From the NCBI GenBank assembly GCA_001795165.1, contig MGNS01000101.1, positions 19,938 to 55,725 of the forward strand: a stretch of DNA of 35,788 nucleotides, given 5' to 3'. Below, piece after piece: positions 1 through 35,788 of this stretch. Each line of letters opens with the position of its first letter. Position 1 is the first letter of the stretch. A model generated the notes under the pieces. The model made no database searches. It had not been told where the DNA came from and was given only the letters and a program-made list of their open reading frames with translations. The position numbers and the translations under genes were made by a program. The DNA comes from Chloroflexi bacterium RBG_16_57_11. GTDB taxonomy: Bacteria > Chloroflexota > Anaerolineae > Anaerolineales > UBA4823.

Positions 1-1
1 T

Positions 2-646
2 CCTGAAGAAACGGCGCGCCGCTTCGGGAGAATGGGCATCGGCCCAGGGTTGCAGGTGGTCGCTTATGACGACCAGGGGGGCTCGCTCGCTGCGGTGCGA
101 TTGTGGTGGATGTTGCGCTGGCTGGGCCACGAGGCGGCCGCGGTTTTGGACGGTGGGTGGAAAGCCTGGCTCAATGAGGATCGGCCAGTTCGTACCGGCA
201 GGGAAACACGCCCGTTACAGACGTTTATCGCCCGGCCAGGTGAAGAGATGTATGTTACTTCCGATGAAATAGAAAAGTTGCGCAAGAGCCCGGATCACCG
301 GGTGATCGACGTTAGGGCTGCAGAGCGTTATCGTGGCGAAGTCGAGCCGATCGATCCGGTCGCCGGTCACATTCCTGGGGCTTTGAACGCGCCGTACTCG
401 AACAACCTAAACGACGAAGGCAAGTTTCGAACACCTCAAGAGCTTCGAGAATATTACACAAAGCTATTGGGCGATACGCCAGCCGAACGAGTCATCTTCT
501 ACTGCGGGTCAGGCGTCACATCAATCCACAGCCTGCTGGCGATGCACATCGCCGGGATGGGCGAAGCCAGGCTGTACGCCGGCTCGTGGAGCGAATGGAT
601 CGCCAGCCGCCAGCGGCCGGTCGCGGTTGGTGTTGAGCCGGGGTAA
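2..646 (+). CDS. sseA: Rhodanese-domain sulfurtransferase (3-mercaptopyruvate/thiosulfate type), 5'-truncated by the window edge
   Basis: The frame of ORF 32..646 stays open back to nt 2 (PEETARRFGRMGIGPG...), so the N-terminus lies off-window. The C-terminal catalytic rhodanese domain carries the active-site loop CGSGVTS, which fits the mercaptopyruvate-type CG[ST]GVT motif. Confidence 0.85.
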   Translation, partial: PEETARRFGRMGIGPGLQVVAYDDQGGSLAAVRLWWMLRWLGHEAAAVLDGGWKAWLNEDRPVRTGRETRPLQTFIARPGEEMYVTSDEIEKLRKSPDHRVIDVRAAERYRGEVEPIDPVAGHIPGALNAPYSNNLNDEGKFRTPQELREYYTKLLGDTPAERVIFYCGSGVTSIHSLLAMHIAGMGEARLYAGSWSEWIASRQRPVAVGVEPG

Positions 647-657
647 TCTCGTTTTCC

Positions 658-2022
658 TTAGGGGACAAAATCATAAACCGGTGGGACCCCCGTGGTGGTG
701 TCCAGCAGCAATGCACCTGCTTCAAGGTCACGTAACATCAGGTCAAAAGTCTCACCCCGCTGGATGATGTAGATGAATTGAGTTGGACTGAGCCATTGTA
801 CGTTGCTCACACCGGAGTTGTCGCCATCTAACGGTTGCGGCGGGCCATCCAGGCTTCCTGACCATGCCTCCTGGTTATCCCCCAGGGTGTAGATAAAACG
901 CTGGCTATCTGGAGACCAGCTTTCAAAGTGCATCAGCGGGCCAGTAGCGTAAACCCACTCACCTTTACCGTCATAAGTCGTCAAGAGCAAATCACGGCGA
1001 TTTTCACTTGGTTGACCGGTTTCGCGCATAAAAGCCAGCCGATCCAGGTCGGGAGAATAGCGTACCGGCTGGTCAAAAAACGGCACAGCCAGCACTGCGC
1101 CCTCCTGGAGCGGGTCGCCGCCTTCGGTGGGAATTTTCCAAAGTACGGTAGGCTGCGCAGGCTGGGCCAGTGATTCCACCGGGGGGATGGCAAGGCGCAA
1201 GAATGCGCCATCAGCCGACCAATACGGCATGGCATAATAGCGGTATTCGCTGTAGGTGAGCACCAGATCATACTGCAGTACGGGACGGTAATTGCTGCCA
1301 TCGGCGTTGGTCAAGATCACCATATCCGGCCTGGAGATTGCGATCTGGCTGCCATTGGGCGAATAGACAAACTCTCCTCCCCATCCCGCCAGGAACAGGT
1401 TGGTGATCACACCGCTATCAGCGTCCACCAGGTTCAGGTCATCCAGCAGGCTCAGACCTGGTCCGTTGAATACTTGTTGGGTGTTGAAAGCCAGGCTGCG
1501 CGTTCCAGGTATCCAGGCGAAATGGTAAGGATTGATGGCCACAGCGCTCGGATCGCGCACGCCACCGCCGATCGTATCCAGATCTGTGATGCTGACCAGG
1601 CGGCGCTCATTCGTGCCGTCCAGGTCGATCGCCCAAAGCTCGGTGTGAAATTCGCCTGCCGGGCGAAGAAATGCAATCGTCCGGCCATCCGGTGAGAGAC
1701 TGGGATTGTAGGCATCGCCGCTGGAGGTAAGCTGCTGGGTGTTTCCTTCTTGCCAAAGCCACAGGTTCCCATCTTTCGTGTAGACCACTTGCAAAGCGCC
1801 GGCTTCTGGGGTTGCAAGCCCGGGTTCCTGGGTTGTGGTCGGCTCCGCCGATGCCACTGGATAGGCCGACGGTTCTACCATTTGGCTCACCGTGGGAAGC
1901 TCCGGCTGGACGACGGGGGTTTCCTTAGCCCCGGTGTAGCGTGTCAAATTACACGCCCAGCCCAGGCAAATCACAAGCACAGCTATCATCAATATGCGAA
2001 TACGAAATGAAGAGGGCATCAT
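658..2022 (-). CDS. Secreted or membrane-anchored TolB-like PD40 (WD40-like) beta-propeller protein
   Basis: 454-aa ORF with an N-terminal hydrophobic signal/anchor (RIRILMIAVLVICLGWAC). It has repeated PD40 signatures (SPDGRTIAF, SPNGSQIAI, SPDLDRLAF, SPDSQRFIY). Its start overlaps the stop of the upstream small ORF (ATGA at 2019-2022). Confidence 0.75.
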   Translation of the reverse strand: MMPSSFRIRILMIAVLVICLGWACNLTRYTGAKETPVVQPELPTVSQMVEPSAYPVASAEPTTTQEPGLATPEAGALQVVYTKDGNLWLWQEGNTQQLTSSGDAYNPSLSPDGRTIAFLRPAGEFHTELWAIDLDGTNERRLVSITDLDTIGGGVRDPSAVAINPYHFAWIPGTRSLAFNTQQVFNGPGLSLLDDLNLVDADSGVITNLFLAGWGGEFVYSPNGSQIAISRPDMVILTNADGSNYRPVLQYDLVLTYSEYRYYAMPYWSADGAFLRLAIPPVESLAQPAQPTVLWKIPTEGGDPLQEGAVLAVPFFDQPVRYSPDLDRLAFMRETGQPSENRRDLLLTTYDGKGEWVYATGPLMHFESWSPDSQRFIYTLGDNQEAWSGSLDGPPQPLDGDNSGVSNVQWLSPTQFIYIIQRGETFDLMLRDLEAGALLLDTTTGVPPVYDFVP

Positions 2023-2204
2023 AGCTCCAAAAAACGCGACTCATCCAGTTTTTTTCGTAAGCGCTCTTCTTCACTCTCCTTAGAGGTCATTTCCTCGCCT
2101 TCGCCGTCCAGCTCCGCAGCTTCCGCTGCGCGCAGGATTGAGAGCGGTTGGGCGGCAAGGATGCTCCACTTGCCGCAGAACGGGCAGCGCTCGAGCTTTC
2201 CCAC
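2019..2204 (-). CDS. Small hypothetical protein (61 aa) with a CPFC half zinc-ribbon and an acidic tail
   Basis: GTG start at 2204 is preceded by GGGAG six nt upstream. Its stop overlaps the ATG of the propeller gene, which suggests translational coupling. No recognisable family, and only one Cys pair. Confidence 0.35.
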   Translation of the reverse strand: MGKLERCPFCGKWSILAAQPLSILRAAEAAELDGEGEEMTSKESEEERLRKKLDESRFLEL

Positions 2205-2340
2205 GGCATTCTCCCAGTCGTTATCCTTCTACAGACGCCCGGCACCATACCCTGGTTCCCGGGTTATTGTGTCAAAATCGGTACTGGAACCTTCCATACC
2301 TATCAGCGACCAGACCTCCTGTAAACGGAGCTGTAAGGTG

Positions 2341-3129
2341 TTACTTCCAACGGGTTAGGATTGTCTCACGCTCGAAGATCTGCGTGGACAGGAAGATCAA
2401 GATGATGTCGATGAGCAACAGAAATGCAGTACCGACCAGGATCAAATTACGGTTCAACACGAACAGGCCGGCCATCTGGCCAAAGAATATCGCCAAAAGC
2501 GGGACGATCAACAACGCGGTAAGTTGTTCGGCGACGCGTGGGTCGGTGACGCGCGAAGAGACGATCACGCTAAAGTTGACCGACACGAGAGCCAGCAACG
2601 GGCCAACCAGAAAGACCGCTGCCAGCCAGCGGATATCTACTATGGCGCTGTACATTGCCGGGTTACTGATCATGAGTCGCGCCCCCAGCGCAAAGATGCC
2701 AAAGGCGGCGTATGTCGCCAGCATCGCGGGCAGAAGTGCCGCCAGACCCTTTGCCACCAGCAGTTGAAGCGTAGTGATTGGTGTAGCCAGGAGCGGCTCC
2801 AGGGTGCGGCTGGTTTTCTCCCCCACGATCGAATAGGCCGAAATGGAGGCGGGGATTGCCAGCGGCAAGATCATGAACATGAGCATGAATTGGCTGACCA
2901 TGTATACCTGGAAGCATTCGCCGCCGCTCATATCCGGTGCGCATAAAGCGTTCACCTGTTCTGGCATTTCGGCTGATTGCATCACCGCGTTGTCGCCGCG
3001 CATGGTAAACAGGATTACCAGTGGAATTGCTGTGAGCAATAAAGGCAGAAAGACCACCGAGAACAACACCATGCGGTTCTTGAAAACTTCGGCCCATTCT
3101 TTTTTGAGGATCGTAATGATTTTATTCAT
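2341..3129 (-). CDS. ABC-2 type transporter permease
   Basis: 262-aa polytopic membrane protein with about six hydrophobic segments. The first TM follows the MNKIITILKKEWAEVFKNRM opening typical of ABC-2 permeases. It lies 24 nt downstream of the ATPase gene. Confidence 0.8.
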   Translation of the reverse strand: MNKIITILKKEWAEVFKNRMVLFSVVFLPLLLTAIPLVILFTMRGDNAVMQSAEMPEQVNALCAPDMSGGECFQVYMVSQFMLMFMILPLAIPASISAYSIVGEKTSRTLEPLLATPITTLQLLVAKGLAALLPAMLATYAAFGIFALGARLMISNPAMYSAIVDIRWLAAVFLVGPLLALVSVNFSVIVSSRVTDPRVAEQLTALLIVPLLAIFFGQMAGLFVLNRNLILVGTAFLLLIDIILIFLSTQIFERETILTRWK

Positions 3130-3153
3130 GGTCGCACGTATGAAAAAAAACAG

Positions 3154-4062
3154 CTAACCGTTCTTAACCAGGCGCAGGTAGACATCCTCCAGCGAGTGAC
3201 GCAGCTCGCCAACGAACTGGATATCTGCTCCCGCGCCGACCAGCAGCCGCACAATCTCCGGGTTGTGCGCTTCCGGATCGTCCACCGTTACAAGCAAGCG
3301 CTGGTCCACGGACTGCGCATCATCGACATAGGGCAAAGCGGATACCAATTCGACCAACCCTGTATCAACGGCTCGAAGATGAAAAACGACCTTACGCCCA
3401 AAGACCTGGCGGCGCAACCGCTCGGGGGAGTCAACCACCAGAAGACGGGTCTTGAACACACCGATACGATCACACAACCGGTCAGCTTCATCCAGGTTAT
3501 GGGTGCAGAGAAAGATCGTGCGGCCCTCTCGCCGTAGTTCAGCAATGAAATCGCGCACCAGATGGGCGGATTCGGGGTCCAGCGCGGCGGTCGGCTCGTC
3601 CAGGAACAGGATCGGCGGCTCGTGTAGCAGGGCGCGGGCGATGGCCAGCTTTTGCTTCATGCCTTTGGAAAAAGTTGCTGTGGGCTCAAAGCGCCGGTCC
3701 CACAAGCCAAGCATGCGCAGGTATTTCTCCACCTGACCGTGTACATCCTTGACTTCGTACAGCCTGGCGAAAATGCGCAGGTTATATTCAGCGCTCAGGT
3801 TGTCGTATAACCCCGGTGTCTCGGTTAGCACACCCACTGTGCGCCGAATTTGAGTATCCTGCTGCCCAACCGTATAGCCATTCACCACCGCCCGCCCGCG
3901 TGTGGGGGCGATCAGGCTGGTGAGCATGCGCACAGTGGTGGTCTTCCCGGCGCCATTGGGGCCAAGGAAGCCAAACACCTCTCCCTGGCTAACCTGTAGG
4001 TCAAGCCCATCCACTGCAATCGTAGAATCGAAATGTTTGGATAAATCTTCTGCAAGAATCAT
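3154..4062 (-). CDS. ABC transporter ATP-binding protein (ABC-2/drug-exporter type)
   Basis: Walker A GPNGAGKTT, signature-like FSKGMKQKLAIA, Walker B ILFLDEPTAALD, and H-loop CTHNLDEA. Confidence 0.92.
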   Translation of the reverse strand: MILAEDLSKHFDSTIAVDGLDLQVSQGEVFGFLGPNGAGKTTTVRMLTSLIAPTRGRAVVNGYTVGQQDTQIRRTVGVLTETPGLYDNLSAEYNLRIFARLYEVKDVHGQVEKYLRMLGLWDRRFEPTATFSKGMKQKLAIARALLHEPPILFLDEPTAALDPESAHLVRDFIAELRREGRTIFLCTHNLDEADRLCDRIGVFKTRLLVVDSPERLRRQVFGRKVVFHLRAVDTGLVELVSALPYVDDAQSVDQRLLVTVDDPEAHNPEIVRLLVGAGADIQFVGELRHSLEDVYLRLVKNG

Positions 4063-4331
4063 GAATTTCTCAGATGTCGTTTCCTTTCTTCTCCACAGGA
4101 GTGCAAGATCATTTTCATGCCATACTTTTGATTATCTTGCAGCACATGACGAATATAATCCGGGTGATTGACCAACAGGCCTGGGAAGAACATGAAACGA
4201 AAAGATATGATGTCACCGTACTGGCCGGTTGCTGAAAGCAAAAAGGCCAGCGAGTCCCGGCGGATCTCTCGCACGTTGCCAAAAATGGGGTTCCTGGGTA
4301 GGCCGGGAGGATACTCTCGTTTGACGATCAT
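4059..4331 (-). pseudogene. Cytochrome P450 N-terminal remnant (about 70 aa of P450-like sequence followed by unrelated residues and a stop)
   Basis: PPGLPRNPIFGNVREIRRDSLAFLLSATGQYGDIISFRF..LLVNHPDYIRHVLQDNQKY follows the canonical P450 N-terminal pattern (PPGP..P..GN...F..DP..F......YG.I..F......V....P......L). There is no I-helix, ExxR or heme-Cys region. The ORF ends at the ATGA overlap with the ABC ATPase start. Confidence 0.55.
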
Positions 4332-4368
4332 GCGGTCTAGTATACCCGATTCTGAATCACGGGTTTAG

Positions 4369-6651
4369 ATGATAGAATCTGGAGGTATGACCGCCTCGAC
4401 CATGCCCAATGTTTCTGATAACAATCCGTCGAGTGTCTTACTTGAGGTCATCCAGAAACATTACGCCAGCCTGTATCGCCTGGCTCTCGCCAGCCTGGAT
4501 GATACACAGGCGGCGCGAAAAGCGACAGCGATCGCCTTCGCCGGATTCTGGCTGGAGGAAACCCGCCCCCCCGGGGCCGTCCCGGATCAACGACTGTACG
4601 AACTGGCCTTAAGAAACTTCCATAAGAAGGAATCCGGCCATCTGCCCGTACCGGTTGAGTTCGCCAATATCGAGCCGGACTCAAGCTGGATGCTCGAGCC
4701 TGCGATTGTCAAGTTCAACCAGGCAGTGGACCGGCTGGGGATCATCGAGCACCATTTGCTGGTGTTGGTGTATGTTTTGGGATGGCGACCAGATCAGGCC
4801 GGTGAGTTATTGGGGGTAAGCCAGAAAGCGGCTGTGTCACAGCTCTCGCTGTTCCACAGCCGTCTGTGTCCGCTGCTCGAGAAGGCCCCCGAGAGCGCCA
4901 TCCCATCCGCAGGAGACCTGCCGGAGCTGCCTAAAGAGCTGGGGGCATCCGCCGATCGGCGTGCGGCAGCCATCCTGCAAGCCCGTTGGCCGGCCCCAGA
5001 GTTGACTGAAGCTGAGATCGATGAGCTAAGCAGACAGATCGAGATGCTGGCGGAGAGCATGCGCCAGCAACGAGTGACATCGACACCGTATCGCCGCTTA
5101 ACCGTCGGGCTGGTTGCGGCTGCGGTGCTCCTGCTGTGTCTGACAGCCGGGCTGGGAGCCTGGCTGCTCAACGCCCAGGGATTGAGCACAGGGCCACAGA
5201 GAACGCCAACTGCAACTGCCCATGGGGCTTCGACTGCCTTCCCGCAAGTCACACTGCTTTCGCCGTTGACCCGCCGCTCCAGCGACGAAGACATCCGCCA
5301 GCGTTGGGTGGAAAGCCCCAGCTTGTGGCATAGCCTGAGCGCGGACGTCCAGACCTGGCGCTATGGACCGCTCAGTTATTATGGCCTGCCTCGCTCCTAC
5401 CGGGACCAGGCCTGGATCTTACAACCTGACCAAAGTATCGTTCTGAATGGGCTGTTGGGAGAGCCACCAGGGCAGTCTTATCTGATCGCGCAAGATCGTG
5501 TTTTCCGGCGCAGCGCCGCGGAAGATGAAAGCCATAGCGAGCCATGGGACGGCTCATTGGAATCCCTGCTGCCAGGCGAGCCATTGAGATCGATGATCTT
5601 CCCGACCACCTCGCGCTGGGCAAGCCAACCCGGCGAATTCCGCCCAGTGCAGACAACCAGTCTGGCCGGGCGAGAGGCAGTGGTTTTCGATTGGACCAAT
5701 CCCGGAGGGCAACGGGAAGCGCGCCTGTGGCTGGACGCCCAAACCGGGATCATCCTGCGAGCGCAAATCTTTGCTGATCGGGATGATCAAACCCTGATCG
5801 ACGATTGCATGCTTACGAGCCTCGCTTTGGAGCGCAGTCAGCCACCTCCAGGTCTGGTCACCGGTGCTCGCTTGGGAAGGGCACAACCGGCCTCCGGCGA
5901 CCCGGCCTTCTCAGCCCTACCGCCCACACCTACCCCTGCAGCTGTGCCTGTAGATCGCCCCAGCACGCCCATCAATTCTGCACCGCCCGGTTTTAATCCC
6001 ACAGGAAGCGCTCTGACTTTCCACTTCACCCGAGATCCACAGGTAGCCAACGCAACAACAGATACTGCCGCCCAGCCGGCGGAGCTAATTGCAGATGGCT
6101 ACAACCTGGGAAAAACTTTGTTTGGTCTACCATGGACGTTACGCTGCGACCGCTCACCAGACGGGCAACGATTGGCTTTCAATACAGCCAGCGATGGCGC
6201 CACGCCCGCGGATGACTCGGTACGCTGGTTCAATCTGAGCAAACCCCAGGCGATCTACCAGCCGCTGCCCGATCTGGAGGCCGTTTCTTTTGCTTTCTCA
6301 CCCGATAGCCGTCGCCTGGCTGTTGCAGGACAGGGTGGTGATTATCGCGACAGCGGAGTTTACCTGGTCGATCTCGGCACCGGAGAGAGCCGCCTATTGT
6401 TGGCCGTTGACCAGGCTCACAGCCTGGTGTGGAGCCCGGACGGTGAATTCCTGGCGTTGATTGGAATACCCGAAGGTCAGGAAACCGAATCGATCCTGGT
6501 CCTGCACGTGCGCACCAGCCAGCTCGCTTATCAAAGCCCGCCAGGAGCCATAGACCAGACTCCAGCCGATTCGCCGATCACTGCCTGGGGAACCCCTTTC
6601 CCCGTCGAGATGGGCGGAATGGATGACTGTGCAGCACCACCCCAACCATAA
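4369..6651 (+). CDS. Single-pass membrane protein: sigma-70/ECF-like N-terminal domain, TM helix, and extracytoplasmic domain ending in PD40 beta-propeller repeats
   Basis: The N-terminus resembles sigma region 2 (VIQKHYASLYRLALASLDDTQAARKATAIAFAGFWLE) and the region 4 HTH (LLVLVYVLGWRPDQAGELLGVSQKAAVSQLSLFHSRL). A TM helix follows (LTVGLVAAAVLLLCLTAGLGAWLL). The C-terminus has SPDGQRLAF, SPDSRRLAV and SPDGEFLAL. The exact start is uncertain (ATG at 4369, 4387 or 4402). Confidence 0.7.
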   Translation: MIESGGMTASTMPNVSDNNPSSVLLEVIQKHYASLYRLALASLDDTQAARKATAIAFAGFWLEETRPPGAVPDQRLYELALRNFHKKESGHLPVPVEFANIEPDSSWMLEPAIVKFNQAVDRLGIIEHHLLVLVYVLGWRPDQAGELLGVSQKAAVSQLSLFHSRLCPLLEKAPESAIPSAGDLPELPKELGASADRRAAAILQARWPAPELTEAEIDELSRQIEMLAESMRQQRVTSTPYRRLTVGLVAAAVLLLCLTAGLGAWLLNAQGLSTGPQRTPTATAHGASTAFPQVTLLSPLTRRSSDEDIRQRWVESPSLWHSLSADVQTWRYGPLSYYGLPRSYRDQAWILQPDQSIVLNGLLGEPPGQSYLIAQDRVFRRSAAEDESHSEPWDGSLESLLPGEPLRSMIFPTTSRWASQPGEFRPVQTTSLAGREAVVFDWTNPGGQREARLWLDAQTGIILRAQIFADRDDQTLIDDCMLTSLALERSQPPPGLVTGARLGRAQPASGDPAFSALPPTPTPAAVPVDRPSTPINSAPPGFNPTGSALTFHFTRDPQVANATTDTAAQPAELIADGYNLGKTLFGLPWTLRCDRSPDGQRLAFNTASDGATPADDSVRWFNLSKPQAIYQPLPDLEAVSFAFSPDSRRLAVAGQGGDYRDSGVYLVDLGTGESRLLLAVDQAHSLVWSPDGEFLALIGIPEGQETESILVLHVRTSQLAYQSPPGAIDQTPADSPITAWGTPFPVEMGGMDDCAAPPQP

Positions 6652-6848
6652 TGCCCAAATATTAAAACCTATCTGATGTATAGTTAACATTATATTTGGA
6701 GAGTTATAGTATAATTTTTGGCTGGCTAAATCAATGCCCGAGTCATGATGATGGTAACGCCGGGGCTCCCCCGGTGTTGTTTTATGTAATCTTATCGATC
6801 ATCCTACTTACCACATCCTTCACCGGGTGTTTTCAGAAAGGCATTTCA

Positions 6849-7808
6849 ATGGAAAAAGATGAATATCTGGATTTATATCATCAAATGGTCTTGATCCGCC
6901 TGGTCGAGGAGGCAGCCGCGCAGCTTTACCAGCAAGGAAAGATCGGCGGCTTTCTTCACTTATATATCGGCCAGGAAGCGGTTAGTACCGGATTGATTTC
7001 AGCGCGCAAGCCTCAGGACCGGGTGATTACGGCCTACCGCGATCACGGGGTGGCGATTAATTGTGGCCTGCCTGCCAACCAGGTGATCGCGGAGCTCTTA
7101 GGCAAGGCTACCGGCGTCTCGAAGGGCAAAGGCGGCTCGATGCACATGGCCGACGTCAGCAAGAATTACTGGGGAGGCCACGCCATCGTCGGCGCGCACA
7201 TGCCGATCGCAACCGGGTTGGCGCTCGGCGACCAGTATCAAAAGAATGACGCTGTGACGATCTGCATGTTCGGTGATGGCGCCAGCAACATCGGCTATTT
7301 TCATGAAGCGCTAAACCTGTCAAAGGTATGGAAGCTGCCAATGGTATGGGTGTGCGAAAACAACCAGTATGGGATGGGAACGGCTGTCGACCGAGCCTCT
7401 GCGGTTTCTGAAATCCGCCAAAAGGCAGAAGGGTATTGTATCCCCAACGAGTGCGTGGATGGCATGGATGTGCTCAAGGTACGTCAGGCTGCCGAGGAGG
7501 CGATCGCTTTTGTTCGCTCCGGCAATGGCCCCTTTTTCCTGGAAATCGAGACCTATCGCTTCCGCGGGCACTCGATGGGCGATCCAGAGCGCTACCGTAA
7601 GCCTGAGGAAGTGCGCAAATGGCAGGAAAACGACCCGATCGGCATCTACCACCGGACGCTGGTCGACCAGGGCCTCGCCAGTGAAGCTGAGCTGGATCAT
7701 CTAGAGGAGAAGGCGGAAGCCGAGACTGCCGCTGCGGTACAGTTTGCCGAGAATAGCCCGGAGCCCGAACCCGAAGCCCTGTTCGAGCACATCTATGTAG
7801 AGGGATAA
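6849..7808 (+). CDS. pdhA: Pyruvate (2-oxoacid) dehydrogenase E1 component, alpha subunit
   Basis: ThDP-binding motif GDGASNIGYFHEALN...CENNQYGM and the YRFRGHSMGDP phospho-loop region. I prefer the ATG at 6849 (GAAAGG upstream, giving a typical 319 aa) over the tracked start at 6696. Confidence 0.9.
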   Translation: MEKDEYLDLYHQMVLIRLVEEAAAQLYQQGKIGGFLHLYIGQEAVSTGLISARKPQDRVITAYRDHGVAINCGLPANQVIAELLGKATGVSKGKGGSMHMADVSKNYWGGHAIVGAHMPIATGLALGDQYQKNDAVTICMFGDGASNIGYFHEALNLSKVWKLPMVWVCENNQYGMGTAVDRASAVSEIRQKAEGYCIPNECVDGMDVLKVRQAAEEAIAFVRSGNGPFFLEIETYRFRGHSMGDPERYRKPEEVRKWQENDPIGIYHRTLVDQGLASEAELDHLEEKAEAETAAAVQFAENSPEPEPEALFEHIYVEG

Positions 7809-7812
7809 CAGC

Positions 7813-8784
7813 ATGGCTAAGATAACAATGCGCGAAGCGATCTCACAGGCATTGTGGGAGGAAATGGAACGCGACTCGAGTGTGTTCATTTTAGGAGAAG
7901 AAGTAGGCGTGTGGGGGGGCACCTATGCGGTGACCAAAGGTTTTTATGACCATTTCGGCGGTGAACGCGTGCGAGACACCCCGATCGCCGAAGCGGCGAT
8001 CGTTGGCGCAGCCATCGGCGCAGCGATGACCGGCCTGCGCCCCGTGGCCGAGCTCATGACGATCAATTTCGCCTTTTCAGCAATGGATCATATCGTCAAC
8101 GAGGCCGCCAAGCTTCATTACATGTTTGGCGGGCAGTTCCTCCTTCCATTGGTGATCCGGACGGTGGGCGGCGGCGGACGGCAGCTCGGTGCAACCCACT
8201 CCCAGACACCGGATGCCATTTTCGCCCACTTCCCAGGTCTGAAGGTGGTCGCTCCAGGGACTCCCGAAGACGCCAAGGGCTTGCTCAAATCAGCCATTCG
8301 CACACAGGATCCGGTTCTGTTCATTGAACACGCTACCCTATACCAGACGCGCGGCGAGGTGCCGGATGGCGATTACACTACACCGATCGGGCGATCAAAG
8401 GTTCAGCGACCGGGGCGGGACGTCACCCTGGTCACATATAGCAAGATGCTGGAAATCTCGAACAAGGCCGCCGACCAGTTGTCCAAAGAAGGCATCGAGG
8501 TCGAGATTGTCGATCTGCGCTCCTTGCGCCCGCTGGACATGGGGCCGGTATTGGAATCTTTCAAGCGCACAAATCGGGCAGTAATCGTTGAAGAGGGTTG
8601 GCGTTCCTTCGGGGTCGGCTCTGAAATCGCCTCCCGGCTGTATGAAGAAGCCTTCGATTATGTGGATGCTCCAATCCAGCGTGTGGCACAGAAGGAGGTA
8701 CCCCTGCCGTATAACCGGACCCTGGAGCAAATGGCTTTACCGCAGGTGGAGGATGTCATCCGGGCGGTCAAGGAGGTGGTGTAA
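7813..8784 (+). CDS. pdhB: Pyruvate (2-oxoacid) dehydrogenase E1 component, beta subunit
   Basis: 323 aa with a typical transketolase-like Pyr domain (ILGEEVG..GG.Y.VT.GF...FG..RV.DTPIAE) and C-terminal domain. It starts 4 nt after pdhA. Confidence 0.92.
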   Translation: MAKITMREAISQALWEEMERDSSVFILGEEVGVWGGTYAVTKGFYDHFGGERVRDTPIAEAAIVGAAIGAAMTGLRPVAELMTINFAFSAMDHIVNEAAKLHYMFGGQFLLPLVIRTVGGGGRQLGATHSQTPDAIFAHFPGLKVVAPGTPEDAKGLLKSAIRTQDPVLFIEHATLYQTRGEVPDGDYTTPIGRSKVQRPGRDVTLVTYSKMLEISNKAADQLSKEGIEVEIVDLRSLRPLDMGPVLESFKRTNRAVIVEEGWRSFGVGSEIASRLYEEAFDYVDAPIQRVAQKEVPLPYNRTLEQMALPQVEDVIRAVKEVV

Positions 8785-10097
8785 TGGCTGAAATCGTCAC
8801 CATGCCCAAGTTGGGCTTTGATATGGCGGAAGGCACGCTGGTACGCTGGGTCATCCAAGAGGGCGAGCCAGTGCAGAAAGGCGCGGTGCTGGCAGAGATA
8901 GAGACAGATAAGGCAACCGTCGAGGTGGAGTCGGCCTTCGATGGGATCATCGCCAAACATCTGGTCCCCGCCGGAGAAATCGTTCCGGTGAATACACCCA
9001 TCGCAGTGGTGGCCGCTCCGGGAGAAAGCGTGGAGAGCGCTGCCGCAGCAGCGCCACAGGCGGAAGGCACTCCGGCAGCCCCAACACCTGCCACGCCGGA
9101 GCCAACCACTCAGCCGGCCAAAGAACCCGAGCCGTCTGCCCCCGCAGAGCAAGGTCAGCTCCCCGGAGGGGTCAAAGCTTCGCCGGTGGCGCGGCGCATG
9201 GCTGAAGAGACGCGCATCAACCTTCAGGCTGTACCGGGCACAGGACCAGGTGGTCGAATTGTCAAACGCGATGTAGAAAACTACCTGGCTGCGCCCGCAG
9301 CCAAAGCTGTTCCGGTTACTGAAGCTGCCGCGGCCGCAGCTCCCGCTCCCATTGCGACAAAACCTACGCCAGCGCCCATCCCGCTGGCGCCGCTGGCTTC
9401 CGCGCCGACGCCTGCCGATGAGATCGTGCCGTTGAAACGCTTGCGGGCGGCGATCGGCAAGCGCATGCTGGAAGCCAAGCAACAGGTGCCGCATTTCTAT
9501 GTCACCCATGAGTATGACGTTGCGGCGCTGCTCGACCTGCGTAAACAGGTCAATGCCCTGCTACCCGATGAAGAGAAAATATCGGTCAATGATTTCGTCC
9601 TCAAAGCGACCGCATTGGCGTTGCGCCAGTTCCCCAACCTGAATGCCTCGCTGCAAGGTGACCAGATCGTGCGCCATGGCGCGGTCAACATTGGTGTGGC
9701 GGTCGCAGTCGAAGGCGGCCTGCTGACGGTGGTCTGCCGGGAGGCCGACCGAAAGCCACTGCGACAAATTGCGGTGGAGGTTCGCACGATGGCAGCCCGC
9801 GCCCGTGGGGGAAAAGTACGCCCTGAGGACATCGAAGGCTCAACCTTCTCGGTCTCCAACCTGGGCATGTTCGACGTCGAACAATTCTCCGCCATCATCA
9901 ACCCGCCAGAAGCCGCCATCCTGGCGGTGAGCTCGGCGCGAGAAATCCCGGTGGTCAAAGAGGGGCAGATCCAGCCGGGCTGGAGGATGAAAGCCACCAT
10001 CTCCGTCGATCACCGTGTCAGTGACGGCGCCGAGGCGGCGCGCTTCATGCAGGCGCTGACCGCTTACATCGAGCAGCCGTTACGGTTGTTGGTTTAG
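8784..10097 (+). CDS. pdhC: Dihydrolipoamide acyltransferase (E2) component
   Basis: Lipoyl domain with the ETDKA lipoyl-lysine motif. Ala/Pro-rich linkers flank a peripheral subunit-binding domain (ASPVARRMAEE..I.L..V.GTGPGGRIVKRDV). The catalytic domain carries DHRVSDGA. ATGG overlap with the pdhB stop. Confidence 0.92.
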   Translation: MAEIVTMPKLGFDMAEGTLVRWVIQEGEPVQKGAVLAEIETDKATVEVESAFDGIIAKHLVPAGEIVPVNTPIAVVAAPGESVESAAAAAPQAEGTPAAPTPATPEPTTQPAKEPEPSAPAEQGQLPGGVKASPVARRMAEETRINLQAVPGTGPGGRIVKRDVENYLAAPAAKAVPVTEAAAAAAPAPIATKPTPAPIPLAPLASAPTPADEIVPLKRLRAAIGKRMLEAKQQVPHFYVTHEYDVAALLDLRKQVNALLPDEEKISVNDFVLKATALALRQFPNLNASLQGDQIVRHGAVNIGVAVAVEGGLLTVVCREADRKPLRQIAVEVRTMAARARGGKVRPEDIEGSTFSVSNLGMFDVEQFSAIINPPEAAILAVSSAREIPVVKEGQIQPGWRMKATISVDHRVSDGAEAARFMQALTAYIEQPLRLLV

Positions 10098-10139
10098 CTG
10101 AATCGTCGTACAATAAAGTAGCTGACAACCCAGGCTTGA

Positions 10140-10186
10140 AACGCCAATGCCCGCGCATTTGCATTGGCGTTATCTGCTTGTTTTTC
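10140..10186 (+). terminator. Putative intrinsic terminator after the E2 gene
   Basis: Perfect 11-bp inverted repeat AACGCCAATGC (10140-10150) / GCATTGGCGTT (10161-10171). A T-rich stretch (CTTGTTTTT) follows a few nt downstream. The distance from stem to T-run is longer than ideal. Confidence 0.45.
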
Positions 10187-10202
10187 TAAGAAACGAGGGT
10201 CT

Positions 10203-11618
10203 ATGACGGACGAGCCAAACCAATTGCCGCCATCCAGCGAGGAAGGAACTCCCCAATCCAGAGCCTCCTTACTGGCGCGCCTAGCAGTGGGTGCGATTTC
10301 CTTCGGTCTGGATCTGCTTGACACTCAGGTCGCCAGCACTTCTTCTTCTCCGAGTGAAGAGGGCGCTCAAAGCCAGTTGATAGCAATCATGCCGGTTGAA
10401 GAGGAAGGCCAGCCATCCGACGCCCTCATGCGCCCTGGATCGGTTTCGATCCGCGCCTCTCAGGTCAGCGTTCCTACTCCAAGCGCTCCGCCTCGCGCTC
10501 GATCGCAGGCGGATGTCGATATGCAAAACACCCTGGTCGGTATGCTGATCGCATCAGCCAAGGGTGTAGATGGCGTGACCCGCCGGTTGGACCGGATGAC
10601 CCGCCTGGCAGGCCAAATGATCGATCCACTTGTTTCCCCTGTGGTCGACAGCAAAGCCTTCCGTCCATTCCGCCAATCCTGGGAGGGAATGGTCGCGCGC
10701 GGCCAGGAAGAAGTCGACAACTGGAGGCGCCTTGGTGAGGAAGAAACCGCCCGCGGCCAGGAGCTATTACAAGATGTGACCATGTCTACGGTAAATGCTA
10801 CGATTGATTACATCACCGTCCAGCCCGAAGTCACGGAACTTGTTACTCACCAAACAACTACGATAACATCTGAATTACTCACCGTATTCCGTGGATTGCT
10901 TTTCAACCTGGATTTCATTTTCGAAGGCCTTCTACGCCGCTTCCTGCACATGACCCCTCGCCGCGAGATACCCAGCCCATCGCGCGAGATCCGCGAGCGC
11001 GGAGTGACAGGCTTTATCCAAATACAGGGAAAACCGGATATCGATGCCCCCGGTAGCTGGGCAGGATACTATGCAGGCTTCGCCAGCCGCACAACCAGCC
11101 TGGCGATCGATTTGACCCTCCTGGCGATCGTGATGACCTTCGTGGCTTTTTTCACTCAGCAAGTATTGGATATCATGCGCTCAGGACTCAGCCTGTTACC
11201 TTTCAATTTTCCATTGAAGCAGCTTATTTCAGGTCTAGAACCAGGTTCGAATTTTGTATTCTCCTCGATTTTGTACTATAGCGTATTCGTTCTGTATCAC
11301 ACAATTTGTTGGTGCATTGCAGGCGCCACAATCGGGGATTTTGTGGCCGGCATACGTCTCGTCACCTTACAGGCAGATTTGCTTAATCCGTTGCGCGCCT
11401 TTCTGCGGGTCACCATCGGATATTCTTTGTCCTTCCTACTGTTCGGCTTTGGCTTCCTGATGGTGCTCTGGACGCCAAGACGACGCGGCTTGCACGATAA
11501 TTTATTTAAGACCGTCAAGGTCTACTCCTGGAACGCTCATCCCTCAGATCGGTTGCTCAAACGCCTGGCCGAACAAAATATCCCTGAGGAAAATTCAAAC
11601 TCGAAGGCCGGCGAATAA
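10203..11618 (+). CDS. RDD-family membrane protein with a long hydrophilic N-terminal extension
   Basis: The C-terminal RDD domain runs from YAGFASRTTSLAIDLTLLAIV through the TM segments to PRRRGLHDNLFKTVKV. The ATG at 10203 is preferred because GAGGG lies 5 nt upstream. The tracked start at 10164 falls inside the terminator hairpin. Confidence 0.75.
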   Translation: MTDEPNQLPPSSEEGTPQSRASLLARLAVGAISFGLDLLDTQVASTSSSPSEEGAQSQLIAIMPVEEEGQPSDALMRPGSVSIRASQVSVPTPSAPPRARSQADVDMQNTLVGMLIASAKGVDGVTRRLDRMTRLAGQMIDPLVSPVVDSKAFRPFRQSWEGMVARGQEEVDNWRRLGEEETARGQELLQDVTMSTVNATIDYITVQPEVTELVTHQTTTITSELLTVFRGLLFNLDFIFEGLLRRFLHMTPRREIPSPSREIRERGVTGFIQIQGKPDIDAPGSWAGYYAGFASRTTSLAIDLTLLAIVMTFVAFFTQQVLDIMRSGLSLLPFNFPLKQLISGLEPGSNFVFSSILYYSVFVLYHTICWCIAGATIGDFVAGIRLVTLQADLLNPLRAFLRVTIGYSLSFLLFGFGFLMVLWTPRRRGLHDNLFKTVKVYSWNAHPSDRLLKRLAEQNIPEENSNSKAGE

Positions 11619-11722
11619 ATTCCTCCGGTTTTTGACCTCGAGCGCCAGGCTAAGTAGTCCGGCATCTGGATACATCCTATCTGCATCCCGAAAAATGATC
11701 GCCGTCATCGATAAAACTCGCT

Positions 11723-12313
11723 ATGCCAAGTTTTGAATACGACCAACGTTATCTGCAAGCAGGCATCGAGCAACTGGAGGCGTATCTTCTTGCCAGGGAT
11801 CTGTACTGGCCGATTGGGATCAATCCGCCGAAGGGCGAACCGCCTTATGCACAGCTCACCCCGGGAGGCTTACTGCTTGCACGTCAGCGGTTAGAGTCGA
11901 CCGTCGAAACCCCGACCCAGCAAGCCGATTTAGCCCGCCTGAGGCAGCGCCTAGAGGCAGTGTGCAGGCAATGGCGCACCGCCTGGGGCAATAAAGCCCG
12001 TCAGGATTTCCACGCCCGGCTGAAGTTATGGCGAGATTTTCTCGAAGAATATCGCGAAAAACCTTCTGCACATTTCGATCGCTACGGCTATGAAGTTGGG
12101 CGGCGCGTCCAGCTTCACTTGCTCGCAGGAGAAGCCATCGATCTCCCGCCGGCCGAGCTTGAAGCCGTCAATGGCCTGGACAAACTCTTGAGGGCGATCT
12201 TCCGACCCGGCTCATTTATTTGGGAAGCTATCCTGATTTCGAGTTTTCCGTCACAGACCTACTGGTATCTGTACGGAGCATTGAAGGAAGAATCGATCGA
12301 GGCGTCGTTGTGA
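11723..12313 (+). CDS. Hypothetical protein (196 aa), no family recognised
   Basis: Clean ORF with coding-like composition. Its TGA stop overlaps the GTG start of the downstream MFS gene (GTGA at 12310-12313). Confidence 0.55.
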   Translation: MPSFEYDQRYLQAGIEQLEAYLLARDLYWPIGINPPKGEPPYAQLTPGGLLLARQRLESTVETPTQQADLARLRQRLEAVCRQWRTAWGNKARQDFHARLKLWRDFLEEYREKPSAHFDRYGYEVGRRVQLHLLAGEAIDLPPAELEAVNGLDKLLRAIFRPGSFIWEAILISSFPSQTYWYLYGALKEESIEASL

Positions 12314-13590
12314 GATTACCTCGCTGGTCGGTGGCGCCAGCCGACGTCATCGGCGCGCAACGAAAAAACTTCCGTTACGTACAGATCGACGCCATCGCCA
12401 TCGGGCTTACCAGTGCGGCGGCCCCATTCCTACCTGTTTTCCTGGCCCGTTTGGGCGCTACCAATTTCCAAATCGGCCTTTTGACTGCTCTGCCTGGCTT
12501 TACCGGCTTGCTATTAGCGGTCTTCATCGGTCGTTTCCTCCAGAACAGGCGCAACATTGTGCCCTGGTTCAGCGCTTCCCGCTTGCTGGTTGTATCTGCC
12601 TATGCTGCTACAGGCCTTGCCCCCTTTATTGTTCCCGAAGACTATCTGATCGTGACGATCCTGGCAATCTGGGCACTGGCGACCATCCCGCAAACCTCGC
12701 TGGCAGTCTGCTTTTCGGTGGTGATGAATGCAGTCGCGGGCCCGGAACACCGCTTTGACTTGATGAGTCGCCGCTGGTCCATCCTGGACCTGACAAACGC
12801 AGTCATGGTCGCCATCGCCGGTCAGGTGCTCGAGCTTTTCAATTTCCCAATGAATTACCAGGTGGTCTTTACTAGCCTTTCCATTGGTGGCTTGCTCAGC
12901 TATTATTTCTCCAGCCGCATCGCCCTACCGGATAGCCAGCCTCCGCCTGCCTTGCCTGGGCGGACAATCGGCCAGCGCGTTAGGGAATACTTTCGACTCG
13001 TGCTGTCTCAACATGATTTTATCAACTTTTCTGTCAGGCGTTTTGTCTTCCAGTGCGGAATGCTGCTGGCAACCCCATTGATACCTATCTACTATGTGCG
13101 AGAAGTTCAGGCCAGTGATGCCTGGATCGGCTATTTTAGCACCGCCCAAACGGCCACTTTGTTGGTGGGGTACTTCTTATGGCCGAAGCAATCCCAACGC
13201 CGGGGCTCACGCTTTGTCCTGCTGTGCTCCACGCTCGGCCTGAGCCTCTATCCCGCACTGGTCGCCTCGACTCAAACCGAAATTCTACTTGTTTTACTCG
13301 CCGGCCTGGCTGGTGTGTTCCAGGCCGGCCTGGAGCTGGTCTTCTTCGACGAGCTGATGAAGACCGTCCCGGTTGAATATAGCGCTACCTTTGTCTCGTT
13401 GGCGCAAAGCATGACCTATTTGGCAACCATTATTGCACCCCTTGCAGGATCCTGGCTTTCTGATCATATCGGGCTGACGGGCGCTCTGCTCATAAGCACG
13501 TTGGTCCGACTACTCGGATTTGCTTTGTTCACGGCACCCGGACTGGTTCGTGGCCGTCGTGGCGCGGCACGATTAATTCATACACAATAA
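12310..13590 (+). CDS. MFS-type transporter
   Basis: About 12 hydrophobic segments arranged as two six-TM halves separated by a central loop (PDSQPPPALPGRTIGQRVREY). GTG at 12310 is preferred to the tracked ATG at 12220, which would overlap the upstream ORF by 94 nt. Confidence 0.8.
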   Translation: MRLPRWSVAPADVIGAQRKNFRYVQIDAIAIGLTSAAAPFLPVFLARLGATNFQIGLLTALPGFTGLLLAVFIGRFLQNRRNIVPWFSASRLLVVSAYAATGLAPFIVPEDYLIVTILAIWALATIPQTSLAVCFSVVMNAVAGPEHRFDLMSRRWSILDLTNAVMVAIAGQVLELFNFPMNYQVVFTSLSIGGLLSYYFSSRIALPDSQPPPALPGRTIGQRVREYFRLVLSQHDFINFSVRRFVFQCGMLLATPLIPIYYVREVQASDAWIGYFSTAQTATLLVGYFLWPKQSQRRGSRFVLLCSTLGLSLYPALVASTQTEILLVLLAGLAGVFQAGLELVFFDELMKTVPVEYSATFVSLAQSMTYLATIIAPLAGSWLSDHIGLTGALLISTLVRLLGFALFTAPGLVRGRRGAARLIHTQ

Positions 13591-13605
13591 CCGGGAAGGT
13601 TATCC

Positions 13606-13971
13606 ATGACTAAAAAAACACGCAGCGAGATGGAAGATGAGTTTTCCAAGGCAATGATTCGTTTTGAAAAGGATTATTTCGGCCGGGGATCCGTGGAAGC
13701 ACGTACTTATATCCTCCATGATATGATCCTGGTGCGTTTACGCGGAATCCTAACCCCTGCGGAACAGACGTTGGCAGAAAGCCGAGAGGGGATGTTGATG
13801 GTGAAAGACACGCGCCGCCAGCTCTTCGAAACCGCCCGGCCGCACCTGGTCGAGATGGTGCGCCAGATCACCGGCGCCCGCATGATCAGCCTGCATTCGG
13901 ATATGAGCACAAGCTCAGGTGAGCGAATCGTGGTGCTTATCGTCGACACCAATTTGAGTAATCCAGGATAG
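13606..13971 (+). CDS. DUF2294 (MpsC-like) family protein
   Basis: The pattern MIRFEKDYFGRGSVEARTYILHDMILVRLRGILTPAEQTLAES...ISLHSDMSTSSGERIVVLIV matches my recollection of the DUF2294 consensus. Starts 15 nt after the MFS gene. Confidence 0.65.
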   Translation: MTKKTRSEMEDEFSKAMIRFEKDYFGRGSVEARTYILHDMILVRLRGILTPAEQTLAESREGMLMVKDTRRQLFETARPHLVEMVRQITGARMISLHSDMSTSSGERIVVLIVDTNLSNPG

Positions 13972-14097
13972 GACTCCTGTCTGTATCTCGCCTCCGGTAA
14001 TGACCGCTCATTGGATGCATCATAACCTCTATCCAGAAAGCCGGTTGCTGGCAAGAAATTTACTTGTAAGAATCATATAAGAATCCTGTACAATATA

Positions 14098-14126
14098 TTG
14101 ACACCGCGCAATCCTTTTGGTATAAA
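14098..14126 (+). promoter_or_regulatory. Near-consensus sigma-70-type promoter upstream of the M50 protease gene
   Basis: TTGACA (14098-14103), 17-nt spacer, TATAAA (14121-14126), within an AT-rich 330-nt intergenic region. This implies a leader of about 170 nt. Confidence 0.5.
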
Positions 14127-14302
14127 TTAATGTAATATACTTGGCTGATTGGGAAAATAGCGCAGGCTCTGGCTTCTGTTGATCGATAAGAAGCCAGCAT
14201 GGGTTCACAAAGCGGTGGACCTTGCTGGCGTTTCAAGTTCGTAAGCTAGATTTATTCTTTAGCGGTGTTCGATCAAGCATATGAGTACCAAAGGTGTGAA
14301 CG

Positions 14303-15421
14303 ATGAACGCAAATATTAAACTAGGACGGATTTGGGGTATCCCAATCGGTTTACACGCGAGCTGGTTTATTGTTTTTGGTCTGGTGCTACTTTCATTGAG
14401 CACAAGCTACTTCCCTGACCAATATCCGCAGCTCTCCTCTGGATCGCATGTTATCCTGGCAGCCATCACAACAACCCTACTCTTCGGGTCCGTGCTACTC
14501 CACGAGTTAGGGCACGCCTTAATCGCCCTGCGTAATCGCATCCCGGTAAAGGGCATCACACTGTTCATCTTCGGCGGTGTCGCACAGATCATCCGAGAGC
14601 CGGAAACTCCAGGAGCTGAGTTTCGCATTGCCATCGCCGGTCCCCTGGTAAGCCTGGGATTGGCCGGGCTATTCGGGGGGCTTTTCCTGATCAACCAAAA
14701 CCTACCGTTCCTGGCAGCTCCCAGCGAGTATTTGATGCGGTTGAACTTTATGCTGGTATTGTTCAACATGATCCCTGGTTTTCCATTGGATGGCGGGCGT
14801 GTATTGCGCTCGATCCTGTGGAGAATTACCGGCAACCAAAGCCAGGCTACTCGTATCGCCTCGCTTGGTGGGCAGGTAGTCGCCTTTGGGTTTCTCGGCC
14901 TGGGGATTTTAAGCCTGTTCACCGGGCAATTCACGAACGGTCTTTGGCTGATCTTTATCGGCTGGTTTTTGCAAAACGCCGCTGCATCGGCCAACCAGCA
15001 GACACGTGTACAGCAAAGGCTGCGCGGCGTCATCGTAGAACAAGCTATGAACCGTGATCTGGGAATTGTCGCCCCGTTAACCCCGCTCAGCCAGGTAGTT
15101 GATCAAAGGGTACTGCAAAACGGCGAAGCTGCCTTTTTCGTGACCGAGTATGATGGGCGAACCGCCGGGCTCATCACCTTGCAGGACATCACCCGAATAC
15201 CGCAGACACAGTGGCGCTATATGACGGTGGGCCAGGTGATGACGCCGATCCATCGCCTCCTGCAAGTGGACGCTGGGGCGGAGTTAATGGCTGCCTTACA
15301 AATGATGGAAGAAAAAGACGCTCACCATGCGGCCGTGGTGCGGGACAACGACACGGTTGGATTGCTGTCACGAGAGCAAGTCATGCGCTACCTGCGATTG
15401 CGCGCCGAGCTCGGCGTATAA
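14303..15421 (+). CDS. M50-family site-2 metalloprotease with a C-terminal CBS-domain pair
   Basis: HELGH zinc motif inside a TM segment (VLLHELGHALIA) and a second metal-ligand region (FNMIPGFPLDGGRVL). A tandem CBS region follows (QAMNRDLGIV...VGQVMTPIHRLL...VVRDNDTVGLLSREQVMRYL). Confidence 0.88.
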   Translation: MNANIKLGRIWGIPIGLHASWFIVFGLVLLSLSTSYFPDQYPQLSSGSHVILAAITTTLLFGSVLLHELGHALIALRNRIPVKGITLFIFGGVAQIIREPETPGAEFRIAIAGPLVSLGLAGLFGGLFLINQNLPFLAAPSEYLMRLNFMLVLFNMIPGFPLDGGRVLRSILWRITGNQSQATRIASLGGQVVAFGFLGLGILSLFTGQFTNGLWLIFIGWFLQNAAASANQQTRVQQRLRGVIVEQAMNRDLGIVAPLTPLSQVVDQRVLQNGEAAFFVTEYDGRTAGLITLQDITRIPQTQWRYMTVGQVMTPIHRLLQVDAGAELMAALQMMEEKDAHHAAVVRDNDTVGLLSREQVMRYLRLRAELGV

Positions 15422-15561
15422 TTCTGTCCGCCGTGCTGGTTTCTATCGTACGACCTTTGGATTGAGCCAGTCCTGACTGAATTTTTGATCATGGAATATC
15501 TGGCGACTCGACGAATGTTGATGCCGCCAGATTGCAAATTAATAAGAGGAGGCATAAGCTT

Positions 15562-16809
15562 TTGACCCCATTCCTCCAGCTTTCCTTGGCACTTGCGATC
15601 TTGATTGCAGCTGCCAAAGCCGGCGGTTACCTTAGCTACCGGCTTGGGCAGCCCTCGGTCTTGGGAGAGTTGTTAGTCGGCATCCTATTGGGCCCTACGC
15701 TGGTCGATATCCTCCACATCCCCTACTTCACCGATCCACACCTGCCCGAAGTAATCCATCAAATGGCAGAGGTAGGTGTACTGCTGCTTATGTTTCTCGT
15801 CGGTTTGGAGCTGCACATTTCCGATCTGGCCAAGACGGGCAAAGTGGCGGCTCTCGCCGGTATACTGGGTGTGATCCTGCCCCTGATCATGGGTTTTGGA
15901 ACAGGTAAAGTCTTCGATTTACCCAACACCGCAGCAATATTCTTAGGCCTGATCCTAGCGGCCACCAGCGTCAGCATCTCTGCCCAGACTCTGATGGAGC
16001 TAAATGTCCTGCGCAGTCGGGTAGGCATCAGCCTGTTGGGGGCTGCGGTGTTCGATGATATTTTGGTCGTGCTGGGCCTGTCACTGTTCACCGCCTTGGT
16101 GGTAACCGAATCGCCGGGAGGTTTGGCCACTGTGCTGGGTGTCCTCGGGCGCATGGCGCTGTATCTCGGCCTGGCAGCCGCATCGGGGTGGGTGGCGCTG
16201 CCCAAGGCCAGCCGGCGGATTAGCAAACTGCCGGTCAGCCAGGGATTGATCGCTTTTACAATTGTAACCCTCCTGCTATACGGCTGGGCGGCAGAGGAGC
16301 TAGGGGGCATGGCCGCCATCACTGGAGCTTTCTTGGCAGGCCTGTTGTTTGCACGCAGCCCGGTCAAGCAGCGCATCGAAAGTGGCATTACTGCCTTGGC
16401 TTATGGGTTGTTTGTACCCATCTTTTTCATCAACGTCGGCCTGACGGCGGATCTGCGCGAATTACTGGGCGACACTTTTTGGCTGTTCGCCATCCTGGCA
16501 GTTGTAGCTATGCTTGGCAAAATCATCGGCGCTGGTGCAGGGGCGTTTCTTGGTGGGCTTAGCCGCCAGGAATCTTTACAAGTTGGCATTGGCATGATGT
16601 CACGCGGCGAGGTAGGGTTGATTGTCGCAACCGTAGGTGTTGCCCAGGGGTTGATCGACGAGGTGGTCTTTGCGGTAGTGGTTGGCGTGGTGATTATAAC
16701 GACCTTGTTGACGCCGCCGCTCCTGCGAGCTTCTTTTGCAAATTCGAAATCATCAGCAGACAGGTCCAAACCAGAAAACAAATCAGCGGCCGAAGGAGAG
16801 CTAGAATGA
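15562..16809 (+). CDS. CPA2-family cation/proton antiporter (Kef/NapA-like membrane domain only, no KTN/RCK domain)
   Basis: The N-terminus (LQLSLALAILIAAAKAGGYLSYRLGQPSVLGELLVGILLGP) is typical of Na_H_Exchanger proteins, and there are about 12 TM segments. TTG at 15562 is preferred because AGGAGG (15547-15552) lies 9 nt upstream. The tracked start is TTG at 15532. Confidence 0.85.
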   Translation: MTPFLQLSLALAILIAAAKAGGYLSYRLGQPSVLGELLVGILLGPTLVDILHIPYFTDPHLPEVIHQMAEVGVLLLMFLVGLELHISDLAKTGKVAALAGILGVILPLIMGFGTGKVFDLPNTAAIFLGLILAATSVSISAQTLMELNVLRSRVGISLLGAAVFDDILVVLGLSLFTALVVTESPGGLATVLGVLGRMALYLGLAAASGWVALPKASRRISKLPVSQGLIAFTIVTLLLYGWAAEELGGMAAITGAFLAGLLFARSPVKQRIESGITALAYGLFVPIFFINVGLTADLRELLGDTFWLFAILAVVAMLGKIIGAGAGAFLGGLSRQESLQVGIGMMSRGEVGLIVATVGVAQGLIDEVVFAVVVGVVIITTLLTPPLLRASFANSKSSADRSKPENKSAAEGELE

Positions 16810-17156
16810 GCTACCTGGTGGTTTTGATTGTCGATGATCCAGACGATTGTGCAGGAATCTTGGATGCCTGGAGCGAGATAGGCGTCAGTGGCGCCACCAT
16901 CCTGGACAGCACCGGAATGGGACGTTTAAAAAAAGCCGGTCTGATGGATGACTTTCCGCTTTTACCGCGGCTGGAGGATTTCTTAGAGGTGCGAGAAGAG
17001 CCGCATCGCACGATTCTGTCAGTTGTCGAGAATGAGGCACTCGTGGACAGGATGGCATCCATCGCCCAGCACATCATTGGCGATCTGGATGAGCCGCATA
17101 CGGGCTTTTTATTCGTAGTACCCGTGCTGAAGGCTTACGGTCTGGGACGGAAATAA
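16806..17156 (+). CDS. Small PII-like (ferredoxin-fold beta-alpha-beta x2) protein, translationally coupled to the antiporter
   Basis: ATGA start/stop overlap with the antiporter gene. The 116-aa sequence has a PII-like layout: beta1 YLVVLIVDD, helix CAGILDAWSEIGVSGATILDSTG, a long T-loop-like insert, SVVENEALVDRMASIAQHI, and FLFVVPVLKAYG. The fold assignment is by eye only. Confidence 0.55.
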   Translation: MSYLVVLIVDDPDDCAGILDAWSEIGVSGATILDSTGMGRLKKAGLMDDFPLLPRLEDFLEVREEPHRTILSVVENEALVDRMASIAQHIIGDLDEPHTGFLFVVPVLKAYGLGRK

Positions 17157-17162
17157 TGCAAT

Positions 17163-17210
17163 AAAAAATGGGAGTGGTGAGCAACGCGCACCACTCCCAT
17201 CAGGATTTTT
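17163..17210. terminator. Bidirectional intrinsic terminator between the convergent PII-like gene and trpB2
   Basis: Perfect 12-bp stem ATGGGAGTGGTG (17168-17179) / CACCACTCCCAT (17189-17200) with a 9-nt loop. It is flanked by AAAAAA on the left and GGATTTTT on the right, so a U-tract is present in both orientations. Confidence 0.7.
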
Positions 17211-18596
17211 CTAGGCTATGACCGGTACCTGCGGCAGGCTGGCCATCGCCTCACGCACCGCTTCAACGGGATAATCGTAATCCACCAGTTTTCCATCGAA
17301 GTAAGCCTGGTAAGAAGCCATATCGAAGTTACCGTGGCCGGAAAGGTTGAACAGGATCACGCGCCGCTCACCCTTCTGCTTGGCGTCCAGCGCCTCGTCG
17401 ATCGCAGCGCGGATGGCATGATTGCTTTCCGGAGCCGGTATGATCCCCTCGGCGCGAGCAAACTGCACCCCGGCTTCGAAGGTGGCTAATTGGGGCACCG
17501 CTCTGGCCTCCAGATATCCGGCGTCGTATAACGCGCTGAGGCTGGGAGCCATGCCATGGTACCGTAAACCGCCAGCATGGATGGGAGGTGGGACAAATGC
17601 ATGTCCCAAGGTGTGCATCTTCACAATCGGAGCCATCATGGCGGTGTCGCCATAGTCAAAGGTGTATACACCTTTGGTCAGCGAGGGAGTGGCAGTGGGC
17701 TCCACGGCTAGCAGGCGGGTTTTCATGCCCTCCAGAAGGTTTCTCCGCAGGAAAGGATAGGCTATGCCCGAGAAATTCGACCCGCCGCCTGCGCAGCCGA
17801 TCACCACGTCCGGGTATTCACCCGCCATGTCCATCTGCTTGAGGGCTTCTTCGCCGATCACCGACTGGTGCAACAGCACATGGTTGAGCACCGAACCCAG
17901 GCTGTATTTTTTCGCTCCGCCTGATGTGGCGGCGATCTCCACCGCCTCAGAGATGGCAATACCGAGCGAGCCCGGGGTCTCAGGGTCATCCTCCAGCACG
18001 GAACGACCAAAATGGGTATGCTTGGTGGGGCTGGGGAACACCTTCGCGCCGTAAGTCTCCATCATCAGGCGGCGGTAAGGCTTTTGATGATAGGATACCT
18101 TGACCATATAAACTTCGATATCCAGATCGAAGAAGTTACCCGCCAGGGCCAGCGCTGAACCCCATTGTCCGGCGCCAGTTTCGGTGGTCAGCGCCTTTGT
18201 TCCGGCGATTTTGTTATAGAACGCCTGCGGGATGGCTGTGTTTGGCTTGTGGCTGCCGGCGGGTGAAACCCCCTCATTCTTATAATAGATGTGCGCCGGG
18301 GTGTCCAGCATCTTTTCCAGCCGGCGGGCGCGGATCAGCGGCGTCGGCCGGTAGAGCTTATAAATCTCGCGCACTTCCTCTGGGATCTCGATAAAGCGCT
18401 CGGTGCTGATCTCCTGCAAGATCAAATCCATCGGGAAAAGCACCGAGAGGAAATCAGGCGTCACAGGCTCCTTGGTGCCCGGATGCAGCACCGGAGCTGG
18501 CGGCACCGGGTTGTCGGCGTTTACGTTGTACCAAAACTTGGGCAGGTCAGCCTCACCGAGTAAAAAGCGTGTTTCGGAAGAATTCTTGGTGGTCAT
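17211..18596 (-). CDS. trpB: TrpB2-type tryptophan synthase beta subunit (stand-alone)
   Basis: 461-470 aa with the long N-terminal extension and DLPKFWYNV motif typical of TrpB2. PLP-lysine region GSHKPNTA, glycine loop [14 protein letters not shown] at 18596 is preferred because AAGGAGAG lies 5 nt upstream. Confidence 0.9.
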
Positions 18597-18666
18597 GGGT
18601 CTCTCCTTTAGATAAAACATCATTATGTTGGATGAATTTGCGAGCTGCGCTTCGATGTTTCAGGGG

Positions 18667-18706
18667 AAACAAAAACGCGCTCGCCCGTATTGGGGACGAA
18701 CGCGCT
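18667..18706 (-). terminator. Intrinsic terminator of the T-box leader
   Basis: Minus-strand RNA CGCGUUCGUCCC-CAAUA-CGGGCGAGCGCG forms an 11-bp stem including G-U pairs, followed by UUUUUGUUU. Its 5' arm overlaps the T-box/antiterminator sequence. Confidence 0.8.
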
Positions 18707-19006
18707 GTCCGTGGTGCCACCCCGGTTAGGCTGGCTGCCCTACCAAACAAAACCCCTGCCGGTGTTGCGACAGGGGGGAAGAGGCCAGCCTCACTCGTTG
18801 CGGGTACGTGCGATTGCTCGCGAATACCCTTTACCCAGATAACGGTGGCAATTCCGGCACAGGCTAATCGGCAATCAGCTTTTCGCCCTGCGACTCCGAG
18901 GTCCATTCAACGCCAGCGTGCGTACGGGCTTGCACCGGTTCCCGCTCTCTGGAACGCCAATTTCGGCGCCTACTCGTCCTCTTCACAGTCTTTATAGATG
19001 TAATTG
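18667..19006 (-). promoter_or_regulatory. T-box riboswitch leader with a tryptophan (UGG) specifier codon
   Basis: Read on the minus strand. Stem I has the AG-bay AGAGAG (18945-18950) and distal loop GGUGCAA (18930-18936). The specifier loop GAA-UGG-A places UGG at 18903-18905. A long stem III region follows. The conserved T-box sequence GGGGUGGCACCACGG lies at 18709-18723, with a UGGC bulge that would pair with a G73-CCA tRNA end. The terminator comes next. Confidence 0.85.
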
Positions 19007-19012
19007 TGTTGG

Positions 19013-19040
19013 ATTATATGAAAAAGAGAGGATTTGTCAA
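19013..19040 (-). promoter_or_regulatory. Consensus sigma-70-type promoter driving the T-box leader and trpB2
   Basis: Minus strand: TTGACA (19035-19040), 16-nt spacer, TATAAT (19013-19018). It sits immediately downstream of the stop of the preceding gene. Confidence 0.6.
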
Positions 19041-19056
19041 GGGCAACAGTCAAATC

Positions 19057-19587
19057 TTAACGATCTTCGACATGGATCGTGATTTCCATATCCCGGAGGA
19101 TGCCCTTAAACAGATCGGGGTTGCCGTCTCCATCATAATCCGCTGCATCCGTGACAGGATGGTCGACTTTATTTATAAAACGGAGCGTATGATCGCCTGC
19201 CTCCAGGTAACCGTAGTCATACGACCAATCTGCTCTCCAGATCATTTCGGGAGTCTTACCCATACAAGCAGTAGCAGATGGTCCGGCAGGAACTTGGAAT
19301 ATCGGCCCCCAATATTGAGAGACTTCGCCCTTCGATCCAAATAGTGATCCGCCATCCAGGATGAATTCCAGGTAACTCGCGGTCAAGTAGCTCTGGACAT
19401 TGCCATGGTGGCAAGCGCCCCATCCAGATGCAAACACAATCCACTGGTCGGATTAGACAGTCTGGCTGGAGTCCCAACGATTTGGATAAATCACTATGAT
19501 GTCCTGGCCGTCTTGGGCCGATGCCACCGACGATACCATGACAAAGCTTAATAAAACCAAAATCGCGATCATCGTAATTTTCTTCAT
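19057..19587 (-). pseudogene. Secreted hypothetical protein gene interrupted by an in-frame TAA
   Basis: ATG at 19587 (GGAGGG upstream) opens a Sec-type signal peptide, MKKITMIAILVLLSFVMVSSVASAQDG. The same frame hits TAA at 19453-19455. It then continues (SDQWIVFASGWGACHHG...) for 132 more codons to the stop at 19057. The tracked ORF 19057..19437 is only the downstream piece with a nominal GTG start. Confidence 0.5.
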
Positions 19588-19795
19588 CGCATCCCTCCGC
19601 TGCGAACTAAATTTCTCAAAAAACCGTCCCAAAATTAGTTGTAAGAAATGTGGTTGGTCTCAATTCGTTTTTGGTAGCACCTCCTGAATAAGGTATAGCA
19701 TAATTGCATGCTGTAGTCAATCGATTTCTCGCGATTTTACGGTCACCACCCTCCCGTGCGAGACAGGTTATCCCCAGACATTAAACTGGCTTGCA

Positions 19796-20293
19796 CTACC
19801 TTTGCAAGACTTGATAAGTAGATCCATACTCGTTCATTTCATCCGTCCCTTGCTCGCTACGCTCGATCCCCACCCACGCTGTTGCATTAAAGGGAGGGAA
19901 GAACACATCACACCCCGCCCGGGTGTGCACGGTGGTCAGGTAGATGCGATCTGCCAACGGCAGCGCCTGGTCGAAAATTTCTCCCCCACCGCCGATGAAG
20001 GTTTCCTGCTCGCCTGCCCCTCGCGCAACATCCAATGCCGCCTGTAGTGAGTTCACCACAATGCATTCCGGACAATCTTTTGGTTGGTATGAAGTGTTGC
20101 GGGTAATGATGATCATCTTGCGTCCCGGCAACGGGCGGCCGATCGATTCCCAGGTCTTACGCCCCACGATCAGGTGATGACCCATCGTCAGCGCTTTGAA
20201 GCGTTGCAGGTCAGCCCTGAGATGCCACGGGATCTTACCATCTCTGCCGATGCCCCGTTCTTCATCCATAGCAACAATGAGAGAAATTAGCAC
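19796..20293 (-). CDS. folA: Dihydrofolate reductase
   Basis: LISLIVAMDEERGIGRDGKIPW, LIVGRKTWESIG and FIGGGGEIF are classic DHFR motifs. 165 aa with a GTG start. Confidence 0.92.
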   Translation of the reverse strand: MLISLIVAMDEERGIGRDGKIPWHLRADLQRFKALTMGHHLIVGRKTWESIGRPLPGRKMIIITRNTSYQPKDCPECIVVNSLQAALDVARGAGEQETFIGGGGEIFDQALPLADRIYLTTVHTRAGCDVFFPPFNATAWVGIERSEQGTDEMNEYGSTYQVLQR

Positions 20294-20377
20294 GGCTAAG
20301 ACTGTCCTCCACTCATCCGTTTCAGCCGGGATCGTTAGTCCCGGCTACAGCGACAGAATTGGCTGCAACACAGCAGC

Positions 20378-21172
20378 TCAGATGGATACCGCGGCCTTAA
20401 TGTGCGGGTGGGCTTGATAATTCAGCAGCTCAAAATCCTCGAACTGGAAGCTAAAGATAGACCGGACCTCCGGGTTAAGCCTGATCTGTGGTAAAGGGTA
20501 CGGCTGGCGCGTGAGCTGCAAACGGGCCTGGTCCAGGTGATTGCGGTACAGGTGTACGTCACCAAAGGTGTGGACGAATTCGCCCGGCTGCAGGTCGCAC
20601 ACCTGCGCCATCATGTGAGTCAGCAAGGCGTAAGAGGCGATGTTGAATGGAACACCCAAGAACACATCTGCTGAACGCTGGTAAAGCTGGCAGGAGAGAC
20701 GACCACCGGCGACATAGAACTGGAACAGCGCGTGGCATGGGGGCAATGCCATGGAATCCACCTCACCGGGATTCCAGGCGCTGACGATCAGGCGGCGTGA
20801 GTTGGGATTCCGTTGGATCTGCTCGACCACTTGTGCAATCTGGTCTACAATGCGCCCATCGGCAGTATGCCAGGATCGCCACTGGCTGCCATAAACCGGA
20901 CCGAGCTCGCCTCTTTCATCCGCCCACTCATCCCAGATGTGGACGCCGTGTTCCTGCAGGTAGCGAACATTGGTTCCGCCCCTCAAGAACCACAGCAACT
21001 CATAAATGATCGATTTCAGATGCAGCTTTTTGGTGGTCAGCAGTGGAAAGCCATCCTGTAGATCAAAGCGCATCTGATAGCCAAAAACAGAAAGCGTCCC
21101 CGTGCCTGTGCGGTCCCCTTTTCGTGCGCCATGCTCCAAAATGTGTTGTAGCAAATCCAGATACTGCCTCAT
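20378..21172 (-). CDS. thyA: Thymidylate synthase (ThyA type)
   Basis: 264 aa. [43 protein letters not shown] (catalytic Cys) and [16 protein letters not shown] are highly conserved ThyA blocks. Confidence 0.96.
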
Positions 21173-21189
21173 CGTCGCTTGCCTCGGCT

Positions 21190-22116
21190 TTATTTTACTC
21201 GAAGTATCTTCTTTGCCTTCGAAATGTCGGCCTGGATTTGCTTGACCAGGGCTTGAATATTGGGGAAACGTTGTTCATCACGCAGCCGTGCAATAAATCG
21301 GAGCGTCAGGTCTTTGCCATACAGGTCGCCTGAATAGTCCAGCAAATGCGCTTCAAGGCGCGGCAGGGCTTCCTGTTTCTCGAAGGTTGGGCGGACTCCG
21401 ATGTTTGCAACCGCCCGCCGGGTTTGCCCATCCACGCAAGCCAGACAGGCATATACGCCGCTCTTAGGCAGTAAACGCTCCGGCCATACCTCGAGGTTCG
21501 CCGTTGGGATGCCGATCGTCCGCCCACGTCCGTCTCCGGCCACAACTTCCCCGTGCACCTGAAAATGCCGTCCGAGCAGTGCTTTAGCCAACTGTATATT
21601 CCCTTCCATCAAAACGGACCGGATACGGCTGGAAGACACCACCTGACCTTGATGCAGAATTGGGCGCATTACGTGAATGGAATAGCTTAATTCTTTACCC
21701 AGATTTTGCAGGAAAGGTAGATCGCCCTCCCTCCCACGCCCAAGGGCAAAGTCATGCCCGATGCATAAATGGCGCAGTCCCAAATGGTCGTAAAGCGCCT
21801 GTACAAATGAGCGCGCCGTTTGGCTGGCAAGCGTTTTATCGAACCTGAGTGTGATCACGTGATCCACACCCTGCTGACCCAAAAGAACTGCCCGCTCCTC
21901 CGGGGAGGTCAGATAAAACGGCCCAGATCGACCGCGCAGAACGATCGATGGATGAGGGAAAAAAGTCAGGACAACCGCGGGAGCGCCCGCTGCATGCGCT
22001 CCGGTAACCAGCTTGCGCAATATGGCCTGGTGACCTCTATGAACACCATCGAATGATCCAATCGTCAGCCATACGCCTTGCAGATGCAAGCCTTTCAGCG
22101 AGGTGTGATGCAGCAT
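21190..22116 (-). CDS. ribF: Bifunctional riboflavin kinase / FAD synthetase
   Basis: [11 protein letters not shown] nucleotidyltransferase motif, and a C-terminal riboflavin kinase domain ([15 protein letters not shown]...E.HLLD..GDLYG). ATG at 22116 is preferred because the tracked start at 22182 would overlap truB by 50 nt. Confidence 0.9.
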
Positions 22117-22132
22117 AGGGGTCCAGGAGCAT

Positions 22133-23116
22133 TTAAGATTGGAAGAATACTTTACGTGGCTGCCACTCCTGGGTGGCGGCATCGACTTCCAACAATGCGA
22201 CCAAATCGCCTTGTTGTGAGACGCCGCGCGCTAGACCACTATCTTCTGGCCCGGCCGGGATACGATGTCCGTGGCGAATCAGCTCAACCTGATCAGCGTC
22301 CAATTCAACCATCGGCCAATCGGCCAGCGCCTCGGCAGCAGGGATCAAATTTCGGTACCAGGTACCGGCCTCAAAGGATTCCTGCAATCGACGTAAAGGA
22401 ACTGCATCTCTTAAGGTGAAGCGCCCGCTTTTGGTGCGCCGTAGCCCAACCAGGTGCGCGCCGGTGCCCAATTCTTTACCGAGATCATTCGCCAGCGACC
22501 GAACATATGTACCGGAGGAGCAGTAGACGTCGATCACTGCCTCCGGAGGTGCCCATTCCAGGATATCCAGGCTGAACACCTTAATGATGCGTGGCGCCAG
22601 GTCAACCTCTTCACCCTCGCGGGCCATATCGTAAGCTCTCCGGCCTTGCACTTTAACAGCCGAATAAGGCGGTGGTACCTGTTCAATCTCACCAATAAAA
22701 CGCTGCAAAACTTCATCGAACCGCTCTTCGGTTATTTCATCCACATCTACCGTCGGGCTACCGGTGACGGAGCCTTCCGAGTCATAGGTATCGGTCGAGG
22801 CCCCCAGGCGGATGGTTGCCTGGTAGCGCTTGTCCGACGCGGAGACGTATTCGCTCAGACGTACTGCCGGTCCAATCAGGACGACTAAAACGCCCGAAGC
22901 GCGCGGATCAAGCGTGCCAGTATGCCCGGCTCGACGGATGCCAGTCCCACGACGGATGATTTGCACCACGTCGTGCGAGGTGAGACCGATCGGTTTATCT
23001 ACCACCAGAACACCCGAGACAACATTTTTAACATCATCCTTGTCGTGGTCGGGTTCACCTCTCCTGTTGGTAGAATTAAAAGATGAGTCCCTTGGTTCAA
23101 ACATGTTGTCCTCCAT
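22133..23116 (-). CDS. truB: tRNA pseudouridine(55) synthase
   Basis: GVLVVDKPIGLTSHDVV and AGHTGTLDP (catalytic Asp) motifs, plus a PUA-like C-terminus. Confidence 0.9.
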   Translation of the reverse strand: MEDNMFEPRDSSFNSTNRRGEPDHDKDDVKNVVSGVLVVDKPIGLTSHDVVQIIRRGTGIRRAGHTGTLDPRASGVLVVLIGPAVRLSEYVSASDKRYQATIRLGASTDTYDSEGSVTGSPTVDVDEITEERFDEVLQRFIGEIEQVPPPYSAVKVQGRRAYDMAREGEEVDLAPRIIKVFSLDILEWAPPEAVIDVYCSSGTYVRSLANDLGKELGTGAHLVGLRRTKSGRFTLRDAVPLRRLQESFEAGTWYRNLIPAAEALADWPMVELDADQVELIRHGHRIPAGPEDSGLARGVSQQGDLVALLEVDAATQEWQPRKVFFQS

Positions 23117-24068
23117 TCAACAATGAGCGAGTCATTTCCAGGATGGTTGCCTGTACTTCTTGCAGGCTACCCTGGATTTCCGCGCCGGCAGCTGCGGTGT
23201 GTCCCCCACCGCCCAGACGAACAGCGATTTTGGAGACATCGAAACCTGGCTGTGCACGCCAGCTGATTTTCACTCGACCATTGGGTTGCTCAACAAATAT
23301 GATTGTTATGTCTGCGTCTTGTACCGTGCTTAATATATTAATTAAATCGGCGTCGTCACGACCTGGATACCTGGAAGTCTTGCGGTCATCCAGGGTCAGT
23401 GTCGTCCATAGCAAGCGCCCATTTCGCTCCAACCTTGACAGACCAGCACCCCAGAGCCGCATCGCTTCATAAGAGCGGTCAACCAATGCACGGCGATAGA
23501 TTGTGGCGATATCTGCGCCCCATTCCATCAGATCTGCCGCCATCCGTAGGGTAGACGGTTTTACATTCGAAGTGCGAAAACCGATCGTGTCCGTGACCAG
23601 ACCGGTCAGCAGGGCTTCGGCAATCGTTGGTGTGATCGTTAACCCCCAGATCGAAAGAAGATCGGCTATGATCTCCGCGGTTGCAACTGCTTGAACATCT
23701 ACGAGATTCAAGTCAGCAAAGTTCAAATTCGTCGGGTGATGGTCAAGGTTGATGTCCACCGGTCCATGGTTTACCAAAACCGAACCCACCCGCTCGAGAT
23801 CAGAACAATCTACCAGACACACCAGGTCAAATTCACCTTCGGCCTGTCGCCGGATCTCGGCAATGCCATCCAGGTGGCGGCATGAGGGTGGCACACCATC
23901 CTCGCTGATCATCTGTACTTGTTTTTCGCGCGAGTGGAGCGCCAGGCCTAAGCCGAGCAAAGATCCAATCGCATCACCGTCCGGACGAAGATGGCAAGCT
24001 AACAAAATCCGCTGTGCTGATTCGAATTTTTCAATCACCTGCCTGAACAGGCCGTCATCCAGAGGCAT
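23097..24068 (-). CDS. nrnA: DHH/DHHA1 phosphoesterase (NrnA-type oligoribonuclease / pAp phosphatase)
   Basis: HLRPDGDAIGS, DCSD, NLDHHPTN and GGGGHTAAAGA are the DHH and DHHA1 motifs. The position between rbfA and truB matches the known rbfA-nrnA arrangement in Actinobacteria. Confidence 0.85.
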   Translation of the reverse strand: MPLDDGLFRQVIEKFESAQRILLACHLRPDGDAIGSLLGLGLALHSREKQVQMISEDGVPPSCRHLDGIAEIRRQAEGEFDLVCLVDCSDLERVGSVLVNHGPVDINLDHHPTNLNFADLNLVDVQAVATAEIIADLLSIWGLTITPTIAEALLTGLVTDTIGFRTSNVKPSTLRMAADLMEWGADIATIYRRALVDRSYEAMRLWGAGLSRLERNGRLLWTTLTLDDRKTSRYPGRDDADLINILSTVQDADITIIFVEQPNGRVKISWRAQPGFDVSKIAVRLGGGGHTAAAGAEIQGSLQEVQATILEMTRSLLNGGQHV

Positions 24069-24471
24069 TTCCCTTATCCCCTAAACTCTGTGTGGTTGCA
24101 GGCGGCTCCACACCCTCACTTTGAGTTTCTACATGGAGTGAGGCAATCAATTGCTCGATTCGTTCGGCGCGTTCAAACGTCGGATCCCAGCGGAAGCGGA
24201 GACGTGGAAAGACACGCAACTCGACGCGTCGGGAAAGCTCACGGCGTAAGAACCCCTGGGCATGCTGAAAGCCTTCCTGGATTTCTTTCCAGCGCTCACC
24301 GCCTTCGAGCGCCGAGACGTATACATCAGCATAGGCCAGCTCACGATCTACTTTGACATCTGTGATCGAGATACCTTCGAGCCTCGGGTCAGATACCTCC
24401 TGCAGCAGCATTTCAGAAAGCTCTTCCCGTATACGATCGTTAATGCGCTGCAAGCGTAATTTTGAAACCAA
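24055..24471 (-). CDS. rbfA: Ribosome-binding factor A
   Basis: RINDRIREELSEMLLQEVSDPRL...ITDVKVDRELAYADVYVS is the typical RbfA KH-like core. It lies downstream of infB. Confidence 0.9.
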   Translation of the reverse strand: MVSKLRLQRINDRIREELSEMLLQEVSDPRLEGISITDVKVDRELAYADVYVSALEGGERWKEIQEGFQHAQGFLRRELSRRVELRVFPRLRFRWDPTFERAERIEQLIASLHVETQSEGVEPPATTQSLGDKGNASG

Positions 24472-24503
24472 CTCTACTCCTCAATTTTTTCTCGCCTTAG
24501 CCC

Positions 24504-26297
24504 TTAAGCCACGCTAACCTTTTCAACAACGTAGCACTCCAGCCGGTCACCCACCTGGATATTATCGAAGCCCTTCAATCCAATACCGCACTCGAAGCCA
24601 GCACGCACTTCGCGGACGTCTTCCTGAAGGTGCTTCAAAGAGCTAATGGAGCCTTCATGTACCGGCAAACCATTGCGAAGCACACGCATACGTGCGTTAC
24701 GTCGAATCTCACCATCGATCACACGGCAGCCAGCAATGTTGCCGACTTTCGATATGTGAAATACTGCTCGCACATCGGCGTGCCCAATGATTGTTACTTT
24801 TTCTTCTGGTTCTAACATGCCCTTAAGGGCTTTTTCCACATCTTCCGTCAGACGGTAAATGATATCATAGATTCGGATCGAAACGCCCTCGGCTTCGGCA
24901 AGTCGTCGCGCGGCGGAATCAGGCTGCACATTAAATCCAATTACGATCGCCTTGGAAGCAGCCGCCAGCATCACATCATTCTCACCGATGTTTCCCGTCT
25001 CGGCGTGGAGAATGTTCACTTTGATATCGCCTTTATTGAAATCATTCAACGACGATACGATCGGCTCTAACGAGCCTTGCACATCGGCCTTGACGATCAG
25101 ACGCAGCTCACGGATCTCTCCTGCCTGGAACCGATCGAACAACTGCTCGAGGGTGACCGCGCTCCTGACAACCGAGGTCTTCGATCCCTTCGCCGCCTGG
25201 CGCTCACCGATCACCTCACGCGCTACCTTTTCCGTTTCGACTACCTGGAAGATGTCGCCTGCCTGTGGCACGTCATTCAGACCCATCACCGAGACCGGGG
25301 ATGAAGGGCCGGCTTTGTGCAGCTTGCGCCCGCGATGGTCGAACATCGCCCGCAAGCGGCCGTGCGCCATCCCCGCCACAACCACATCGCCCACCTTCAA
25401 GGTGCCATTTTGGATCAGCAGAGTAGCCAGCACACCTTTTGCACGATCGCGTTCTGCCTCGATCACCGTACCAATCACTTTTCCCTTCGGATTGGCCTGA
25501 ATATCCATGTTGTCCGCAATCAGCAGGATGGCTTCCAGCAAGTCTTCGATTCCTATACGACGCTTGGCAGAAATTGGCACAACAATCGTATCGCCATCCC
25601 AATCATCCGGCACCAGCCCCACCTCTGCTAACTGTTGCTTGACGCGATCACGGTCGGCATTTGGCTTATCGATTTTATTTAATGCTACGATGATCGGGAC
25701 GCGCGCCGCTTTGGCATGCGCAATCGCTTCTCTCGTCTGTGGCATAACCCCATCATCCGCTGCCACCACCAGCACCACAATATCCGCACCCTGCGCGCCA
25801 CGAGCGCGCATGGCGGTGAAAGCCGCGTGCCCGGGTGTATCCAGAAAAGTGATCGTCCGGCCTTTCAATTCGACCTGGTACGCGCCAATATGTTGGGTAA
25901 TGCCGCCCGCCTCTCCCTCTGCCACGTTCGCATGGCGGATTGCATCCAACAGGGTTGTCTTGCCATGATCGACATGACCCAAGATGGTTACGACCGGTGA
26001 ACGGACAACCAGGTCCTTTGGGTCTTCAACGGCGATGGCACGCCGCCACATAGGAATCTCACCTGTTTCTTCCTCTGCCCTCTCAGGGGTTTCCAACGCG
26101 GCTTCATAGCCCATTTCCGCCGCGACGATAGCCGCAGTATCGAAATCGATCTGCTGATTAATATTGGCCATCACACCATTTGCCATCAAGCTTTTGATGA
26201 TATCAATCGGGCTGGATTGGATAGCTTGCGCCAGATCACGTACTGTAATCGTAGGGGGAAGTATGATGTTATTGACGCGACGCCCATTATCGCTCAT
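24504..26297 (-). CDS. infB: Translation initiation factor IF-2 (short form)
   Basis: G-domain motifs [17 protein letters not shown] and NKID, followed by IF-2 domains II-IV. At 597 aa it has only a short N-terminal region. Confidence 0.96.
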
Positions 26298-26538
26298 AGG
26301 GCACCTCCTAAACTCTTGAATGACCGTCCGGCCCTAACGAGCGACTCGGGTGAACTGAATACGACTATACGCTCATAACAGGGCGGACAATTCGGCAGCT
26401 TGCCGCTCAGCATCTTGCCGCATAGCAATATGCCATCTCGAAGGGTGGGCAAAATCGCTGCCCTCCTTCGTCAACCACGCGTGGTAAGCAAGATCCAGGA
26501 TGAACCGCTCCGGTGGAAAGCCAGGTGATCCCATCTGG

Positions 26539-26859
26539 CTATCCAATATGCCGCGCTTGATCTTGCACAGGCTCATCTTCCGGTAATGAATCCATATAAG
26601 CCAACAATAATTTGCGATCCTCTTCTGTCAGCTCAGTTTTTAGCGCATGAGATAGTGCGCCTTTTAAGCCGCGGTCCCAGCAGGAGCGTTGGTTGTGTAA
26701 ATAAGCACCACGACCAGCCATCTTGCCTGAAGGGTCAACCAGGATGACATCCCCGGTGCGTACGATGCGGATCATTGACCGTTTTGGCAGCACCTCTCGG
26801 CAACCTACGCAGGTGCGCTGGGGCACATGTTTTCTACGTACCGTCTTCTTCTTTGGCAC
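26539..26859 (-). CDS. ylxR: YlxR/DUF448 family RNA-binding protein
   Basis: The RTCVGCR..L.K..MIRIV pattern and GRGAYL motif, plus the canonical position between nusA and infB. Confidence 0.85.
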   Translation of the reverse strand: MPKKKTVRRKHVPQRTCVGCREVLPKRSMIRIVRTGDVILVDPSGKMAGRGAYLHNQRSCWDRGLKGALSHALKTELTEEDRKLLLAYMDSLPEDEPVQDQARHIG

Positions 26860-26883
26860 TAAATCTCCCTGAAACAGGAAAGA

Positions 26884-28839
26884 TCAGGCTTCCCAAGAGG
26901 TTTCGTCCCATTCGCCACCGCGCTTGCGTTTCTTCTTGACTACCATTGCGTTACGATCGGGATCGAATTCCATCTCGACAAACTTCTTCTTCTTTTTCTT
27001 CTTCTTCTTATCGTCTTCATCTTCGAGATCCTCTTCATCCGAGGTCTCGTAGGTCAAGACATCTGGGCGCAGAGCGAACAACTGGTCGAAAGTGCTGGGT
27101 TCTTCTTCCTCAGCTCCCTCACCCGCAGGAGCAGCAACTGCTTCCATCGCTACAGCCTCTTCTATTTCAGGCTCTTCAACCACGACCGGCTCGACCTCCG
27201 GCGCAGTTACTTCTTCAAGCGGCACCTCGATCTCGACCTTAGCTTCAGCCACAACCGGCGTAACCTGGACGGGCTCTTCAGCCGGCAGTGCCTCTACCGC
27301 TGCGACTTCTTCCGGAAGAGCCTCAACCTCCGCCGGCGCTAACTGAGCCTCCAACCGGTCCAGAGAGGTCTGTAATTCTTGCATGGCTTTTGGACCCATT
27401 CCGCTCAACTTCCAGATCGAATCGGGGTCGAGTTTCATTTGAAGCATTAAATCGCCAACGGTCTGTAAGCCAGTTTCACTGATCACTGCGTAGACGCGAT
27501 CAGAGACATCGAACTTTTCCAGGGGGATTTCAAATGCCGCCGCAGGGATGCTTTCCCTGGCCTGCACGACCCGCTCGTCCTCCACCTGCTCTTCATCCTT
27601 ACGCTGGCGGATTACCCCGCGCTCAACCCGGTCTACAAACTGGGTCAGCAGGTAGTACTCTTCAGGTGTGACGGGGCGACCCTCGGCTTTCTTCGCCAGG
27701 ATTGCCTCAACCTGCGGAAGCACATCCGCTTCGTGGCCAGAAAGCTCGACAAATTCCGGATCTTGCAAAAGTTTATCGCGAGCATCACTGGCTGCCTCGG
27801 GCAGGCTCTTGATATCGATGCGCCAGGCAGTCAGCTTGGCTGCCAGGCGGGCGTTTTGACCGTCGCGACCGATCGCCAGGCTGAGCTGATCTTCAGGCAC
27901 GACTACGGTGGCAGTCTTGGCGCCCTTGGCAGCGTCATTCAAGAAGACACCCGAAACACGCGCCGGGCTTAGCGCCTTGGCGATATAAACAGATGGGTCG
28001 GCGCTCCATTCGATGACGTCGATTTTCTCATCATTTAGCTCGCGTACGATCGCCTGGATGCGCACACCACGGATGCCAACACACGCCCCGACCGGATCCA
28101 CTCCAGCCTGAAGCGCGGCCACAGCTACTTTCGAGCGTTGACCTGGCTCACGTGCTATCGAGCGGATCTCCACCATGCCATGATAGATTTCCGGCACTTC
28201 GTTTTCAAGCAGGCGGCGTAAAAAATTTCGGTGAGCGCGTGAAAGGATAATCTGCGGACCGCGTGGCGTGGGCTTGACTTCCAATAGCAAAGCACGCACC
28301 CGGTCGTGTACGCGGAACCGTTCGCCAGGGATCATTTGCGTGCGCGGCATCGAGCCTTCGGCCTTCATTTCCAAGCCGAGGGTAACACCCTGGGCGTTAA
28401 CTGCCTGCACCAAACCAGAGATAATTTCCCCTACCTGCTTACCGAAGTGATTAAACTGTGCGTCACGCTCAGCTTCTCGGATGCGTTGCTGGATCACCTG
28501 GCGCGCTGTTTGCGCGGCCACACGGCCAAAGTTCTTGGGGGTTGTTTCTACAACCACCATGCTGCCGATGGCGGCTTCTTCATCGACCTTAACCGCATCC
28601 ATCAGGGCGACCTCAGTACGCTCATCTTCGACCGAATCAACCACTTCTTTCTCGGCGTAGATGGTAACCTTGCCTGTTTCAGAATCGATGATCGCATCCA
28701 CACGCTGCGCGTTCGAAGCATTGACGTGACGACGGTAAGCAGAAGCCAACGCAGCCTGTAGCGCGTCGATCACCACATCCTTCGGTAGCCCCTTTTCTTC
28801 AATCACTTCGTTAAAGGCTAAGACGAACTCGTTCTTCAT
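26884..28839 (-). CDS. nusA: Transcription termination/antitermination factor NusA with a long acidic and poly-Lys C-terminal extension
   Basis: The N-terminal domain starts [19 protein letters not shown]. It is followed by S1, KH1/KH2 ([31 protein letters not shown]) and an HhH-like repeat. The tail is about 150 aa. ATG at 28839 is preferred over the tracked 28875. Confidence 0.93.
26983..27009 (-). repeat. Imperfect (AAG)n purine tract encoding KKKKKKKKK within the nusA tail
   Basis: The plus strand reads CTTCTTCTTCTTTTTCTTCTTCTTCTT. It translates on the minus strand as a nine-lysine run flanked by acidic residues. Confidence 0.8.
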
Positions 28840-29045
28840 TCCTGATAATTCTCCGCCTGGAGTAATACTTGTCACACGATGCGTTTATATTGCCAATTGT
28901 GACGAATAACCTGGGTAACAAGCAGAAAAGTGGGGGATGCCCACTTTTCGTCAATGCCAGTAGCGTTGTGCGCTAACGACAACGTGATTATTTTATCATA
29001 GAAGCAATAGGAATGCAATATAGGCAGCCTTGATCTAACAAATTA

Positions 29046-29606
29046 TTAATACCTGTTCAGGTGTTTTTCCATACGCCAGGCGGGCTCATGCACCTCACGG
29101 CGATTTCCCTGATCGTCAAGATAAGACCAGCGACCAGGCTCAGCAGCTACCACCTGGTAGCCATAACGTTCATAGAATCGTCTTGCATCCGGATTATCAC
29201 GCCCCACGTTCAGCGTAACGAATTGGAAAGCACGCCCGGTCAGATCCCGCTCAACCGTCTGGAGGATGTGCCCGCCGACACCCTGGCTGCGATATTTTGG
29301 CCGGACGCGAAATCCATAAATATAGGCTCGAGAGACGCCATCTGCCAGCTCCTTGCGCGCGCTGTCAAGCTGGACAAAGACTTGACCGATGACGCCTTCG
29401 TTTTCCAGGTCACCCACCCATAATACAGCCTTACCCTGGCACGCGCTATGATAAATATCTCGGTACAGACGTCTGAAGTGCCGGTATTCGCCATCCCATT
29501 CAAGGGCTGGTAGATCATTCTGGATGACCTGTCGCACCAGCAATAGGTATAACCGTCCGGCGCCTGCTATAGATAGCGATGGGGGCACAAAAGTATGGTC
29601 GGTCAC
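29046..29606 (-). CDS. GNAT-family N-acetyltransferase
   Basis: Acetyl-CoA binding motif A (FRVRPKYRSQGVGGHIL) and the C-terminal ARRFYERYGYQVV. The GTG start overlaps the stop of the upstream gene (GTGA). Confidence 0.85.
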   Translation of the reverse strand: MTDHTFVPPSLSIAGAGRLYLLLVRQVIQNDLPALEWDGEYRHFRRLYRDIYHSACQGKAVLWVGDLENEGVIGQVFVQLDSARKELADGVSRAYIYGFRVRPKYRSQGVGGHILQTVERDLTGRAFQFVTLNVGRDNPDARRFYERYGYQVVAAEPGRWSYLDDQGNRREVHEPAWRMEKHLNRY

Positions 29607-32230
29607 AAAGTGCTCGCTTCGGTGTGGACGATTTCTTTGCTTCGCAGGAGTTCATCTAACAGCGCAAATTCTTCTTCCTGCGAATGCACCTGATCATCCA
29701 GCCATGCGCCGCGCAAGGCGTTCAAAATCTGGCGGTAATGTGGGCCGGGTGACACACCACGTTTTTTCAACAAATGCCCGTCGGTGAAGGGCTGCATTTT
29801 TTGCCAGCGGGCGACAAAACTCTGGATTATGTTACGCAACTTTACATCGGAGGTAGCCAGGTAGAGGGCGTAGCATGCCAATGGCGGCACATCTTCCAGA
29901 CGCTCGGTGATCAGGCTTGGCCGTGCTGACGCCAGACTATGCCGGTCACGCCATAGTGCGCAGGCTGCCAGGATGACTCGTGCCAGTTGCACAGGAAGCT
30001 TCAGGCGTCGCGCCACCCCATCCGCTTGTTCAGGCGCCAGCTCGATCAGCCAAAGAGTGTAACCAAGCTCCCTTCGTAGCGTGGTTGGGTCAACGCTAAC
30101 CCCCCAATACACCTCAGGCTGAAGATTATCCAGTAATTCCAGGCGGGCATATAACCAATCGTCCCATGTCAGGCTGGCATGAATTGCAGCCAACAAATCC
30201 AGACTATGTAACCGGCTGATTACCTGCGGGGCGATGCTGGAGGTCAGGATTTGGTTCAGCTCATGGCGGATACGATCTCCGGATAGACGCTCGATTAACG
30301 AGCGCGCCTCAAGAAGTAATTGCATCGTTCGCTGCTCGATCCGAAAGGCGAAGCGTTGCTCGAAACGCGCAGCACGTAGAATTCGCGTTGGGTCATCGAC
30401 AAACGACAACGAATGTAGCACACGCACTAACCCGGCCCGCAGATCCGAAAGCCCACCCCAATAATCATGTAGCTCGCCATAATGGCGCCCATCCAGGCGT
30501 AGGGCGAGGGTATTGATTGTGAAGTCGCGGCGGTGCAGATCTAGCTTGATGCTTCCGCGCTCGACGGTTGGCAACGCAGTCGGATGAGTATAAAATTCGG
30601 TGCGAGCAGAAACTAGATCAACGCTTTGAAGACCTTCCACTTTGATCTTGCCCGGATTTTCCCCATTTCGTTCGGCCAGACGCCATTTCGCCGTCCCGAA
30701 GCGAGAGTGTCCCGTCACCCGGCCGCCATACCGTTCCGCCAGGGCGCGCGCCAAGGCAATCGCGTCGCCTTCGACGACCAGGTCGAAATCCAAACTAGGT
30801 CGCTCGAGCAACAAGTCGCGCACGAAGCCTCCCACGATATATAAGGCAGCACGCTGTTCGTACGCCACCGTTGCAATGATCTTCAACAAGACCAATCGAT
30901 CGGCAGGCAGGGCGGTCTCCAGACGGGCTGTCAGGTTGAGGCGACCCGGGGTCATCGGCTCAGGCGCCAGGTTCTTAAGCAGGTCAGTCCGGGTAACGAT
31001 CCCCACGATTTCCCCACTCTGGGGTTCCACAACAGGAATTTGCCCCCAACCGGTTTCGGTCACCAGGCGCTGGACATGTTCGATCGCATCATCCGGCGCG
31101 ACGGTATAACCGCCCACTTCCATCACACGGGAGACCGGGTAATTTAGCTTATGCGAGATTGTGCGATCCACCGCCCTGCGGGTGATCAACCCAACGACCT
31201 TACCATGGTCGACCACCGGGTAACCCTCATAGCCATAAAGGCGCATGCGTCGATGGGCTTCCTCGACGGGTGTATCGGGACGCAAAACTTGCGGGCCACG
31301 CGACATGATTTGCGCAACAGTAACCGCCGGATGAACGTACTCAGGTAACGTTTCGAGCAATTCGGCCAGAACGCTTTCCAGGTCGCGGCCGCGGATCAGG
31401 CAGGCCGCAGCCCGCTCGTGCCCCCCTCCGCCAAAGCGCGCCGCGACCGCGGCGACATCGATATGATCGCTCGTCGACCGGGCGATAAATTGAACCCCAC
31501 CCCGGGTGGTAACCAGGACAAAAATTGCATCCGGATCCAGCAGGTCGCGCAGCTTGTGGGTGATGGAGGATAGCTCTTCATCCATGTGCTGGGCGTGTCC
31601 CGTTGTGACCACGATCCTGTGCCCCTGAATGTGGTGGGTTTGTGCGGAAGTACGCAGGTGGTCGTATAACGCTTGCTGGGCTTGAGAGAGTGGGTGGTTG
31701 AGGAAATCCGCTGCAATATTCAGGCTTGCCCCTTGCTCAAGGAGAAAAGATGCAGCACGCAAATCGCGCGGTGTCGTGCGTGTGTAGGTCAAAGAACCGG
31801 TGTCTTCATATATCCCTAATAACATCAAGGTGGCATGGATCGGATTGAGCAGTCCGTTGTGCTCCTGCAATTCTTCCACGAGCAATGTCGTGGTGGCGCC
31901 GATATCATGTGTAGTCACCGACCATTCAGCCGGTAAACTCTCGCGCACAGGATGGTGATCGATTACCTTTATCTCGGTCTCGCGGGTCATACCACGCACA
32001 CTTACCATCGATTGTGTGTCTACCAGCAGGACTTTCTCGACCGGTTCGGCGGGCAAGTCGCGGGGATCGACAAACGGCAGCTCGGCGCCGTACAGAGCCA
32101 GAAAAGCGCGCACGTTACGATTTAGACGCCTCGGCAGAACGGGTATAGCCGTCTCGAGCAGCAGGTGTGCACCTAATAGCGAGCCCAGGGCGTCGAAATC
32201 CGCTTGCTCGTGTGTGAGGATGATCTCCAT
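29603..32230 (-). CDS. Multidomain DHH-DHHA1 / CBS pair / tRNA nucleotidyltransferase (CCA-adding or poly(A) polymerase family) protein
   Basis: N-terminal DHH (THEQADFDALGS, VIDHH) and DHHA1 (GGGGHERAAA). Two CBS modules follow. The PolyA_pol head domain has YIVGGFVRDLLL, DFDLVVEGD and RRDFTINTLA, and an RNA-binding tail completes the 875 aa. Confidence 0.85.
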   Translation of the reverse strand: MEIILTHEQADFDALGSLLGAHLLLETAIPVLPRRLNRNVRAFLALYGAELPFVDPRDLPAEPVEKVLLVDTQSMVSVRGMTRETEIKVIDHHPVRESLPAEWSVTTHDIGATTTLLVEELQEHNGLLNPIHATLMLLGIYEDTGSLTYTRTTPRDLRAASFLLEQGASLNIAADFLNHPLSQAQQALYDHLRTSAQTHHIQGHRIVVTTGHAQHMDEELSSITHKLRDLLDPDAIFVLVTTRGGVQFIARSTSDHIDVAAVAARFGGGGHERAAACLIRGRDLESVLAELLETLPEYVHPAVTVAQIMSRGPQVLRPDTPVEEAHRRMRLYGYEGYPVVDHGKVVGLITRRAVDRTISHKLNYPVSRVMEVGGYTVAPDDAIEHVQRLVTETGWGQIPVVEPQSGEIVGIVTRTDLLKNLAPEPMTPGRLNLTARLETALPADRLVLLKIIATVAYEQRAALYIVGGFVRDLLLERPSLDFDLVVEGDAIALARALAERYGGRVTGHSRFGTAKWRLAERNGENPGKIKVEGLQSVDLVSARTEFYTHPTALPTVERGSIKLDLHRRDFTINTLALRLDGRHYGELHDYWGGLSDLRAGLVRVLHSLSFVDDPTRILRAARFEQRFAFRIEQRTMQLLLEARSLIERLSGDRIRHELNQILTSSIAPQVISRLHSLDLLAAIHASLTWDDWLYARLELLDNLQPEVYWGVSVDPTTLRRELGYTLWLIELAPEQADGVARRLKLPVQLARVILAACALWRDRHSLASARPSLITERLEDVPPLACYALYLATSDVKLRNIIQSFVARWQKMQPFTDGHLLKKRGVSPGPHYRQILNALRGAWLDDQVHSQEEEFALLDELLRSKEIVHTEASTL

Positions 32231-32349
32231 CAGGTTATTATACGTCAGAATAAGTTGCTTCGAAAAAGTGAAGCAACCGGTAAATCAAGCTTTGGGTTAT
32301 ATTTTAATGGGAACTGCCACATCCACCCAAGTATGGGATAATATCATGC

Positions 32350-32571
32350 ATGAAAGAGCAATCTTCAGATTCTTTGGATCTTGAATATCTTTGGGAGGCC
32401 TTGCTGTCTCGCCGGTCTGGACAAGTGCAAGTGGCTTTCAACTCGTTAGATGAGGAACGAAAAGCCGCGGTCTACAGCCACCTGCAGCGCATGGCCAGCG
32501 AGCCGGGTTGGCATCCAGAGCAGCGTTTATCGGCTCAAGCTGCGTTGGATGCGCTGAAAAATGAGGCATAA
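32350..32571 (+). CDS. Small hypothetical protein (73 aa)
   Basis: First ORF of a tightly packed + strand cluster. Its stop (32569-32571) lies within or adjacent to the start region of the next gene. No family recognised. Confidence 0.4.
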   Translation: MKEQSSDSLDLEYLWEALLSRRSGQVQVAFNSLDEERKAAVYSHLQRMASEPGWHPEQRLSAQAALDALKNEA

Positions 32572-32890
32572 TCCAGTGGATATTCAAGAGCTCACACAGG
32601 CCATGCACGATTTCGTGCGCTCGCAAGGCTGGTACGATGAGAAAAGCCTCCGTCCGCAAACGCTACGCAACCTGGCGATCTCCCTTAGCCTGGAAGCAAA
32701 CGAAGTTCTGGAACATTTCCAATGGGATGAGCGATTGAATAATCCTGAAGGATTCGCTGATGAGCTGGCAGATGTGGGGTTATATCTATTGCAAATCGCC
32801 AGTCTATCAGACATCGACCTGGAGCAGGCCATCCTGAACAAGCTGCAAAAAAACTACACCCGCAGGTGGGACGAAGATAATTTGAAATAA
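32561..32890 (+). CDS. MazG-like nucleotide pyrophosphohydrolase (all-alpha NTP-PPase, single domain)
   Basis: Metal-binding ExxE...ExxD pattern in LSLEANEVLEHFQW ... FADELADVGLYLLQIA, and a size of about 105 aa. An alternative GTG start at 32576 has GAGG 8 nt upstream. Confidence 0.75.
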   Translation: MRHNPVDIQELTQAMHDFVRSQGWYDEKSLRPQTLRNLAISLSLEANEVLEHFQWDERLNNPEGFADELADVGLYLLQIASLSDIDLEQAILNKLQKNYTRRWDEDNLK

Positions 32891-32891
32891 A

Positions 32892-33425
32892 ATGATCAAA
32901 AATGTCACTGTGTTCGGCGGCTCACGGCCGGACGATCAAGGTTACGCCCAGGCACTGGAGTTAGGTAAATTGCTGGGAGAGGCCGGGTTTGCGGTTTTGA
33001 CCGGCGGGTACATCGGCACGATGGAAGCCGTCTCGCGCGGCGCGGCTGAGGCGGGAGGCCAAGTCATTGGTGTCACCTGCGATGAAATTGAAGCCTGGCG
33101 TCCAACCAGCCCAAACCCATGGGTGATGGAAGAGCGACGCTATCCAACTTTACGCCAGCGGATCTCTGCCCTGATCGACGGTGGCCAGGCAGCGATCGCA
33201 TTGCCTGGCGGGCCTGGAACGCTGACAGAGATCATGGAAATGTGGAACCTCCTGCTGATCGAGGTGATCTCACCGCGCCCGCTGATCCTGGTTGGCGATG
33301 GCTGGCGGGCGACGATCGAACAATTCTTCCGCTCATTCGACAGCTACATACCTGAGGAACAGCGTCGCTGGATAATTTTCGCCGACAGCGTACAGCAGGC
33401 TGTGGAGATGCTTACCCGGGGATAA
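32892..33425 (+). CDS. LOG/TIGR00730-family protein (nucleotide 5'-monophosphate N-glycosidase, 'lysine decarboxylase-like')
   Basis: VFGGSR, LTGGYIGTMEAVSRGA and PGGPGTLTEIME are the LOG-family signatures. It starts 1 nt after the MazG-like stop. Confidence 0.85.
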   Translation: MIKNVTVFGGSRPDDQGYAQALELGKLLGEAGFAVLTGGYIGTMEAVSRGAAEAGGQVIGVTCDEIEAWRPTSPNPWVMEERRYPTLRQRISALIDGGQAAIALPGGPGTLTEIMEMWNLLLIEVISPRPLILVGDGWRATIEQFFRSFDSYIPEEQRRWIIFADSVQQAVEMLTRG

Positions 33426-33430
33426 ATTAG

Positions 33431-33685
33431 ATGCTGCGCATTTCTCTGCTTGGCGCCTTTCAGGTCGAACGCGATGGTGAGCTGCTGTCCGGGGACGAGT
33501 GGCGCGGCCGGCAGATGCGCACCATTCTAAAAATCCTGGCACACCGCGTTGGCGAAGTAATCCCCGCTGATCAATTCATCGAATTACTCTGGCCGGATGA
33601 GGACCCCACGGCTGCGTCATCCGCCAGCACTTGGGTCAGACCAGTGGCAAGGTCTAGCCCTAAGCTCATCGGTTCAAATCGATAA
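33431..33685 (+). pseudogene. N-terminal fragment of a SARP/BTAD-type (OmpR-like winged-helix) transcriptional regulator
   Basis: LRISLLGAFQVERDGELLSGDEWRGRQMRTILKILAHRVGEVIPADQFIELLWPDEDP matches the start of AfsR/DnrI/BTAD regulators. It loses the expected recognition-wing continuation and stops after 84 aa. No BTAD, ATPase or TPR part follows. Confidence 0.6.
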
Positions 33686-33699
33686 CAGTTGGACAATCA

Positions 33700-34215
33700 T
33701 TATCGAATCAGAATTCTTACTTTCTTTCCACCTCTGTTTTGAGCTTGCTTCAGCGTATCGAGTAGAGCCTGAAAGGCGGGTCGTGTATTTTCAGCTACAT
33801 ACCAATGCGTATCTTCACCCATCTGGGGCAAGAGGCGAACAACCTCTTCGACTGCCGGGAGCATTTCAACGATCGGCGTCCACGTCTTTTCTCGATCTTC
33901 CAACCTCTTCTTAAATTCCGCTTCGCTAAGCCTACCAATGATACGGCCCCATTCTGCTATGAACCGGTCATATTCATCGGGCGAGTAGAGCATGTCTTCA
34001 CCGTAATAAATCTCCGTGAGGACCCGAAGATTGACACTGGATTGTTCTTCTAACCGTGAAAACCATCGCAGTTTTGGAGATCCTTCGCTGTGTGTAATTG
34101 CACTCGAATAAGGCTCTAAAAATGAAATTAGAGGCTTCCCTACATTGATGCCATTTTCTCTATCTATTGATAGCGATTCGCCATTGTCTACTTCGAGAAA
34201 AGCGAAAAAACCCAT
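33700..34215 (-). CDS. Putative immunity protein for the adjacent nuclease-like toxin domain (hypothetical, no family recognised)
   Basis: ATG at 34215 has AAGGG 7 nt upstream and lies 40 nt after the stop of the nuclease-like ORF. The protein is 171 aa and cytoplasmic-looking, and the gene is AT-richer than the flanks. The tracked start at 34287 would overlap the upstream ORF. Confidence 0.5.
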   Translation of the reverse strand: MGFFAFLEVDNGESLSIDRENGINVGKPLISFLEPYSSAITHSEGSPKLRWFSRLEEQSSVNLRVLTEIYYGEDMLYSPDEYDRFIAEWGRIIGRLSEAEFKKRLEDREKTWTPIVEMLPAVEEVVRLLPQMGEDTHWYVAENTRPAFQALLDTLKQAQNRGGKKVRILIR

Positions 34216-34255
34216 GCTTGAACCCTTTCGTTGCCATTTGGTTACAAATATGATA

Positions 34256-34786
34256 TTAAGGATATATTCTGCCTCCCTCCTTAACAAGATATACCTGGTC
34301 AGTCAAAGTAATCCATGTCGTTTCTAGCAAGAAAGTTCGAGAAGGGTGAAGCCGAGCTTCTCCAATTACTCCGGTCAATGTTGCCCTATCGATCGCTCCA
34401 CCCGACCACTTGACTTCAATATACCTTATCGTACCCATATTTGTTACCATCAAATCATACCCTTCGGACGTGGAATTCACTTCTTCCAGCTTACCCTGGT
34501 TATAATAATATATCGCTCGTTCCGATTCGAATTTTCTACCCATAATAAAATTGTAAATTTTTGCACTTTCAAGCTGGCTTATTAATCCCGGAATACCTGG
34601 AATGTAACTTATATATTCCAAGTCGTTCTTAATCTGCGATATTTCTCTCCCTGGATTATACGCACCTAATTCTGAGAAGTAGAAAATGTGCTTAGGTTCA
34701 GGTGTTTCAGGTGGTTTGGTTGGATTTTGGGTTCCGGAGAAGGCTGTTTTTGTGGGTCTGGTTGAACAGGCCGTGTATATAACCAT
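34256..34786 (-). CDS. PD-(D/E)xK nuclease-like (DUF3883-like) domain ORF, probable toxin tip of the Rhs protein lying in the -1 frame
   Basis: A Pro-rich linker (NPTKPPETPEPK) leads to GRKFESERAIYYY...GYDLMVTNMGTIRYIEVKWSGG...EARL...VYLVKEGG. The D...(E)VK arrangement is typical of restriction-endonuclease-fold domains. It overlaps the Rhs ORF by 121 nt and has no credible RBS at 34786. Confidence 0.5.
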   Translation of the reverse strand: MVIYTACSTRPTKTAFSGTQNPTKPPETPEPKHIFYFSELGAYNPGREISQIKNDLEYISYIPGIPGLISQLESAKIYNFIMGRKFESERAIYYYNQGKLEEVNSTSEGYDLMVTNMGTIRYIEVKWSGGAIDRATLTGVIGEARLHPSRTFLLETTWITLTDQVYLVKEGGRIYP

Positions 34787-35788
34787 TCAATCCAATTACA
34801 GGTTTGGGTTACTTCCTCAGCAACTTCGGGCGCATGTTGTGCCACAAGGACGGCGGTGAGTGAGGCGCCACCAAAGATCGCCAAACAGGCGAGGACGCCT
34901 GCCGCTTCGCCAGCAGGGATCGGACCATCTATAAGCGCCAAGGTGGCGAATAATGTCAAGCAGGCCTCTATCGGACCTTCACCAGTGGGGTCTGTATATC
35001 GAACCGGGTTCGAGTAGGCGTAATTCCACTGGTTTTGTGAAACCGGCCTGAAAATATCCCCCTCCCACACGTCCTTCGTCAGGAAACGGGCTTGGGAAGG
35101 CGAATACCACCTTGCTCTTAGATAAATTAACCCTTGACTTGTATACTCCCCCGTGAACCCATAGCTGCTCACCCCGCTCCCCGCACTGCTCATCACCACC
35201 CCATACGGCTGGTAATCCTTTGCCAGCGTCACCTCGCCGTCTTGATCCGCCAACTGCCTCACACTACCCAGCGCATCCCCCAGGAAATACTCCGCTCCGC
35301 CTGCGTCGTGCTGTGCGATCCGCCCTACGCCATACAGGTAAGTGTCTTGCCCATCCTGCAAGACCTGGGTCAGCCCACCCGCCATGTCTACTGTATAATC
35401 CGTCGTCACACCGTCCACCGTCTGCCTCAGCCTGTCTCCAAGCCCATTATACGTGAAACTGGCCGTGGTTTGCTGGCTGCTGGCTGTGATCAATTGGTTG
35501 GCGGTATTATAAGCGTACGTGTACACCCCATCGCTTTGCAGGTTGCCGTTATCATCCCAGATGTAATTCACCCCATCCACGTTGGTCAGCCGGTTGGCGT
35601 CGTCGTATTGATAAGTGTTCGTCCCCGACGGCATCTCCTGCGTCAAGCGATTGCCGACCGCATCATAAGTGTAGTGGAAATATGGCTCGTTGCTATAATT
35701 TGCTTCCCTCAGCCGGTTGAGCGGGTCGTAGGTGTAAGTGATCGTGATCGTCTCCCCCTCGGTCAACTCCATGGGAGCCGGTTGATCT
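34666..35788 (-). CDS. Rhs/YD-repeat protein, C-terminal part (5' end off-window)
   Basis: Tandem YD repeats (YTYDPLNRL, YTYDAVGNRL, YQYDDANRL, YIWDDNGNL, YTYAYNTANQL, FTYNGLGDRL). The core-closing motif is RWYSPSQARFLTKD...NQWNYAYSNPVRYTDPTGEG. The reading frame remains open to the window end. Confidence 0.9.
   Translation of the reverse strand, partial: DQPAPMELTEGETITITYTYDPLNRLREANYSNEPYFHYTYDAVGNRLTQEMPSGTNTYQYDDANRLTNVDGVNYIWDDNGNLQSDGVYTYAYNTANQLITASSQQTTASFTYNGLGDRLRQTVDGVTTDYTVDMAGGLTQVLQDGQDTYLYGVGRIAQHDAGGAEYFLGDALGSVRQLADQDGEVTLAKDYQPYGVVMSSAGSGVSSYGFTGEYTSQGLIYLRARWYSPSQARFLTKDVWEGDIFRPVSQNQWNYAYSNPVRYTDPTGEGPIEACLTLFATLALIDGPIPAGEAAGVLACLAIFGGASLTAVLVAQHAPEVAEEVTQTCNWIEWLYTRPVQPDPQKQPSPEPKIQPNHLKHLNLSTFSTSQN

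Follow-up and report, generated by a model that had tools for sequence, protein, structure and literature searches.

A 22-nt gap in the linker separates a predicted nuclease-like tip from an Rhs core in a probable Chloroflexota genome

Layout of the locus

The window, i.e. the whole stretch of 35,788 nt that was analysed, carries at its far end the 3′ part of an Rhs/YD-repeat gene, an open reading frame (ORF) that overlaps it in the -1 frame and a small gene behind both. The sequence-only reading had described an Rhs/YD-repeat toxin whose tip is displaced into the -1 frame, and every statement it made about the sequence holds, on the minus strand. The features are listed below in window coordinates.

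34975..35788, minus strand: 3′ part of the Rhs/YD-repeat core (from translation), running past the window end
34992-34975, minus strand: DPTGEG, the last residues of the core end motif ...NPVRYTDPTGEG (from translation)
35787→34666, minus strand: frame A, reading ...NYAYSNPVRYTDPTGEG / PIEACLTLFATLALIDGPIPAGEAAGVLACLAIFGGASLTAVLV / AQHAPEVAEEVTQTCNWIEWLYTRPVQPDPQKQPSPEPKIQPNHLKHLNLSTFSTSQN*, with a TAA stop at 34668-34666
34825..34974, minus strand: hydrophobic Gly/Ala-rich helical hairpin, then an acidic APEVAEEV segment (PIEACLTLFATLALIDGPIPAGEAAGVLACLAIFGGASLTAVLVAQHAPE)
34718..34824, minus strand: frame A part of the Pro-rich linker (VAEEVTQTCNWIEWLYTRPVQPDPQKQPSPEPKIQP)
34717..34718, minus strand: deletion junction, 22 nt absent compared with L011, L012 and L009 (blastn, MAFFT)
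34666..34716, minus strand: end of the truncated Rhs product, read out of frame (NHLKHLNLSTFSTSQN, stop TAA at 34668-34666)
34786→34256, minus strand: -1-frame ORF of 176 aa, ATG at 34786, upstream TGA at 34789-34787
34691..34786, minus strand: 5′ part of the -1-frame ORF, with the Pro-rich stretch …TQNPTKPPETPEPKH
34256..34690, minus strand: toxin domain, 144 aa plus stop, predicted to be PD-(D/E)xK / restriction-endonuclease-like
34540-34522 region, 34462-34445 and 34420-34406, minus strand: putative catalytic residues E57 (GRKFE), D81 (GYDLMV) and E94-x-K96 (IEVKW), respectively
33700..34215, minus strand: candidate cognate immunity gene, 171 aa, intact
34751-34747, 34728-34725 and 34686-34683: homopolymers A5, A4 and T4, respectively, in the overlap of the two frames

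The core fragment was matched by RHS_repeat (PF05593; 24.1 bits, cutoff 22) and weakly by TEN_YD-shell, while TIGR03696 (Rhs_assc_core) scored 53.4 bits (cutoff 32.5) over residues 200-277 of the protein of the overlapping contig L011, whose core is identical to that of the window; TIGR01643 also matched the Rhs core. The shell inside the window comprises only the last ~265 aa, as the gene leaves the window at 35788 and L011 reaches 25 nt beyond. Core homologues at E<=1e-20 numbered 767, the best of which were 49-66% identical and themselves short (200-470 aa), and a search for the Rhs N-terminus by way of these homologues did not recover it. The cleavage-type motif NPVRYTDPTGE has E where the canonical PxxxxDPxGL has L, a position that relatives fill with E, K, H, N or L. 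On direct reading, the Asp residues in TKDVWEGD…YTDPTG are placed in a way compatible with an autoproteolysis dyad. The assignment of the host to Chloroflexota, first guessed from the letters of the sequence, fits the finding that IF-2 is 64-71% identical to that of Anaerolineales/Chloroflexota MAGs.

The hairpin that follows the core reaches a hydropathy of ~1.9-2.1 over 15 residues on both sides of a DGPIPAGE turn, contains several small-xxx-small motifs and has a host-like GC content of 60%. The module is kept in the homologues P0001, P0004, P0005, P0010, P0011 and L004, and the window linker (NWIEWLY…P.P..P) matches that of P0004 (NYIEWLYNLPVSPEIKPDP). A homologous hairpin (37% identity over 94 aa, E 3e-15) was also found in P0153, a protein that bears a different, ART-HYD1-like tip. 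It is from P0153, together with the cut-off fragment P0096, that the modularity of the hairpin is drawn, by way of the core search; the hairpin segment as a lone query in a word-indexed protein search returned nothing. On the model of the GxxxG zipper of Tde1 (PMC10240207) and the entry domains of CdiA-CT, the hairpin is predicted to be a pre-toxin module for membrane insertion or translocation.

GC content is 55-60% in the core and hairpin and 46% in the linker, and falls to 40% (toxin) and 45% (immunity gene). The low-GC toxin cassette begins at ~34800, and this fall to 40-45% is the mark of a swapped cassette. Position 34717 was considered as the cassette boundary and rejected: the NWIEWLY linker, which lies upstream of that position, also occurs in P0004, a protein with the same toxin, and the fall in GC sets in already at ~34800.

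The toxin family and its candidate immunity partner

The -1-frame domain reads GRKFESE…GYDLMV…IEVKW and ends at 34256 (translation). Homologues of this ORF were found at E values of 2e-60 to 2e-41, and because these are real homologues the ORF is more than a chance reading frame. A search of 1.84 billion proteins yielded a small family of 32 clusters at 50% identity, mostly joined to Chloroflexota-type Rhs core ends. The domain is C-terminal in every protein among the matches listed, with the long members carrying an Rhs core end upstream; single-frame Rhs tips behind the DPxG motif, a hydrophobic segment and a Pro linker are seen in P0001, P0003-P0005, P0010-P0016, P0018, P0019 and L004.

In the family alignment G34, G53, E57, L70, D81 and K96 are invariant (22-23 sequences) and position 94 is E or Q; E125 (FLLETT) is conserved as well. 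An AlphaFold2 model based on a 22-sequence alignment reached pLDDT 96 and pTM 0.89 (a 4-sequence alignment gave pLDDT 43) and has an αβββαβ topology (helix 48-66, strands 70-73, 82-84 and 92-96, helix 104-114, strand 122-126), with E57, D81, K96 and position 94 falling on the predicted helix and strands. Both the invariant triad E57, D81 and K96 and the modelled topology agree with the PD-(D/E)xK-like tip that had been read from the GYD and IEVK motifs. Foldseek matches were enriched in restriction endonuclease, Mrr, Hjc and VRR-NUC proteins. The best BFVD matches were “Restriction endonuclease”/Mrr proteins (E 2e-3 to 5e-2, probability 0.93-1.0, TM about 0.5), and the best PDB match had an E value of 0.2, with Ecl18kI at TMq 0.47-0.49 and none at E<=1e-3. 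The modelled likeness to known PD-(D/E)xK proteins lies below strict significance, and the toxin is proposed to be of PD-(D/E)xK type and nuclease-like, with nuclease activity as a prediction of the model.

No Pfam family matched the toxin above threshold, and profile searches of PDB sequences, PHROGs and NCBIfam returned nothing for it. The single sub-threshold Pfam match was NOV_C (DUF3883, PF13020; E 0.002, 18.5 bits compared to a gathering threshold of 22.1), the family guessed at in the sequence-only reading; as 2 of the 22 family members match it, the likeness would reflect at most a shared superfamily and not family membership. When the 22 members were scanned with hmmscan against all Pfam-A at E<=1, no Tox-REase match was obtained, the Pfam Tox-REase set comprising Tox-REase-2, -3, -5, -7 and -9.

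The ORF at 33700..34215 is the candidate cognate immunity gene on grounds of its position and homologues. An immunity homologue lies directly 3′ of the toxin in L001 (56% identity), L002 (50%), L004 (28%, E 6e-19) and L099 (25%, E 1e-13), and the exact immunity protein is present on six other contigs. The protein had no match in Pfam or NCBIfam.

The 22-nt deletion and what it may mean

Three contigs from other assemblies, L011 (JGI 3300025325), L012 (Logan SRR3990171) and L009 (ENA ERZ27254858), differ from the window by 0-1 mismatches, apart from an extra 22 nt (GCTACCATTTCCTATCCAACCT) between window positions 34718 and 34717, which encode ..LPFPIQP.. (blastn, MAFFT). In L011 this gap is the sole difference across 2741 aligned nt. 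With the 22 nt in place, core, hairpin, linker and toxin form a single ORF, so that L011 encodes a contiguous Rhs-toxin of 525 aa (ORF 3-1580) in which the bases of window 34666..34716 are read as KPPETPEPKHIFYFSELG. The linker segment 34718..34824 is identical in L011 and L012. In the -1-frame ORF the true linker frame starts at 34717 (KPPETPEPK), and the codons upstream of this point (the first 23) are linker read out of frame. The variable toxin is in frame with the core and followed by an immunity gene in L011 and in homologues; in the window itself the frame is broken. Among the explanations offered at the outset, an indel or a decaying tip came closest to the truth; its more specific form, an indel in a homopolymer, did not stand, as the 22-nt deletion at 34717/34718 lies off the A5 and 4-nt runs, and the idea that a 1-nt change in the A4 run would join the frames gave way to the observed gap.

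At the deletion point the intact sequence contains two copies of an 8-nt direct repeat, ATCCAACC, and the window allele reads ...AAAATCCAACC|AAACCACCT... across the junction. Clean slippage between the repeats predicts a loss of 21 nt, whereas 22 nt are missing, so the mechanism of the deletion is not tidy. The deletion is carried by the window alone among the eight overlapping contigs found. Exact-protein look-up of the 176-aa ORF and of the 373-aa truncated Rhs product gave no match, and the version of the ORF with an internal start (95 aa) was found only on the contig of L005.

We consider it probable (about 0.8) that the locus comprises the 3′ end of an Rhs gene on the chromosome of an Anaerolineales-like member of the Chloroflexota and the immunity gene that goes with it, and that the 22-nt deletion represents a recent loss-of-function variant (toxin-minus/immunity-plus) rather than a recoding device. 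In the intact order, seen in the near-identical contigs, the YD-repeat shell and the Rhs-associated core up to ...DPTGEG are followed by the hairpin, the Pro linker and the 144-aa toxin, and then by the 171-aa immunity gene. The Rhs core would encapsulate the toxin and then free it, presumably by autoproteolysis, the hairpin would aid its crossing of the target membrane, the nuclease would attack nucleic acid and the immunity protein would shield sibling cells. In the window the loss of 22 nt in the linker, adjoining the 8-nt repeat, shifts the frame such that the Rhs product ends 16 codons past the deletion with the toxin absent, and the toxin coding sequence is left as a stranded -1-frame ORF. 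We infer that this ORF is not expressed.

The same gap could be an assembly or sequencing artefact (a mis-assembly, a consensus error or a chimeric read), in which case the organism would hold the intact 22 nt and a functional gene. The three intact assemblies come from the same population, and the region is an assembly trouble spot: the contigs L005, L008, L009, L010, L012 and L013 end inside or adjoining the toxin gene, and L005 has 79 nt of unrelated sequence upstream of the toxin, at the same spot as the window break. This foreign end had no exact match in the contig collection, either as a 79-mer or as a 27-mer, and no similarity within the window or the loci compared. However, a loss of 22 nt is atypical of homopolymer or short-read errors, an 8-nt repeat is far below assembler k-mers, and the otherwise complete identity of the window and L011 fits a segregating allele. 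Comparison with L008 and L009 over ~11 kb revealed no second indel, and the large housekeeping ORFs of the window (IF-2, NusA and an 875-aa nucleotidyltransferase) are intact, on which grounds the assembly is not indel-prone. Since no other indel was found against ~11 kb of overlapping MEGAHIT contigs, we take a genuine mutation to be likelier than a fault of assembly, and we regard an artefact as unlikely.

If the ribosome were programmed to shift by -1, or if transcription slipped, at a site such as the A5 run (34751-34747), the locus would make the full Rhs-toxin in small, controlled amounts. On CAA AAA C, tRNA-Lys could slip by -1 and pair again without a mismatch, joining the frames as ...QPDPQK-TAFSGTQNPTKPPETPEPKHIFYF..., and a frame break in the Pro linker also occurs in L101, a locus of another species. 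Nevertheless, the two-frame layout is not conserved, as the alleles with 0-1 mismatches and all longer homologues are single-frame; the overlap contains a single X XXY YYZ heptamer (CCCAAAA, 34731), which frame A does not read in register; and the A5 run is also present in the intact alleles, where slippage would do harm. The break in L101 is in the opposite direction (+1), and those in L001 and L002 lie at other places, a pattern suggestive of random decay. Recoding, one of the explanations initially put forward, is thus extremely improbable here, and the comparison of orthologous loci that had been suggested for deciding the matter found a contiguous frame in L011, L012, L009 and the distant homologues.

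It had also been suggested that the 176-aa ORF (ATG 34786) could be an orphan toxin module, that is, a gene of its own, serving as a recombination reservoir or co-expressed with the immunity gene. Polymorphic-toxin loci do keep such cassettes (PMC3482391), and cassette-like fragments were seen elsewhere: in L001 the toxin is preceded by a different Rhs tip with a HEAT-repeat immunity gene, in L102 stop codons lie just upstream, L101 has a core of only ~130 aa, and L005 has its unrelated end. L001, L101 and L102 are clearly orphan-like. The window has a core of at least 265 aa and the hairpin directly upstream, in frame in the intact allele. No immunity gene lies immediately upstream within the window, which ends before the 5′ end of the Rhs gene, so that the gene may be a full-length Rhs or a long orphan module. 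The start of the ORF consists of misread linker codons, and direct reading upstream of its ATG revealed no Shine-Dalgarno-like sequence, i.e. no ribosome binding site; the C-terminal position of the domain throughout the family argues in the same direction. A stand-alone gene is therefore very unlikely, and the truncated Rhs toxin gene remains the preferred reading.

Within that reading, the linker may be more than the site of one deletion. Of the five overlapping contigs extending into the linker, two (the window and L005) have the toxin detached from its Rhs carrier, with breakpoints no more than 2 nt apart, and the Pro-linker frameshift of L101 points the same way in another species. That the linker is a recurrent breakage point, by which the population abolishes toxin delivery but retains immunity, is nonetheless a doubtful proposal, with the odds well against it. 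If true, it would make the linker site a hotspot for tip exchange or inactivation, lying inside an undescribed “hairpin plus Pro-linker” pre-toxin module that carries different toxins across the target membrane, with REase-like (window) and ART-HYD1-like (P0153) domains as the cargoes of this Chloroflexota Rhs module.

Significance and comparison with known systems

For annotation, both ORFs are best merged into a single disrupted Rhs toxin gene, classed as a pseudogene or a null allele, rather than entered as a short Rhs plus a hypothetical protein, and no recoding-site flag is warranted. For toxin biology, the locus adds a small toxin/immunity pair that lacks annotation, its toxin modelled with confidence in a restriction-endonuclease-like fold, and a portable hairpin/Pro-linker module in Chloroflexota Rhs. 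To our knowledge, few experimental studies have dealt with interbacterial antagonism and Rhs export in Chloroflexota. Intact and toxin-minus/immunity-plus alleles within one natural population are the signature expected of dynamics between producers and resistant non-producers, and could be tracked in existing metagenome series. Current concepts are unchanged by the locus.

The claim that the combination of an Rhs tip and a nuclease was not described turned out to be overstated, as restriction-endonuclease-fold toxins on RHS carriers are known from polymorphic toxins as Tox-REase-1 to -10 (Zhang et al. 2012, PMC3482391). The class is already known; the parts that lack annotation here are the family of the toxin, the immunity protein paired with it and the hairpin module in front of it. 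With Tox-REase the window toxin shares the C-terminal position on an RHS carrier, the D-[EQ]xK signature described for REase toxins in PMC3482391, an upstream helix Glu, a dedicated immunity gene and a predicted endonucleolytic attack on the target nucleic acid. It differs in having no match at E<=1 to any Pfam Tox-REase model, a comparison that applies to the clades having Pfam models, in an immunity protein outside all Pfam Imm models and in the small size of its family. Further likenesses are the weak sequence match to NOV_C, which spans the β2-β3 catalytic region, and the Mrr-type PD-(D/E)xK domains, the best structural neighbours in BFVD. As for delivery, which had been flagged as unclear in a lineage generally lacking T6SS, PMC3482391 gives T7SS, PVC, TcdB/TcaC and PrsW as non-T6SS routes for Chloroflexi.

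The hairpin resembles the GxxxG zipper of Tde1 (PMC10240207) and the cytoplasm-entry domains of CdiA-CT (PMC9424206) in being a hydrophobic, small-residue-rich segment N-terminal to a nuclease in the delivered fragment. Unlike a homologue, it has no sequence relationship with these segments, and a role in entry is suggested by its position, composition and modularity only, the last seen in its occurrence before the ART-HYD1-like tip as well; moreover, the target envelope in Chloroflexota differs from that of the proteobacterial models.

With Rhs/YD toxins such as Rhs of E. coli and Dickeya, WapA of B. subtilis, TcC of the Tc toxins and Tse5 of Pseudomonas, the locus has in common the YD repeats, TIGR03696, the PxxxxDPxG motif and a low-GC variable C-terminal toxin followed by a small immunity gene, as well as truncated or orphan modules in related loci. 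In contrast to these, the window motif ends in G-E instead of G-L, the host belongs to Chloroflexota, a hairpin and a Pro linker stand between the cleavage motif and the toxin, and the window allele is frameshifted.

Reading frames and the intact allele

Translation of both frames and of a third ORF placed the Rhs toxin feature on the minus strand and, together with the GC content by segment, confirmed the two-frame Rhs/nuclease-like layout described in the sequence-only reading; the A5 run and the two 4-nt homopolymers in the overlap also lie where that reading had them. The features are as follows (asterisk, stop codon):

35787 to 34666, minus strand: frame A (the Rhs core frame), YD-repeat sequence without internal stop; the YD part finishes in ...RARWYSPSQARFLTKDVWEGDIFRPVSQNQWNYAYSNPVRYTDPTGEG, after which the frame reads PIEACLTLFATLALIDGPIPAGEAAGVLACLAIFGGASLTAVLVAQHAPEVAEEVTQTCNWIEWLYTRPVQPDPQKQPSPEPKIQPNHLKHLNLSTFSTSQN*
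34789-34787, minus strand: TGA closing the -1 frame, which opens with ATG at 34786
34786 to 34256, minus strand: -1-frame (toxin) ORF, MVIYTACSTRPTKTAFSGTQNPTKPPETPEPKHIFYFSELG…GRKFESERA…GYDLMV…IEVKW…FLLETT…RIYP*
34751-34747: A5 run
Between 34718 and 34717, minus strand: deletion junction, at which the window lacks GCTACCATTTCCTATCCAACCT
34668-34666, minus strand: frame A stop, TAA
34215 to 33700, minus strand: third ORF (171 aa), 3' of the toxin ORF

GC content is 55% in the Rhs core, 60% in the hydrophobic hairpin, 46% in the linker, 40% in the toxin domain and 45% in the third ORF, against 55% for the whole window.

In three close homologues of the -1-frame ORF (P0001-P0003, E = 2e-60 to 2e-41), a single frame runs from a DPxG core end through a hydrophobic segment and a Pro-rich linker into the same toxin domain. 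An exact-match search with the 171-aa downstream protein, which led to the intact contigs, returned six contigs from other assemblies, evidently from the same population as the window. Over 2741 aligned nt, a gap of 22 nt is the sole difference between contig L011 (JGI 3300025325) and the window; L012 (Logan SRR3990171) has one mismatch in addition to this gap, and L009 (ENA ERZ27254858) likewise carries the extra bases. The intact allele reads ...CCC AAA ATC CAA CCG CTA CCA TTT CCT ATC CAA CCT AAA CCA CCT GAA..., encoding PKIQPLPFPIQPKPPE, and the L011 ORF (3-1580), which includes the 22 nt, is an uninterrupted 525-aa protein (...QPSPEPKIQPLPFPIQPKPPETPEPKHIFYFSELG...). Comparison of orthologous loci, as the earlier reading had proposed, thus yields a contiguous frame. 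Since near-identical alleles have an intact frame, the break, contrary to one of the options raised earlier, does not lie in a homopolymer, and no recoding is needed: the window carries what is probably a null allele of the Rhs toxin gene through a 22-nt deletion. Two direct copies of the 8-nt sequence ATCCAACC lie 13 nt apart in the intact allele, and clean slippage between them would remove 21 nt; as 22 nt are missing, the loss was imprecise or took place in two steps.

Deletion, decay and assembly

A programmed -1 frameshift, another option raised from the two-frame layout, is not supported: the two-frame state is not conserved, the overlap contains a single X XXY YYZ heptamer, which is not in register, and the intact alleles carry the A5 run too. 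Most other loci of the toxin family are likewise disrupted or orphan-like. L001 (9296-10804) has two frameshifts at the core end and is preceded by another Rhs tip and by a HEAT-repeat immunity gene, the core of L002 (1-330) is interrupted by an in-frame stop at GFTG*QEDENGLVYLRARYY, L101 (2370-3516) is shifted by +1 in the Pro linker, with just ~130 aa of core, and L102 (1-300) has stop codons just upstream. As these loci are broken in differing ways, the pattern is one of decay and not of a signal. The reading of the toxin ORF as an orphan module with its own start was not borne out either. An exhaustive toxin profile search of 1.84 billion representatives gave 32 clusters at E<=1e-3, in which the domain always lay at the C-terminal end, preceded by a Rhs core end wherever the N-terminal part was long enough to judge; moreover, the ORF in the window reads linker out of frame over its first 23 codons, and direct reading of the sequence revealed no evident RBS near the ATG at 34786.

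The deletion is with a probability of about 0.8 real and segregating, and this is much likelier than an assembly artefact. An artefact of assembly is improbable, as the window shows no other indel relative to L008 and L009 over ~11 kb, its long housekeeping ORFs are unbroken, and the 8-nt repeat is too short for collapse in a k-mer assembler. Contigs of different assemblies stop within the toxin gene (L010 and L013 both at 34394, L008 at 34435), which hints at a graph branch caused by strain variation or a second partial copy. One further contig, L005 (JGI 3300025313; the same as L017/L103), matches the window at 99.8% identity downstream of 34717, while its positions 1-79 are unrelated sequence and include an in-frame TGA; this 79-nt end had no match in the window, the loci retrieved by then or genome_contigs. 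Its homology to the intact allele starts no more than 2 nt from the right-hand edge of the window deletion, a breakpoint that could represent a hotspot or a contig-end chimera.

Rhs carrier, genomic setting and delivery

The core fragment matches RHS_repeat in Pfam (24.1 bits, cutoff 22), and the L011 protein, with its identical core, matches TIGR03696 Rhs_assc_core (53.4 bits, cutoff 32.5) up to the DPTGEG motif. Chromosomal housekeeping genes (NusA, IF-2, a DHH/DHHA1 phosphoesterase and TruB) surround the locus, along with genes for an 875-aa DHH-CBS-nucleotidyltransferase, a GNAT acetyltransferase, and MazG-like and LOG-like proteins. The 875-aa ORF (29603-32230, minus strand) joins DHH, DHHA1 and two CBS domains to the head of a PolyA_pol/CCA-type nucleotidyltransferase and its RNA-binding domain, and shares a 4-nt overlap with the downstream GNAT acetyltransferase gene. 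The window IF-2 is 64-71% identical to Chloroflexota/Anaerolineales MAGs versus 48-54% to the listed matches from other phyla, in support of the suggested Chloroflexota host; no close species representative was present in the genome collection.

The hairpin (34825-34974) consists of two hydrophobic stretches around a DGPIPAGE turn (15-residue hydropathy about 1.9-2.1); it abounds in small-xxx-small motifs, and an acidic APEVAEEV segment comes after it. It is kept in P0001, P0004, P0005, P0010, P0011 and L004, and is homologous in P0153 (residues ~207-298; 37% identity over 94 aa, E 3e-15), a Rhs core match whose tip differs from the window toxin and resembles Tox-ART-HYD1 below threshold; there the hairpin, the APEVA-acidic segment and the Pro linker together precede the tip. 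Given this occurrence with another tip and its host-like GC, whereas the toxin GC is unlike the host, the hairpin acts like a portable pre-toxin module that belongs to the carrier side. By analogy with Tde1, whose entry needs a GxxxG zipper (PMC10240207), and with the CdiA-CT entry domains covered in PMC9424206, it may serve in membrane insertion or translocation.

The Rhs gene runs beyond 35788 at its 5' end, and L011 extends just 25 nt further. Most core homologues (49-66% identical) are 200-470 aa long, also where the contig measures 0.1-2.7 Mb, and in those from Chloroflexota (P0034, P0037, P0041, P0114, P0146) common homology starts near ITYTYDPLNRL, approximately where the window and L011 end (~35700-35788). 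Such a pattern points to short modules or to a repeat boundary at which assemblies break. In related soil contigs (L099, 2091-7964; L100, 2-10851), Rhs genes of 695-816 aa stand in tandem, and after each comes a small ORF, possibly an immunity gene; no trafficking domain was called at the N-termini of these Rhs proteins. One of these tandem genes, P0016, bears the window's toxin family, and the next ORF (173 aa) is an immunity homologue. The lack of a T6SS, on account of which the delivery route had been called unclear, is not anomalous in itself, since T7SS, PVC, TcdB/TcaC and PrsW-type routes have been listed for polymorphic toxins in Chloroflexi (Zhang et al. 2012, PMC3482391).

Toxin domain and putative immunity partner

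Four other loci carry a homologue of the 171-aa ORF directly downstream of the toxin: L001 (56% identity), L002 (50%), L004 (28%, E 6e-19; an Ignavibacteria-labelled MAG contig) and L099 (25%, E 1e-13). The ORF has no Pfam or NCBIfam match, and the conserved synteny across such divergence supports its role as the putative cognate immunity gene, which is unbroken in the window. L004 (22-1523 of CALMZQ010000167.1, a 2.1-kb contig binned as Ignavibacteria) was the only match in the species-representative genome collection and has an unbroken Rhs end, hairpin, toxin (38% identity) and immunity gene; its placement could reflect lateral spread or a mis-binned contig.

In the toxin alignment (22-23 members) G34, G53, E57, L70, D81 and K96 are invariant and R54, K55, E59, R60, W97 and E125 nearly so, while position 94 is mostly E, with Q in several members. 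AlphaFold2 with this alignment gave pLDDT 96 and pTM 0.89, compared to only pLDDT 43 with a 4-sequence alignment. The model comprises a helix at 48-66 (bearing E57), strands at 70-73, 82-84 (D81 at the start) and 92-96 (E94-V-K96), a helix at 104-114 and a strand at 122-126 (E125), a predicted topology that is the αβββαβ core of PD-(D/E)xK enzymes.

Similarity to known proteins is only suggestive. NOV_C/DUF3883 matches the toxin at E 0.002, below the Pfam threshold, and in 2 of 22 members; the Pfam Tox-REase models matched none of the family members, and a sequence profile search of the PDB returned nothing. Foldseek gave no PDB match at E<=1e-3, the weaker ones including Ecl18kI (TMq 0.47-0.49), Hjc, HindIII, VRR-NUC and FAN1, and its best BFVD matches were "restriction endonuclease"/Mrr proteins (E 2e-3 to 5e-2, probability 0.93-1.0). 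We conclude that the toxin has a predicted restriction-endonuclease fold, with putative nuclease activity, and belongs to a family without a Pfam or NCBIfam model. The Rhs tip is a new, small family of predicted restriction-endonuclease-fold toxins with its own putative immunity partner, and it has the same active-site pattern, D-[EQ]XK, as all ten Tox-REase clades (Zhang et al. 2012, PMC3482391).
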